From positions 32,001-96,000 of the forward strand of contig JAEOTM010000041.1 in assembly GCA_016839815.1 (NCBI GenBank): DNA of 64,000 nucleotides, given 5' to 3'. Below the pieces are notes generated by a model. It was not told the DNA's origin. It made no database searches and saw only the letters and a list, made by a program, of their open reading frames with translations. Shown here in pieces: positions 1 to 64,000 of the stretch; position 1 is the first letter of the stretch; every line of letters begins with the position of its first letter. Both the position numbers and the translations under genes were made by a program. This stretch comes from Candidatus Hodarchaeota archaeon (GTDB taxonomy: Archaea; Asgardarchaeota; Heimdallarchaeia; Hodarchaeales; Hodarchaeaceae).

Positions 1-2
1 CG

Positions 3-539
3 CCTTCTACAGCCATTGGGATAGAAGAATTCGGGAAGCTTGGTGTAAAGACAATTATTCGGGTTGGGACATCAGGTATTCTATCCCGAAATGTTAAGCT
101 TGGAGATCTTGTTTCCGCAACTGGTGCCATACGAGATGAAGGAACTACCCACGAGTACATTCTCCCTGCGTTTCCTGCTGTTGCACATCCTGATGTCATT
201 TTTGCAATACGAGAGGCAGTAACTCACTTGAATCTTCAAGATCGATTCCACGAAGGAATTGTTCATTCAAAAGACGCTTTTTATTCTGAAACTCCTGAAT
301 TAATCCCGGATTCGGCGAATGCGAAAAGTAAGTGGACTGCTTGGATTAATGCAAAGACATTGATTACCGAGATGGAATGCTCAACACTTTTCGTAATCAG
401 TTCCATACGAGGTTGGCGTGCTGGTGGTATAATGGCAGCTATTGGAGATACTGAATCAGGTGAAGTCATTATCGATCATATGAAGGGGCAAAAAGAAGCG
501 ATTGCGATAGCTGTCGAAGCTATCAAACGTTTATTATAA
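3..539 (+). CDS. udp: Uridine/nucleoside phosphorylase (PNP_UDP_1), 5'-truncated by window edge
   Basis: Frame is open from nt 3 and continuous with ORF 228..539: PSTAIGIEE..IIRVGTSG..AIRDEGTT..HSKDAFY..TEME motifs. Confidence 0.85.
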   Translation, partial: PSTAIGIEEFGKLGVKTIIRVGTSGILSRNVKLGDLVSATGAIRDEGTTHEYILPAFPAVAHPDVIFAIREAVTHLNLQDRFHEGIVHSKDAFYSETPELIPDSANAKSKWTAWINAKTLITEMECSTLFVISSIRGWRAGGIMAAIGDTESGEVIIDHMKGQKEAIAIAVEAIKRLL

Positions 540-551
540 ATACAATTATTT

Positions 552-1784
552 TTATTCCGAAGATCGCAATTTCTCAATAGTTTTAGTTACTATCTGCTCA
601 GAGAGTCCAATGTAACTCTCGGGACTGATTTTTTTCTCTGAAATGAAATCTTTGGCTCGAGAATAAGCCGCTTGACGTCCTAATCCCTGTTCAGTAACAA
701 GTTCTACCATTTTCTTTTCCATAAATATCGCAGGGTCGATCTGTACATTCCTTCGAATATTCTCGGGGTAGAAAGTTAGACCAACAAAGATCCTAGTCAT
801 CCTCTTAATCATAAAATGGGTTAGAATTACTGTTTCAGGAATTATAATTCGTTCATTAGCACTATTTGTGAGATCTCGTTCGTGTTCTAAAGAAATATTT
901 TCCAATGCAGGAAGAATATTTGTGCGCACACGTTTGGCTAGGGAACATAAATTTTCGCTAAGAACGGGATTCCTCTTGTGAGGCATTGTCGAGGAACCTG
1001 TCTGAAGTTCTGCAAAAGGTTCTGCAATTTCTTGAATTTCAGATCTCTGTAAATTCCGTATTTCTCTTGCCATTTTCTCAATTATCGAGACAACTGCAAT
1101 TAGGTGAAAGAGATACTTCGCAATATTCACTCGACTTACAACTTGGTTTGATATTAATGGAGCAGAAAGGCCTAATATTTCCATAACTCGCTTCTGTAGT
1201 TCCATACCTTTCTCCCCAAAACTAGCAAAAGTTCCTACAGCTCCGCTCATTTTTCCATAAAAATTCATTTTATTAAGTTCGGCTAAGCATTCGGTGAGCT
1301 CATAAGCCCACAAGGCAAATTTCATTCCAAAAGTCATTGGTATAGCATGTTGGCCGTGTGTTCTTCCAATGCAAACAAGACGTTTCGTTTCCTCAGCTTT
1401 ACTCAATAGAAGATTCTTTAATATCCATAAATCGGCAATGATTACTTGATTTGCCTCACGGAGCTGCAATGCCAAGGCACTATCAACAATATCTGAACTT
1501 GTTGCTCCAATATGAGCTTTATCACAACCAGAAACCCGTGTAAGTGCCTCTACTAAAGCCATGATATCGTGACGAGTTTCTTTCTCAATTTCCTTAACCA
1601 AACCGACAGTTACCTTATTTTTTGCTCTGAATAATAGATTATAATCATTTTGAGTAATAATTCCGTTCTCAAGATGAGTCTGTGCTAATGCAAATTCTAC
1701 CTGTAACATTTTACTAAGTCTAGAGTGTTCTTCAAAAATATCTGCAATCTCAGTTCTGTATCTTTCCTCTATCGGGTGAATCAT
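552..1784 (-). CDS. purB: Adenylosuccinate lyase
   Basis: TRHD, GATSSD, GRTHGQHA, SSTMPHKRNP signature, HERDL. Likely ATG at 1784 just after the purA stop (ORF track extends to 1802). Confidence 0.95.
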   Translation of the reverse strand: MIHPIEERYRTEIADIFEEHSRLSKMLQVEFALAQTHLENGIITQNDYNLLFRAKNKVTVGLVKEIEKETRHDIMALVEALTRVSGCDKAHIGATSSDIVDSALALQLREANQVIIADLWILKNLLLSKAEETKRLVCIGRTHGQHAIPMTFGMKFALWAYELTECLAELNKMNFYGKMSGAVGTFASFGEKGMELQKRVMEILGLSAPLISNQVVSRVNIAKYLFHLIAVVSIIEKMAREIRNLQRSEIQEIAEPFAELQTGSSTMPHKRNPVLSENLCSLAKRVRTNILPALENISLEHERDLTNSANERIIIPETVILTHFMIKRMTRIFVGLTFYPENIRRNVQIDPAIFMEKKMVELVTEQGLGRQAAYSRAKDFISEKKISPESYIGLSEQIVTKTIEKLRSSE

Positions 1785-1785
1785 C

Positions 1786-2793
1786 TTATCCCTCTCTATC
1801 AATAATTTCTATATCTGCAGGACCTGTACCAATAAAAGTAAACCTCATATCTATCTCTTTTTCACGATCAGATATCCATAATTTTGCTTCCTCAGATAAG
1901 TCATCAAAGCTAGTTTTTCCTTGATCAGTAGGAAACAAAATATCTAGTTTAGTTAAAGCTATTTTTGTTGCAGAATTCAGCTGAATACTCCTTTTAGCTA
2001 ATTCTGCATTAAATGGGGCAGCTCTTCGAAGACGTTTAGTAACTGTACCATATTCAGTCCAGCCTCTTTTAATTGTTTCCTCTTCAGTTAGTTCCCCTGG
2101 TAATAATCCTTCACCAACCCTTGTTACATATGCTTTCAGTACAAGTGTTACATCGGTTACGACTGTTGGCCCTATACCTACATCTGCGCATATAGATGAA
2201 GCAGTTACATCTTTTGTAGTAACAAATGGATATGTTCCATGGAATAATGATAAGTATGTAGCCTGAGTACCTTCTAGTAGAATTGATTCTTTATTAGCAA
2301 GACCTCTGTGTATCTCTCCTGGTACATCTGTTAAAAATGGCTTAAGTTTTGGGATTTCCTTCGCTAACTTTAATTTTCTCCGAACTCTCTCTTCATTTGC
2401 AGGACCCGATCCCGAACCAGTTGTTCCTACTTTTTTGACTAGATGTGGATCAGTTGTATCGATCTTTCGATGAGACTCTTCAATGATTCCACACTGGTGA
2501 TCTACAAAGGTTTTCCCTTTCATCTCTGTCTTCTCAACTTCGTCAAGAAAAACATCCGGGTTAACCAGGACTCCTGGGCCAATCAGTAATTTTTGTACAT
2601 TTTTACCCCCTATACCAGAGGGGATCATGCGAAGTTTATATTCAACCCCATCAACCACAATAGTATGTCCTGCATTTGGTCCCACACCCCCTCTAGCTAC
2701 TATAGTGGCTTGACGTTTATTCACAAGGTGACTAATAATTTTCCCCTTACCTTCATCCCCCCAAAATCCTCCAACGACTATATCGACACTCAT
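1786..2793 (-). CDS. purA: Adenylosuccinate synthetase, short archaeal type
   Basis: WGDEGKGK, GPNAGHT, EGTQ, GTYPFVT, TRVG, YGTVT, TKLD motifs; 335 aa. Confidence 0.97.
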   Translation of the reverse strand: MSVDIVVGGFWGDEGKGKIISHLVNKRQATIVARGGVGPNAGHTIVVDGVEYKLRMIPSGIGGKNVQKLLIGPGVLVNPDVFLDEVEKTEMKGKTFVDHQCGIIEESHRKIDTTDPHLVKKVGTTGSGSGPANEERVRRKLKLAKEIPKLKPFLTDVPGEIHRGLANKESILLEGTQATYLSLFHGTYPFVTTKDVTASSICADVGIGPTVVTDVTLVLKAYVTRVGEGLLPGELTEEETIKRGWTEYGTVTKRLRRAAPFNAELAKRSIQLNSATKIALTKLDILFPTDQGKTSFDDLSEEAKLWISDREKEIDMRFTFIGTGPADIEIIDREG

Positions 2794-3398
2794 TTATTGA
2801 CCTTCTTAAGTTCTAAAAAATCCTTTACTGCTTGTTTATTTATTCCGACTTTATCAATAAAAAATTCCTCACACTCTTCGGTATTCATATTTTTATCATT
2901 TAACATGTCATTCATAAATTCAAAACGCTCGTGTGGGAAAACGATCCATGAAGAAGTTTCTTCTACATAGAAATTCGGTTTTAAAATGCTCCACGGTTTA
3001 AAATACAAAGTACCTACTTTCACTTCTAGGGGTTTTTTCATTCGCAAATATTGAAGAGCGAAATCAAGAGAGACACCACTATCTGCTACATCATCTATTA
3101 ATAAGATTCGCTTCCCATAAATATGTCCAGGAAGATCCTGATAAATAATGGGTTCTTTGTTTGTCTTATCAATCCCAGAATAGAATCCTATTTGCATTAT
3201 CGCAAGAGTAACCTTCTGTTTATCAGACAAGTATAGATCTGAAAGAATTCGAGCGGGAACCAGTCCCCCTCGTGATACTCCAGCCATAATATCTGGCTTG
3301 AAGCTACTTTTTTTGATCATCATATATAGCTGGAAGCTTAAATTCTGTATATGATCCCAGCTAGGTGCAGTATAAGTTATTTCCTTCTCTTTCTTCAA
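2790..3398 (-). CDS. Purine phosphoribosyltransferase (archaeal Gpt/Hpt-like)
   Basis: GVSRGGLVP, PRPP-binding ILLIDDVADSG, WIVFPHE; overlaps the purA start. Confidence 0.9.
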   Translation of the reverse strand: MKKEKEITYTAPSWDHIQNLSFQLYMMIKKSSFKPDIMAGVSRGGLVPARILSDLYLSDKQKVTLAIMQIGFYSGIDKTNKEPIIYQDLPGHIYGKRILLIDDVADSGVSLDFALQYLRMKKPLEVKVGTLYFKPWSILKPNFYVEETSSWIVFPHERFEFMNDMLNDKNMNTEECEEFFIDKVGINKQAVKDFLELKKVNK

Positions 3399-3533
3399 TC
3401 AAAAATCTCCAGTACGCAACCTGTAGAAAGACAGAAGATGTTTTACTTTGTAATTTATCTCTTTTCGCATAGAACTGGTAGTACGAAGAGATTTCTTCAA
3501 GAAAACTAATCTTTAAAGGGGGTGGAATTTTCC

Positions 3534-5792
3534 TTATTCCTCTTTTATTAACGAATTAGGAATCCACATCTGGAATTCATTCCCATAGGGGAAATATGGG
3601 ATGATTTTTAATTCCCCCTTGAGGTAGTCCATAACCACAGCGGCTAGAGTAATACCTATATAGAACCCATGACTCTCCCACTTATCAGTAATTTTGGATG
3701 TCAACGTATCACAGATATCTTTGGGAATTGGAGGTGAAACATAATCTCGTATAATTAAACAGAGATTATGGTCATGTGAATGAGCGTTTATGACTATAGG
3801 TGAATTAGGTGCTGGATTTTCTGCAGAATGAAGTAAAAACAACATTAATTCATTAATCGCATACGGAAGATAACCACTATGAGATATTGTTAATTCTGGA
3901 ATGTCAACTTCAATCAATCGGGATGAACTTCTGGGTAAATCTTTAATAAACTTTCTCAGGGAGATTTCTTGTGTGAATAAAGATTCTGAAGGAAAGGAGG
4001 ATCTTTGAAGAACTTCAAAAATCATGGTTACTAGATCAATTGTTTTAGAAGAGCGATTAGCAATCGATACAATTTCTCTTGCTTCATCTGTTTGAAGCAA
4101 TTGTTCCGAACCATTTGCTACAGAGAGAAATTCAAGATTACTAACTATTTTCTGAAGATCATTCCGCAAAAAATGACTCATCATTGCATGATATCGTTCT
4201 TCTTCAAGTTTAATTTGTTTGATGGTTTCTTCTGCATATTTTCTTTCTGAAATATCTTCTATGATTCCATCATGCCATTGCCCGTTTGGGGAAACACGAG
4301 CTGAAATTGAAGCCCAAAAATAGATTCCATCTCTGGTCTTCATTAATACATCTTTGATATTCAATTCTCCTTTACTATATAATTCTTCTACAAACCAGAG
4401 TCGATCCTCTGAGTTTGCATACAGATCGGAAAGCGCAGTTGAGGCAATTTCATGAAATGATGTATACCCAAACATTGAGATAAATGCCTGATTTGCTTGT
4501 AACAGACGTCCCTGACTACTTACACGAAAAATGCCTGTATTAATGTTCTCTACTAGAGTACGATATTTTTCTTCACTTTCCACTAGTCGTGATTCAGATA
4601 ATTTTCTCTCTGTTATATCCCGTGTAATGGTCATAAAAGATACAGGTTCCCCTTGAGAATCTTCGATCACTGTGATAAGAAATTCAGCAGGAAATGTACT
4701 TCCATCTAATCGAATTGAGGTATATTCAAATCGAAAAATTCTTTTTTCGGCTAGAGTTTTTTCAGCGACAGCTATAGCATATTGTTGGTCTTCTGGAACT
4801 ATTAGATCAAGCGCGTTTAGTCCTATTAACTCTTCAGAGGTGGATACTCCGTAAAAATTTAACGCTTGCTCATTAGTAGTGATGATATTAAAATCTAAAT
4901 CTGTTACAGTAATTGTGTCTGGATTTAACTCAATTAAATTTCGATATCTGTCTTGAGCTTCTTTTTCACTTGTAATATCGGTTAGTAATCCGAAAGATCC
5001 GACTAATTCTTCTTCTTCATTCAATAGAACTGTCCCTGCAACTCTAACTTGGATTAAGGACTGATCTTTGTATTTAAGGGATAGTTCGTATATTGAAGAT
5101 GGAATACCATCTGAGAATCTTTCCTTCACTTTTTCTTGGAAAATTGTTACTGAATTCTCTGCTAGAAATTCCTCAACTTTTCTTCCTAGCATTTCATTCA
5201 GAGACCAGCCCAGCATTTTTTCTATGGTAGGATTTACGTAAAGGGTTTTATTCTCTAAATCTGTAATCCAAACTCCTTCTAAAGCTGTTTCAACTAATGT
5301 TTGATATCTGCTCTCACTAACTCTAAGCTCATGTGTGCTATGAGCAAATCCTAACATTCCAACAATTTGACCATTTTCTTTTTGTGGAGAACCCTTGATC
5401 TCAAAAGGTTTGTAAATACCAGATTTTGTTAAAACACGTATTTCGGGAGTGGGGAAGGTATCTCCATCTGTAATTGTTGTAAATCCCCGTATTACCGCAT
5501 CTAAATCATCTGGATGGATTTTAGGCTGAAATGGTTTCCCAATCCACTCTTCAGCTGTCCATCCCAAGAGTTTTTCTACTGCTGGATTAATGGATGTGAT
5601 ATTTCCCTCTAAGTCAAGAGTAAATATTATGTCGCGAGAAGTATTAACCAGACTACGATAGAGTTTTTCCGACTTTTCTAATCTTGCAAGCGACTCCCGA
5701 TAGGATAGAAAACCTGATTTTATAAGTTCTTTCACATCTTCTGGTATATCCTTTCTAGCAAGTAAGAGATTTACCTCTTGGGTGAAAGACAT
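3534..5792 (-). CDS. Cytoplasmic multi-PAS sensor with degenerate histidine-kinase module
   Basis: Four PAS/PAC repeats (YRxLV..., DITER/DISER linkers), H-box SHFLRNDL, poorly conserved HATPase_c. Confidence 0.85.
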   Translation of the reverse strand: MSFTQEVNLLLARKDIPEDVKELIKSGFLSYRESLARLEKSEKLYRSLVNTSRDIIFTLDLEGNITSINPAVEKLLGWTAEEWIGKPFQPKIHPDDLDAVIRGFTTITDGDTFPTPEIRVLTKSGIYKPFEIKGSPQKENGQIVGMLGFAHSTHELRVSESRYQTLVETALEGVWITDLENKTLYVNPTIEKMLGWSLNEMLGRKVEEFLAENSVTIFQEKVKERFSDGIPSSIYELSLKYKDQSLIQVRVAGTVLLNEEEELVGSFGLLTDITSEKEAQDRYRNLIELNPDTITVTDLDFNIITTNEQALNFYGVSTSEELIGLNALDLIVPEDQQYAIAVAEKTLAEKRIFRFEYTSIRLDGSTFPAEFLITVIEDSQGEPVSFMTITRDITERKLSESRLVESEEKYRTLVENINTGIFRVSSQGRLLQANQAFISMFGYTSFHEIASTALSDLYANSEDRLWFVEELYSKGELNIKDVLMKTRDGIYFWASISARVSPNGQWHDGIIEDISERKYAEETIKQIKLEEERYHAMMSHFLRNDLQKIVSNLEFLSVANGSEQLLQTDEAREIVSIANRSSKTIDLVTMIFEVLQRSSFPSESLFTQEISLRKFIKDLPRSSSRLIEVDIPELTISHSGYLPYAINELMLFLLHSAENPAPNSPIVINAHSHDHNLCLIIRDYVSPPIPKDICDTLTSKITDKWESHGFYIGITLAAVVMDYLKGELKIIPYFPYGNEFQMWIPNSLIKEE

Positions 5793-5918
5793 CGAAATCT
5801 GAGTCCAGTGGAAGAAATTAATTTGAGATTGAGAAATTAATTACGAAACTGAGCTTGATAAACTGAAATATTGTTCTTAAGAATACCTAAATAGAATATC
5901 TGGAGATGAGATGATACT

Positions 5919-6611
5919 ATGAAGTTATTAATAACGGGAGCTAATCGTGGACTAGGATTAGAATTTGTTAATCAATACTTAAACAGGGGAGACGAGGTAA
6001 TAGCTACATTTAGAGCAGATAATGACTTGTCTAATTTGAATAAGTTGAAAAATAAGTTTCAAAAAATTCTTACTCTAACTCCTATGGATGTTACATCTAA
6101 CAGTTCGCGTAATAAAGCCTTTTTAGAAGTAAAATCGAAATTCTCAAATCTAGATATACTCATTAATAATGCAGGTATGACAGGTAAACGAGAACTCACC
6201 TTTGGGAAACTTTATGAAGATGATATGATTGAAGTGTTCAAAGTTAATGCGATATCAGCTATTCTAGTTGCAGAAAAATTCTCTCCGTTGTACAAGAACA
6301 ACTCAAAGATAATCAATATTTCAAGCTGGATGGGGTCAATTTCAGCTAGACAGAATACTTCAAACTTTAGCTACTGTGCCAGTAAGGCAGCATTGAATAT
6401 GTTTTCCAAATTACTCTCTAATTCTTTACGTAGCAGGGGAGTTATTGTTGTACCAATGCATCCGGGATGGGTTAAAACCAGAATGGGTACCCAAAGTGCT
6501 CCAATTGAGAGGAAAGACTCGATTTCAGGAATGATTCAAGTCATTGACTCATTGACACTAAAAGAATCTGGGATGTTCATTGATTGGCAAGGTAAGAAGA
6601 TAGATTGGTGA
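5919..6611 (+). CDS. Short-chain dehydrogenase/reductase (CsgA-like)
   Basis: TGANRGLG, NNAG, YCASKAALN, HPGWVKTRMG. Confidence 0.93.
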   Translation: MKLLITGANRGLGLEFVNQYLNRGDEVIATFRADNDLSNLNKLKNKFQKILTLTPMDVTSNSSRNKAFLEVKSKFSNLDILINNAGMTGKRELTFGKLYEDDMIEVFKVNAISAILVAEKFSPLYKNNSKIINISSWMGSISARQNTSNFSYCASKAALNMFSKLLSNSLRSRGVIVVPMHPGWVKTRMGTQSAPIERKDSISGMIQVIDSLTLKESGMFIDWQGKKIDW

Positions 6612-6652
6612 GATTTTTTTTCCAATTAGGGGATGTAGCAAATTCTTATAAT

Positions 6653-6705
6653 CTGATTACATTATAATCGAGAAGATCAGAAACTGATTACATTATAATT
6701 GAGAA
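6653..6705. promoter_or_regulatory. Tandem 22-bp direct repeat, each copy a GATTA-N5-TAAT(C/T) palindrome; putative repressor operators
   Basis: ctgattacattataatcgagaa (6653-6674) and ctgattacattataattgagaa (6684-6705), 31-bp period, directly upstream of the acyl-CoA ligase. Confidence 0.65.
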
Positions 6706-6735
6706 TTTTTTTCTCCTCAATAAATAAGAGGTTAC

Positions 6736-8439
6736 TTGAATATGACAAAAATCACCCCAGAACTATGGATGAAATCATGGGATAGTCACGTAAAAACTGA
6801 AAGTTACCCGAAAGAAAGTCTTGGCGTACTATTTGCGCGTGAAATGGCGAGATTTCCGGAGAATACCGCTTGTTGGATGATGGAACGAGAAATAACCTAC
6901 GGAGAATTACTAAGATATGTTGAAAGCTTCGCTACATTTCTACAACAGAATGGAGTTGAAAAGGGAGATGTCGTAGCGATTAGTTTAGCGAATTGTCCCC
7001 AATATATGATCGCTCATTTTGGTACCCTTCTTGCTGGATGTGTAGCCTCTGGGCTTAATCCACTCTTAAGTCCAAAAGAAGTCGCATATCAGCTAAGTGA
7101 TAGTAAGGCAAAAGTTATTGTCACTTTAGATGCCATTTATGATAAAGTTTTAACAAAAAAACTTGAAGAATTGCCTGAACTTGACATAGTAATCGCTACG
7201 AACATTTCGGAATATATGGGACTTAGTAAGCTTAAAGTATTCCTTGGTAAGAAATTGGGGAAGATTCCCCATGGAAAAATCTATGATTACCCTGGGAAGA
7301 AGGTTGAGAAATTCTCTAATGTAATGGCTGTAAATCCAGATGTGAAATCCGTAACAATTGATGTTGACCAAGATTTGGCTTGTCTCCAGTATACAGGTGG
7401 AACAACAGGATTTCCAAAAGGAACCGAACTAACACACTCAAATTTAAACGCGGAATATACTATCTTTGCTAATTGGTTGAATTTAGAGCCCGGAACAGTA
7501 ACAGCTTTATCTGCATTTCCAATGTTTCATGCTGCGGGACTTACAGTTATTTCAGAAACCATTTGGTTGTCAGGGACGCAGATCTTAATAGCTAATCCAC
7601 GTGATACGGCACAGGTTATTGAGGAAATTATTAAGCACAGACCAACGATCATTGCTAATGTCCCTACTCTCTTTGGGATGATTATGAATCACCCCAAGGC
7701 ACAAGAGATCCCAAATGAAGTACTAGATAATGTAAGCGTTTATATTTCAGGAGCTGCTCCTTTTCCTGCGGAAATGATTCGTGAATTTGAATCAAAAATG
7801 AAAGCAACCAATAAAGTGATGGAGCTTTATGGTATGACGGAAACCTCTCCTGTTTGTGTTTCTAATCCAATCCTTGGTAAAAAGAAGGTTGGAACAGTAG
7901 GTCTTACCCTTCCTGATACTGAGCTAAAGCTAGTTAATATCGAAACAGGTGAAGAGGTTGAAACGGGTGAACCTGGTGAAATCTTGGTACGAGGCCCTAT
8001 TGTAACTAGAGGATACCTCAATAAACCTGAAGCTACTGCAAATACTATTGATCCAGATGGCTGGCTCCATACGGGTGATGTCGGTGTTATGGATGAGGAG
8101 GGGTATTTAAAAATTGTAGATCGGGTAAAAGATATGCTAATTGTATCTGGATATAAAGTTTACTCTGTTCACGTCGAAGATGTACTTACAAAGCATCCAG
8201 ATATTGCTATGGTTGCTATTGTAGGTATAGATGATCCTGACCGTCCTGGAAGTGAAATTGTTCATGCTTACGTTCAACTACAGGCTGAAACCGAACCAAC
8301 CGACAGTATCAAAGAAAGTATAGAGCAATACGCTGAAGAAAATCTCTCCAAGTATGAAAAACCACGTGTTTATGAATTCCGCGAATCACTTCCCCTTACG
8401 ACGGTAGGAAAGGTCCTCAAACGAGCATTGAAGGAATAA
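6736..8439 (+). CDS. Long-chain fatty acid--CoA ligase (ANL adenylate-forming family)
   Basis: QYTGGTTGFPKG, YGMTETSP, GWLHTGD, DRVKD, GKVLKR. Confidence 0.95.
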   Translation: MNMTKITPELWMKSWDSHVKTESYPKESLGVLFAREMARFPENTACWMMEREITYGELLRYVESFATFLQQNGVEKGDVVAISLANCPQYMIAHFGTLLAGCVASGLNPLLSPKEVAYQLSDSKAKVIVTLDAIYDKVLTKKLEELPELDIVIATNISEYMGLSKLKVFLGKKLGKIPHGKIYDYPGKKVEKFSNVMAVNPDVKSVTIDVDQDLACLQYTGGTTGFPKGTELTHSNLNAEYTIFANWLNLEPGTVTALSAFPMFHAAGLTVISETIWLSGTQILIANPRDTAQVIEEIIKHRPTIIANVPTLFGMIMNHPKAQEIPNEVLDNVSVYISGAAPFPAEMIREFESKMKATNKVMELYGMTETSPVCVSNPILGKKKVGTVGLTLPDTELKLVNIETGEEVETGEPGEILVRGPIVTRGYLNKPEATANTIDPDGWLHTGDVGVMDEEGYLKIVDRVKDMLIVSGYKVYSVHVEDVLTKHPDIAMVAIVGIDDPDRPGSEIVHAYVQLQAETEPTDSIKESIEQYAEENLSKYEKPRVYEFRESLPLTTVGKVLKRALKE

Positions 8440-8477
8440 ATTCCTCCTTCAATTTCTTTTCTTTTTATCCCCTTTTG
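8440..8477 (+). terminator. Pyrimidine/T-rich archaeal-type terminator tract
   Basis: ttcctccttcaatttcttttctttttatcccctttt directly after the stop codon. Confidence 0.5.
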
Positions 8478-8582
8478 TCAATAGCCTCATTATAAATCCA
8501 AAAGAGATTTATTGAGAGATTTTCGAAAATTGATTCCTCCCTCTTTCAACTTAAGTCAATGAAATTCATTTTGTGACATCTT

Positions 8583-9545
8583 ATGGAACCATTAACTCAT
8601 AAGTCCAATTCACCCCATATTGAATGGAATGAAAGCTATTATTTCTGCTTCGCTGATCCCAAAACAAATATTAGAGGGATGACCAGGGTTGGATTTAAAC
8701 CAAATAAGTCAGAAGGTATGTCATTTCTGTTTTTATTTCTTCCAGACGGAACAGCAGCAGGATATCAAACCACCGAAACTATATCTAGCTATGGGAATCC
8801 TCTTAAGGTTGGTGACATGACTCATGAAAGTAATTCTGACAATACCTGGAAATTCTCTTTTACAGGCTCAATGATTATTGTAGAGGATCCAAAACACTTT
8901 CCAAAAGTTATTAATAAGCCTGAACTAATAAAGAAAATTGTAGATGTTGAATTACATCTTGATTTTCATCCTCTAAACGAGGTTTATGAATACAGCAAAT
9001 ATATGACACCAGAATCTCGTGAGCTGGGAAAAAAATCAGGGGATGAACACTGGGAGCAAATAGCTACTGTTTCTGGGACAATTACGGTTGATGGCAATAC
9101 ATACGAGCTTGATCAAATCTTAGGCCAAAGGGATCACACATATGGAATTCGAGATTGGACTGGAGTAGGTAACTGGTTATACTATGTAGTGTGGTTTAAT
9201 CGAAACTTAGCCATTAATCCTGCGGCTATAATCGCTGATGATGGAAGATTATCTATAGGAGGATTTATGTTCAAAGATGGGGTTAATATTCCCCTTAAAA
9301 CTATAAATATTGTTGAACAATCTTTTGAGAGTGATGGAATCTTCCCTAAGACGTCTTTACTAGAAATTACTGATTGGAACGACGAAAAACATAGTCTAAA
9401 GGGATCTGTAGGTTCGATCCTACCAATTCCATTCAAAGACCCTGATGGAAATAAGTCAGTTTTAATTCAAGCCTTTGGAGAATACGAATTAGATGGTATA
9501 TCTGGTGGTTATGGTACCTTTGAGACTTTGAGAAAAATCCATTGA
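8583..9545 (+). CDS. Uncharacterised beta-barrel protein (tocopherol cyclase/CrtC/AttH-like fold)
   Basis: WNESYYF, HWEQ..V.G.I.VDG and GQRDHTYGIRDW motifs typical of this lipocalin-like superfamily. Confidence 0.6.
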   Translation: MEPLTHKSNSPHIEWNESYYFCFADPKTNIRGMTRVGFKPNKSEGMSFLFLFLPDGTAAGYQTTETISSYGNPLKVGDMTHESNSDNTWKFSFTGSMIIVEDPKHFPKVINKPELIKKIVDVELHLDFHPLNEVYEYSKYMTPESRELGKKSGDEHWEQIATVSGTITVDGNTYELDQILGQRDHTYGIRDWTGVGNWLYYVVWFNRNLAINPAAIIADDGRLSIGGFMFKDGVNIPLKTINIVEQSFESDGIFPKTSLLEITDWNDEKHSLKGSVGSILPIPFKDPDGNKSVLIQAFGEYELDGISGGYGTFETLRKIH

Positions 9546-9578
9546 TTAGAAGCTTAAAACAAAAATGAGATAGTTCTA

Positions 9579-12302
9579 ATGGATCACTTAATTCTCGAAC
9601 TTTCGGAATTAGCTAAAATTGAACTCCCCTTAGTTTTAGTTGGAGGGAAAGCTGCTAATTTAGGAAAACTCATTAAATATGGATTTCAAGTCCCTGATGG
9701 CATAATCATAACTACAAATGTATACGACCAATTTATTGAGAATAATGGTCTAAAAGAAGATATTACTAAAGAATTGGATTTAATTGATTATTCAGACATA
9801 AATACTATTGAAAAAACTGCTAAGAATATCCAAGAGTCCATCAGAAAGGCTTTACTCCCTCCTCAGCTTACAAAATTCATACTTAATAATGAAAGAATTG
9901 ACAAATTATCGCCAATTGCTATTAGATCATCTGCTACTGCCGAAGATCTTCCTACCGCATCTTTTGCAGGACAACAAGAAACTTTTCTTAATGTCCATGA
10001 GAAAAATCAAATTCTCCATTATATAAAAGAATGTTTTGCATCTTTATGGAGTACTCGGACGATTGTGTACCGGAACCAACATAAAATCCCTCAAGAAACA
10101 GTAAAACTTGCTATAATTTTACAAATGATGATTTCAGGTGTTAGTGCTGGAGTTATCTTCACCCAAAGTCCATTCTCACCTAATAAAGATGATATATTAA
10201 TTGAATCTACACAAGGATTAGGTGAATCCTTAGTTTCAGGCCAGATTTCTCCCGATCAATTCAGTATTAGAAGGCGTGAAATTCAATCTAAAGAGAGTTT
10301 TGAAATTATTTCAAGGGAAATCACTCATAAAGAGTTCATCTTTAAGAATGGAGAAGTAGGTATTGAAAAAATTCCCCTTTCAGTAGAGGAACAGACTGAA
10401 CCTTCTATTTCTGATGAACAAGTTCTTCATTTAGCAGACATAAGTAAAAAAATTGAAAATTCGTTTGGCTCACCACAAGACATAGAATGGGTCTACAGCA
10501 GTGAAAATATACTTTATATTACTCAATCTCGGCCAATCACAACAACTCAATTAGCTATAAACCAGAAGGATGCTACATTCTGGACTAGAGGATATGCTGA
10601 TGATTACTGGAATGATCCTACGTCTCCATTATTTTTTGATCTTTTAGGAACTCAATTAAAATTAATTGTCAATACTGAATTAAATAGCATAATGGGTTAT
10701 CCAAAGATCAGTGATGAGCTTCTATATTTACATCATAGTCATGTTTATTTCAATCTTGAGACTTTAATGAGAAAAGTAGAGTATGAAATCCCTCCATTTA
10801 TTCGAACAGATGATGTTTTGAATTATTTTCCTGAAGGATCAGGAGTTTATGGAAAAAAAACCGTGCGTAAAATGCCTTTTCGGTTGGGTAAACGCATTAT
10901 CTCTGAACTAAGAGTCATACTTCATGATAATGCAAATGGATCAATCCTAAATACAGCTAAAACTTATCAAAAATGGACAGAGGAAGAATTCTGGCCTTTC
11001 TGTAAAGAATTTGATAGCCTATTGTCAAAATATGTAAAAAAGGGAAAAATCACGACAATTATAGAATTAGGAGATACTCTTGAACATAAAATGGCATCAC
11101 ACTTTCGAATGGTCAGATATGGGATACCTGTCCACAATATTGGGATGAATCTACTTTCGACTTACCTCTTGACCCGTTTTATCGGAAAAGATCTCGCTAG
11201 AGGGTTATACCCGATTTTGATCTCAGGATTATGGCATAAAGCGTCCGAAACGAATGAACAAGTACAAAATCTCGCAGCAAAAGGTTTTTCGTATCCAAAA
11301 TTACTACATCTCATTCAAAACAACGAATCTGTAAAGCTCTATTCAATTTTGAAAAATAATCATGAAGATGCCAGAGTTAAAGCATTCATAGATAGTCTGG
11401 AGGAGTTCTTACAACTATATGGAGATAGAGGTTTTGCACGAGAAATGTGTTATCCACGATGGAGAGAAGATCCTTCTTATGTGTTGGATCAAATAAAGGG
11501 CCTTGTAAATGATCAGAAGGTGGATACCAATATGCTAAAGACTCAAAGTATGAAACGACGACAACGAGTAGAGGGTTTTGTAGCTTATAGGATACGATCA
11601 ACTCGTTTTGGCTTTTTGAAGTATAAATTCTTTCATACGGTCCTAAACTTGGCTCGAAAATACATAATTTTTCGAGAAAATCAGCGATACAATCTTGACA
11701 AGTGGATTACTAGGAATAGAAACTTGTATCTGGAAATTGGGAAGGATATGGTAGTTAAAGGATATCTAAATGATCCCACAGATATCTTCTTTTTGTATAA
11801 GCGTGAAATACAGAAAATTCTATCCCATTCCATAAACATAAAACCTCAGAAGCTCTTGAGGATTATCCAAAATAGAAAAGATGACTTTAAAAAGTATGAA
11901 TTTGCCATACCACCTAAATTTTTACACGGATTACGTGAATTTGATGATCCTATCTCTAAATCGGATAATAAATATATTTTTAAGGGTATTCCAGCAAGTC
12001 ATGGGACTATTACTGCAAGAACTCTAATTCTTACGGATATTAGACAAGTCTCATCAGTGAAGGCAGGAGACATTCTTATTGTTCCGAAAACAGATCCTGG
12101 ATGGACTCCTATATTTGCAAAAATTGGAGGATTAATTACAGAAACAGGGGGGATTCTTTCTCATGGAGCTGTTGTCAGTCGAGAGTATGGAATTCCGAGT
12201 GTTACCAACGTAATCAATGCTTGTACCATATTTAAGTCTGGTATGACTGTGAGGATAGACGGGACGAAAGGCATTGTCAAAATTCTAAGTGATCCTGATT
12301 AG
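9579..12302 (+). CDS. PEP-utilising dikinase-like phosphotransferase (rifampin phosphotransferase/PigC architecture)
   Basis: N-terminal ATP-grasp (GGKAANL, RSSATAED..SFAGQQET, QDIEW, QSRPIT), large helical middle domain, C-terminal His swivel (TDPGWT, GGILSHGAVVSREYGIP). Confidence 0.85.
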   Translation: MDHLILELSELAKIELPLVLVGGKAANLGKLIKYGFQVPDGIIITTNVYDQFIENNGLKEDITKELDLIDYSDINTIEKTAKNIQESIRKALLPPQLTKFILNNERIDKLSPIAIRSSATAEDLPTASFAGQQETFLNVHEKNQILHYIKECFASLWSTRTIVYRNQHKIPQETVKLAIILQMMISGVSAGVIFTQSPFSPNKDDILIESTQGLGESLVSGQISPDQFSIRRREIQSKESFEIISREITHKEFIFKNGEVGIEKIPLSVEEQTEPSISDEQVLHLADISKKIENSFGSPQDIEWVYSSENILYITQSRPITTTQLAINQKDATFWTRGYADDYWNDPTSPLFFDLLGTQLKLIVNTELNSIMGYPKISDELLYLHHSHVYFNLETLMRKVEYEIPPFIRTDDVLNYFPEGSGVYGKKTVRKMPFRLGKRIISELRVILHDNANGSILNTAKTYQKWTEEEFWPFCKEFDSLLSKYVKKGKITTIIELGDTLEHKMASHFRMVRYGIPVHNIGMNLLSTYLLTRFIGKDLARGLYPILISGLWHKASETNEQVQNLAAKGFSYPKLLHLIQNNESVKLYSILKNNHEDARVKAFIDSLEEFLQLYGDRGFAREMCYPRWREDPSYVLDQIKGLVNDQKVDTNMLKTQSMKRRQRVEGFVAYRIRSTRFGFLKYKFFHTVLNLARKYIIFRENQRYNLDKWITRNRNLYLEIGKDMVVKGYLNDPTDIFFLYKREIQKILSHSINIKPQKLLRIIQNRKDDFKKYEFAIPPKFLHGLREFDDPISKSDNKYIFKGIPASHGTITARTLILTDIRQVSSVKAGDILIVPKTDPGWTPIFAKIGGLITETGGILSHGAVVSREYGIPSVTNVINACTIFKSGMTVRIDGTKGIVKILSDPD

Positions 12303-12421
12303 TCCCAATTACAAGTGTAGAAATAAATGAGTGATGGGTGGGATCTGTGAAGACTTTTGGGATTGATGAGGGAACAAATTTTTCTGATACATATGAGATT
12401 GTATGATTCGGAGAAATTTCA

Positions 12422-13786
12422 ATGGATTCAGATGCGAACATTGTAATAATCGGTGCAGGAAGTGCCAGTTTTGGCTTAGATAATTTAAGCGGCATTATTG
12501 CTCATGAAGATCTACAAAATACAACCCTAAAGCTTGTAGATATTAATGAACAGAATTTAAACGCGATAAAAGCCTTAGGAAAGGTTATGAAGCATAAATG
12601 GGACTCAAGCATTGAAATTCTATCCTATCTTGATAGAAAGCAAGCTCTTATCGATGCTGATTACGTAATACTATCGGTTGCTATTGACCGCGAAGAAACT
12701 TGGTTGAAGGATTTTCAAATTGCACAGAAATATGGTTATTACCATTATGCAGAAAATGGTCTGATGGGATCCTTTGGACATACCGCAAGGGGATTAGCAA
12801 TCATTATGCCAATTTTAAATGATATTCATGATCTAGCTCCTGATAGTTGGCTCATTAACTTTACCAATCCAGTCCCTAGAATTGGTTACGCAGCAGAATA
12901 TGCTGGAATAAAATCTATTGGTTTATGTCATCAAATCTGGCATGGATATGGAATTCTTGGCATGTATCTAGCTAATGACTTAGGAATCACAGAAAATCTT
13001 GACCTCGAAGTAAAATGGACAGATGAAAGCCAACAGAAATTTTCTAAGTTTGTGATAGAAGCAGCTGGAGAGTTCGATATAAAAGCAGCTGGCTTAAATC
13101 ATTTTGCTTGGATGATGGATGTAAGAAGGCTAGATACCAATGAAGATGTCTATCCACTGGTTCGTCAAGAAGCAGAGAAAGTCCACCCAAATTTTGAACC
13201 TTTAACCAAACACATATACGATATTTTTGGATTATTACCCATTGTAGGGGATTGTCATCTTATTGAATATCTACCGTATACTTTTTCAAAAGAAAATTGG
13301 GAGATGTATCGTATTCAGCTATATGATTTTGAGAGGGGTAAGAAATCACGAGAACAAATGTGGAATCGGATAAATGATATTATTTCAGGGAAAAGAGAAC
13401 TAGATATCCAGCCTAATCCTACAGAAAGAGCAGATGCTATTATTGGAGAGATACTTACCAATTCAAATACTTATGAACAATCAGTTAATATAGTAAATAG
13501 AGGTACCATCTCAAATCTCCCCGATGATGCCATTGTAGAAGCTCCAGCACTAGTTAACTCCTATGGAATCACAGGAATGAAAATGGGAAAATTACCAGAA
13601 GCAATTGCAGCTCTTTGTCAACGTGAAATATCAATTGCTAAATTGATAACCAAAAGTTCAATTTTAGGAGATAGAGAAGCGGCACTCCAAGCGTTTGCAT
13701 TAATGCTTCCTGATTTGTCATTAGCTGAACAGATGCTCGATGATTATCTGGTAACCCATAAAAAATATCTCCCCCAATTCTCATGA
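12422..13786 (+). CDS. Glycoside hydrolase family 4 (alpha-galactosidase/glucosidase-like)
   Basis: IGAGSASF, NFTNP, GLCH, AGLNH, NLPDDAIVEAP. Confidence 0.9.
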   Translation: MDSDANIVIIGAGSASFGLDNLSGIIAHEDLQNTTLKLVDINEQNLNAIKALGKVMKHKWDSSIEILSYLDRKQALIDADYVILSVAIDREETWLKDFQIAQKYGYYHYAENGLMGSFGHTARGLAIIMPILNDIHDLAPDSWLINFTNPVPRIGYAAEYAGIKSIGLCHQIWHGYGILGMYLANDLGITENLDLEVKWTDESQQKFSKFVIEAAGEFDIKAAGLNHFAWMMDVRRLDTNEDVYPLVRQEAEKVHPNFEPLTKHIYDIFGLLPIVGDCHLIEYLPYTFSKENWEMYRIQLYDFERGKKSREQMWNRINDIISGKRELDIQPNPTERADAIIGEILTNSNTYEQSVNIVNRGTISNLPDDAIVEAPALVNSYGITGMKMGKLPEAIAALCQREISIAKLITKSSILGDREAALQAFALMLPDLSLAEQMLDDYLVTHKKYLPQFS

Positions 13787-13797
13787 TGGCATATTGA

Positions 13798-14145
13798 TTA
13801 AGCTGGTTCCCAAACGAATCCAGAAATTGCCCGATTATCAATGGTTCGTACTTCTTTCCATGTAGCAACAAGATTCATGCCAATCCGAAGAGATTCGAGG
13901 TTATCTACCGCAAGCTGACCTGTGTATCGAACCTCACCAAGATCAACTATTCCCAAAAACAACGAACGAGTACTTATTCCAGTTGGGGGTGCTTTCAATT
14001 GCGTAAATGTAACCAATGTTCCTTGTTTTGATAGGGGTACTTCGTCAAACTCGCGATGTTTGCATTGTAGACATCGACCATGACGTGGATAATGCATTTT
14101 TCCACAATTAAGACATTTAAATCCAGTAGGTATACGTTCAGACAT
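13798..14145 (-). CDS. DUF35 Zn-ribbon/OB-fold protein (thiolase partner)
   Basis: CLNCG..HYP...CLQC followed by an OB fold (GTLVTFT..., LRIGM); likely start MSERIP. Confidence 0.9.
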   Translation of the reverse strand: MSERIPTGFKCLNCGKMHYPRHGRCLQCKHREFDEVPLSKQGTLVTFTQLKAPPTGISTRSLFLGIVDLGEVRYTGQLAVDNLESLRIGMNLVATWKEVRTIDNRAISGFVWEPA

Positions 14146-14152
14146 TTTTATT

Positions 14153-15340
14153 TTACTCCTCAAGACGAGATAAGATCGTCGACACTACATTATTCCCAAA
14201 TCCACCGAAATTTACAGCATATCCATGGGTCGGGTTATTAGGAACTTGCCTTTCTCCTGCTTCTCCTCGTAATTGCCATACCAATTCACATATTTGAGCT
14301 ACTCCCGTAGCTCCTACAGGATGACCGCGTGCTTTTAATCCTCCCGAAGTATTTACTGGAAATTTTCCTGAAAGCTCTGTTTCTCCTTCACGAATGGCCA
14401 AATGGGCCTTACCACGTTCGTAAAATCCTGCAGATTCTAATTCGGCTAATTCCAGAATCTCAAATGCATCATGAATTTCTGCAAAATCAATATCTGCATG
14501 AGATAATCCAGCCATGGTGAATGCTTGATCTGAAGCAAGTTTTACTGCTTTCAAAAAAGTAGGATCCTCTCGTTCATGCACAGCCATTGTATCCATCGCC
14601 TGTCCTGTACCAGCAAATTTGATTAGAGGCCTCCTTTGAATTTCTCGAGCTTTTTCCATTGAACACATAATAAGTGCTGCAGCACCATCGGTCACAGGAC
14701 ACATATCATAGAGATGAAGTGGATCAGCGATCATTGGATTGTTAAGACTCGCTTCTCTACTTGTTAAAATTCCCTCCATGGTTATATTTTGCTGGATATG
14801 GGCATGTGGATTCTTTAAGCCATTTTGGTGATTTTTAATGGCCACTCTTGCAAGATCTTCTGATGTCACTCCATATTTTTCGAAATATAATCTTGCTAGT
14901 AATGCTCCTAGACTTGGAAAAGTAATACCATAGATATATTCTGCTTCTGGATGTGCCATGGTAGCTACAAAGTCTGTAACTACCGGTCCTGGAGCTACTC
15001 GCATTTTTTCTCCACCTGTAATCATCACTACATCATGTAGGCCTGAAGCAATGGCCATGTAGCCAATGCGTGCAGCTGTTGCTCCAGAAGCAGGCCCATT
15101 TTCAATAGAAGCTCCGACAGCTGGAAAAAGGTTGAGATAATCAATCAAGGCAGAGCCTAAAGCCGTCTGATTATTAATCCTTCCTGCTCCCATATTTGCT
15201 ACGAAGACTGCATCAATCTCATCAGTTCCCGCATCATCAATTGCTGATAGAGAGGCTTCAGCCATCATCTCAATGAGAGAACCGCTGTATTTTCCCCAGC
15301 GACTTCCCATTCCAACGCCAATAATGGCAACGTCACGCAT
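14153..15340 (-). CDS. SCP2-type thiolase-family protein lacking the nucleophilic Cys
   Basis: MRDVAIIGVG, KNH.NG..NP.AH, HDAF, SGGLKARGHPVGATG; ENGPASG in place of ExACASG. Confidence 0.9.
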   Translation of the reverse strand: MRDVAIIGVGMGSRWGKYSGSLIEMMAEASLSAIDDAGTDEIDAVFVANMGAGRINNQTALGSALIDYLNLFPAVGASIENGPASGATAARIGYMAIASGLHDVVMITGGEKMRVAPGPVVTDFVATMAHPEAEYIYGITFPSLGALLARLYFEKYGVTSEDLARVAIKNHQNGLKNPHAHIQQNITMEGILTSREASLNNPMIADPLHLYDMCPVTDGAAALIMCSMEKAREIQRRPLIKFAGTGQAMDTMAVHEREDPTFLKAVKLASDQAFTMAGLSHADIDFAEIHDAFEILELAELESAGFYERGKAHLAIREGETELSGKFPVNTSGGLKARGHPVGATGVAQICELVWQLRGEAGERQVPNNPTHGYAVNFGGFGNNVVSTILSRLEE

Positions 15341-16069
15341 TTAAAGTCCCTTCAGAAATTCTTCCTTTGATATTCCAGTGATCTGGTAAGTAACATCCTT
15401 AGGTAATAGAATATTCTCTGTAACAGTTTTCAGGTATTCTTCAGGTACTGGTCGATTTTCTGTGCCAAAACAGCGTTCAGGTTTGACGTATGATTCCCAA
15501 TTCTTTCTAGTGAGGACATAAGAAGGTACTCCTCCTATTGGATGCTCAAACTCGAAGTTTTCCTCCAACCGTAATTCTTCCATCCATCTACGAAATCCAA
15601 TATGGGACTCAGCAACGATCTTTACTTCATCATTCTGGAGATAATCCAGGTGATGCTCCATCTTAGCGACAAATAAATGAGCTCCTACACGCAATCCTCT
15701 TTTAAAGGTCATTGTGTGATAAGAAATACCGATCTTAGGATTATTAAAACTTAAATACCCATTTACTAGTCCTAGTACTTCTCCCGTTTCATGAACTTGT
15801 CCCAAGAGGACATATTCATCCTGTACACGATATTGTACATAGGCTAACAATTCGCCTAGAATTCTTGCTCCTACAAGATCATAAAAGTCGTTATTAATCT
15901 TGACAATATCATAAAAGAGTGGAATGACTTTTTTGGTCTCTTCTCTTGTAATCTGACGAACAACCATCTTCGAGCCATCAACAAGATTGATGAATTTAGC
16001 TGGATAGGGATTATTTTCTGGATTTATTTTATTCGGCTTTGGCCTTAGAATATCTTCATCTGCTGACAT
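15341..16069 (-). CDS. Uncharacterised GNAT-like protein, first gene of the thiolase/DUF35 operon
   Basis: Stop abuts the thiolase ATG; RGLRVGAHLF resembles GNAT motif A; likely start MSADED at 16069 (ORF track begins 16222). Confidence 0.55.
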   Translation of the reverse strand: MSADEDILRPKPNKINPENNPYPAKFINLVDGSKMVVRQITREETKKVIPLFYDIVKINNDFYDLVGARILGELLAYVQYRVQDEYVLLGQVHETGEVLGLVNGYLSFNNPKIGISYHTMTFKRGLRVGAHLFVAKMEHHLDYLQNDEVKIVAESHIGFRRWMEELRLEENFEFEHPIGGVPSYVLTRKNWESYVKPERCFGTENRPVPEEYLKTVTENILLPKDVTYQITGISKEEFLKGL

Positions 16070-16251
16070 TTGTAACAACTCAATATTGCATTTGAATTTC
16101 AATGTGAAATTTGATTCGGTAACTAAGAGGTCTGATTGTAGATTAAAAATCCTTTCTTGCAAATAAAAATATAGTAGTCTGTTTAGAATTCTGGTAAATG
16201 ACGCTTTGGGTAAATTCCGCAAATATCTGGGTTTTTAGAGGAGAACTACAA

Positions 16252-17529
16252 TTGACTATACACTTTACATTAGATGAACAGTGTGCCTTAAAACTGGATT
16301 CAGAGGATCCTCTTGCAGAGTATCGACACCAATTTTATATACCACCAAACATTATCTATTTAGATGGTAACTCCTTAGGGTTGTTTTCGAAAGAAGCTGA
16401 ACAATCTCTAGCTAGAGTAATTGATGAATGGAAACAATTAGCAATCCTCGGATGGTTTAAACCGAAGAAATCCTGGTTCTATTTTGGAGAAGATCTTGGA
16501 GCTTTGGCCTCATCACTAGTTGGAGCAGAACCTAATGAAGTGGTTGCCACAGGGACGACCACAATTAATCTTCACTCCTTAGTAAGTACTTTTTATCATC
16601 CAGAGGAAGGAAAACGTTCTAAGATTATTGCAGATGAGTTAGATTTTCCCACAGATATTTATGCATTGAAAAGTCAAATTAAACTCAAAAACTTAAATCC
16701 TGAGGAACATCTCATACTTGTTCCCAGTGATGATGGACGTACTATTGACGAAAAAAAAATCGTTGAATATATGAATGACGATGTAGCACTAATTCTTTTA
16801 CCTTCGGTTTTATATAGAAGTGGTCAGCTATTCGATATGGAATTTTTAACCAAAGAAGCAAATGACCAGAATATTCCTATTGGATGGGATTGTAGCCATT
16901 CTGTTGGTGTTGTGCCTCATAAATTTAACGAATGGGGTGTAGATTTTGCCTTCTGGTGTAGTTATAAATATTTAAATTCTGGTCCCGGTGGAACTGCATT
17001 TCTTTACCTTAATAAAAAGCATTTTGAGAAAGAGCCAGGATTAGCAGGTTGGTTTGGTTATGAAAAGGATAAACAATTTGACATGTCGTTAGACTTCGTT
17101 CATGCTAAATCTGCAGGAGGATGGCAAATATCGAGCTCAAATATTCTATGTTCAGCTCCAATTGAAGGGGCGTTAAACCTTACACTTAAGGCAGGAATTC
17201 AAAATATTCGGCATAAATCACTACAACAGACAAATTACCTGATTTATCTAGTAGACTCCATTCTTTCAGATGATCCGTATAATTTTCGTGTAGGTACACC
17301 TAGAATTCCTGAAAAAAGATCAGGCCACATAGCTGTCGAGCACGATACTGAAGCTAGGCGTATTACCGATTGTTTGCGAATCAAGTACAATGTTATTAGT
17401 GATTTCCGTCCTCCTAATGTTATAAGACTTGCACCTATTGCGTTATATAATACCTATCACGAGATTTGGTTGGTTGTTCAGGATCTGAAGAAAATAATTG
17501 ATGAAAAAGAATATGAAAAAATCGATTAA
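16252..17529 (+). CDS. kynU: Kynureninase
   Basis: IYLDGNSLG, DFPTD.Y, WDCSHSVG, WCSYKYLNSGPG, GWFG, DFRPP.VIR; TTG at 16252 follows GAGGAG. Confidence 0.95.
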   Translation: MTIHFTLDEQCALKLDSEDPLAEYRHQFYIPPNIIYLDGNSLGLFSKEAEQSLARVIDEWKQLAILGWFKPKKSWFYFGEDLGALASSLVGAEPNEVVATGTTTINLHSLVSTFYHPEEGKRSKIIADELDFPTDIYALKSQIKLKNLNPEEHLILVPSDDGRTIDEKKIVEYMNDDVALILLPSVLYRSGQLFDMEFLTKEANDQNIPIGWDCSHSVGVVPHKFNEWGVDFAFWCSYKYLNSGPGGTAFLYLNKKHFEKEPGLAGWFGYEKDKQFDMSLDFVHAKSAGGWQISSSNILCSAPIEGALNLTLKAGIQNIRHKSLQQTNYLIYLVDSILSDDPYNFRVGTPRIPEKRSGHIAVEHDTEARRITDCLRIKYNVISDFRPPNVIRLAPIALYNTYHEIWLVVQDLKKIIDEKEYEKID

Positions 17530-17570
17530 TCTGGAATACAACCAATCTCAAATCCAAAAATCAAAACAGG

Positions 17571-18833
17571 ATGAATAAAATGAGTCTAGGAATCATAAAT
17601 GCTCGTACAAGGGAAGGAAATTTAGTTAATATTGCAATTCAGGAAGGATTAGTTACAGATATCGTTAATATCGATGAAAAATCTTTTTCCGAGAATGATT
17701 TTGATCAAATAATCGATGCAAAGGATTCTCTAGTAACAGAAAGCTTTATTTCACCTCATATCCATCTAGATAAAGTACTTATCGGAGATATTATTGAACC
17801 AAATCAATCTGGTACCTTGTGGGAAGCTATCCAAAAAACGTGGGAAGTTAAGAGAAATTATACAGTAGAAAACATTAAACAACGAGCTACAGATGTAATT
17901 AATAATCAAATTAAATTTGGAGTAACTAAAATTCGTACCCATGTGGATGTTGATTCAATTGGTAGTCTTATGCCATTAAAAGGATTATTGGCGACCAAGG
18001 ACGAATTTAAAAATGTTATTGATCTGCAAATCGTCGCGTTCCCTCAAGAAGGTATATTAAAAGATGAAGGAACCGAAGAATTATTGGAAAAGGCGCTCGA
18101 AACGGGAGGAAAAGACATGATTCTGGGAGGTATGCCTCATAATGAATTCAATGGTAAGAATTCCAAAAAACATGTCAATATTTTATTATCTATGGCTAAA
18201 AAGTATAACGTTCCCATAGACAGTCATACAGATGAAACAGATGACCCTACTTCCCGTACTCTTCAATATCTAGCTTCAAGAGCAATCGAGGAAAAGTTTG
18301 AGAAAAGCATAACGGTTGATCATATTTGTGCATTATCAGCATATGATGATTATCATGCAGCTCGAGTGATTGATCTGGTTAAAAGGGCAGGAATTAATGT
18401 TGTCACGAATCCTCCCACGAATATGGTACTTCAAGGACGATTAGATACAGGTGCGCAAAGGGTTGGGATTACTAGAGTAAAGGAACTATTAGCTGCAGGC
18501 GTAAATGTGACTATAGGCCAAGATTGTGTTCATGATCCATATTATCCTTTTGGTAAAGGGGATATGTTAGAAGTTGCTAATTTACTGGGTCATGCCGCCA
18601 AAATGACCACATTTTCTGATATCAATACTCTTTATGACACCATAACAAAGAATGCAGCGCAAACCATGGATATTGATCACCAATTCAAGAAAGGAAAACC
18701 TGCAGATATGGTGATCCTATACGGTGTCAAGAATGTCCATGAGGCAATTCGAACAACACCACCAGCTAGAACCACAATCAGGAATGGTAAAATTATATCT
18801 CAAACAGAATACGATTATCATCGCTTTTATTAA
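17571..18833 (+). CDS. codA: Cytosine deaminase-like amidohydrolase
   Basis: HIHLDK, RTHVD, QIVAFPQEG, HTDETDD, GQDCVHDPYYPFG. Confidence 0.85.
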   Translation: MNKMSLGIINARTREGNLVNIAIQEGLVTDIVNIDEKSFSENDFDQIIDAKDSLVTESFISPHIHLDKVLIGDIIEPNQSGTLWEAIQKTWEVKRNYTVENIKQRATDVINNQIKFGVTKIRTHVDVDSIGSLMPLKGLLATKDEFKNVIDLQIVAFPQEGILKDEGTEELLEKALETGGKDMILGGMPHNEFNGKNSKKHVNILLSMAKKYNVPIDSHTDETDDPTSRTLQYLASRAIEEKFEKSITVDHICALSAYDDYHAARVIDLVKRAGINVVTNPPTNMVLQGRLDTGAQRVGITRVKELLAAGVNVTIGQDCVHDPYYPFGKGDMLEVANLLGHAAKMTTFSDINTLYDTITKNAAQTMDIDHQFKKGKPADMVILYGVKNVHEAIRTTPPARTTIRNGKIISQTEYDYHRFY

Positions 18834-18843
18834 TTTCAGAGTT

Positions 18844-19335
18844 TTATAAAGTTAAAATAAACAAAACTAGCCATCCAAAATAAATAAAAAGTTCTAGAAG
18901 TATCGCAATTTGTGAATGGGTATAATTTGGAAGTCGTTTAAACAAAACACTACGAATTTTATCTGCAATTGGATGTAAATAATACTTTCTACCCCATTCA
19001 GGTTGGGATGTTCGTCTTGCGTAATTTCTCAGAAAATACCAGTCCCAGATGTCTACAAAGTTGGCCGCAAGCATCCCAATCCAGTAGTCTTGGAAATAAA
19101 TTACTATGAGTAGAAAACCAAATGCAAAGACGAATATATGCCAGGATAACCAAAATCTTCCTGTTTGTCGAGAAGTAGGATGATAGGTGATCTTTGCAAA
19201 AGCATCAATAAAAAAGTGAGAGATGACACAGAAAGTAATTATTAAACAAAGATTCAACCATAATGGGAGAGGGATAAACACCATCACTAGATATTGAATG
19301 AAAATACCAGCTAAGACATGTGTAGGTAATTGCAT
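18844..19335 (-). CDS. Membrane-bound putative metal-dependent hydrolase (YdjM-like)
   Basis: N-terminal MQLPTHVLAG, SHFFID, several TM helices. Confidence 0.55.
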   Translation of the reverse strand: MQLPTHVLAGIFIQYLVMVFIPLPLWLNLCLIITFCVISHFFIDAFAKITYHPTSRQTGRFWLSWHIFVFAFGFLLIVIYFQDYWIGMLAANFVDIWDWYFLRNYARRTSQPEWGRKYYLHPIADKIRSVLFKRLPNYTHSQIAILLELFIYFGWLVLFILTL

Positions 19336-19465
19336 CTTCTTGATACTCTGTGAATGGTGCTTCGGTATGAATTGGAGATATTTCACGTATGTTATGATGA
19401 TTTTGGATCGACTAGCAATAAACAGAAATTCCTTAAACTACTGACTCTTAATATTTAATGAATGA

Positions 19466-19924
19466 ATGATGGAATTTAAGATTGATTTTCTATTTGAAGA
19501 CGCGGAAGAAGAAATTAAATCCTTTTTTAAACGAGAATGGCTTTCAGCGAACATACTACACTTCGGTAGGGATATTTCTGAAGAAATCAATAAACCTCTA
19601 ACAGTTGTAGTGCGTAGTGACTCTTCTCCTCCACAACTAGTAGCAGCTGCACGATGCATCATAATGGGGAATACCCTTCGTGTCTCACAGCTACTTGTCA
19701 AGGAAGATTTACGGAAATCACATGGTGTAGGGAGTTTTATACTAAAACAACTTGAAGAACTCGCCAGACACAAGAAATGGCACAAGATTCGTCTTAGCAC
19801 TAGTAAAAAGCACCAAAATATTGAATTTTATAAAAAAAATGGGTATACTGTCGAAGCTAAACTTGAAAATGATGCATTTCAAACCACCTGGTATATCCTA
19901 TCGAAATTTATAGTGAAAGAGTGA
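19466..19924 (+). CDS. GNAT family N-acetyltransferase
   Basis: LLVKEDLRKSHGVGS, EFYKKNGY. Confidence 0.85.
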   Translation: MMEFKIDFLFEDAEEEIKSFFKREWLSANILHFGRDISEEINKPLTVVVRSDSSPPQLVAAARCIIMGNTLRVSQLLVKEDLRKSHGVGSFILKQLEELARHKKWHKIRLSTSKKHQNIEFYKKNGYTVEAKLENDAFQTTWYILSKFIVKE

Positions 19925-19942
19925 ACTAAACGTTTTCTTAGA

Positions 19943-20500
19943 TCACAAGCGTCTTCGTACTATTGAAAAAATTGCCCCTCCAAACCAAAATAAGACTGTA
20001 GCAATAATCAGGGAAAATTTTATTGTGGCACAAATTGAAGCCACAAATGGGGCGAATTGTGGGTAATTTGAAGGAGAAGTAAGGATAAATAATAAATTGA
20101 CATTTTCTATAGCATCAAACAAGGCTGCTAAAAATGGAATCAAGGTAAAATAGTATCCGATGTTTGTCAGCGATGTAAACACACCTGATTTTGTCAGTAA
20201 TATAGTTACTCCTGCTAGGGCAAGGGAATAAAATATGAGAAATCCAAAATCAAGTAACACCGCATTCACTTCCTTGGTTATTAATTCATCTTCCCAAGAG
20301 GACAATATTCCTTCCATCCGTTCAACATTCCACGCAAATTCTAGATCTATTACTCCATATGCGGTCTGTGAAGTTAATTCCATTTCGATAGGTCTCATTA
20401 AAAAATAGAAAATTACAGTGAAGACTAACGAAAGTAGAGTTACTAAAAATAATATTCTGGTCTCAGAGTATTCTTTTAATTTGTCTATTAAGGAAATCAT
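19943..20500 (-). CDS. Integral membrane protein (about 4-5 TM)
   Basis: Hydrophobic segments; LDF..Y and FDAIEN motifs. Confidence 0.7.
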   Translation of the reverse strand: MISLIDKLKEYSETRILFLVTLLSLVFTVIFYFLMRPIEMELTSQTAYGVIDLEFAWNVERMEGILSSWEDELITKEVNAVLLDFGFLIFYSLALAGVTILLTKSGVFTSLTNIGYYFTLIPFLAALFDAIENVNLLFILTSPSNYPQFAPFVASICATIKFSLIIATVLFWFGGAIFSIVRRRL

Positions 20501-21093
20501 GACTTTTTACCCTCTCTTTTCAAAAAATGATCCATTAGAAATTCTCCAAGAATTTCAGCCGTCCTGGCCAAGTCGCCAGTATTTTCTATTATTTTATCTG
20601 GTGTAGGCATTTCAACCTTACTTTTCATTCTCTTTAATCGAATTTGTAATCCTGAATCATCTTCTCTCCCTCTTCTTTTAATTCGTGATTCTGCGACCTC
20701 TTTCGGGACAGTCACCAGAATAATTCTACATTCAGGAAATACTTCACGAGCCTTAAACAGCATACTTCTGGAAACGTTGATTAGTAATAGCTTATTTAGA
20801 GAGATTGCCTCCTTAATAGGAGCCCAACCGCATCCATACCAATTGTCGTAAATGTTCCATGACAGGGCATACTCATTATTAGCTTTTTGTTGTAGAAACT
20901 CGTCAGATGTCATAAAAGTTGATTCTTCATTCTTATCTGAAGGTCTAGTTATAACCCGCTTCAATGTTGCAGCTGGTATATTCTGTGAATGTAAGAATGA
21001 GACTGTTTCTCTCATCACACTATCTTTTCCGCTCCCAGAGGTACCAACGACAAATACTAACAAATCAGAATTAGCTATGGCCAAAGAAATCAT
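20497..21093 (-). CDS. phnN: PhnN-like ribose 1,5-bisphosphokinase / guanylate kinase family
   Basis: VGTSGSGKDS, RVITRP, YALSW...WYG, NVSR, RGRE. Confidence 0.75.
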   Translation of the reverse strand: MISLAIANSDLLVFVVGTSGSGKDSVMRETVSFLHSQNIPAATLKRVITRPSDKNEESTFMTSDEFLQQKANNEYALSWNIYDNWYGCGWAPIKEAISLNKLLLINVSRSMLFKAREVFPECRIILVTVPKEVAESRIKRRGREDDSGLQIRLKRMKSKVEMPTPDKIIENTGDLARTAEILGEFLMDHFLKREGKKS

Positions 21094-21155
21094 TCATCCT
21101 TCGCTAGAGATGTAATATTTGTTATTAGAAAGAGCTTAAAAAATCAACAGGTGAG

Positions 21156-21725
21156 GTGAAACTGATTACAATGCCGACTCTGCTGTTTAAGATCATACTC
21201 CTAGGAGATGGAGCTGTCGGAAAAACTTCAATACGACGTCGGTACATGGGCGAAGGGTTCAAAACTGATTTCCTAGCAACTATGGGTGCTGATTTTGCGT
21301 TTTTGAAGACTAAAATTGACTCAGTTAATGTAGAGTGGCAAATTTGGGATTTAGCGGGACAACCAGCCTTTAGAAACGTTATGAAGTCATATTACAAAGG
21401 TGCAATGGGTGCTCTTGCAGTCTATGATATTACTCAACCTAAATCATTGGAATCCCTAGATACTTGGGTTAAAGAAGTACGGGAACGAGCAGGGACCTAT
21501 AATGATTTACCCATTGTTCTTGTGGGCAACAAGATTGATCTTCGAGATGAAGTACCTTCCAGCTTAAAAACGATTCAAGGATTCGTGAAAGCTAAATCAT
21601 TAAATGCTGGCTTTGTAGAAACGTCTGCAAAAACTGGAGAGGCGATTGAAGAAGCATTTACAACTTTAGCTCGTGATATTATGTCAAAAACGAAATTTAA
21701 GAATAAAAAAAAAGGAGCGGAATAA
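21156..21725 (+). CDS. Rab-like small GTPase (Ras superfamily)
   Basis: G1 GDGAVGKTS, G2 TMGADF, G3 WDLAGQ, YYKGA, G4 NKID, G5 ETSAK. Confidence 0.95.
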   Translation: MKLITMPTLLFKIILLGDGAVGKTSIRRRYMGEGFKTDFLATMGADFAFLKTKIDSVNVEWQIWDLAGQPAFRNVMKSYYKGAMGALAVYDITQPKSLESLDTWVKEVRERAGTYNDLPIVLVGNKIDLRDEVPSSLKTIQGFVKAKSLNAGFVETSAKTGEAIEEAFTTLARDIMSKTKFKNKKKGAE

Positions 21726-21731
21726 TTCCGC
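21705..21731 (-). terminator. Dyad plus T-run, putative terminator of the convergent membrane-protein gene
   Basis: gcggaat-a-attccgc (21717-21731), followed on the minus strand by T9 (21705-21713). Confidence 0.5.
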
Positions 21732-21743
21732 ATTAATTCTCAT

Positions 21744-22364
21744 TCAGGGAGGGTTAACAATATGCCAAATTCCTGCTGGTTCACCTAGAACTAGCATTAG
21801 TAGACCTTGAATCAACAGAAGGGTACTAAATATAATTACAATGGGACTCCAGCTAATAATCTGGAGAATTCGATCTACAGTAAACTCAGTAAAGAAACTA
21901 GCCACAAATACTATACCAACGATGACAACAATTCCTAAAATCAAGAGCCACATTGGGACTGAAAATCCGAAGAGATCGATATTAGTAAAGTCTCCTGGTT
22001 CTTCTAAGTCAGCAAATAGCAACAGAAGTCCAGCTAGTGCTCCTAAGGTAATCATAGATATCATTGCAGCCAATGGTGTTTCCTTTAGTGGATCAGCTAA
22101 CATCGACATTCCAGCTAAGAAAATGAGAACTACGGTTAGCCAATGGACAACAACATCAGGGTCAACAGTATCGACATAACCCTCAAATATCGCAATTATG
22201 TTCACAATTCCAATAACAATTGACGTAGCCAATGCCAAATATTTCAAAAACCCAGATTCGTGTCGTTTTGACTTCGTAAACTTATTTACGCCGTATGCAA
22301 CACCAATTAACCCCGCTACCAACGCAATTATCCCTAAAAAGGGATCTACTATAAATTCTAACAT
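21744..22364 (-). CDS. Integral membrane protein (about 6 TM), unknown function
   Basis: Alternating hydrophobic helices across 206 aa. Confidence 0.75.
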   Translation of the reverse strand: MLEFIVDPFLGIIALVAGLIGVAYGVNKFTKSKRHESGFLKYLALATSIVIGIVNIIAIFEGYVDTVDPDVVVHWLTVVLIFLAGMSMLADPLKETPLAAMISMITLGALAGLLLLFADLEEPGDFTNIDLFGFSVPMWLLILGIVVIVGIVFVASFFTEFTVDRILQIISWSPIVIIFSTLLLIQGLLMLVLGEPAGIWHIVNPP

Positions 22365-22447
22365 GTTTAAAACCTTTGAAGAGTTATTTCATGACTTAGT
22401 TTGATTACATGAATCAAACTTTTAACCTTTTTGAGGAATAATAGAGG

Positions 22448-23098
22448 TTAATAACTTTCGGAGATAACTTTTCTAATCACTTCAGACTGAATATCCATAA
22501 ATTGCCTTTTATCATAAGAAATCAGGTCTGAAATATCAAAAATGGACGCTATTGATTTTAATTTAATTACATTTTGAATTAATGAGAGCTTAGGTTCAGC
22601 TGCCTCACTTAGTCGCTTAATCCCGTCATTTAATTTCTCTTCTTGATCTTCGTATTCTTGAGTTGCAAGAAGACTTATGCATTGGTGATAGTATAAAGCA
22701 GATAATTCTTTTAATAGTGTTTGATAATGAGAATAGTCAAGCACTTCCAAAATAGATGAAATCGTCGCTATAAAAAGAATTGTTTCAGTGGCTAACCCCT
22801 CCTCGATAAAACTACCAATTTTTTCATTAAACCTTGTTGTAAGCTTGTCTAAGGGATTTATTGATAATTTCTTCCCTGTTCTCAATAGAACTGATACATA
22901 ATGGGAAGGATCCGTCCCATAAAGGTCTTTACCCTGATCAAATAGAAAGTCTGCAAAATGCTGTAAGATTCGGTTTGATCCTTCTATCTCAAACTGAAGC
23001 GAGTAAGTGCGATCAGTGATGATATTTGGGTCAATAAAGAATTGCTGACGAACTAGTTGATCAACCAGTTCACGAAATGATAAAGTCTGGACAGTCAC
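22448..23098 (-). CDS. Hypothetical helical protein
   Basis: 216-aa ORF co-oriented downstream of the MTase; no recognised motif. Confidence 0.65.
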   Translation of the reverse strand: MTVQTLSFRELVDQLVRQQFFIDPNIITDRTYSLQFEIEGSNRILQHFADFLFDQGKDLYGTDPSHYVSVLLRTGKKLSINPLDKLTTRFNEKIGSFIEEGLATETILFIATISSILEVLDYSHYQTLLKELSALYYHQCISLLATQEYEDQEEKLNDGIKRLSEAAEPKLSLIQNVIKLKSIASIFDISDLISYDKRQFMDIQSEVIRKVISESY

Positions 23099-23145
23099 GA
23101 GTAGAATTCACCCTTACTTGGCATGATTCTCTCTGAGATGACTGT

Positions 23146-25548
23146 TTAATTATCTTTCGTATTTTCATTAAGTCGATTAGATACGTTTTTGTTAATGAAA
23201 TGTAAAATAATCCTTAACTCCTTTTCATTAATCCCCAGCATCTGAGCATAAAATCTATCAATCATTCCACGTAATTCATTCTCTGAAGTGATTGAAGTTC
23301 TAGATTTCTCGTTTCTTAATTTCTGGAATATGGACAGTAATGTCTGCTCCTGATGTGGGGTCAGTTTGGTTGGAAGATTTAATGATTTTAACCAATATAC
23401 ATTGGTATCCAGTACTCCATACCCCATATTCGTATTGCCTTCCATTTCCATTTGAGCCCAAACAAAGCTACTATTCAAATATGTCAGAATCAACGGAATT
23501 TTATTGGAATCATATACTTTTATTCCATAAAAACGTTGATCTGGAAAACACCCTGCACTATTAACCAAACATCCAGGTCTATCATGATAACTCTTGGTCC
23601 ATAAAAGGTCTGGTAATGTATATGGTGGTAATGCATACCACGGATTCCTTTGTCGCAAACTTGTAATTAAATGATAACCTTTCACCGTTTGACCAATTAA
23701 TTTTCCTTGTTTTATCGACACTAATTGGTTTTCCCCCCAAAGAATATATTCCAGAGCGTTTTTTCCCTTCAGCTGATCCTGTGATTGTTGACAATTAAAT
23801 AACCACATTTTTGGTTTGAAACTGTCTGGAATTTCAAAACCTCCACATTCTTGAGGGCTCTTTATGATAGGAGTAAGAAATTCTGTTTCAAGTTTTCCAC
23901 GATAACCCTGTTTATTTGTGATCTTGGCTATTCTTTCACTTGTATTTATTGAATTTACTAGAACATGGAAGAAATCATTGGCACCAGTCTTAATGCCAAA
24001 CTGAATGTGTGCTAAAGTTGAAAGAGGGGTACCTTGAAATTTAATTTTGTCTAATATGCTTCTTTCCGCTTTTGAAGCTCGCAAAAAGTTACCAGCCCAC
24101 TTATGAGTAGTTTTCAATTCTTCTATAGGAACAGCTTCCGTACGATAGTCATCAGATGAGATCTCCTCATGAAACATTAATCCTTTTTTTAAAGATGAAA
24201 TCGAAATATTATGCATCTCTTTGAATGTCTCCGTGAAGAACACTTGACCTTCTGATACCCCTTTTTTATCGGTTTTTGATGCTAGAAAGATAACAGAATT
24301 AATCCCTATATCCTTCCATAATCTCGAACCTGATTGATGTATGATTTCACAGAAAGCTAACTTTTTTCTCTCCAATAATGATACTAAATGGTCTTGCAGA
24401 GTTTTACCATATTTAACCTCAAGCCATGCATTCGACGTTAGGAAGGTTAAAATTCCATTAGAACTCAAGAGATTTATGCTTTTCAGGCAAAAATAAATAA
24501 GGTAATCACTTTTACGATCTAATGTAATTTCATGTTTTAAAATTGGTGAAATTAAGTTATAAAGCTTCTTTTTATAATCTGAAGGACTATCCATTCCAAT
24601 ATCTTCATGACGAACATAAGGTGGATTTCCAATTATGATATCAAATCGTTTCACGATTTTTTCCAGTAAAAAATCTCCACAAACTAACGAAGTTTCTATT
24701 TTTATAGGACAAGAACCGTATTGCTTCACGAAGAATTGCTCTACTAAAAGTAAACGTAGTTCGGTAACCAATAAGGCGATTGGATCAAGATCCATACCAG
24801 AGAGGGAGATATGGATTTTTTGTTCATTCTTAGGCCCTAAATGTGCGATTTTGTCTCCAATTTTCGCTATTTGTTTAGCTATATGAACTAAAAATGTACC
24901 AGTCCCACAACTCGGGTCGAGGACAGAGATTTTAAATGGATATTTGGAAAATAATGATAAATTTTCCTTTCGGGTTGTTTTTGATTCAATCCAGTCTAAC
25001 AACTCCTCATTAGACAAGTCATGTATGCTATTTTGTAAGAAATGATAACTTACCAGAAAAGAAATTAGCTCAGCATCTTCTGGGAGTGTATAATACGTCC
25101 CTCGTTTCTTTTTTGACAAAGTAGAGAGAGATAGATTCTCAACTACAAATGACAAGAGGGAAGATCCCAGATTAAGATCGATTGGAAATTTATTATAGAT
25201 GATGAGTAGGAAATCAATTTTAATCTTAGCTTCATTAATATGAGTAACTGGACGAATGCTCTTAATAATTCGCTTCGTGACATCATTAGTTTTATCATCC
25301 TCTTGTAACGATCTTTGAAGATCTTCAAGCAAATCTATTGCATAAATTTCATCTTTAGATTTCTTAATTCGCTCTAAAATTAGTGGATCTTGGGAGTTCA
25401 CTTCGCTTAAAGATACTAAGCAAATGATGTATGCGATTATCTTTTCCAGAGAAGGTTTGGTATGTGTACTACCGCCTGATAACAGCTGTAGACTAAAATC
25501 AAGAAAAATGTTTTCTACATCGCTCAAAAGATTTTCTTCGGGTATCAA
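23146..25548 (-). CDS. Gamma-class N6-adenine DNA methyltransferase (Eco57I/TaqI-like) with C-terminal target-recognition region
   Basis: GTYYT, VLDPSCGTGTFL, FDIIIGNPPYVR, SNAWL..KYG, GIKTGANDFF, YLNSS. Confidence 0.9.
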   Translation of the reverse strand: MIPEENLLSDVENIFLDFSLQLLSGGSTHTKPSLEKIIAYIICLVSLSEVNSQDPLILERIKKSKDEIYAIDLLEDLQRSLQEDDKTNDVTKRIIKSIRPVTHINEAKIKIDFLLIIYNKFPIDLNLGSSLLSFVVENLSLSTLSKKKRGTYYTLPEDAELISFLVSYHFLQNSIHDLSNEELLDWIESKTTRKENLSLFSKYPFKISVLDPSCGTGTFLVHIAKQIAKIGDKIAHLGPKNEQKIHISLSGMDLDPIALLVTELRLLLVEQFFVKQYGSCPIKIETSLVCGDFLLEKIVKRFDIIIGNPPYVRHEDIGMDSPSDYKKKLYNLISPILKHEITLDRKSDYLIYFCLKSINLLSSNGILTFLTSNAWLEVKYGKTLQDHLVSLLERKKLAFCEIIHQSGSRLWKDIGINSVIFLASKTDKKGVSEGQVFFTETFKEMHNISISSLKKGLMFHEEISSDDYRTEAVPIEELKTTHKWAGNFLRASKAERSILDKIKFQGTPLSTLAHIQFGIKTGANDFFHVLVNSINTSERIAKITNKQGYRGKLETEFLTPIIKSPQECGGFEIPDSFKPKMWLFNCQQSQDQLKGKNALEYILWGENQLVSIKQGKLIGQTVKGYHLITSLRQRNPWYALPPYTLPDLLWTKSYHDRPGCLVNSAGCFPDQRFYGIKVYDSNKIPLILTYLNSSFVWAQMEMEGNTNMGYGVLDTNVYWLKSLNLPTKLTPHQEQTLLSIFQKLRNEKSRTSITSENELRGMIDRFYAQMLGINEKELRIILHFINKNVSNRLNENTKDN

Positions 25549-25550
25549 TC

Positions 25551-27398
25551 TTAAATTCCAACAAGATTTTCTATTCTCGCGACTTCCTGATCATTGAGAT
25601 CACCATCATGATTGCACTTCCTCATCTCATATAGAAATTTCAAACCCTGTTGAAAATCCTCTATTGATTGGAATGCTTTGGATTCTTCGGCTATTCCTGT
25701 GGGTAATGCTTCATATAAAATCCGATAAGGAAGAGTATCATGGACTCCAGCAGTATTTTGTTGAAGTTTAAACTCACGCATATTGAAGTATCGCGTTATA
25801 CTCCAGATACTTTGTGCTATCTCCCGAATATCTTTTAACCCACCTGTAGCCTCGGTATACAGAGTTTGAACATCTTGAAGGTTCAAAGCGGGAATTATTG
25901 AATGAGTGAAATGACAAATAATCAAGCTATCTTTAATCAATTTTAGATCCTGTTCAGAAACTAATGTTTCTACTATTTCTGGCGACACTAACTCGTCTTT
26001 GGGAAGTTTCATGGATGTTGGCCATCCTCGTAGATGAGAAGCTCCAGCAGCTGCAGTTGCATAACTAAGGCCTAATGCTAGTCGTCCTCTGGGATCCCAT
26101 GCTGCCATCTCCAAACCTTTTACATGAATTGCAAACTTTTCTGATCCTTGGCCAAATAGTTCTGAGACTCGTTTTGTACCTTCAGCGAGGATTTTCCCTA
26201 CTCCTTGTTTGTAAGCAATTTTGGTGATTAACTCTAATAACCCTTGATCATCACCGAATACAATTTGCTCCTCCTGAAACTCAGGGGGGACTAATCCTTT
26301 TTCACTACATTCCATAAAGAAAGCAATTGTGCTACCTGTGCTAATTGAATCAAGTCCATACTTATTTAACAGATAATTTGCTTCTACAACTGTTTCGTAT
26401 TTTACCGCGCAACTAGATCCAATTAGACCCAACGTTTCATACTCTGGTACAGCAGCAATGTGATTTTCTTCATCCTTAAATGAAAAATTATCTCCAAAAA
26501 CATGAGCACACTGGATTACGCACTTATAACATGGTCGTTTTTTGGTAGAGTAGTTCTGAATGGCTTCTTCTCCAAGACTAGAAGCTTCCTCTGCTAAAGT
26601 ACCATATTGGAAATTCCGTACTGGTAATTGATCACGTTCAGACGATATGTTGAATAATGCGGGGGTACCCACTCTATAGATCCAATGATCTACTTCTTTT
26701 CCTTTCGATGCACGCTTGCGAAGATCCATAGCTTTATTCTTCAACTTCTCCAAGTCGAATACTGGAATATCTTTTTTATTTCCTTTAATAGCGATTCCAA
26801 GTAGATTTTTTGATCCAAAAACCGCTCCTATTCCACCTCGTCCGGTATTTCGAAAACTATCACTAGTAATACAAGCAAACTTAACTTTATTTTCTCCAGC
26901 TGGCCCAATAGACATAATTCGAGCTTTGGGTTCATGAATTCTTTTTCGAAACGCCATTTCTTTTTCAAGTGTTGTGAGACCCTTTAGATCTTGAGCATCA
27001 TTAATTTGAATGTCGTCATCTCGAATAGAAATAAAACACGGACTTTTAGCTATTCCTTCAATAATTAACGCATCATATCCAGCAAACTTTAATTCGGGAC
27101 CTACAAATCCACCTGCATGAGAATCTAAAAATAACCCAGTTAAGGGAGATTTTGTTACAATACAATAACGACCACAGATCGGAACGACTGTTCCTTGTAA
27201 AGGACCAGTGGAAACGATAATCTTATTTTCAGAACCTAGTGGATCAATGCCTGGATCAAGTTCTTGAGTTAAAAGAAAAGCTCCTAAACCTTTTCCTCCC
27301 ATAAAGGTTTCTACTATATTTTCTGGCAATTTTTCCTTTTTTATTTGATTTGTAGAAAGATTGATTCGTACAAGTCGATTATGTAACCCATTAGCCAT
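25551..27398 (-). CDS. aor: Tungsten-containing aldehyde:ferredoxin oxidoreductase
   Basis: GGKGLG, KSPLTG, SIGPAGEN, GRGG.GAVFGSKNL, CxxCxxxC, EYET, GLDSIS, HVKGLE, DSLIICHF. Confidence 0.93.
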   Translation of the reverse strand: MANGLHNRLVRINLSTNQIKKEKLPENIVETFMGGKGLGAFLLTQELDPGIDPLGSENKIIVSTGPLQGTVVPICGRYCIVTKSPLTGLFLDSHAGGFVGPELKFAGYDALIIEGIAKSPCFISIRDDDIQINDAQDLKGLTTLEKEMAFRKRIHEPKARIMSIGPAGENKVKFACITSDSFRNTGRGGIGAVFGSKNLLGIAIKGNKKDIPVFDLEKLKNKAMDLRKRASKGKEVDHWIYRVGTPALFNISSERDQLPVRNFQYGTLAEEASSLGEEAIQNYSTKKRPCYKCVIQCAHVFGDNFSFKDEENHIAAVPEYETLGLIGSSCAVKYETVVEANYLLNKYGLDSISTGSTIAFFMECSEKGLVPPEFQEEQIVFGDDQGLLELITKIAYKQGVGKILAEGTKRVSELFGQGSEKFAIHVKGLEMAAWDPRGRLALGLSYATAAAGASHLRGWPTSMKLPKDELVSPEIVETLVSEQDLKLIKDSLIICHFTHSIIPALNLQDVQTLYTEATGGLKDIREIAQSIWSITRYFNMREFKLQQNTAGVHDTLPYRILYEALPTGIAEESKAFQSIEDFQQGLKFLYEMRKCNHDGDLNDQEVARIENLVGI

Positions 27399-27449
27399 TT
27401 CTATCAGAACAAGGAATTGTTACGAAATGAATAAAAATCTCACCCAAAA

Positions 27450-27502
27450 AAGTAGATTCCTACTACTAAAGTAGAAGTATAAAGCACGACAATAATCTAC
27501 TT
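27450..27502. promoter_or_regulatory. 9-bp inverted repeat bracketing a TATA-like box in the divergent aor/TPP-enzyme promoter
   Basis: aagtagatt (27450-27458) and aatctactt (27494-27502) around gtataaa (27477-27483). Confidence 0.35.
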
Positions 27503-27504
27503 AC

Positions 27505-27526
27505 GGTGTAAACTTGGTGTAAACTT
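27505..27526 (+). repeat. 11-bp tandem duplication over the RBS/start codon
   Basis: ggtgtaaactt x2, running into the TTG at 27525. Confidence 0.7.
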
Positions 27527-29237
27527 GACAGAACGCTTATCAGGTGGCTCATTCGTAGCAAAAAGTCTAAAGGTAGAGGATATTGAGTATGTTTTCACAT
27601 TATCGGGAGGACATATCAATCCCATTTACAAAGGATTGGTAGAGGAGGGGATACCTATCATTACAACTAGACATGAGCAAGCTGCGGGAAATGCTGCAGA
27701 GGGATGGGCTAAAACTACTCGTACTCCAGGAGTTTGTTTGGTAACCGCAGGTCCAGGTTTTTCTAATGTTCTTCCTGCTTTAATTAGTGCTTATTATGCT
27801 CATAGTCCTGTATTCGCCATTACGGGGCACACAGCATTAAGAGATTTAAATAAACATGCTGCTCAGGAAGTGGACCATTTACCTTTAGCTAATCCAGCAA
27901 CAAAATATGCACGAATGGTCTACAATACTCACCGAATTCCTGAATATATGCAAGAAGCCTTCAGGGCATGTACAGCTGAAAATATGGGCCCTGTATTACT
28001 TGATATTCCAGTTGATATTTTAACTCTTGAATCAGATGTGGATGAAGCAAAACCATTTTATGGATTATCTCCTGATCAATATCGTCCTAAAGGGTATAAA
28101 TATCCAGACCCCTTACTGGTGAAACAGGTAGCAGATTATTTATTAGAGGCGAAGAATCCAGTAATAATTGCGGGAAGTGGAGTTTATTGGGGAGGAGCAT
28201 CGGCTAATTTGTTAGCATTAGCTGAATATTTATCAATTCCAGTAGCGTATGATGATTTAGGGAAAGGATCAATTCCTGAACTTCACCCATTAGCCATTGG
28301 GAGTGCGATTCAAAATATCTTACTTAACCAAGCAGATTTTATACTAGCTCTTGGAGTTATTTTTGGAGAATACCAAGGATATGGAACTAATCCAGCCTTC
28401 TATGCAGAAGATGTTAAGTTTGTGCATGTAGATCCTGAAGCAACAGCAGTAGGTAAGAATAGACCCTTAGAATTAGGAATTTCCTGTTCAATTAATCCTT
28501 TCTTAGAACAACTATTAGCTACTGTGATAAAACTCAAACCAGAAGTCAAATTACATAATGAATGGGCTAAGACCATCAAAGGGGATCGGAACCAGCTCGA
28601 AGAAATGATTAGCGGACCTGTGGATTCTAACGATACTCCCATCAAACCACAAAGGCTTACGAAAGATATTCAACAATTCTTGGATGAAGACACTAGATTA
28701 TTCTTAGATGGAGGAGATACCACTGTTTGGGCCAATCTAATCTTGAAAGCTACTTATCCTGGTCAAATTATTGGCTCACATGGACCTACTGGTCATTTAG
28801 GAGCTGGATTACCTATGGGAATAGCTGGGAAGCTAGCAGAACCTGAGAAAAATGTTATTATACTCTCAGGGGATGGAAGTTTTCTGTTTAATGGGGCGGA
28901 AATTGATACAGCAATTCGCTATGACTTACCTTTAACAGTAATAATTGAAAATGATTCTTTGTGGGGAATGATTGCACATAACCAGGATTTATCATGGGGT
29001 GAACGTATCGGTACCACCTTAGATGAAAAGAATCATATTGATTATGTTAAGTTTGCAGAAAGCTTGGGTGGACAAGGAGAATTGGTCACTCGGCCAGAAG
29101 ATGTCCCCTCAGCGATTAGACGAGCTAAAAACAGTGGTACTGTAACAGTAGTTGACGTAAGAGTTGATGGCTCTGTGACAAATATTCTGAATCAGAGTGC
29201 AGCTGCAAAAGCCGACCCCTCATTTTGGGAACAATAG
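27525..29237 (+). CDS. Thiamine-pyrophosphate enzyme (AHAS-like / 2-hydroxyacyl-CoA lyase / benzaldehyde lyase group)
   Basis: VFTLSGGHI, RHEQAAG, TAGPG, QE, DGGD, GDGS...N TPP motif. Confidence 0.9.
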   Translation: MTERLSGGSFVAKSLKVEDIEYVFTLSGGHINPIYKGLVEEGIPIITTRHEQAAGNAAEGWAKTTRTPGVCLVTAGPGFSNVLPALISAYYAHSPVFAITGHTALRDLNKHAAQEVDHLPLANPATKYARMVYNTHRIPEYMQEAFRACTAENMGPVLLDIPVDILTLESDVDEAKPFYGLSPDQYRPKGYKYPDPLLVKQVADYLLEAKNPVIIAGSGVYWGGASANLLALAEYLSIPVAYDDLGKGSIPELHPLAIGSAIQNILLNQADFILALGVIFGEYQGYGTNPAFYAEDVKFVHVDPEATAVGKNRPLELGISCSINPFLEQLLATVIKLKPEVKLHNEWAKTIKGDRNQLEEMISGPVDSNDTPIKPQRLTKDIQQFLDEDTRLFLDGGDTTVWANLILKATYPGQIIGSHGPTGHLGAGLPMGIAGKLAEPEKNVIILSGDGSFLFNGAEIDTAIRYDLPLTVIIENDSLWGMIAHNQDLSWGERIGTTLDEKNHIDYVKFAESLGGQGELVTRPEDVPSAIRRAKNSGTVTVVDVRVDGSVTNILNQSAAAKADPSFWEQ

Positions 29238-29252
29238 TATGGAGAAAGTAAA

Positions 29253-30212
29253 TTGGCAATTCTTATTACTGGTGGTACTGGTTTTATAGGTTCCTTTCTA
29301 GCAAAAGAATTGTTTACTTCAACGAATGAAGAACTGATTCTATTTGATTACATCATTAATGAGAAGCGAATAAAATCATTGAAAGATGATCCTCGTATTT
29401 CACTCATCAAAGGTGACGTTTCTAACAGAACATTTCTCCACTCGCAATTAGAAAAACTCACTGATTTTTCAACTATCTACCATTTTGGTAGTCTAATGCC
29501 TCCGTTAACCGAATCCGAGTTAACGGATGCTTTTAATATCAATATTCAAGGAACTTTCAATGTTTTGGAATTTGCACGTCTTCATAACATTTCACAAGTC
29601 GTTTATTCTAGCTCTGGAGCGATATATGGACCAGGTGTCGACCTACCAGTTACTGAACAATCGTTTCGAGATCCATGGACTATGTATGGTGTTGGAAAAG
29701 TATGTTCGGAAGTCCTAGGATCGTTTTATCATCGTAGAAAAGGAGTAAAGTTTACTTCTATTCGTTTTCCTGCTTTAATCGGACCAGGACGCACAGGCAA
29801 AGGAATGACCATTTTTGCGAATAATATCATTCAATATCCTGCTCAAGGAGAAAAAGCCATCTGTAATGTCGAAGAAGATATTGCTGTTCCTCTAATATAT
29901 ATCAAAGACGCAACTAAGTTCTTAGCCAGTCTCCACAAGCGTGAAGATATTCCAGAACAAACATACAATATTGATGGAGTATGGATCAGAGCAAACGAAC
30001 TAGCGAAGTATGTACAAAATGAAATATCTGATGCAATCATTGAGTATGACCCTGATCCAGAATTAACCTTTATGCTTCGGAGTTGGTCCATGATGAAAGG
30101 AGAATCCAATGCAATTTTCGATGATCTTGGATACTCACCCTCATACTCACCAGAAGAGATGGTCAAAGACTTTATTTTAGAAGTAAAAACAAACCCTGAT
30201 TACAAAATCTAG
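29253..30212 (+). CDS. Extended SDR, NAD-dependent epimerase/dehydratase (L-threonine 3-dehydrogenase-like)
   Basis: ITGGTGFIG, SSGAIYG, YGVGK, SIRFP. Confidence 0.88.
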   Translation: MAILITGGTGFIGSFLAKELFTSTNEELILFDYIINEKRIKSLKDDPRISLIKGDVSNRTFLHSQLEKLTDFSTIYHFGSLMPPLTESELTDAFNINIQGTFNVLEFARLHNISQVVYSSSGAIYGPGVDLPVTEQSFRDPWTMYGVGKVCSEVLGSFYHRRKGVKFTSIRFPALIGPGRTGKGMTIFANNIIQYPAQGEKAICNVEEDIAVPLIYIKDATKFLASLHKREDIPEQTYNIDGVWIRANELAKYVQNEISDAIIEYDPDPELTFMLRSWSMMKGESNAIFDDLGYSPSYSPEEMVKDFILEVKTNPDYKI

Positions 30213-30218
30213 AATTAC

Positions 30219-31202
30219 ATGAAATTAACCTCAGTGATTGAAATGGAATTAGAAACAATTAAAAATATTGGAATTGTTGGTGTGGGAGTTATGGGGCCTG
30301 GGATAGCAGAGGTTCTTGCAATATTTGGTTCCTCATATGACTTTACAATCAATTTATTTGATATTTCAAGTGAAGCAATTCAGAATGCTCAAAAACGAAT
30401 GGAAGAAGACTTTGTCAAGGTAGAAAGTGTTGGGATCTTTAGTAAGGAAGACTTACAGGAAGCACGAAATCGAATTCATTTTGTAACTGATCTAAATGCT
30501 CTCAAGGAGTCACATCTTATTATTGAAGTTATCCCTGAAAAACTCAATCTCAAACAGGATTTTTTCAAACAGATTGAAAGTTTAGTGTCTCCCGATACAA
30601 TTTTAGCAACAAATTCTTCAGGTTTAAGTATAACAGCAATTGCAAAAGATACTCAACATCCAGAAAGGGTCATTGGAACGCATTTCATGAATCCTCCCTT
30701 ACTAATGCCCTTAGTTGAAGTAGTAAAAGGTAAAGATACGTCTGATGAGACGATATCAAGAATAATTGGTCTTTTGACAAATGTGAATAAACGCCCAGTC
30801 TTAGTGAAAAAAGATATTCCTGGATATGTACATAATCGATTACAAGCTGCAGTGTTTCGTGAATTAATGCACTTAGTGGATACTGAGGTTATGGACGTAG
30901 AAGACCTAGAAACAACTGTGAGGTACGGATTAGGCTTACGTCTACCCGTGATGAAAGTTTTCGAAATGGTTGACCTGATGGGATTGGATACAATAAAAAA
31001 TGTCCTTTCTTATCTGTATCCTGCGTTAGACCGATCCACCAAACCGCCTGACTTCTTAGAGGAGATGATTGGGAAGGGAACATTAGGTGTCAAAACTGGT
31101 AAGGGATTTCATGACTATTCCAATGCAGATATGACAGAATCAATGAAAGAGAAAGAAGCAGCAACATTTCAACTGCTCATGATGATGCAGCAATATGACT
31201 AA
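30219..31202 (+). CDS. 3-hydroxyacyl-CoA dehydrogenase family protein
   Basis: GVGVMGPG, EVIPEKLNLK, TNSS, HFMNPP..MPLVEV, NRLQ, G.LGVKTGKGFHDY. Confidence 0.92.
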   Translation: MKLTSVIEMELETIKNIGIVGVGVMGPGIAEVLAIFGSSYDFTINLFDISSEAIQNAQKRMEEDFVKVESVGIFSKEDLQEARNRIHFVTDLNALKESHLIIEVIPEKLNLKQDFFKQIESLVSPDTILATNSSGLSITAIAKDTQHPERVIGTHFMNPPLLMPLVEVVKGKDTSDETISRIIGLLTNVNKRPVLVKKDIPGYVHNRLQAAVFRELMHLVDTEVMDVEDLETTVRYGLGLRLPVMKVFEMVDLMGLDTIKNVLSYLYPALDRSTKPPDFLEEMIGKGTLGVKTGKGFHDYSNADMTESMKEKEAATFQLLMMMQQYD

Positions 31203-31207
31203 ATGCA

Positions 31208-31241
31208 GGAAAAAGTGGGTGGGAGAATCTTGGTATTCTCC
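31208..31241 (-). terminator. Hairpin between convergent genes with a minus-strand T-run
   Basis: ggagaat-cttggt-attctcc (31222-31241), followed on the minus strand by cacccacttttt. Confidence 0.45.
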
Positions 31242-31256
31242 TTACCTGATTAGCTT

Positions 31257-32624
31257 TTAAAAAGTAATATCCTTACCTTTTGTTTCAGGGATGAGTCGTA
31301 ACACGAAGAACATTGCAATATAGGCAAATACACACAATGTCATTCCTACAGCAAGTGCTTGTGCAAATCCTAGTGGATCTAGTAGCACTCTTTCCTCAAG
31401 CTTAAGATGTGGGGCAATCTTAGGTTCTAGCTCGGTTGTTATGATTCCAATGATAAATGCTCCAAGAGCTAAAGCTCTTGCGACAGAAAAAATAAATGAG
31501 GTTGCGGTTGCTCTGAATCGTGTAGGAAATACTTCACTGCTCCAAATCCCAAATACACCGTGCATTCCAAACGAGAATGTCAAAACGAGACACCCAACTA
31601 TTATTAACGGAAAAACATAGGCAATGAAATTAAAAGTAACGAAAAGACTTACACCAACAAGACCAATCACACAACTATAAAAAAAAGCTTTCTTTCTACC
31701 GATATAATCGCTTGCCCATCCTGTAAAGTACAGTGCAAACCCAGCAACAACCATAACTCCTAACATTAATACCCTAGCAAGTGTTTTAGCTGACCCAACA
31801 TCTCCTCCGCTCTGCTGTAACTCATATATGAACATATATTCGAAATATGTAGGAGCCCAATCAGCTAACGCGTGATAGGCGAATTCTGATAGCCAGAAGA
31901 GAACTGTAAGAAGAACCATGAATTTGATCCATTGAGAACTGAGTACATCACGTAAGCCAGATGTCTTATCTTTTTCTTCAACGAGTTTGATCTCACTGGA
32001 ATCTCCGTCCAAAAACTCTTTCTGATCAATCCACACCTGAGATTCGTCTAATCTGTATTCAAGGTAAATTAAAAATGGAATTGGGAATAATGCAGATAAG
32101 AAACAAATTCTCCATCCTTCAAGTACAAGAGGTCCAAGTGTTATCGGTGCCATTTCACCGAAAATCAGAGTAACTATTACTGCAGCAATATATCCCACAA
32201 CAAAGGTACCATGCACTAATCCTCCCGCTTTTCCCCGTTTTTCAGATGGAAAAGTCTCAGAAAGAAGTGAAAAGGAAATCCCCCACGATACTCCTAATCC
32301 CGAAATTAGCCTTAATATAGCAAAGATTAGGAATGTGGGGGCGAAGGCAGAGAGGGCAGTAAATACTGAATCCCACAGAACGGAGATTAAAAGAACTTGT
32401 TTCCGACCGAATTTGTCAGCCATATAACCGAAGAACGCAGCGCCGAAAACAGTCATTATATACTGCGCAGAAAAGACAAAACCTAGTTCCACTTTAGTAA
32501 CTCCGAAATCAGCTGCAATTGTCGTAGCTAGTAGGGACACCAAAACTAATGCAAATCCATCATGGGCCCATCCGATTACTCCTGCGATCAACACAGGTAT
32601 TTTGTTTTCTGTAGTCTCTGCCAT
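31257..32624 (-). CDS. MFS transporter (aromatic acid/sugar porter-like)
   Basis: GYMADKFGRK, ETFPSEKRG, SDYIGRK, SEVFPTRFRAT, PETKG. Confidence 0.93.
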   Translation of the reverse strand: MAETTENKIPVLIAGVIGWAHDGFALVLVSLLATTIAADFGVTKVELGFVFSAQYIMTVFGAAFFGYMADKFGRKQVLLISVLWDSVFTALSAFAPTFLIFAILRLISGLGVSWGISFSLLSETFPSEKRGKAGGLVHGTFVVGYIAAVIVTLIFGEMAPITLGPLVLEGWRICFLSALFPIPFLIYLEYRLDESQVWIDQKEFLDGDSSEIKLVEEKDKTSGLRDVLSSQWIKFMVLLTVLFWLSEFAYHALADWAPTYFEYMFIYELQQSGGDVGSAKTLARVLMLGVMVVAGFALYFTGWASDYIGRKKAFFYSCVIGLVGVSLFVTFNFIAYVFPLIIVGCLVLTFSFGMHGVFGIWSSEVFPTRFRATATSFIFSVARALALGAFIIGIITTELEPKIAPHLKLEERVLLDPLGFAQALAVGMTLCVFAYIAMFFVLRLIPETKGKDITF

Positions 32625-32883
32625 TTATCATCACATATAACTATTCTAACAATCAATTCAAGCTTAATTTGAGTGTGGGAGAAGATTTCATTAAAAAATG
32701 TTTTGTCGAAATCAAAAGTATCGTTTACATCAAATTTGATTCCTATTAGAATTCCAGTTCGGGTTTAAGACTGTTGGTTCCTTTTTTCCCGACAGATATT
32801 TAATAAGAAAATTTGAACGATCTCCCCAATTACTCTGTATTATCTATCATGTGATCCTTTTTGACATGTAAAGCTTCTATTAG

Positions 32884-33342
32884 GTGAACCACATGGATAT
32901 TTCCGCCATCTTTCACAATATTCTTGTTAAAATTCTTAAAAACACTCCTGGCCTTCAACACGCTATGCTCACAGATAGTACGGGTCTTACACTAGCTAAT
33001 GTAACTCGTTCAACGTCATCCTTAGAATTAGAGGGAATTGGCGCTTTATCCATGGCATTATTCATAGGAATGCGTCAACAAGGAAATGAAGTTCAACTGG
33101 GTCCGCTTGGCTTTGTATTTTCGGAATTTAGTGAGGGTAAACTCATTTTACAATCGATAAACGAGGATTGTATATTAGTAGGGGTTATTTCGCAGAATGC
33201 CAACGTGTTGAAGGTAAAAACCTCCATTAAACGGTATACCGACGAAATTGGGGATCAGATTGAGCTTCTAAAAACCGCGAAATCTGTTGAAGCTAACTTA
33301 TCAAAAAGCCTCCTTGATGAAGCTCTATCCGAATTAGACTAA
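32884..33342 (+). CDS. Roadblock/LC7 domain protein
   Basis: PGLQHAMLTDSTGLTLA, helix, LGPL..VFSEFSEGKLIL, ILVGV pattern. Confidence 0.85.
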   Translation: MNHMDISAIFHNILVKILKNTPGLQHAMLTDSTGLTLANVTRSTSSLELEGIGALSMALFIGMRQQGNEVQLGPLGFVFSEFSEGKLILQSINEDCILVGVISQNANVLKVKTSIKRYTDEIGDQIELLKTAKSVEANLSKSLLDEALSELD

Positions 33343-33370
33343 CATAGATTGTTCTCTCAATAACTTAACT

Positions 33371-34165
33371 TTGAGAGGGTTGAAAGTGGATTTACTTCCT
33401 AAAAAAATGTCTGAGCTGGCTGTAATTCTTCCATCCCACCTTGAAAAGGATACGGTTGTTCTTGCAGGCATCTGTGACTCTATTTTTGATGGGAGAATAA
33501 AATCTGATTTGGAAAAGGGAGAACGTGTCCTTTTAATTAAGAAAGATGGAAGTATTTTGCTTCACAATGCAACAGGAACTCGTCCAGTCCAATGGCAAAG
33601 AGCTAAAGCTGGTAAGATTGTTTTTACTCATAACGATGAAGATAATACCTTATTGATGGAATCATACAGACCAAAAACGGATGAATCATTCTTTATTACA
33701 TATTACGAGATAAATTTCGCAGCATTCATCCGTATGAAAGAAGAACTGTCTGGAGGAGGTGAAACGATTGGGGATGAGAAAGATTTTGTTGATCAATTAG
33801 TTCTTCATCCAGATCTCATCGAACCTGAACTCAAAATAATTGAAAGAGAAAAAGAAATAGATTTCGGATTTATTGATCTCTATGCTCAGGATAGCAGTCA
33901 CAATTTTGTAGCAATCGAAGTGAAGAAACAAAATGCGACTTTGACTGATGCATATCAGTTGCACCGATACATAGAGTTTTTTCAAGGCCAAGGAGAACAT
34001 GTGCGAGGAATTCTTGTGGCCACTCACATCCCCAAGAAGGTACTTTCCTATCTAAAAGCCCACAATCTAGATGGAAAATCAATTCCTTGGCAAGAAATAT
34101 TTCCTACAGTAAAACGTCCTTCAAAACTAGTTAGAACAAGACAATTAGATAATTTTTGGAGTTGA
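33371..34165 (+). CDS. nucS: Mismatch-specific endonuclease NucS/EndoMS
   Basis: FDGRIKS, LIKKDGSILLH, PVQWQ, GFIDL...VAIEVK, QLHRY, VRGILVA. Confidence 0.92.
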   Translation: MRGLKVDLLPKKMSELAVILPSHLEKDTVVLAGICDSIFDGRIKSDLEKGERVLLIKKDGSILLHNATGTRPVQWQRAKAGKIVFTHNDEDNTLLMESYRPKTDESFFITYYEINFAAFIRMKEELSGGGETIGDEKDFVDQLVLHPDLIEPELKIIEREKEIDFGFIDLYAQDSSHNFVAIEVKKQNATLTDAYQLHRYIEFFQGQGEHVRGILVATHIPKKVLSYLKAHNLDGKSIPWQEIFPTVKRPSKLVRTRQLDNFWS

Positions 34166-34169
34166 AACT

Positions 34170-35135
34170 ATGACTGAGAGTATAGTTATTGATGCCCATG
34201 CAGATACCTTGCTAAAACTGTATTTTGCTTCACTTATGCGATTTTCATCTCAAGAAAATGACCCGCTTCACATTACAAAGGAATACCTAGAGGAAGGAAA
34301 TGTTAATGTTCAGGTATTTGCTATGTTTGTGCCTCCTAAACTTGAAAAAATTGGTTTAGAAGTAACACTGGAAATGATCGCACTAGCAAAAGATCTAGCC
34401 AAGGAAAAAAACTTTACTATCATTAAATCATCTAAGGAACTTGGATATATTTCCCATAAAAAGGAATCAACAACAGGAATGGTTCTAAGTATAGAAGGGG
34501 CTATCGCTTTGGAGAGGAATCTAAAAATTCTCCCCCTAGTCCACGAGTTGGGAGTTCGGAATATAGGCATCACTTGGAGTAGACCAAACTTATTCGGAGA
34601 AGGAGTTAATTTTAATGAAAAAAAAACTGGACACGGGTTATCTAAAGATGGAATACAGCTTTTGGAAGAAATGGAAAATCTAGGGATGGTAATTGATGTT
34701 GCTCATCTTAATTATGAAGGATATATGGATGTGATGCAGTTCACAGATGCTCCTTTTATCGATTCACACTCCAATGCCCATTCAATCTGTCCTGTGTCCA
34801 GGAATTTGACTGATGATCAATTAGAAATGATTGGTTCAGCGGATGGAGTAGTTGGAGTTAATTTTTATCCGAAATTTCTCTCGATCACACCAGAAAAAGC
34901 TTCAATAAATGATGTAATCAAGCATATCAAATATATCGCAGAATTAATTGGGGTAAAACATGTTGGATTAGGATCTGATTTTGATGGTATTGCAACTACT
35001 CCCATTGGATTAGAAGATGCCAGAAAAATGAAGGAGTTAGTCCCTTTACTTGAAAAAGAAGGATTTAGCTCCAAGGAGACCTCAAAGATTATGGGAGGTA
35101 ACTTTGAGCGAGTATTTCGAAAAATATGGAAATGA
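34170..35135 (+). CDS. Membrane dipeptidase family (peptidase M19)
   Basis: IDAHADT, SIEG, IDVAH, SHSN, RNLTD, HVGLGSDFDG, GGNF. Confidence 0.93.
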   Translation: MTESIVIDAHADTLLKLYFASLMRFSSQENDPLHITKEYLEEGNVNVQVFAMFVPPKLEKIGLEVTLEMIALAKDLAKEKNFTIIKSSKELGYISHKKESTTGMVLSIEGAIALERNLKILPLVHELGVRNIGITWSRPNLFGEGVNFNEKKTGHGLSKDGIQLLEEMENLGMVIDVAHLNYEGYMDVMQFTDAPFIDSHSNAHSICPVSRNLTDDQLEMIGSADGVVGVNFYPKFLSITPEKASINDVIKHIKYIAELIGVKHVGLGSDFDGIATTPIGLEDARKMKELVPLLEKEGFSSKETSKIMGGNFERVFRKIWK

Positions 35136-35155
35136 TCAAGTAATTGCGAATTGGT

Positions 35156-35440
35156 CTAAGAATCTAAACCTAACCTTTCCCAATGGTTGGAAATGCTCTT
35201 CTCCAAGACTTTAATCAATTCTTGATTTTTAATTATCTGAGAAAAGCGCTTTTGAGGTTCAAGATATTCAATTAAAGGATCTCTTTTTGATTGATCACGA
35301 TATGATCGACTGGGATCCGATAAATGTGTATTCCCGCCATAAAATTCATATAAAATTTCATAATGAGAGTAGCAAAAACAATTTTTAAAGAAGAATTCAT
35401 TAATACCCGATTTAATCAAAATCGAAGATACTTCTTCCAC
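35156..35440 (-). CDS. Small hypothetical protein (start uncertain)
   Basis: 94-aa ORF filling the gap downstream of the Zn-ribbon gene. Confidence 0.35.
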   Translation of the reverse strand: MEEVSSILIKSGINEFFFKNCFCYSHYEILYEFYGGNTHLSDPSRSYRDQSKRDPLIEYLEPQKRFSQIIKNQELIKVLEKSISNHWERLGLDS

Positions 35441-35741
35441 GGTTGAATAAATCTACGTGCCCACAACGTCGGCAAGACATCATAACCACTTTAAAGCTTG
35501 TAAACCCCCATTTGGAATCTAACCGTCCTTTGTCTTTGGCGAAATCTTGTCCACCACATAGAGTACATCTTAATACCAAACCTTCACCAGTATTTCGATC
35601 TCCAAAACCGATTGATTCCTCCCGGCGCGAGTATTGTACTGGTTGTCTCTCTGCTGCAGCTGGACTTAATGTAGCTCCACAGCTTTTACAAAATTTGGCG
35701 TTTCCAGTATTTTCAGTTCCACATGTTTCACAGTAAACCAT
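35412..35741 (-). CDS. Small protein with two Zn ribbons
   Basis: CETCG...FCKSCG and CTLCG...CRRCG. Confidence 0.8.
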   Translation of the reverse strand: MVYCETCGTENTGNAKFCKSCGATLSPAAAERQPVQYSRREESIGFGDRNTGEGLVLRCTLCGGQDFAKDKGRLDSKWGFTSFKVVMMSCRRCGHVDLFNRGRSIFDFD

Positions 35742-35948
35742 AATTCTTTACCTTCGTTTCATATTTTGCTTGATTTATTGTCAGAATATCTTCTTTATAA
35801 GCTCTCTGAATGCGGAACTAGGGTTGTAGATGGGAGTAATTTTTCTATTGGGGAGGATGATTTATAGAATGAATAAGCGGACATAAAAACTCTCTTATTT
35901 CCTCCCTCTATTAAGCAACAATTTACAAAAACGTCTGGTTTTTCCATA

Positions 35949-37190
35949 ATGGATCTAATTAATAAGTCTGAACTAGTTTATCTCCTCTATCATCTTCCAG
36001 TGGCTTTGAGTACGCCCTTTATTAGCTGGTATTTTTATAATATATCCGGAGGAGATTTTTTAGGAGCAGGCTTAATTATTAGCATTCCTTATATTGCCTT
36101 TATTTTCTCTACTGCTTTTTTTGGTCGACTGAGTGATCTTATTGGTTCAAAGAATCTGGTCACCTTTGCCCTTTCTATGCAGATGGTATCATTTATTGTA
36201 TATTACAATATTTCTAGACCTTGGTTGTTTTTTCTAGCGTATATAGGGTTCAATGTGTTAATTTCCGCCTTTAGTCCATCAATGAATAGATATATTTCAG
36301 TAACTACGGAGGCAACCAATCAATCCAAACAAGGAGATGTTTTTGGTAGGCTAACAATGTGGGCTAGCCTTGGATTTTTCTTGGGAAGTGTACTCGCAAC
36401 AGTTTTATTAGATTCTGAAAGTCAAGATTTTCGACCACTATTCCTTGCTGCAATTTTTTTCTCTTTTATCGCTTTATGCGGAGTAATCTTACTCGATTCT
36501 GAAAAAAAGATAGGTATAAAGTATCCCCATCAAAATCCGACAAGAAGCGCGACCGATATTGGGATACGATCCTATATCACAGAATTAAAATCAATCGGAA
36601 TACTTCTCATACTAGTCCTAATCACACAAATATCTGTTTCTCTCTATTCAAGTTTTTTCACGATATTTATTGATTCTGAGCTTAATCAACCGGTAAATTA
36701 TGCTGCAGTAGCTAATTCAGTTGCAACTTTAATCGGAATGGGAGTTTCGTATACTGTCGGTCGATCAATAACTGCAGGTTTTAATAAAAAAGGTGTTATT
36801 TTAATCGGGTTAGCAATTTATTTAGTATTACCCACCCTAACCTTCATTTTTGCAGACAATCCAATAATTGTAATTGGTCTTTATTGTATTCCAGCATACA
36901 GTACATTTTTTGTCGTTGCACCAGTAGTGATATCAGAAAATACAGACAGCAAAGTCAGAGGGTTAGCTATGGGTTTATACTCGGCATTCACCTTTGGTGG
37001 CCAAGCAATAGGGACATTGATAAGTGCTTATATGGCTGATTATTTTGAGGTTATTAAGTACAATTTTCTTCTTGCAGGTATTATCTCATTATTCGGAATA
37101 TTAATTGGATTTATATTCTTTAAAGAAAGAGTAATAGATCCCAAGTCAGCAAATAAGGACGTTTATGTAGATTCATCTATTTTAGCATGA
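35949..37190 (+). CDS. MFS transporter
   Basis: About 12 TM, GRLSDLIG, RGLAMG. Confidence 0.9.
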   Translation: MDLINKSELVYLLYHLPVALSTPFISWYFYNISGGDFLGAGLIISIPYIAFIFSTAFFGRLSDLIGSKNLVTFALSMQMVSFIVYYNISRPWLFFLAYIGFNVLISAFSPSMNRYISVTTEATNQSKQGDVFGRLTMWASLGFFLGSVLATVLLDSESQDFRPLFLAAIFFSFIALCGVILLDSEKKIGIKYPHQNPTRSATDIGIRSYITELKSIGILLILVLITQISVSLYSSFFTIFIDSELNQPVNYAAVANSVATLIGMGVSYTVGRSITAGFNKKGVILIGLAIYLVLPTLTFIFADNPIIVIGLYCIPAYSTFFVVAPVVISENTDSKVRGLAMGLYSAFTFGGQAIGTLISAYMADYFEVIKYNFLLAGIISLFGILIGFIFFKERVIDPKSANKDVYVDSSILA

Positions 37191-37681
37191 TCTATGTGAA
37201 GTACTTTCGTTTCAACCTCATCTAAATCTTCATCACCTGGAAAAAGTAAACGAGCTTCTGCTAAAAGGTTTCTTGCTTCACGAATAAGTCGTGCTTTGGC
37301 ACTAGCCTCAATCCAAGCTATCCAGTCAATTTTTTCTATGTGTAATGGGTATAAAACAGAGAATTGTTTGTATAGATTTTCTGCTTTTGCGTAATATGAT
37401 GCGTCTTCTCTTCCCCCTAGCCTCATATACCCTTTAGCAAGATTCCTGATTACTGTAATATGGTTAGGTGGATTACTACGAGTTTCTGGAGTATTAAGTC
37501 TCTCTTCAAGGCGAGTAATTTTTTCTTTTAGGGTTAATTTGGAACTTTCAAGAGGTAACGTGCTAGTTTCTCCAGATTTCTCCCGATCAACCCTACTAGC
37601 ATCCATTCCTTTCTGAAGATCAAGTTTTGAATCACTTCGGATCGTTTTAACCTTTGATTTACCTCTACGCAGAAAACTCAT
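37163..37681 (-). CDS. Hypothetical protein with TPR-like helical C-terminus
   Basis: LAKGY...YAKAE.LY, A...L.EAR.LFP helix-pair pattern. Confidence 0.55.
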   Translation of the reverse strand: MSFLRRGKSKVKTIRSDSKLDLQKGMDASRVDREKSGETSTLPLESSKLTLKEKITRLEERLNTPETRSNPPNHITVIRNLAKGYMRLGGREDASYYAKAENLYKQFSVLYPLHIEKIDWIAWIEASAKARLIREARNLLAEARLLFPGDEDLDEVETKVLHIDHAKIDEST

Positions 37682-37873
37682 ATTTTTCCGTCCAGAATTG
37701 CTAAAGAAGTTAGTTATACGAGATTGCTGTTTGAATGTAGTTTTTCAGTATTTTAGTATTTTGATTCTCAAGCTGTTTCAGTAATTCAGTAGAGTAATTC
37801 TCCACTGACCCAAACTGCATGAAAATATTTAATTTTCCAAATACAAAAATAATCTCTTAATGGACGATATCTA

Positions 37874-40348
37874 CTATTCAATCACTCTTAGAGCTGATGG
37901 AAGATCCATTTTACTCAATTTTTTGATTGAGAGAAGAGGAGTTAGTGCGACAAGAACCACACCAATGAATAAAATGATTGTAATACTATTAAGAAATAGG
38001 AATCCTGCTATAGTCACTTCAGGCATGGAGGTACGAATTTGAATCTGGAAAATCTCCATTACAATCATTCCGAGGGGGAAAAAACCAATTAAGGTTCCAA
38101 AAATCCCAATAATTATACTTTCCACCATCATCATCCAAGTTGAGGTACGGATAGGTGTTCCAAACGCGCCCATAGTTGCAAATTCTCGCAATCTCTCGTC
38201 AAAGTTTATAGTAGCGGTATTAAAAGCTAGTAGTAAAGCAAGAGCCATGACTGCGTATTGGATCACAGATAATACTTCAGTAAAAAGCTCAATAAGTTCT
38301 TCATAAGTTTCCACAAGTCTTATTATTGTCTGTACTCCGCTATATGCAGGCATATCGAAAAGATCTTCTTGGATCGATTCAATTGATACTCCTGGTTTGG
38401 GTAGTAAAATCAGAGAGTTGATTAATCCAGTACAATTTAAGATATTATCATTAGTTAGGTCTAAAAACGCCCAAAATCGAACTTGACTTCCGTAAATTCC
38501 AATGATATCTACTGATGTATTCATCATGGAATATTGGTAAGAGCTCTCCCGAAATAGATGCTCTAAGAAGAGAGTATCACCTAATTCCACATGCAAATCA
38601 CGAGCAGTTTTTTCAGAAATGATAATACCAGGATTCGTTGAAATTGTTTCGACGTTCCCCTCGGTTAATTCTGGAGTCCATATAGAATTTTGGAGATCGA
38701 AAAAGTGAATACTGAGAGGATATGAATCTGAATCCCCAATAACAGTTCCTGGAATTTCAATCGCAGGAATGGCTTTTTCTAATTTAGAGTTCTGTGTAAT
38801 ATTAGTGACTACTTCTGTTGAGTTGGGATAAAATCCATTTAAAGCAACATGCAGACGGTTAGGTGAATGACCTTCCATGATCTCCTGTTCAAGAGCTAGA
38901 AGATGAGTTCCACCGTTCAGAAGAGCCAGAATTGCTATGAGAACAGAAAGTGACAATGCTACTCCCATTATGGTAGAAAATGTACGCCGAGGATTACGAG
39001 CAAAATTTCTAAACGGTAGTTGAAGAAAAATTGAGCCAGGAAATCGTAAGCGTTCGAGTAAAGGAGCAGCACCTTTTCCTGTAGATAGTGTATATCCAAT
39101 TTGGATTGCCTGAATAGGTTTAACTCTTGTAGCTCTCCATATTGGGATTATTGTTGCAGAGAAGGGGATAAGTATTCCAAGAATAGCCCCTTGCAGAAAT
39201 AAATCAATAACTAACCATTCCTCCCAAACAGGAAAAGGAATCACTTCAGCGAAAACTGATCCTAGTCGATCACCTAGAAATTGAGAAAGAATTAAGCCAC
39301 AGATTACTCCCCCTATTGCAATCTCGAAGGAAAAAATTAGATATCGAATTGCTAATTGCCATGGGGGCACCCCCAAAGCCATATTAATACCGATTTGGCG
39401 TCTATGAGAATTAATTACCCGAGAAACAAGATTAAAAGTTCCAAAAGCTGCTGCTAGGAGTACAAGAAATGAAATAATAAAGTACATACTTTGATCATTA
39501 GGAATATCTTCCTTTTGTATCCTATATGCGGGGTAATCATCTTTCTCTGTGAATTTTATGTCAATAGCGGGAAATTCAAGGGCAAAAACATCAGTAATTT
39601 CTTCCTGTAAAACATCCATATCAGCTTCAGAGGAAATAAGGAATAGTGCTTCATTTACATGACCAAGTGGTAATCCGATTTGATACTGTAAGATTTGTTG
39701 AGCTGTATTTATCGGTATAAATAATGCACAAAAGACTGATTCTGCTTTAACAGCATTCCCTTCAATTACCATGAAATATTCGGGACTTAATCCAGAACCA
39801 ATACAAGAGAGCGTAAAACCTCCAGATATTTCAATATTGTAGTTATCAGTCGGAGTATCATAATATTGAGCAAAATTATACTCGACAATACATACCGAAT
39901 CATTAACTTCTGTAGCTAAAATATCTCGTCCATCAATTACTTTTATTCCATTTACTTCTAAATTATTTGAACCAGAAGTAACATTCACCCCAATAACTCT
40001 ACCATTCACTAGAATGGATTGATTTTCAGTCGAAGCATTGACAGAAACTGGAAAAACAACACGATATTCTATTGCTTCTATCCACTGGGCATGGGGTAGT
40101 TGTTTTAAGCTTGAACTTAGTACTGACTGATTTATCCAGCTCCCAAACGCAAGTTCCATCTTGAGATCGAACATGTATAACTGTTCATTGCTTTGATCGA
40201 AGGCATATTGTCTCCAAGGAGTGGTGCTACTAAGTCCTACATAGGCCCCAGTTCCTAATCCAATTACTAAGGATAAAGCAATGACTTGGAATTTTCTTTC
40301 CCGTAAGTCTCGGAACGACCAGCGAAGCAAAAACCGTATTTGTGCCAT
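37874..40348 (-). CDS. FtsX/MacB-like ABC transporter permease (two repeats)
   Basis: RRQIGINMALG and ERLREFATMGAFG motifs, two large extracellular loops; likely start MAQIRF. Confidence 0.9.
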   Translation of the reverse strand: MAQIRFLLRWSFRDLRERKFQVIALSLVIGLGTGAYVGLSSTTPWRQYAFDQSNEQLYMFDLKMELAFGSWINQSVLSSSLKQLPHAQWIEAIEYRVVFPVSVNASTENQSILVNGRVIGVNVTSGSNNLEVNGIKVIDGRDILATEVNDSVCIVEYNFAQYYDTPTDNYNIEISGGFTLSCIGSGLSPEYFMVIEGNAVKAESVFCALFIPINTAQQILQYQIGLPLGHVNEALFLISSEADMDVLQEEITDVFALEFPAIDIKFTEKDDYPAYRIQKEDIPNDQSMYFIISFLVLLAAAFGTFNLVSRVINSHRRQIGINMALGVPPWQLAIRYLIFSFEIAIGGVICGLILSQFLGDRLGSVFAEVIPFPVWEEWLVIDLFLQGAILGILIPFSATIIPIWRATRVKPIQAIQIGYTLSTGKGAAPLLERLRFPGSIFLQLPFRNFARNPRRTFSTIMGVALSLSVLIAILALLNGGTHLLALEQEIMEGHSPNRLHVALNGFYPNSTEVVTNITQNSKLEKAIPAIEIPGTVIGDSDSYPLSIHFFDLQNSIWTPELTEGNVETISTNPGIIISEKTARDLHVELGDTLFLEHLFRESSYQYSMMNTSVDIIGIYGSQVRFWAFLDLTNDNILNCTGLINSLILLPKPGVSIESIQEDLFDMPAYSGVQTIIRLVETYEELIELFTEVLSVIQYAVMALALLLAFNTATINFDERLREFATMGAFGTPIRTSTWMMMVESIIIGIFGTLIGFFPLGMIVMEIFQIQIRTSMPEVTIAGFLFLNSITIILFIGVVLVALTPLLSIKKLSKMDLPSALRVIE

Positions 40349-40352
40349 AGCA

Positions 40353-41066
40353 TCACCACTTGAGGTTATCAATACTCACGGTTCCATCTGTCGGGGGACC
40401 ATCCGAAACAATTTTTCCTGCTTGTAATTCAATAACCCGGTGAGCTAATCTTGAGATCTCACGATTGTGTGTAACTAAAAGTATCGTTTTTTTGGATTGC
40501 TTCTGTTCCACAAGAAGTGATAATATTTGCCTCCCTGTTTTAAAATCGAGTTCACCTGTAGGTTCATCAGCTAGTATTATCGGTGCGTCTTTCACCAAAG
40601 CACGTGCTATAGCAACTCGCTGCTGCTCGCCACCTGAAAGCTGATGTGGGAAGTGACGGATCCGTTCCCCCAATCCTACTGTTTTTAAAGCCTCTATCGC
40701 TTTATTCCTGCTTTTCCTTAATTTTGCTAGATCAGCCACATATTGAACATTTTCTAGTGCAGATAATGTAGGAAAGAGGTTAAAAGTTTGAAAAATAAAA
40801 CCAATCGTCTCACGTCTATAAGTAAATTGTTTTTGTCTCTTTATTTGCGCAATATCCTTCTCAGCTATTTGAATCACTCCATTAGTTGGATTTTCTAAGG
40901 CTCCTATTAGATTCAAAAGGGTTGTTTTTCCAGAACCAGAAGGACCTAAAACTACAACAACTTCTCCATGAGTGATCTCTGTAGATAACTCTTCAAGGGC
41001 CTTGACGGTCGTATTTCCCATTTGATAATATTTTGAGACATTAAGTAGTTTAATATCATAATTCAT
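40353..41066 (-). CDS. ABC transporter ATPase (LolD/MacB-like)
   Basis: GPSGSGKTT, LSGGEQQR, ADEPTG, VTHN; likely start MNYDIK at 41066. Confidence 0.95.
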   Translation of the reverse strand: MNYDIKLLNVSKYYQMGNTTVKALEELSTEITHGEVVVVLGPSGSGKTTLLNLIGALENPTNGVIQIAEKDIAQIKRQKQFTYRRETIGFIFQTFNLFPTLSALENVQYVADLAKLRKSRNKAIEALKTVGLGERIRHFPHQLSGGEQQRVAIARALVKDAPIILADEPTGELDFKTGRQILSLLVEQKQSKKTILLVTHNREISRLAHRVIELQAGKIVSDGPPTDGTVSIDNLKW

Positions 41067-41287
41067 GATAAGAACACTTACGCTTACTTGGTTTTCTGAA
41101 CAGATTATCCAGAACTTAGAATTCAATAAATTTAGGTATTGAACAATCACAAGATTATCACAAGATTTAAACATATTTTTATGGACATTTGGTAGAAATA
41201 GATTCCACAATTCCTATAGAAGATGAGCAAATGGATTGATGAAAATCACCATCTTCAGTCACGAAGTAAGGAAGAAATGATGGGAAA

Positions 41288-41526
41288 ATGACGAGTGTAA
41301 AAATTGCCTGTATTGGAGGAGATTTTATTGATCCAGAAGTGGTTGCAGAAGGAATCAAGATATTAAAATGTATCAATAAGCTAAATGATTAAGACCACGA
41401 TCTTTTAGAAATAGAAAAAGCAGCAGAAGTCCTATTAAAAGATGTAAGTGTCTTCCTTGCGACTTAGGAGGCAATGCAAAAACAGTTGATATTGGTACAA
41501 AGCTTTGTTATATCTTACGTTCGTGA
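41288..41526 (+). pseudogene. Internally deleted isopropylmalate/isocitrate/tartrate dehydrogenase-family remnant
   Basis: MTSVKIACIGGDFIDPEVVAEGIKIL (family N-terminus), stop at 41390-41392, then IEKAAEVLL and, after a frameshift, DLGGNAKTVDIG (family C-terminus). Confidence 0.75.
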
Positions 41527-41527
41527 T

Positions 41528-42823
41528 CTATGAAAGAAGTGCTTCTCCACTTAGTTTCCCTTCAAAGATAGTTTCTGGATGTTGAAATTGAGAAAGCTCT
41601 GACGATACACCTGTCTGTAACACTTCCTCAACAACTTCAAAGACGAGATCGTTTGAAATTAAGGACTTTAATTTAGTTTTAGAAAGAGAACTAACAGATT
41701 GGGAAGACTGTTCTATCATCCGTCCAATTTTTGCATAATCCACATATTTTTTCCATGATTGTTCTCTTACATACTGATAATAATACGTCAGATTGAATAG
41801 AATGGTACTCACAACATAATTTATCTTAATAACATAAGGAGGAAGATATCGAGGAATTCGGTCGGGAATTTTGTTCTTAAAACACAGTTCGTGAACAAAT
41901 TTCACGCCGTTATTTAAATAATCCACGTCCTTACGCGGCATACCATATTTGTTATCATTAGAATATAGATCCTTATAGAGGTTACCGAGTTGAGGATAGT
42001 GATTTTGAATAGTTGTCAGCATTTCTCTCTTGTTTCTTCCAGGTTTTAGAGTAAGACCAGCAGGAAGTACAAATTTCGTGCCTATTTCCTTTCCTTTCAT
42101 CACTATGTTTTTCAAATTTCCCTCTGTGTCGCCAACACCAGGTAAAATTGGCATAAGCATGATTCCACCAGGAATCTCATTTTTTCTAATTGTTTGAAGG
42201 GTAGAAAATCGATCATCAATTGAATGGGATTTTGGTTCAAAAATTTTCCTGATTTCATCATCCATTAGGGTAATTGAGAGTGAAACATTTGCATACGATT
42301 GCGCATGAATTTTCTTTATGAGCTCAAGATCCCGAAGAACCAACGCACTTTTAGTAAGGATAGAAATCGGTACTCTAAATCTATACGCCACTTTGAGTAA
42401 TTTTCTGGTAATTTTAAACCTTTTTTCTGCTTGTTGATAGACATCACATACTCCTCCGCCAATAGCAAATAATGTAAGAATCTTTTGAGGGATTCTTTCT
42501 TCTGAATTCGTACTAGAGATGTACTGGTCTAAAGCTGGTCTTTCTTTGGGTATATATCCTAAAGAAAGTAATTCTTTTTCAAAATATCTCTGGGAATCTG
42601 TTTTCACTCGAATTTGAGAATTAAAATTGTCGAGTCTGTACCATTCTGCTTTTCCATCACAATACCTACAATTGTGTTCACAGCCACGATAAGGATTTAT
42701 GGAAGCATTAACCCAAAACCACGAATCAGGACTTTCATAAATATTAAGAACTTTTCCAGAAGTTTTGACTTCCTGATAGTGAACTGGTACTTTAATCAAG
42801 CCTCCTTTATCGAGGTTTGCCAT
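41528..42823 (-). CDS. Radical SAM protein (SplB/Rv2578c-like)
   Basis: INPYRGCEHNCRYC, D.YQ.AE...ITR.LL, ILTKS..V.RD, FEP, PILPG. Confidence 0.9.
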   Translation of the reverse strand: MANLDKGGLIKVPVHYQEVKTSGKVLNIYESPDSWFWVNASINPYRGCEHNCRYCDGKAEWYRLDNFNSQIRVKTDSQRYFEKELLSLGYIPKERPALDQYISSTNSEERIPQKILTLFAIGGGVCDVYQQAEKRFKITRKLLKVAYRFRVPISILTKSALVLRDLELIKKIHAQSYANVSLSITLMDDEIRKIFEPKSHSIDDRFSTLQTIRKNEIPGGIMLMPILPGVGDTEGNLKNIVMKGKEIGTKFVLPAGLTLKPGRNKREMLTTIQNHYPQLGNLYKDLYSNDNKYGMPRKDVDYLNNGVKFVHELCFKNKIPDRIPRYLPPYVIKINYVVSTILFNLTYYYQYVREQSWKKYVDYAKIGRMIEQSSQSVSSLSKTKLKSLISNDLVFEVVEEVLQTGVSSELSQFQHPETIFEGKLSGEALLS

Positions 42824-43955
42824 TCCTCAATTGGGTAACGAATTCTCTTATAACTTCTAGATACTCCTCTTTCTGTAGATATGAATCGTTACTCCTTTTA
42901 AATTGGCACAAAAAGAAGATTTGTGTTACGAATTCACTGGTGTTTATCCCAGTTGCTCTTACCCAACGTTTAATTTCGTACCTATCCTTTTTTTGAGGGA
43001 ATTTCTTCCAAGAAATGAATAAACGGTGTAATAGTTGCTGCTGACGGATTGAAAGATCTATATTCTGGGTTATATGGTCAAAATGTGATTTCTTAAGCCG
43101 ATTCTCTTCTGAAAACAGTAAAAGAACCCCAAATAGACGTGTAATCTCATCACCTGTCGTTATATCACAAAATTTGTCTATCAAAATAGAGAGTTGTTCA
43201 TGCTGATTGATTGAATTATCAAAAGGAAAGTTTGGGAATATCCCATGTAAAATTCTATTTTGATGGAGTAATATCAATCCACTCTGAAAGTTCTGAACTC
43301 TTAAGAATTTTAATAATTCCAATTGAATTACTTTGGTACTTCTAAACTTGACTGATTCACCGATTGAGTGTACAGCTGATAGAATATTTGGTTCAGGAGA
43401 TAAGTTAAACTTAGACATAAATCTTGCTAAGCGAATTACTCTTAATCCATCTTCTCTTAATCGAATGTTTGGATCTCCTATCATACTAATCGAATGATTG
43501 AGAATATCATCCCATCCTCCATATTTATCCACGATTTCCTTCTTCTTTGGATCATATAAAATTGAATTAATTCGGAAATCTCGTCTAATCAGGTCATCAT
43601 CCAATGAATTCACAAATGTGACTTTAGGTGGCTGGCCATATGTAGTGAATGTTTCTCTTCTGTATGTACTGATATCATATGCAATTTTTCCCACGATGGC
43701 GAGAACTGTCCCATATTTTCCTCCAATAGGTTTCGTTTTTATATCCTCAGCCGTGAACCACTTAATAATTTGCTCTGGTAAGGCATTTGTAGCAACATCG
43801 AAATCTTTAACCTGATGTCCACATAAAAAATCTCGGACAGCCCCACCGATAATGAATACTTCTTTTCTGTGTCGTTGGAGCGTTCTTATAATCTTAAGTA
43901 ACCCAGGTACCAATAATTTAGAGAATTCTTCTCCTTTTTGCTTGAATTCCGCCAC
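42807..43955 (-). CDS. cca: Class II tRNA nucleotidyltransferase (CCA-adding/poly(A) polymerase family)
   Basis: GGAVRD, DFDVAT, G.KYGT, DL.RRDF.IN, EDGLR..R.ARF. Confidence 0.88.
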   Translation of the reverse strand: MAEFKQKGEEFSKLLVPGLLKIIRTLQRHRKEVFIIGGAVRDFLCGHQVKDFDVATNALPEQIIKWFTAEDIKTKPIGGKYGTVLAIVGKIAYDISTYRRETFTTYGQPPKVTFVNSLDDDLIRRDFRINSILYDPKKKEIVDKYGGWDDILNHSISMIGDPNIRLREDGLRVIRLARFMSKFNLSPEPNILSAVHSIGESVKFRSTKVIQLELLKFLRVQNFQSGLILLHQNRILHGIFPNFPFDNSINQHEQLSILIDKFCDITTGDEITRLFGVLLLFSEENRLKKSHFDHITQNIDLSIRQQQLLHRLFISWKKFPQKKDRYEIKRWVRATGINTSEFVTQIFFLCQFKRSNDSYLQKEEYLEVIREFVTQLRNGKPR

Positions 43956-44081
43956 TATGTCATCTCATCTAGGAGTCATAAACTTAAACAGAGTGATAAT
44001 CTGCTTTGATAATATGTTTTCGCTTATCTTCTAAAGATGGGGCATATAAATTAATAAACTCCCCGATTGGAATAAGAATTT

Positions 44082-44807
44082 GTGATATCTCGTGAGTCAA
44101 AAATTACCGTAATATCTGGTTCTGGCATTTCTAAAGCCTCTGGGATTCCCACATTCAGAGGTAAAGACGGTTTATGGAAGCAGTATGATTTCATGGAGCT
44201 CGCCACCCCTCAAGCATTCCAGAGGGATCCCCACCTTGTGTGGGAATGGTATTATTGGCGGTTAGGGCTTATCTCACAAACAAAGCCTAATAAAGCTCAT
44301 CTAGCTTTGAAAACACTGGAACAGGCAGGATGGGATATAGTGATCCTTACCCAAAATGTCGACAACTTGCATGAGCGCGCTGGATCAAGTAAAGTCCTAC
44401 ATCTTCATGGAGAGATCTTTAAGAGACGGTGTACTCAGTGTCTGGATATTTCTTTTTGGCCTTCTTCGGAAGAGTTTGGAATCCCGAATATCCCCACATG
44501 TTCTAAATGTAACTCAAATCTTAGACCAGCGGTGGTATGGTTTAATGAAACATTAGATCCTAAAATTGTTAATGAATCCTATAGTAGATTAAAGGAAACT
44601 GATTTTCTACTCATTGTGGGAACTTCAGGGTTAGTTTACCCTGCTGCAAACTTCCCTTATATTGCTAAGCAGGAAAATCGGTATTTGGAGATATATGAAT
44701 TTAATTTAGAGTCAACCCCATTATCTTCATTAGTGAATAGAACGATTCTAGGACCTGTTGAGAATACTCTTCCTGAATTTGTATCTAAAGTCATTAAAGA
44801 GTCGTAA
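44082..44807 (+). CDS. cobB: Sir2-family NAD-dependent deacylase (CobB-like)
   Basis: GSGISKASGIPTFRG, TQNVD.LH, HG, two CxxC, RPAVVWF, GTSGLVYPAA. Confidence 0.93.
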   Translation: MISRESKITVISGSGISKASGIPTFRGKDGLWKQYDFMELATPQAFQRDPHLVWEWYYWRLGLISQTKPNKAHLALKTLEQAGWDIVILTQNVDNLHERAGSSKVLHLHGEIFKRRCTQCLDISFWPSSEEFGIPNIPTCSKCNSNLRPAVVWFNETLDPKIVNESYSRLKETDFLLIVGTSGLVYPAANFPYIAKQENRYLEIYEFNLESTPLSSLVNRTILGPVENTLPEFVSKVIKES

Positions 44808-44819
44808 AGTAAATCTATA

Positions 44820-44959
44820 AGCTAGTCATGCCGAATAAGGGGGGGAGGGAGTGGTATGCTAGGATTTCTGTATCCTAAGATCCAGAACTTGAGAGAAGAC
44901 CAAGAAAACCTTTTTAAAAAGTTCCTAGCATACCAGCTTGATACTAGGCACTCCTAGCT
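44820..44959. repeat. Nested inverted-repeat element; candidate structured ncRNA or small-ORF element
   Basis: Perfect 13-bp arms tggtatgctagga (44852-44864) and tcctagcatacca (44923-44935); outer arms agctag-N3-tgcc (44820-44832) and ggca-N3-ctagct (44947-44959). Confidence 0.7.
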
Positions 44960-45066
44960 ATTTAAGATTTTATAGTTTTTAAACTCTTAAGAGAGAGTGA
45001 TGGTGATTTAGATTTTAGAGAAAATTTTCCCAAATCACTGAAATTTAACGTTACCCTAGCAAACGC

Positions 45067-45600
45067 TTATTTGAAGCATTCACTTAACAGTGCCATCGCA
45101 ACGATAGTTTTACCATCTTGAATTTCACCTGAATGAATCTTTTCGTTTATTTCTGTCTGAGAAAGTATCTCTAACTTTGAGATTTCATCTAAGGGATATT
45201 CATAATCAGGAATTCTCTTTAATTTAGTTCCCTTATAGAAATACAAACGCTCATTACTGTATCCGATTGCTGGTACATATGTTAAAAGAAATTCAAGATT
45301 ACTAGCTGAATACCCAGTTTCTTCAATTAATTCTCTCCTAGCACATTCCTCTGCTGTTTCACCTTTATCAATCTTCCCAGCAGGAATCTCCAAAGTTTCC
45401 TCTTGGATGGAATATCTGAATTGTTTAACCAAGATTATCCTTCCATCCTCCAAAATTGGAATAACCGCTGATGCATCCGGATGAAGAACCCTAATACGCT
45501 CTGTAATTCTTCCTGAGGGTAATTTTGCCTCATCAAGATTAACTGAAAACGATTTACCATGAATTGTTGACACAGTCCTAAGTTTTTCTTCCTTTGGCAT
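45067..45600 (-). CDS. Nudix hydrolase, ADP-ribose pyrophosphatase type
   Basis: LVKQFRY, EIPAG.IDKGE....ARRELIEETGY, DGKT. Confidence 0.93.
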   Translation of the reverse strand: MPKEEKLRTVSTIHGKSFSVNLDEAKLPSGRITERIRVLHPDASAVIPILEDGRIILVKQFRYSIQEETLEIPAGKIDKGETAEECARRELIEETGYSASNLEFLLTYVPAIGYSNERLYFYKGTKLKRIPDYEYPLDEISKLEILSQTEINEKIHSGEIQDGKTIVAMALLSECFK

Positions 45601-45633
45601 ACAACGACTTCCAACGAAATAAGAAGAAATTAA

Positions 45634-47172
45634 TCAATATTGTTTTCCGACGTATACGAAGCATCCTGCCTGTTTTCCACAGATAAAGCATTTTTCATTT
45701 TTGGATGGAACTTCTTTCTCCTTAACATCAATACCGCGGACTTCTGCACCAGCCAATTGGTCTTTGATTTCCTCAGCACAAGGTTCTCCATCTAACTCGA
45801 TACTACACCATGGAATTTTAACCATTTTTCGAGCTTTAATCTGTTCCACTAACTCATCAAGTGTATCAGCCCTAGACAAACGAGAATCGAAAAAGTCTTG
45901 AGCTCGTCTTTTTATCGACTTGTCCAGATTAGCCCCCATTTCTTGAATTGTTGTCTTTAATTCAGATCTCGTCACGAGTGTTTTCTCTCGAGTATCTCGT
46001 CTAAAAATCGTGACCTTTCCTTCTTGAGCCTCACGACGACCGATTTCAAGACGTAAAGGAACCCCTTTCATCTCCCAGAAATAGTATTTGTCTCCAGGAC
46101 GTCTATCACTGTCGTCAATATGTACACGATAACCCATTGCTTTAGCTAGTGATTTGAGTTCTTCTGCATAGGCTTTAACTTTGGTTGCTTGTTTCTTAGC
46201 TAGGATTGGTATAATTATCAATTGAATTGGTGCAACTTCGAACGGAAAGATTAAGCCAGAATCATCCCCATGGACGGCAATCATTCCGCCAAAAATCCGT
46301 GAAATGGCTGGGCCGTAACAGGTTTGGAAGGCTGCATGCGATTCCCCTTCATCATCCATGTAATTAATGTCAAAAGCTTTAGAGAACTTATCTCCTAACA
46401 GATGAGTAGAGGGTAATTGAAGAAACCGGCCATCAGGCATTAATGTATCTGCAGCATATGTGTGTACTGCACCTGCAAATTTATCCCATTCAGGACGCTG
46501 AAATTGTATAAATGGTATACCAAAACGGCCATTCATAACATTAAATGAAATCTGCATATCTTCACGAGTTTGTGCTATTGCCTCATCCATTGTAGCAAAG
46601 ACGTTATGTGATTCAATCCATATAAATTCGCGTCCTCGAAGAAATGGACGTGTGGATTTCCCTTCATATCTAAATACACTTCCACTTTGATATAATTTCA
46701 ACGGGAGATCTCGCCAGCTCCTTATCCACAAAGAATAGAGGGGATACATTGCTGTTTCAGATGTGGGTCTTAGAGCTAATCGTTCTTCAAGAATATCACC
46801 CTTTCCTGCCGTTGTGACCCAAAAAACTTCAGGTGTAAACCCTTCTACATGATCTGCCTCAATTTGGAAATTTGATTCTGGGATGACCATGGGAAAAATA
46901 ACTGGATTATGCCCGAAATCATCAAGTTCCTGTTCATAAAGATCGAACATCTTCTTTATTGCTATAGTTGACCAGGGTTGATACACTAGAAAACCTTTCA
47001 CGCCATATCGCATGTCAGCTAGTTCAGCAGTTTGCACAATCTTAGTAAACCATTCTGAAAAATTAGACTCCTTTGAGATATTGAATGTGACCAAGCTAGA
47101 ATCTTCTTTTGGTGGATTTTTTTCTACTGGTGGTTTCTTTGCTGTTTTCTTTGTTTTTTTCTTCGCCATCAT
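45634..47172 (-). CDS. proS: Prolyl-tRNA synthetase, archaeal/eukaryotic type
   Basis: FSEWF, HVEGFTPE, RPTSET, PFLRGREF, anticodon-binding domain, C-terminal Zn domain ending GKQY. Confidence 0.97.
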   Translation of the reverse strand: MMAKKKTKKTAKKPPVEKNPPKEDSSLVTFNISKESNFSEWFTKIVQTAELADMRYGVKGFLVYQPWSTIAIKKMFDLYEQELDDFGHNPVIFPMVIPESNFQIEADHVEGFTPEVFWVTTAGKGDILEERLALRPTSETAMYPLYSLWIRSWRDLPLKLYQSGSVFRYEGKSTRPFLRGREFIWIESHNVFATMDEAIAQTREDMQISFNVMNGRFGIPFIQFQRPEWDKFAGAVHTYAADTLMPDGRFLQLPSTHLLGDKFSKAFDINYMDDEGESHAAFQTCYGPAISRIFGGMIAVHGDDSGLIFPFEVAPIQLIIIPILAKKQATKVKAYAEELKSLAKAMGYRVHIDDSDRRPGDKYYFWEMKGVPLRLEIGRREAQEGKVTIFRRDTREKTLVTRSELKTTIQEMGANLDKSIKRRAQDFFDSRLSRADTLDELVEQIKARKMVKIPWCSIELDGEPCAEEIKDQLAGAEVRGIDVKEKEVPSKNEKCFICGKQAGCFVYVGKQY

Positions 47173-47434
47173 CAGACACCAATTTTCAGTACTCAGGATA
47201 ATAACTTTGACTTAAAATTATGATCATAAAAAGAATTTAAGATAGATTTTTTCAAGAGTTGTTGTTGTATACTTAGAAACGAGACCCAATGTCGATTATT
47301 CGTAAGGAAAACGATCCATCCTTTATAACAACTCCAATCATCCTTATTCAGAACTGATTTTTAAGCTTCTCATTCATTCGATTTCTATTCTCGAAAAACT
47401 AGATTTTTGAGATTAGGTTCAGGATATTTTCTGT

Positions 47435-48346
47435 ATGAGGATAATAAAAGGGAATTGGTTTATCTTAATTATTTTAATCGTACTAGGAACTAATATTACT
47501 ATCCTCTCAAGTGGTAATTCAGCCCTTTCATTTACAACAGATTCTCGTTATAATTATGCCGTATCATGCACTGACTATTGTGGATCAAGAGTTTGGGATG
47601 CAACCAATCTAGATGCAGATCTATTCTTTATCATTACCAGCATAAGCGAATTAGATGATGTGGTATCAATATATACACGATATAACAGCACATCACTCGC
47701 AAATCACGACAATCCTGACTACGGAATTTACACATTGAATGAATCTTATTCTTATTTATCGAGGGAGAGTAAGACAATGAATGGGAAATATTCTTGGCAT
47801 TGGAGTACCCTCGAACCTACATTTAATATCTCAGTTCCCTCCTTCTTCCTTGCCCATGCTCATACAAGTTTCGAGAATAATAGTTTTCTCCTTCAAAGAA
47901 ATTCGAAACTGATAGATATCGAGATTTCATCTCAATATACCTTCCAGACATATCAATATTCAGGAAAATGGATACAAAGCTACATTGTAGGAAGTTCCAA
48001 TTTTATTGATGAAGCTACGCTTACTGCTTCATATGATCTGGAGACAGGAATCCTCTTACGAATGGAAATCGATATGATTTCTACCCAAATCCCCATTGGT
48101 CCACTTTCTTTAGAAATCAATGTCGATGCTGTGGGGTCCTTCAAAATAACTTTACTTCTGCCCTCGAATCAAACAACAGATGCGTTTGCTTTGATCGTAG
48201 GAATATTATCTCTAATATCTATTATCCTTTTTCTGAACAAACGAGATTCCAGATTTAACAAAGATCACCTGATCTATGAAGGAAAAGATATAATAAGGAT
48301 CTTCGATAAATCAGTATGCCACTACGATCGGTGCTTACAGGAATAA
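47435..48346 (+). CDS. Secreted, C-terminally anchored hypothetical protein
   Basis: N-terminal signal/TM, many NxS/T sequons, YDLETGILL motif, C-terminal TM. Confidence 0.7.
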   Translation: MRIIKGNWFILIILIVLGTNITILSSGNSALSFTTDSRYNYAVSCTDYCGSRVWDATNLDADLFFIITSISELDDVVSIYTRYNSTSLANHDNPDYGIYTLNESYSYLSRESKTMNGKYSWHWSTLEPTFNISVPSFFLAHAHTSFENNSFLLQRNSKLIDIEISSQYTFQTYQYSGKWIQSYIVGSSNFIDEATLTASYDLETGILLRMEIDMISTQIPIGPLSLEINVDAVGSFKITLLLPSNQTTDAFALIVGILSLISIILFLNKRDSRFNKDHLIYEGKDIIRIFDKSVCHYDRCLQE

Positions 48347-49467
48347 GGATATTAGATCTAACAACAAACCTTCCTGGGCCATTAGCCACTCAGATTTTAG
48401 GCGATTTTGGAGCAGATGTTATTAAAGTTGAATCTTTAACTGGAGATCCTGTTAGGTATTATCCTCCATTTGTTGATCAAGATTCACAACTCAATCTACT
48501 ACTTAATCGAAACAAACGGTCGCTTGCTCTCAATCTTAAACAAGAGGAGGGATTGGAGATTCTGAAAAAATTAGTTGAATCTTCTGATGTTTTTATTGTG
48601 GGTTTTAGACCTTCAACTGTAAAAAAATTGAGGATCGACTTTGTAAACCTTTCTAAAATTAATCCAAAGCTAATCTATATTCAATTAACTGGATATGGAT
48701 CTACAGATAATAGAGTAGGCCACGATTTAAATTATATTGGAGAAGCTGGGATTTTAAATCTTACAGGTCCCCAAGAAAAACCAGTTGTTCCAGGTGTTCC
48801 GATTGCTGATATCGGAGGGGGAAGCTTACCAAGTGTAATCACAATTCTAGGTGCTTTACTCCAACGAAAAGAAGAACCTCAATATTTTGATATATCAATG
48901 GTTGATCATTTACTCCCATGGTTATCTGTTGTTGCAGCAGAATATTTAGCAGGCTTAGGTGAACCTGAGAGAACCTTACATGCCCTTTCAGGATATGTTC
49001 CCTGGTATAGACTCTATCACACAAAGGATCAGAAATATATCACGTTTGCTCCACTCGAGAGTAAGTTCTGGGAGAATTTTTGTAAAGCTATTAATCGAAA
49101 AGATTTGTTAGATAAACAATATAATTTGGAATTATGTGATGGAGAACTTCCCAAAATTTTTCTGTCACGAACATCGATCGAATGGAATGAGATATTTACG
49201 CAATTCGATATCCCAGGAGGAGAACTTCTTACTTTACGGGAAGTATTTAACAAAAATAAAAGAATCAGTAAAATTAGTCATTCAGAAATGGGAATAATAC
49301 AATTGATTTCGTCTCCTTATCTAGATCCACATACTTCGCATGATTGGAAAATCGCTCCTAAATTGGGAGAGCATTCGGAGGAAATTCTAGCGGAGATAGG
49401 GATGGAAGATAATGTTGAACAGTACAAGGATCTAGGAATCATCGGAACTTACGATTCTGAATTTTAA
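48316..49467 (+). CDS. Class III CoA-transferase (CaiB/BaiF; AMACR-like)
   Basis: LPGP, GADVIKVE, NRNKRS, FRP, GYG, GHDLNY, D.GGG, APKLGEHSEEIL. Confidence 0.93.
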   Translation: MPLRSVLTGIRILDLTTNLPGPLATQILGDFGADVIKVESLTGDPVRYYPPFVDQDSQLNLLLNRNKRSLALNLKQEEGLEILKKLVESSDVFIVGFRPSTVKKLRIDFVNLSKINPKLIYIQLTGYGSTDNRVGHDLNYIGEAGILNLTGPQEKPVVPGVPIADIGGGSLPSVITILGALLQRKEEPQYFDISMVDHLLPWLSVVAAEYLAGLGEPERTLHALSGYVPWYRLYHTKDQKYITFAPLESKFWENFCKAINRKDLLDKQYNLELCDGELPKIFLSRTSIEWNEIFTQFDIPGGELLTLREVFNKNKRISKISHSEMGIIQLISSPYLDPHTSHDWKIAPKLGEHSEEILAEIGMEDNVEQYKDLGIIGTYDSEF

Positions 49468-49643
49468 GTTCAGATTTAAAATTCCTACTCGTCTTCTTCT
49501 CAACTTTCTTTATTAAACTGGTTTTTACTATTATAATGACTGTTTATTTTACGATTGGTATCCAAGTAATGGAAAATTCACTTAGTAAATATGTTTGTGC
49601 TATTTAAGATTAAAATTGTTGATAAAACGTATTTTGCTATGAA

Positions 49644-49680
49644 TGATCAACGTTGCGTAATGTTTATAAAGCGTGATCAA
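49644..49680 (+). promoter_or_regulatory. Putative TATA box flanked by two TGATCAA sites upstream of the vWA gene
   Basis: tgatcaa at 49644 and 49674 (30-bp period) with tttataaa at 49663-49670. Confidence 0.35.
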
Positions 49681-49753
49681 TTAAGTAAGATCAGAAATCT
49701 TAAGTATGTAAATAACCAATAAGAAAGGTAATTAAAAAAAGAAGGAGATTGAA

Positions 49754-51910
49754 TTGGCAAAACTGAAGATAAATACACTAATTGGCTTAACTATTTTGAT
49801 AATCAGTATTTTTGGATATATAAACTTACAGATGGGTTTTAATATTGAAACTGTTAAAAATATTGGTGCTTTCCCAGTAGAAAGTTCACTTGAATCAAAT
49901 GATTTAGCTGTTGAAATAACCAAAAACTCATCTGCAATTGGTCCCAATTCGGTTATAGAATTCTCTATAAATTTAACTAATACTTTATCTGAATCCCTTT
50001 GGGACATTTCTGCGAATATAAGTGATATTTCTGAGGGTCTTTCACTTGTTCCATCAACTGAACCTTTATTCACTCTATCTTCTCTTGACCCTGACACTTC
50101 AACATCATTCCAGTTTATTACTAGTTTTTCGGGAGATGCTACCTCTAAACCTGTCGATTTAGTCTTAGCGATTGATGCCAGTAGTAGTATGGGAGAGGAA
50201 ATTAATACAGTAAAGACTGCACTAAATGATTTAATTACGACTCTTGTAACTGAAATCCCTCATCTAAGAATAGGTGTGATTGTTTTTGGATGGGGAGCTT
50301 ATGATCAGTATCCTACAGAAGATTCAAACAATTATTTACCACTCACCAATGACTTTGATGGTGTAAAGGCTATTATTAATTCTTTATACGCACAAGGAGG
50401 GATAGAACCCTGGGGTGATGCTCTGTACCTCGCTAGTACTTGGGATTGGAGAGAAGACGCCGCTAAACTGATAATATTAGTTGGTGACGAGGATTGTGAT
50501 CCAGGTATTTTTGTTGGCAATGAATTACTTGAATCTGATCCTAAGGGATATTATAATGGGTCAGATTTATTGAACATTGTCACCAATCTTAAAGATCAAG
50601 GGATCACGATCAGTACGGTCATCTGTGGAGGAGTATCAACACAAATGATTAATCAGTTTGAATGGGTTGCAGCATATACCGATGGAACATCAGTTTACCT
50701 TCCTGATTTAGAGATAGAAGGTATTGGTTTGCCTGAAATCATCGAGGAATGGACACTAGAGCTCGGGCGGGAATATAACCTCTACTTAAATTTAACTGTT
50801 GGTTGGGAAGACAATATGAATACCAGATACCATACATCCTACATCGAGAATTTTTGGCTTGATTTCTCTCCCCCATCGGTCATTATCTCAAAAACAATAA
50901 CTCCTACAGGAGTCGATTTATTCTCAGTTGAATTTTTTATCACTGTTGACGATATATCTCCTATCAGATCAGTTACTCTTTATCATGATGCCTCTGGGAT
51001 GTTAAAATCAGAAACATTGGCACCCATTGAGAATACTTCCTATTTTCTTTTCACTCTTCATGATGTTCAAGGAGGATTGAATATCTCATACTTTGTGAAA
51101 AGTTCAGATATTTTAAAAAATTCAGCATTTACGTCAGTGTATTGGGTTATTGTAGAGCCAAAATTTGATGAATTTGGTGAAGAAGTATCTTTTTGGGTCG
51201 AATCAAACAAAACAATTTATACAAATATAAAAATTGGGTCTACGGGTATTTATTATTTTGTTTTATCAGGTTCAACAGAAATATCTCAGATTGGTGTACA
51301 ATTAACAGCCCGAGTCACAAATACAACTGTTATTCCTATCCAAACCCAAGAAATAAATGTAAGTTCTTCATATAGTCATAAAATTTTCCAATTTAGTCTT
51401 GGATCAGGTGATCATGCGGTTACTCTGTCAATTCCGCAGAGTCTAGGAAACAGTTCATCATCCTACGTCTGGTTAAAACTTAAACACCCTCAGACAAACA
51501 GGTTTACTGGTTCAATGACAAATGCAATACGCGTTTATGGAATTGAGTGGGAAGCTACAAATGGATCATACTTCAGTTTTGATAATCAACCCGGTTCCCC
51601 TCTAGTATTGAAAGCAGAAGTTTACAGCAGTAATTGGGAGCTTGTATCTTCATTTATCGTTGGTGGAAGTTTTCAGGTCTCAAATAATGATACATATTAC
51701 CTTCTAGTTTGGGCAACTTTACGTGAAGGAGAATTCACCATTCAATTGACAGAGGAAGAGCCCGATACCACTTATGATCCTTATTATACTTACGAACCTA
51801 CTGAATATGCTGCTGATGGTGCGAATGCACCTTTCTACCTAGAAATCATCTTGTTTCTGACTATAATTGGTCTAATACGGATAAATGTCAAGAAGAAAAG
51901 AAAATCGTAG
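49754..51910 (+). CDS. Cell-surface vWA (MIDAS) protein with Ig-like domains and C-terminal TM anchor
   Basis: Signal peptide; PVDLVLAIDASSSM (DxSxS); LRIGVIVF; WREDAAKLIILVGD; beta-rich stalk; TM then KKKRKS. Confidence 0.88.
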   Translation: MAKLKINTLIGLTILIISIFGYINLQMGFNIETVKNIGAFPVESSLESNDLAVEITKNSSAIGPNSVIEFSINLTNTLSESLWDISANISDISEGLSLVPSTEPLFTLSSLDPDTSTSFQFITSFSGDATSKPVDLVLAIDASSSMGEEINTVKTALNDLITTLVTEIPHLRIGVIVFGWGAYDQYPTEDSNNYLPLTNDFDGVKAIINSLYAQGGIEPWGDALYLASTWDWREDAAKLIILVGDEDCDPGIFVGNELLESDPKGYYNGSDLLNIVTNLKDQGITISTVICGGVSTQMINQFEWVAAYTDGTSVYLPDLEIEGIGLPEIIEEWTLELGREYNLYLNLTVGWEDNMNTRYHTSYIENFWLDFSPPSVIISKTITPTGVDLFSVEFFITVDDISPIRSVTLYHDASGMLKSETLAPIENTSYFLFTLHDVQGGLNISYFVKSSDILKNSAFTSVYWVIVEPKFDEFGEEVSFWVESNKTIYTNIKIGSTGIYYFVLSGSTEISQIGVQLTARVTNTTVIPIQTQEINVSSSYSHKIFQFSLGSGDHAVTLSIPQSLGNSSSSYVWLKLKHPQTNRFTGSMTNAIRVYGIEWEATNGSYFSFDNQPGSPLVLKAEVYSSNWELVSSFIVGGSFQVSNNDTYYLLVWATLREGEFTIQLTEEEPDTTYDPYYTYEPTEYAADGANAPFYLEIILFLTIIGLIRINVKKKRKS

Positions 51911-51958
51911 TCTACGACCGAATCAAGAAAATTAACAAAATTAAAATCAGGTGTAAAG

Positions 51959-54298
51959 ATGAATACTGCTAAATTTTCTTCACTCTTCATCAATTTTCTA
52001 TTAATAGCCAATTTATTTCTATCTATACCAAGTAACAGGGCTGTAGTGTTAGAAGAAGCTGATTATTCTAAGAAAATATTACAGAAGGGATCACGAGCCA
52101 GTTCTGCTGGACAGTTTTTAATTGGGCACACATCGGAGGTTTGGGATGTAGAGTTTTCTCCCGATGGTCACCTCCTTGCCTCGGTCTCTTCAGATAATTC
52201 GATTATAATTTGGAATACTACAACAGGATCTATCCACCAGAATCTGACTGGGCATCAGGATTCCGTTTATACAGTCACTTTTCATCCCCATGATCCGATC
52301 ATTGCTTCAGGATCCTTTGATCGTTCAATACTTATCTGGAATTTAACTACAGGGGAAATAATGCAAAATCTTAGAGGCCATACTGCTTCTATTTGGTCTT
52401 TAGATTTCAGTCCTGACGGTACATATCTTGCATCAGGTTCTGGGGATTCAACTGTAAGAATCTGGGATTACAGGACATCAGAATCATTCTTTAATGCCAC
52501 AGGTCACACAGAAGCCGTACGATCAGTTCATTTTCTTCCTAATGGATTGTTAGCTTCTGGTTCATACGATAATAGTATTCTATTATGGAATTTGACGGGA
52601 AAAACGCTTGAAACCGTCCTATCGAATAATACCGATAATATTCTCACCCTTGCAGCAAATCCATCAGAGAATATTCTAGTTTCAGGATCCCAAGACAATC
52701 TAATGGAATTCTGGGATTTAACCCAGTTTGGAGTTAGAAGTCGTGCTGCAATCACAACCATTGATTGGATTAGGGGACTTGCATTTAGTCACAATGGTTA
52801 CTACCTTGCCTCGGGACTACAAAATGGAAATATCAGTATTTGGGAAGGAAAGTCAGGTTTTCATGTTAAAACACTAACAGGCCATGCTCAATCAGTGCGA
52901 GGAGTGGATTTCCATCCTACAAAACCGCTACTTGCCTCTGCATCGGGAGATCATACTGTTAGACTGTGGAACGTAACTGATTTAGACAATGATCAGGTGC
53001 CTGATTTTTGGGAACTTGAAAATGGATTAAGTCCCCAAGATGCAGATGATATGTCCAATGACCCCGATGATGATGGGTTGGTTAATATATTAGAGTATAA
53101 ATTTGGTACAAATCCTCATCTGGCCGATAGTGATCTGGATCAGATTTCAGATTATTATGAATTTATTTACGGTATGAATGGTAGCTTAGATGATGCTAAT
53201 GGAGATATCGACAATGATGGTATGTCCAATCTTTACGAATTTCAAAATAATCTAAACTCTGCGATAAATGATACTATGATGGATGCAGATAATGATGGAA
53301 TGCCGAATCTTTATGAGTATCTTAATGGGCTTGAAGCAGGAAAAGACGATGCAAACGATGATTTAGATAATGATGGATTACCAAATATCTTTGAATTCCG
53401 ATATGATTTTGTGATTGGCATCGATGATGGAGAAGATGATGCAGATTCTGACGGTTTAAGTAATAGAGAAGAATTTTTGCTGGGTACAAATCCAAGAGAT
53501 CCCGACAGTGATAACGATTTTTTCAATGATGGTTTAGAAAAGATGTTTGGAACTGACCCAAATAACTTCTTTTTAAATCCAATAACAATACTTTTTGGAA
53601 TAATATTAGTCATATCATGTATTTTACTTATTATTATCGGTCTTATCAAAAGCTACCCGAGAATAAAGGTAAAATCTTCTGAGATTAGTAAAGAAATCCA
53701 AGTAAGAACGAAAGATACCATTGAATATTTCCGGCCTAAACCACATCAGACATGGATTCGTGATTTACAAATGGGAAAAGCGATACACCTTGATTCACTT
53801 ACTTCAGAACTCGAAACAAGTAAAATTAAACTCCCCAAGGCCATTAAAGAGTCATTACGTCCACAAGATTTGATTAAACATTCACTTGTCCAACGATCAG
53901 ACATGATATTGTTACAGTCAATCCCACCAAAGGATGCTAATTGCCAAGTATGTATCGGAGAAATACATGATGAACAATATTTTCAATGTGAATCCTGCAA
54001 ACGATTTGTATGCATTTCTGATTATGTTGATTTAGTCACAGTTGACTCAAACAATTGCCCAAATTGTTCTGGGGGTTTAGTCATATTTCCTTTTAGTTGT
54101 AAGGGATGTGGGATAGATTACAGTTCAGTGATTGAGCTTTCAGGAAAATCGGGGTGTCCCATATGTGGCTACACACTAACCGATCAACAAAAACTTATAG
54201 ATAATGTAACAGCCGATATACAGCCATCTAAAATTTCAAAATCACTTCAAAGGGATAATATGCTTAAAAGAGAACAAGAAGATAAGAAAATAAAATAG
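51959..54298 (+). CDS. Single-pass protein: signal peptide, 7 WD40 repeats, 8 DxDxDG-type repeats, TM, cytoplasmic Cys-rich Zn-finger region
   Basis: Seven GH...WN/WD-type repeats, D-x-D-x-D-G..N..E repeats, ILFGIILVISCILLIIIGLI TM, five CxxC plus one CxxD. Confidence 0.9.
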   Translation: MNTAKFSSLFINFLLIANLFLSIPSNRAVVLEEADYSKKILQKGSRASSAGQFLIGHTSEVWDVEFSPDGHLLASVSSDNSIIIWNTTTGSIHQNLTGHQDSVYTVTFHPHDPIIASGSFDRSILIWNLTTGEIMQNLRGHTASIWSLDFSPDGTYLASGSGDSTVRIWDYRTSESFFNATGHTEAVRSVHFLPNGLLASGSYDNSILLWNLTGKTLETVLSNNTDNILTLAANPSENILVSGSQDNLMEFWDLTQFGVRSRAAITTIDWIRGLAFSHNGYYLASGLQNGNISIWEGKSGFHVKTLTGHAQSVRGVDFHPTKPLLASASGDHTVRLWNVTDLDNDQVPDFWELENGLSPQDADDMSNDPDDDGLVNILEYKFGTNPHLADSDLDQISDYYEFIYGMNGSLDDANGDIDNDGMSNLYEFQNNLNSAINDTMMDADNDGMPNLYEYLNGLEAGKDDANDDLDNDGLPNIFEFRYDFVIGIDDGEDDADSDGLSNREEFLLGTNPRDPDSDNDFFNDGLEKMFGTDPNNFFLNPITILFGIILVISCILLIIIGLIKSYPRIKVKSSEISKEIQVRTKDTIEYFRPKPHQTWIRDLQMGKAIHLDSLTSELETSKIKLPKAIKESLRPQDLIKHSLVQRSDMILLQSIPPKDANCQVCIGEIHDEQYFQCESCKRFVCISDYVDLVTVDSNNCPNCSGGLVIFPFSCKGCGIDYSSVIELSGKSGCPICGYTLTDQQKLIDNVTADIQPSKISKSLQRDNMLKREQEDKKIK
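52979..53570 (+). repeat. Eight Asp-rich Ca-binding (TSP3-like/DxDxDG) protein repeats of about 22-27 aa
   Basis: DLDNDQ, DPDDDG, DSDLDQ, DIDNDG, DADNDG, DLDNDG, DADSDG, DSDNDF. Confidence 0.85.
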
Positions 54299-54300
54299 GA

Positions 54301-55452
54301 TCAAGCGGTTAAAAAACCTATAAATCTATCTCCAATTTCCCTAGGTGTTAATGGAATCTTCCCAACTTCCGCATTAACTGGTTTAATAAAAATCTGAACC
54401 AATTGATATTCAGACATAGTAGAGATTACATCTATTAATTCTTCCTGATTACAACAGTTGATAATTTTGGATGATTGAAATCCGAATCCTTGTGCAACTA
54501 ACCCGAAATCAATCAATCCTGAGGTAAACAGGGTGGGTTGATTCCCAGTTGATCCATAACTCCCATTATTTAGACAAATCACGGTTAAATTCTTGGGGGA
54601 ATATGCGGAAATCATCGGTAGGATACCTGGACTCATTAACATACTTCCATCACCTTCCAATATGTAAATGTGTTTTTCAGGTTGATATCTAGCGAGTCCA
54701 ATCCCAATGGAGCTTACCTGTCCGAAACTACCAGTCATATAGAAGAAATTTGGTTGATCGTTTACATGAAATAATTCTCGTGAGGGAAAACCAATATTTG
54801 CTACAACTAGATCGTCTTTTTTCATATTCTCTGTAAGATCCTTGAGAACTTCTATTCGCACCATACTTGGATTGAAACATAATCCTTGTTGCTTTAATTC
54901 ACGGTGATTTGGTTCAGGTCTTAATACTGTAAAGAGTTTCTCAGAATGTAAATTCTGTGATTTTGTCCATACTCTGGGAGAACAAAGAAGTACAAGGACT
55001 TTTCGTTCTGCATAAACTTGGTGGATGTTCTTACTAATTGTTGAAATATCTGAATTCTCATCAATAATAAGAGTTTCAACTTTTAATGCGGCAAGAAGAT
55101 CCTGGATTGCTTCTCCAAAAATATTTTGGGCAGTAATAGGTTCATCGATAACTCCTCTCCAGCTGGCAATAATTAAGAGGGGTAACTGATATGTAAGGGT
55201 CAAGGACGCCAAAGTATTCAGGATATTTCCTATTCCTGTACTCTGAATTATCATTGCTGGTTTCTTTCCGGCCAAATATGCACCTGCAGCAATTCCTACT
55301 CCGTGTTCCTCTCGAGTAATTTCTAAGACGTCAAAATTCTCATTTTTTGAAAGTAGAGCTAAGATCGTTTGTAATCTAGCGCATGGGTTGGTCAAAAGAA
55401 CGCTAACGTTGTTTTCATGCAGGATCCCTAAAAGCTGTTCCTCGAAAATCAT
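54301..55452 (-). CDS. Fused sulfopyruvate decarboxylase alpha+beta (ComDE) / phosphonopyruvate decarboxylase family
   Basis: REEHGVGIAAGAYLAG, QSTGIGN, ANIGFPSREL, YMTGS, GDGS, NNGSYGSTGNQ. Confidence 0.85.
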   Translation of the reverse strand: MIFEEQLLGILHENNVSVLLTNPCARLQTILALLSKNENFDVLEITREEHGVGIAAGAYLAGKKPAMIIQSTGIGNILNTLASLTLTYQLPLLIIASWRGVIDEPITAQNIFGEAIQDLLAALKVETLIIDENSDISTISKNIHQVYAERKVLVLLCSPRVWTKSQNLHSEKLFTVLRPEPNHRELKQQGLCFNPSMVRIEVLKDLTENMKKDDLVVANIGFPSRELFHVNDQPNFFYMTGSFGQVSSIGIGLARYQPEKHIYILEGDGSMLMSPGILPMISAYSPKNLTVICLNNGSYGSTGNQPTLFTSGLIDFGLVAQGFGFQSSKIINCCNQEELIDVISTMSEYQLVQIFIKPVNAEVGKIPLTPREIGDRFIGFLTA

Positions 55453-55458
55453 CAGCGT

Positions 55459-56685
55459 TCACATGGTAAAAAACGGAGAAAAAGCAAGTAAAACATATAA
55501 TGCAGTTCCTTTCCATAATACTGCTTCATCTACATCAAATTTAGGATGATGATGAGGAGAAACTATTCCCTTTTCTTCGTTGTGGATACCTAGGGCAAGA
55601 AAAGCTCCCTTAGTCTTTTGAAGATAAAAAGCAAAATCTTCTCCACCCATAGATGGATCCATGGTCACATGATTTAGCTCAGTGTCTTTTAGGATCCCAA
55701 CAATCTCATCTATTGTATCAGCATCATTGATTAGAGGTGGATATGGAATCATATCATCTTCATTAAAGATAACTTCGCCTTCACATCTCCAGGCACGACA
55801 GTATCCCTTAACAATTTCCGGGATTCTTCTAAGGATGTGCTCTCTCACATCAGGATTCATTGTTCTAAACGTTCCTTTCAATTTCGCTTCACGCGGAATC
55901 ACGTTAAACGCGTCGCTTCCTTGCATAACTGGAGTGGTGATAATCACATTATCGAAAGGATCAATTTCGCGCGAGACGACCTTTTGTAAGGCATTATAGA
56001 TATCCACAAGAACAGCAGTTGGATCTATAGCTTGATGAGGAGACGCAGCATGTCCTCCTTTACCTGATATGATGACCGAGAATTCGTCAGCAGACGCGAG
56101 TATCCCTCCTTTTCGTAGTCCTATAAGTCCAGTTTCGAGTTCTTGCCATACATGGATTCCAAAGATTTTATCTACATCATCGAGATGTCCTTCATCGCAG
56201 ATAAGTTTACCCCCTCCTCCACCCTCTTCTGCGGGTTGAAAAAAAAGCTTAAGAGTGCCAGAAAGATGAGAACGATGCTTAAATATTAATCTAGCTGCTC
56301 CCAATAGCATAGCAGTGTGTGCATCATGACCACATGCATGCATCTTTCCAGGAATAGTACTTGCATACTCAACGGTATTTTCTTCTTTAAGGTTCAAAGC
56401 ATCAGTATCAGCACGAAGTACAATCGTTGGCCCGTCTAATTTATCACCCTTAAGTACTCCGATAACTCCCGTTCGAGCTGTCCTGACAGTTTGATACCCA
56501 ATTTTCTTCAACTCTTCCTCAATGAAATCACGTGTTTTCACTTCTTCAAAAGCAGTTTCTGGATATTGATGGAAGTGTCTACGTGTTTTAATAATATAAG
56601 CTTCAATTTCCTTTGATTCCTCAAAGATCCTTTTTTTCAATTCACTAGAATCCAACTTTGCATCACTTATTTCTTTTTTAATCAA
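55459..56685 (-). CDS. M20D amidohydrolase/carboxypeptidase
   Basis: RRHFHQYPE, LRADTDAL, MHACGHDAH, QPAEE, GGEDF, HHPKFDVDE. Confidence 0.95.
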   Translation of the reverse strand: MIKKEISDAKLDSSELKKRIFEESKEIEAYIIKTRRHFHQYPETAFEEVKTRDFIEEELKKIGYQTVRTARTGVIGVLKGDKLDGPTIVLRADTDALNLKEENTVEYASTIPGKMHACGHDAHTAMLLGAARLIFKHRSHLSGTLKLFFQPAEEGGGGGKLICDEGHLDDVDKIFGIHVWQELETGLIGLRKGGILASADEFSVIISGKGGHAASPHQAIDPTAVLVDIYNALQKVVSREIDPFDNVIITTPVMQGSDAFNVIPREAKLKGTFRTMNPDVREHILRRIPEIVKGYCRAWRCEGEVIFNEDDMIPYPPLINDADTIDEIVGILKDTELNHVTMDPSMGGEDFAFYLQKTKGAFLALGIHNEEKGIVSPHHHPKFDVDEAVLWKGTALYVLLAFSPFFTM

Positions 56686-56816
56686 CAGAAAGTTTATATC
56701 AAACCAAATTCTGCTCTGTTATAAAACTCATTTTCATATGGTAAGATAATGAGATTCGCTATTCAATCAGATTTAAAAGAAAACTGTAGGTTATCTTATC
56801 TGGGCAATTATTCAAT

Positions 56817-57212
56817 TTGTTTTTGGAGTTTAATTTGTTGAAAGTACGCGGTTTTTGTCCTTTTCGGGTTGAAATACCGGACCATCTTCCAGGCTGCGTA
56901 TTACAAAAAGGTACTGAATCACAGTGCTATTCCACTGATGAACGGCCCTTAGTGCACCGCGATACGAGCTATTATTGCCCCCTTCTCCCACAAGTGTTAA
57001 TCTCAGTAGAACTGTTTAAGGATTTTGAACAGCTCGTAGATTATATCTTTACGATTCAAGATAGAGAAAACACGACGATTAATATTTGGCCAATGCTTAC
57101 AGGAATTGCTAATTCAAAAAATAAAGCAAAAACTCCAAAAGGAATAGCCATGGAAAAATTAAGTATTAAGGTGAGGGAAGAATTAAATGAAATTATCTTT
57201 GAGATGGATTGA
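56817..57212 (+). CDS. Unknown four-Cys small protein, paralogue A (upstream of the actin pair)
   Basis: Clear paralogy with 60005..60391 (RGFCPFRVE, GCVL, CYS.D.RPL, YYCPL, INIWPML.G); start may be TTG 56835 or 56838. Confidence 0.85.
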   Translation: MFLEFNLLKVRGFCPFRVEIPDHLPGCVLQKGTESQCYSTDERPLVHRDTSYYCPLLPQVLISVELFKDFEQLVDYIFTIQDRENTTINIWPMLTGIANSKNKAKTPKGIAMEKLSIKVREELNEIIFEMD

Positions 57213-57299
57213 GCACATCTTCTCACCTTTGCTTACATAATCTTCCTTTTGGGTAGGTTTTTTTACAATTCTCTATTATGAAGATGAAGGTATGTTAGG

Positions 57300-58469
57300 A
57301 TGGATTTGAAAACTCTAGTGATGGAATTTGGTACAAATGAGATACGAATTGGGTTTGTAGACGATCAACAACCTCAGATAGTGATACCAGCACTTATTGA
57401 GTCAACAAAAAGTATTGATTTTTGCCGAAACGAAGCTACAATAGACAAATGGAACTTTCAACTCAAATATCCTGTAATAGCGCGAAATATTGTACACTGG
57501 GATTCACTAGCTGAAATTTTAACACGGGTTTTTGAAGATGAGCTTAATTTAAAGGTTGAAAACTGCCGCATTCTTCTTATCTGGCCATTTTTTATTCAAG
57601 TCGATTATTTCGATATTCTGGCAAAGTTATTCTTTGAGAAAATGAAAGTTGCTGGTTTAATTGTGATATATGGAGAAATTCTAGCATTATATTATTTAAA
57701 CCACCCCACAGGAGTAGTTATAGATATAGGGGAAGGATACACGAGTGTTGTACCAATTGTGAATAGACACGCAATTGAACATGCATACAGAAGGAGTGAC
57801 ATCTCTGGACGGAAGATAACTTCTTCAATGCAAAGGTTACTCAATCAAAAATATAGAGATATCCCCTTGAGTCTGAAGATTGTCCAAGAGATCAAAGAGA
57901 AATATTGTTATATCGCAGAGGATTATCTGAAAGAGACAATGCTGGTAGAGAAGCTTGAAACGAAATTTGTAAGGAATCACAGACTGGATACTGACCGAAC
58001 CATTTCTCTCCTCACAGAGCGATTCATGACACTTGAGTGCATTTTTACCCCTAGTTTAATCGGCCTTTCAGAATTGGGACTCCACGCGACACTCGTTCTA
58101 TCGATCAATGCCTGTCCAACAGAAATCCAATCAACAATATCTAGTAACATTTTCTTAATAGGAGGGACTTCTCAAGTACCTGGTTTATCCCAACGACTCC
58201 ACACAGAACTTATTGGAAATCCAATCACTGTACCTAAAAAGGGAGGGGAGACTAAACAATACCAAATCCCTACTGACATCGAACTAAATATTACTATTCC
58301 TCCAAAACCTTCACTTTCAACATGGCTTGGTGGAGCTAAATTGGGTAGACTGGTAACATCAACTAAAACTCACAAGATTTGGATAACAAAAGAAGACTAC
58401 CGACATGAAGGAATTAAGGTTTTTGAGAAAAATCTGTCTAATGTCTTCCAGCTAATTGCAGAGGAATAG
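57300..58469 (+). CDS. Divergent actin-family protein 1 (Asgard actin-related)
   Basis: LKYP, TGVVIDIGEG, VVPI, IKEKYCY, ERF, SINAC, NIFLIGGTS..PGL..RL, TWLGG, WITKEDY. Confidence 0.92.
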   Translation: MDLKTLVMEFGTNEIRIGFVDDQQPQIVIPALIESTKSIDFCRNEATIDKWNFQLKYPVIARNIVHWDSLAEILTRVFEDELNLKVENCRILLIWPFFIQVDYFDILAKLFFEKMKVAGLIVIYGEILALYYLNHPTGVVIDIGEGYTSVVPIVNRHAIEHAYRRSDISGRKITSSMQRLLNQKYRDIPLSLKIVQEIKEKYCYIAEDYLKETMLVEKLETKFVRNHRLDTDRTISLLTERFMTLECIFTPSLIGLSELGLHATLVLSINACPTEIQSTISSNIFLIGGTSQVPGLSQRLHTELIGNPITVPKKGGETKQYQIPTDIELNITIPPKPSLSTWLGGAKLGRLVTSTKTHKIWITKEDYRHEGIKVFEKNLSNVFQLIAEE

Positions 58470-58522
58470 AATAACAAAGTGAAAGGATAATTAGAAAATG
58501 ACTAAACTCCCCTGAAAAAAGA

Positions 58523-59893
58523 ATGAGAAAAATGGTGTATTTCGAAAAACCATCAAATGATAAATCAAGATCAAACCCAATGCAGAGATATAATAATTTA
58601 ATTTCCGAATGGGTGGAAAAGCATCGTTGGGACCTTCAAGTCATGAGTGGGAGAAATCAATTCCCTCCAAGACAAACAAAACTGCAAAATTGCCCTAAAT
58701 GTGGAAAAAAGTTTACAGAAAACCATATTCAACAATGTCTTTATTATACAACCTATCAGGAACCTCTTCATAAACAAATAGCTGTAATCATTAACGGATC
58801 TTCTTTCTCGGTAAATGGATTTGTCGGGGAAAATGATTTTAGATCTATATTTCCCACGCTAGTAGGCCAAAGAACCGAGTCACCAATAATCCTTGAAGGG
58901 GAACCAACCATAGAATGGTATGTTGGGGCGGATGCAAATAACTTCCGAGGGTCACTTCAACAACACAAACTAATCGAGAATGGACAGATTACGAATTGGG
59001 TAGCACTAGAAAAACTATGGGCATTTACATTTCATCAATCTTTCAAAGGATATCCACCTGATTATCCTGTAATTTTATCAGAATTAGATACTAGTAACAA
59101 GAAAACGCGAGAGAAAATGATACAGACAATGTTTGAAATTTTTAATGTTCCAGCATTATACATTGAAAGACAAGCTGTATTAGCTCTCAAGGCCTTAGGG
59201 AAAGAAACAGGTCTTATTGTGGATTTAGGAAAAGATCAATGTCGTATAGTCCCCATTATAAAAGGAAGGATAATTGAAGAGAACCTAGGAGTAATGAATC
59301 TTGGAGGAGATGATGTTACAAATTATCTTCAGAGTCTACTCATTCCTCAAATTAATAAAGAATTCTGGTCAGATAGTTACCAATTGTATTCAACAATGAA
59401 TGATATCAAGAAAAAATATTGCTTTATTGTACAACAACCGAAAGAAGAAAATTTAGATCCAAGTATTATGAATAGCCCCCTAAAAAGAGTGGAAAACATC
59501 TTTTTACCGAATGGGGATTCAATTGCATTATTTGACGAACGATTTCTTGCTCCTGAGGTTTTATTCCAACCTGATCTCATCGAATGTTCTGAACCACCCT
59601 TACACAAGATGATTCTTTATACCATCGATCACTTTGAAGAGGATATTAAATCCATTTTCTATCGAAATATTATACTCTCGGGAGGTTCGTCACTGTTTCC
59701 AGGGTTGATAGAAAGAATTCAATTTGAACTAACCTCTCTATACCCTAATGAACATTTAAAAATAGTTGCGGAACCAGACCGACGTTTTTTGGCATGGAGA
59801 GGTGCATCAAAAATCACTCCTCAATTGTTCAAGTCCATCTGTATCCAGAAAAGTGAATATTTGAATAATGGACCAAGGGTATACGATCTTTGA
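58523..59893 (+). CDS. Divergent actin-family protein 2 with N-terminal Zn-finger-like extension
   Basis: IFPTLVG, YVGADA, IENGQITNW, REKM.Q.MFE.FNVPALY, QAVLAL, ERFLAPEVLFQP, NIILSGGS.LFPG, AW.G, EY..NGP. Confidence 0.95.
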   Translation: MRKMVYFEKPSNDKSRSNPMQRYNNLISEWVEKHRWDLQVMSGRNQFPPRQTKLQNCPKCGKKFTENHIQQCLYYTTYQEPLHKQIAVIINGSSFSVNGFVGENDFRSIFPTLVGQRTESPIILEGEPTIEWYVGADANNFRGSLQQHKLIENGQITNWVALEKLWAFTFHQSFKGYPPDYPVILSELDTSNKKTREKMIQTMFEIFNVPALYIERQAVLALKALGKETGLIVDLGKDQCRIVPIIKGRIIEENLGVMNLGGDDVTNYLQSLLIPQINKEFWSDSYQLYSTMNDIKKKYCFIVQQPKEENLDPSIMNSPLKRVENIFLPNGDSIALFDERFLAPEVLFQPDLIECSEPPLHKMILYTIDHFEEDIKSIFYRNIILSGGSSLFPGLIERIQFELTSLYPNEHLKIVAEPDRRFLAWRGASKITPQLFKSICIQKSEYLNNGPRVYDL

Positions 59894-60004
59894 AAATTGA
59901 ATATGGAATGTATTGACAGATTCTAATAAGATGATTTTTGTCGGTAAATGTTCGGAGAGATTCTCGAGATTACACTTAAATATTATCTCTCCCTAGCTTC
60001 TTTG

Positions 60005-60391
60005 ATGCAGATACTCGAACGTGGTTTTTGTCCTTTCCGAGTGGAGAAGAGTAACTTTCATGCGGGTTGTGTTCTTCGCATTGGGCAAACCACACTTTGT
60101 TATAGTCAGGATGTACGTCCATTGTTACGCCGTGGAACAGCTCCTGAAGAGTATTACTGCCCTTTAATTAAATTTTCTCTGGATGACACAACATACAAGG
60201 AATTTGAACAAGTTTTATCTCCTTTACTCCAAATCCAAGATGAGCAAAATACAGCCATCAATATCTGGCCCATGCTTTCTGGTTGGGCCGATCCTAAACA
60301 TGAAGCTACGTCTGATGAAGGTCGTCAAATCGTTCACTTAAGTGGACAAGTCAAGGCGGCTCTTGAATCCATTGTTTATAATCTTAGCTAG
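60005..60391 (+). CDS. Unknown four-Cys small protein, paralogue B (downstream of the actin pair)
   Basis: Paralogue of 56817..57212; ATG 60005 matches the start of the shared region and follows TATA-like cttaaata (59975-59982); ORF track start is 59948. Confidence 0.85.
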   Translation: MQILERGFCPFRVEKSNFHAGCVLRIGQTTLCYSQDVRPLLRRGTAPEEYYCPLIKFSLDDTTYKEFEQVLSPLLQIQDEQNTAINIWPMLSGWADPKHEATSDEGRQIVHLSGQVKAALESIVYNLS

Positions 60392-61040
60392 CTAAGAATG
60401 ATTGGATACTATTCCACATCAACTGTTTCTGATTCAGTAACTGATGATCACCCTCAAGGATACTAAGAGTAACTTGTGTATTATCAAATGCAAAATCTAT
60501 ACTCCATTGGACAGGAACAACTGCATCATTTTTTCCATGAAAAATCAGAGTTGAAATTGGAAACTGAGTTGAGGAAAATTTGGGGGGAGGATTAGCATAA
60601 AGATCTTGAACAAAGGAATAATCCAAAGGGATTTCTCCCATAAAGCGAAAATGTTCTGCTAATGCAACACCTTCCTCTTTCCACTGGGGTAGTGTAGTCC
60701 CTAACGTTTCAGCTATAAATTCAGGAGTAAATTTTAGAGCAGGTGCCATAAGAATTAGTTTTTCTACATGTTCAGGATATAATGCTGTATACCAAGCTAC
60801 AATCAACCCTCCGTAACTCGATCCAAACAAGATCACCTTGGTATTAGCAAATTTCTCTTTAATATACTTGTGAAGGTCGATAACTAGCTGAGAAGGTTTC
60901 ATTCGTCGGAAATTTTCTGCACTAGGTATAAAATCAAATATTTGAAAAGGAATTCCTATTAAATCGAATTTATGTTCGAAAAATCGTGCTTTTTCAGAAA
61001 GTGGTCCTGAAGCGAAACCATAGAGATAGATTATTTGCAT
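60384..61040 (-). CDS. YqiA-like alpha/beta-hydrolase esterase
   Basis: YLYGFASGP, GSSYGG, HGKNDAVVP, GDH. Confidence 0.9.
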   Translation of the reverse strand: MQIIYLYGFASGPLSEKARFFEHKFDLIGIPFQIFDFIPSAENFRRMKPSQLVIDLHKYIKEKFANTKVILFGSSYGGLIVAWYTALYPEHVEKLILMAPALKFTPEFIAETLGTTLPQWKEEGVALAEHFRFMGEIPLDYSFVQDLYANPPPKFSSTQFPISTLIFHGKNDAVVPVQWSIDFAFDNTQVTLSILEGDHQLLNQKQLMWNSIQSFLAS

Positions 61041-61210
61041 TTTGATTCACTTTCTCTTCTGATGAGGGAGGAAATTTGGTAAAATGACCTCATCAAAATC
61101 GTTTTGTTTATATTAACAACTCAAGAATATCCATTCTCACACAGTATTTAAGTATTTATAACAAGAATCGTAATTATCAATTATTGGTACTTTTGGAAAA
61201 TTCTACTTAG

Positions 61211-61660
61211 GTGAAAAATGTGCAGCAATTTATAATCCATTTAGAAAATGATACAGATGCGCTAAAATTACTTGCACAAATAGGTAAGACACTGGGAGAA
61301 CATAATGTAGATATTGTATCTATGGCGGGAACCTCTGCCTTTGGAATCTGCACAGCCGCTCTTTTTACCGATAATGAAGAAAAAACTCATGAATTATTAA
61401 GAGAATTGAATATTTCCTTTTCCAAACAAAATGTATTAGTTGCCGCACTCCCCGATGAACCAGGCACCTTTGGGAATTTTGCTCAATTACTCTTTGATCA
61501 AGGAGTCAGGGTTTATTCATTCTATCTCCTTCGATTCGCTAAGGATCACGCACATTATGCATTCGCTGTTGATGAAAGCGACTTTCAAAAAGCTCAGGCG
61601 TTTTTAGACGCATCGGGCTTCCTTCAAATTACAGAGAACCCTAAAAAGTCTTGTCAATAA
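61211..61660 (+). CDS. Tandem ACT-domain protein
   Basis: QF.IHLEN...LA.I...L..HNVDI and LPDEPG repeats. Confidence 0.85.
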   Translation: MKNVQQFIIHLENDTDALKLLAQIGKTLGEHNVDIVSMAGTSAFGICTAALFTDNEEKTHELLRELNISFSKQNVLVAALPDEPGTFGNFAQLLFDQGVRVYSFYLLRFAKDHAHYAFAVDESDFQKAQAFLDASGFLQITENPKKSCQ

Positions 61661-61688
61661 ACATTTTTTAGATTAAGGACGAATTCTT

Positions 61689-62420
61689 ATGGATAATGTC
61701 ATTGCCGCGTATCAAGAAGCCTTCGCTACTCCGTTCAATGTTTTTCTACTAGCTGTAACCATTGGTATGCTTATTCTATGGTACAGCGCACACTGGTGGC
61801 AAACTCCTGAAAAAGTTCAAAAACGAGCAAAATTCTTTTCACCACGACCTACTCAATTTCTACAAGAGAAATTAAGAACAAATGGATCTTTTACTAGAAT
61901 TCTCGACTTTGCTACTATGCATCTCTGGCTTTGGGCTTTTACAATAACTGTTGTCCTCGAAGTTTACATTTGTGGTCTTCAGGGTGATCAGGCATGGAGA
62001 TATGGCCTCCCTGTAATCTTATCATGGGGAACGAGTATGACAATCCAATTTATCTATCCCGTGATCGTTCCCAACAGGTGGGATGCTTTCGGACGTGAAC
62101 TTCCAATTATTCCTTTACGTCTTGAACAATTTAAAAGCTCCGATAATGTGAATGGGTTATTGTATAACGGTCTTCCATCCAATCATCTTGGATTAATGCT
62201 CGCTGGAGCCATTTTATGCTATTTTATTGGTATGTCATCACCCTGGTGGGTCTGGACTGCGGGAATTGTATTCTTTCTCTTATTAGGAACTTTCTTTTGC
62301 TTCTCTGTCATTTATCTTGGAGAGCACTACATATGGGATCTTATTGCCTCAGTTATTGTATACGTCCCAATTATGTTTGGAGTGTTCTCTATAGAAAGCA
62401 GTCTTGTCCCAATGCCATGA
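61689..62420 (+). CDS. PAP2-superfamily membrane protein (AUR1/PAP2_3-like)
   Basis: Multiple TM helices, GLPSNH and GEHYIWD catalytic-type motifs. Confidence 0.75.
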   Translation: MDNVIAAYQEAFATPFNVFLLAVTIGMLILWYSAHWWQTPEKVQKRAKFFSPRPTQFLQEKLRTNGSFTRILDFATMHLWLWAFTITVVLEVYICGLQGDQAWRYGLPVILSWGTSMTIQFIYPVIVPNRWDAFGRELPIIPLRLEQFKSSDNVNGLLYNGLPSNHLGLMLAGAILCYFIGMSSPWWVWTAGIVFFLLLGTFFCFSVIYLGEHYIWDLIASVIVYVPIMFGVFSIESSLVPMP

Positions 62421-62442
62421 AATAGGATGATGATTTAATCTT

Positions 62443-63234
62443 ATGACAAATTCAAGAGATTTATCCTTTCTAGATATTCCATTCATCAACCAAATGGTTT
62501 TTCATCCTCGGAAATCACCAATTGTTCCTAAGGATACAGAAATTCGGTATTTTATCCAATTTAAAGTGGATGAGGGTATTAATATTGGGGGCTTTCTTCA
62601 TAAAGCATCTAATCAGGCACCAACGATACTTTTTTTCCACGGTAACGGCGAAATCGCAGAGGATTATCATGATTTAGCTCCAGAATATCAAAAACGGGGA
62701 ATGAATGTATGTGTGGTTGATTATAGAGGTTACGGCCAGAGTAATGGTGAACCCACTCTGCAAACTATGCTTCAAGACTCACATCGAATCTTCATTCAAT
62801 TCCAGAACTATCTCAAGCAACATGGACTACACGGGCCTATCTTTGTTATGGGAAGATCTTTAGGGAGTTCATCAGCAATCGAATTAGCCAGTCAGTTTAA
62901 ACAAGACATTACGGGATTAATTGTTGAAAGTGGCTTTGCAAATACATATGATTTGCTTCAAAGGCTTGGAATTCCTCGAAAATTTCTTCCTGATGATAAA
63001 GAATCAAGTATCTCTCCTCTACCCTTAATGAGAGAGATAACTAACCCTACATTGATTATCCATGGAGAAAATGACTTTATTATTCCAGCAGATAATGGTT
63101 ATGCACTCTATGAAAGCTCTGCAAGTAAATCAAAAGAATTAGTGATTATTCCCAATGCGGGTCATAACGACCTCTTATACCTAGGGTTTGAGAAGTATAT
63201 GAAAGCCATTGAAGCGTTTTTGAAGAAAAGTTAA
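62443..63234 (+). CDS. Alpha/beta hydrolase (ABHD13/ABHD17/Bem46-like)
   Basis: LFFHGNGE, DYRGYG.S.G.P, GRSLGS, IIHGEND, AGHND. Confidence 0.9.
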   Translation: MTNSRDLSFLDIPFINQMVFHPRKSPIVPKDTEIRYFIQFKVDEGINIGGFLHKASNQAPTILFFHGNGEIAEDYHDLAPEYQKRGMNVCVVDYRGYGQSNGEPTLQTMLQDSHRIFIQFQNYLKQHGLHGPIFVMGRSLGSSSAIELASQFKQDITGLIVESGFANTYDLLQRLGIPRKFLPDDKESSISPLPLMREITNPTLIIHGENDFIIPADNGYALYESSASKSKELVIIPNAGHNDLLYLGFEKYMKAIEAFLKKS

Positions 63235-63245
63235 TTTCACAGACA

Positions 63246-63262
63246 TGAAATTCTGAATTTCA
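63246..63262. promoter_or_regulatory. Perfect 8-1-8 palindrome, putative autoregulatory operator
   Basis: tgaaattc-t-gaatttca just upstream of a ttttatata box and the HTH regulator gene. Confidence 0.55.
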
Positions 63263-63303
63263 ACAATGCGAAATTTTATATAGGGGAGTGATCAGAGTAA
63301 ATT

Positions 63304-63810
63304 ATGGTTCTTGGTAGTGATCCAAACATTAGTATACAGCGACAACAGTTTTTCGAAATTTTAGCAGAATACTGGGGGAGTTATGGACTTCCCAAATTAT
63401 CTGGATACATTGATGCTCTTTTATGGCTTGAAAAAAGAGATAACTGGACTCAAATTACAATTTCTGAAAGATTAAGGGAATTAGGATATTCTACATCTGT
63501 CGCTTCAGTAAACAGAGCGATAAAAATTAATGTACAATACGGAGCTCTTATTAGGAAAGGTTCTCACAAATTGGGTTATACTTATCACATTGCTGATGAC
63601 ACGTCAATGCTAGAAATGATGTTTCAGACGTTGATCAAAGTAAATAATAAAATGATAGCTACTCTTGAAGATCTACGATCATCGGATATAAAGACAAGCG
63701 ATCCTGAATTATTTAATGCAGTGCAGATGCAGTATCTAGGAATTAAGATTTACAACGAATCTATGGAATATGGTCTTGAACATCTTAAGAATCTGATGAG
63801 AAGTGAATGA
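63304..63810 (+). CDS. GbsR/MarR-family winged-helix regulator
   Basis: YW..YGLP...G.I.A.L.L, T...I...L..S.ASV.R pattern; precedes an ABC ATPase. Confidence 0.75.
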
Positions 63811-63811
63811 T

Positions 63812-64000
63812 ATGCAAAAAGTGATTGAAGTAAAATCTCTTGAAAAATCATTTGGAAAAGGTACGAATCTTGTTGAAGCTGTTGGAGGAATCAGTTTTGA
63901 TATTTTTGAACATGAGATTTTTGGATTTTTAGGACCAAATGGGGCTGGTAAAACAACTAGTCTAAGAATGATTGTTGGTTTGTTACGTCCAGATGCAGGA
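63812..64000 (+). CDS. ABC transporter ATPase (DrrA/CcmA-like), 3'-truncated by window edge
   Basis: [45 protein letters not shown]. Confidence 0.92.

Follow-up and report, generated by a model that had tools for sequence, protein, structure and literature searches.

The window, meaning the whole 64,000-nucleotide stretch of Candidatus Hodarchaeota archaeon DNA analyzed here, contains a gene for a vWA-domain surface protein followed directly by a gene for a type I membrane protein with a RING-like cytoplasmic tail (Table 1). The vWA gene has a TTG start with a GGAG element immediately 5' of it, and the reading frame drawn in the first-pass annotation is present together with every motif quoted from it. 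The hydrophobic segment at the N terminus of the vWA protein is predicted from its sequence to be cleaved.

Table 1. Features of the vWA gene and its 3' neighbor in the window (positions count from the first nucleotide of the window)
Feature	Position	Strand	Remarks
vWA surface protein gene	49754..51910	+	718 aa, 13 N-glycosylation sequons; 71 homologues
Hydrophobic N-terminal signal segment, aa 1-27	49754..49834	+	From sequence; helix 6-27 in AlphaFold2 model
Split CARDB/DUF11-type Ig domain, N-terminal part (strands A-E, aa 48-127)	49895..50134	+	
vWA domain, aa 132-338	50147..50767	+	MIDAS D141, S143, S145, E218, D245; invariant EPW and GDEDCD motifs
Beta-hairpin, aa 339-371, read as strands F and G of the split Ig domain	50768..50866	+	From model; pairing putative
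Second Ig-like domain, aa 372-468	50867..51157	+	Related to repeats of large surface proteins of the same genome
Two more beta-rich domains, ~aa 475-575 and 580-668	51176..51757	+	AlphaFold2 model
Low-confidence acidic/Thr linker, PGF-like motif (APF), hydrophobic helix, basic end	51758..51907	+	~8 cytoplasmic residues
Partner gene, 779-aa type I membrane protein	51959..54298	+	48 nt downstream of vWA gene
Partner: extracellular seven-repeat WD40 propeller, aa 50-342	52106..52984	+	
Partner: bacterial TSP3-type calcium-binding repeats, aa 343-540	52985..53578	+	PF18884, 35 bits
Partner: transmembrane helix, aa 542-560	53582..53638	+	
Partner: cytoplasmic RING-like finger (C662, C665, C677, C680, C685, D688, C700, C703) and zinc ribbon (C714-C736)	53939..54166	+	

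The vWA domain scored above the Pfam cutoff (PF00092, 36.2 bits, E 9e-9). An AlphaFold2 model of the protein from a 71-row alignment (pLDDT 84) contained six strands before the vWA domain (51-57, 67-76, 82-90, 96-100, 106-111, and 116-125), the vWA domain at 134-336, and then a strand pair (340-352 and 358-370) followed by three beta domains and a helix at the C terminus. When the N-terminal parts of the homologues were scanned, CARDB and DUF11 matches appeared in 19 and 13 of the 71 members, respectively, at E values up to 0.1 (best 1e-4), which are below the cutoff. The pre-vWA part of the homologues matched CARDB positions 2-71 of 101 and DUF11 positions 1-86 of 114 with the last two strands missing, and its alignment to Asgard CARDB domains reached position 75 of 106 (hhalign 93%). 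With residues 46-372 modeled alone, both post-vWA strands kept a pLDDT of 91-92; we counted this hairpin, confident without the downstream domains, in favor of an insertion, since a free hairpin is unlikely to hold such pLDDT. Because the pre-vWA match ends at the point where F and G would be expected to start and the hairpin stays confident alone, it is very probable that the vWA domain is inserted in an Ig-like domain, as had been proposed from the letters of the sequence. The interrupted fold is of the CARDB/DUF11 type, with strands A-E before the vWA domain and two strands after it that would complete the fold.

Pairing of F and G with the remainder of the sandwich is not demonstrated by sequence, because joining the segments on either side of the vWA domain gave a score against Asgard CARDB domains (40.2) that was no improvement on those of control segments (38 to 48). 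Covariation over 136 rows (effective 88) was mostly noise and lacked a C-F signal, and a spliced HMM found the Ig domain nowhere in the genome in uninterrupted form. We also observed that C248 is invariant in 71 of 71 members; it lies beside the MIDAS Asp in an acidic motif (aa 245-249, window 50486-50500), has no invariant disulfide partner, and is possibly an extra metal ligand or a reactive site. More than 20 Ig-like repeats related to the second Ig domain make up part of a 3,524-aa protein of the same genome (G000 C196:96806-107377), and larger Ig-repeat surface proteins (P0092, 2,257 aa; P0115, 1,032 aa), one of them with a PGF tail, contain the DUF11-plus-vWA module as well.

The named homologues among the 71 are nearly all from Asgard archaea, mainly Hodarchaeales. 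Across 301 Asgard genomes, the full-length form (~700 aa) was present in 12 of 21 genomes of family f1, which includes the source genome, and in 19/28, 8/11, and 2/7 genomes of families f3, f7, and f27, respectively, with the remaining Asgard matches being mostly shorter vWA-only proteins. Families f1, f3, and f7 belong to one class (Heimdallarchaeia), and named records place f1 in the Hodarchaeales. The source genome, which is 7.8% contaminated, encodes a second copy without a receptor neighbor (P0041, G000 C34:7027-9144), and this two-copy arrangement recurs in another genome, G193 (L059 and L062). Our literature searches found no published description of the vWA family or of its pairing with a RING protein. 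An Asgard "integrin beta 4-like" family, fam15271, has been reported to adjoin tubulin/FtsZ genes (PMC9258230), a context that we did not see around the vWA family studied here.

The C terminus had been described as a transmembrane stalk, but the motif, helix, and basic end, along with an archaeosortase in the genome, make a sorting and anchoring tail likelier. The tail is probably of the archaeosortase type and may be processed as such. PGF-CTERM and Heimdall-CTERM proteins have the same layout of motif, helix, and basic end, although the motif is degenerate in the query; PGF itself was found in 11 of 71 members and PGL in 1 of 71, and 3 of 71 matched the Heimdall-CTERM model (NF045529) weakly. 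More than 20 Heimdall-CTERM-type proteins exceed the cutoff in the source genome. No sortase was found with PF09721, but TIGR04178 did find an archaeosortase, and 41 of 41 genomes in the class encode one (source copy at G000 C6:43808). As the tail would be a sorting anchor, the vWA protein is probably unable to signal alone.

Comparison with integrin beta revealed a shared metal site in a different setting. The MIDAS is highly conserved (D141 in 68 of 71 members; S143, S145, E218, and D245 each in 70 of 71), and in an alignment with beta-6 (E 0.0035) it has the same register as that of integrin beta and is of the Glu type, the Glu and Asp corresponding to E220 and D251 of beta-3. A Glu-type MIDAS was common in the prokaryotic vWA domains that we retrieved. 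The SyMBS ligands (D158, N215, and D217 in beta-3) are absent from the family, in which position 180 is W, S, or C and a short GGxE loop has no Asp. At the ADMIDAS position, where integrin beta has a pair of Asp residues, E149 is kept in 69 of 71 members and E148 is variable. The integrin beta profile PF00362 gave 16.3 bits, below the gathering threshold of 24.8, over positions 2-47 of 248, compared with 26 to 48 bits on other prokaryotic vWA domains. Consistent with what the first-pass annotation had said of PSI, EGF, and the tail, no PSI, I-EGF, or beta-tail domain occurred among the 25 best Pfam hits of the 71 members, which have 1 to 6 Cys per protein, and a cytoplasmic NPxY tail is absent, the family tails ending in a short basic cluster.

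The comparison with integrin headpieces proposed in the first-pass annotation gave a divided answer. Integrin beta headpieces were the top Foldseek matches (E ~1e-11), but they superposed with rmsd values of 8 to 19 Å and TM scores of 0.40 to 0.47, about level with ITIH1 and SpaC. Superposition of the head on integrin beta PDB chains (e.g., beta-3, beta-6, and beta-8) likewise gave rmsd values of 7 to 15 Å. In the best rigid match to beta-3 (model 48-327 versus chain 80-391; rmsd 7.4), the strands flanking beta-I coincide with strands D-E and F-G of the Hodarchaeota protein, in which the rest of the sandwich lies before the vWA domain; in integrins it lies after. In the beta-1 sequence, the A'-B motif alone precedes beta-I and the D-E motif comes after it. 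The vWA protein has its insertion after strand E, with ~80 aa (A-E) on the N-terminal side and 33 aa on the C-terminal side, whereas integrin beta has its insertion after strand B, the greater part of its hybrid sandwich coming after beta-I. A hairpin of F and G would place the exit of the stalk at the vWA end of the sandwich, leaving the integrin hybrid lever without a counterpart.

On these grounds, the integrin-beta head topology first assigned to the protein is not supported if taken strictly: the vWA domain is inserted at another point, the SyMBS is missing, and the stalk would exit elsewhere. The protein shares with an integrin beta headpiece a vWA domain with a DxSxS...E...D MIDAS, Ig-sandwich strands on either side, and a possible propeller partner, but it differs in the absence of the SyMBS, the disulfide-rich domains, and the NPxY tail, and in its sorting-type anchor. 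We conclude that the vWA protein is not a member of the integrin beta family and is integrin-like in outline only. We strongly infer that insertion of the vWA domain into the E-F loop occurred independently of the integrin insertion.

A closer prokaryotic counterpart of the integrin arrangement emerged from a search for relatives in 1.8 billion representatives and GTDB genomes. Relatives with the EPWGD motif were found in other Asgard lineages and in Thermoplasmatota. A different vWA protein, P0113, scored 48 bits on PF00362 versus 16 for the query and has 111 relatives, the named ones including Anaerolineae, Clostridiales, and Thermoplasmatota. In P0113 and several relatives, the vWA domain is preceded by a two-strand lead-in that can be aligned to beta-1 and followed by the remainder of the Ig domain; P0113-type proteins also keep a GxxDxPE loop. 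These features and membership of a separate clade distinguish P0113-type proteins from the query family. The first-pass annotation had called for a vWA phylogeny with integrins, and our stepping-stone search for such sequences in eukaryotes gave none with an integrin name. A 157-row tree run without integrins or CglD placed the query family (SH-aLRT 98) among other archaeal vWA domains and apart from the P0113-type clade (98), and grouping the two was rejected with a p-AU of 0.0002 (quick tree, LG+G4). For the origin of the integrin headpiece, the P0113-type family offers a better prokaryotic point of comparison than the query family does. As a separate observation, P0113 and P0217-P0322 represent a widespread prokaryotic vWA family, several members of which have an integrin-type split hybrid domain. 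An Asgard surface protein of ~1,000 aa (L131; G293, family f11) has a vWA domain in the P0113-type clade with different flanks, and its PF00362 score of 26.6 bits passes the cutoff.

Other proteins combine a vWA domain with a beta-sandwich. VIA-align lists were filled by the vWA domain alone, with a best Z of 21 (TFIIH p44) and integrin chains at Z 16 to 17. The ITIH1 heavy chain (6fpy/6fpz), SpaC, PilB, PitA, RrgA, and archaeal ArnB/VWA2 have a vWA domain in or on a beta-sandwich and matched at Z 16 to 20.5 (ITIH1 6fpz: Z 20.5, rmsd 4.9, 222 residues aligned), but their host domains differ from that of the vWA protein, and to our knowledge none has this tail or a RING partner. Myxococcus CglD (10.1101/2023.10.19.562135), a Trichodesmium protein (PMC3192720), and the P0113-type proteins are likewise secreted or anchored vWA proteins with a Glu-type MIDAS and beta-sandwich flanks.

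The 3' neighbor of the vWA gene is a type I protein with a RING or RING-like tail in 10 of 13 f1, 7 of 8 f7, and 16 of 16 f3 genomes, or 33 of 37 in total. We had considered the WD40 neighbor as mere local synteny, a reading overturned by these wider loci from 37 genomes. Gaps between same-direction genes were mostly -4 to 54 nt. The f1 partner, with WD40 and TSP3-type repeats, is codirectional with the vWA gene in some genomes, and in six Hodarchaeales genomes it is flipped to face the vWA gene while still adjacent to it; convergent orientation excludes cotranscription in those genomes. The f7 partner (~1,005 aa) has a DxDxD loop and an FG-GAP-like lead (0.88, under the 0.9 mark). In f3, the gap is ~5 nt and the partner has a 270-aa ectodomain for which the ESM Atlas gave nothing. 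The partner tails are related across the three families (hhalign 98%, 76%, and 52%), and we detected no mutual similarity or shared motif among the three partner ectodomains, all of which are acidic or have calcium-loop motifs. The zf-RING_2 profile matched the window partner at E 0.44, with Asp at ligand 6, and the f3 partners at 27.3 to 29.7 bits (cutoff 27.3).

In a control for chance adjacency within the source genome, a RING-like 3' neighbor was found for 1 of 118 C-terminally anchored surface genes, that one being the vWA gene, and the partner is the only RING-like protein among 15 type I proteins with long tails. There are 7 to 29 RING genes per genome, and the source genome has genes for ubiquitin and E2 enzymes. 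A contig end truncates one f1 partner ahead of its tail, and three genomes have the partner as two separate ORFs. An adjacent partner is lacking for second copies (G000 C34, L062, L067, and L068) and in three Hodarchaeales genomes. Separately, among the loci L017, L054, and L060, a 1,550-aa single-pass protein with no Pfam hit lies 3' of the vWA gene in two Hodarchaeales genomes, and the WD40-RING-like orthologue lies ~8 kb further on in G102. Two more distant members, one named Promethearchaeota, adjoin membrane-bound HTH regulators rather than RING proteins. At L080, L138, and L139, the neighbors consist of an ectodomain, a helix, and an HVO_0163-type HTH.

ZNRF3/RNF43 and the PA-TM-RING proteins are eukaryotic ligases in which an ectodomain, one helix, and a cytoplasmic RING follow one another, and the partners have the same arrangement. 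They differ in the ligand order of the finger (C4-H2-C2 or C5-D-C2) and in their WD40, FG-GAP-like, or other ectodomains, and they are putative ligases.

A model of the vWA ectodomain with the partner WD40 domain, computed with the partner repeats left out, scored 0.46 against 0.00 for the best control (runs of 0.46, 0.50, and 0.00), with contact agreement of at least 0%, a partner pLDDT of at least 84, and no interface given. The mark was reached by 58 of 80 solved and 2 of 110 mismatched pairs. Because few of the solved pairs (7 of 80) but both of the passing mismatches reached the mark with a score of 0.60 or below, the model gives weak support for physical binding of the vWA protein to its partner.

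Our best reading is that the pair forms a candidate two-chain, ubiquitin-linked surface receptor of Heimdallarchaeia, with a partner that would act as a ligase. The vWA protein would be exported and held by its sorting tail, probably after archaeosortase processing, without a signaling tail of its own. Its vWA domain, very probably placed between strands E and F of a CARDB/DUF11 Ig domain, would use the MIDAS to bind Mg or Mn and capture an acidic residue of a ligand, as vWA biochemistry suggests. The chain would work with the adjacent single-pass receptor, to which it is linked in the genome and with which it may associate, and the RING-type tail of the partner may recruit ubiquitin-loaded E2, coupling binding outside to ubiquitination inside. 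We consider it somewhat more probable than otherwise that an acidic ligand outside the cell is bound at the metal site of the vWA chain and that the partner turns this binding into ubiquitination. More tentatively, and with slightly less than an even chance in our estimation, Heimdallarchaeia may possess a heterodimeric receptor of a MIDAS-vWA chain and a propeller-type chain, an integrin-like layout reached independently that signals by ubiquitination and has exchangeable ectodomains and outputs (RING or HTH). Several observations weigh against a two-chain model: a single conserved interface is difficult to envisage when the partner ectodomains are unrelated, the finger of the window partner is atypical, the partner is split in some genomes, cotranscription is excluded where the genes converge, and copies without an adjacent partner exist. 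Moreover, linkage may reflect one ancestral event kept by inertia, since the genomes within a family are kin.

The main rival, which we regard as distinctly less likely than the receptor pair but the most serious of its competitors, is a stand-alone anchored adhesin like RrgA/SpaC or myxobacterial CglB/CglD, whose neighbor is coregulated or indirectly controls its turnover. Insertion of a vWA domain in an Ig domain is a recurring adhesin design, and SpaC, PilB, PitA, and ITIH1 score like integrins; paralogues without a partner, a tail common to many surface proteins of the source genome, and weak CglD matches in 14 members also fit an adhesin. These points must be set against a pairing that is unique among the 118 anchored surface genes, has outlasted inversion and ectodomain replacement, and recurs with an HTH output. 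It is quite improbable that the vWA chain is instead the ligand or chaperone of its partner, with the MIDAS gripping an acidic stretch of the partner in cis (e.g., the Asp-rich repeats) and holding it inactive until displaced or shed. The acidic or calcium-loop ectodomains of all three families would suit such a grip, and, whatever the fold of the partner, a MIDAS face that does not vary could recognize a short acidic motif, but no motif common to the ectodomains was detected, and the complex model, with the repeats left out, gave no interface.

About as improbable, in our view, is that the protein is a genuine archaeal orthologue or precursor of integrin beta that pairs with an alpha-like propeller chain. 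The Glu-type MIDAS, WR motif, and LPLT match to beta-6, the first rank of beta headpieces in Foldseek, and the partner propeller in two families, including the f7 lead below the mark with its DxDxD loop, could be read this way. Against them stand the partial, subcutoff PF00362 match that other prokaryotic vWA domains surpass, the insertion after strand E, the missing SyMBS, disulfide-rich domains, and tail, and a separate prokaryotic clade with integrin-type flanks; in addition, the propeller of the window partner is a WD40, and the f3 partner ectodomain is short and unrelated.

Cultured Asgard archaea adhere and crawl, and their surface is decorated with proteins of unassigned role (PMC13716822); that paper never mentions vWA or integrin. 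The vWA family is a specific surface candidate in the lineage closest to eukaryotes, and the linked RING receptor would tie binding outside the cell to the Asgard ubiquitin system. A tempting inference is corrected as well, in that the vWA family is most unlikely to be the integrin beta ancestor.

Elsewhere in the window, two tandem actin-family genes (57300-58469 and 58523-59893, +; Pfam 200 and 242 bits) are flanked by two small related Cys-containing ORFs (56817-57212 and 59948-60391). The product of the second actin-family gene has a Cys-containing extension at its N terminus. At two other loci (L014 and L015), both small Cys-containing ORFs are adjacent with no actin genes in between. Two genes upstream of the vWA gene, the window encodes a 303-aa protein (47435-48346, +) that looks secreted, has a helix at its C terminus, and gave no Pfam hit.
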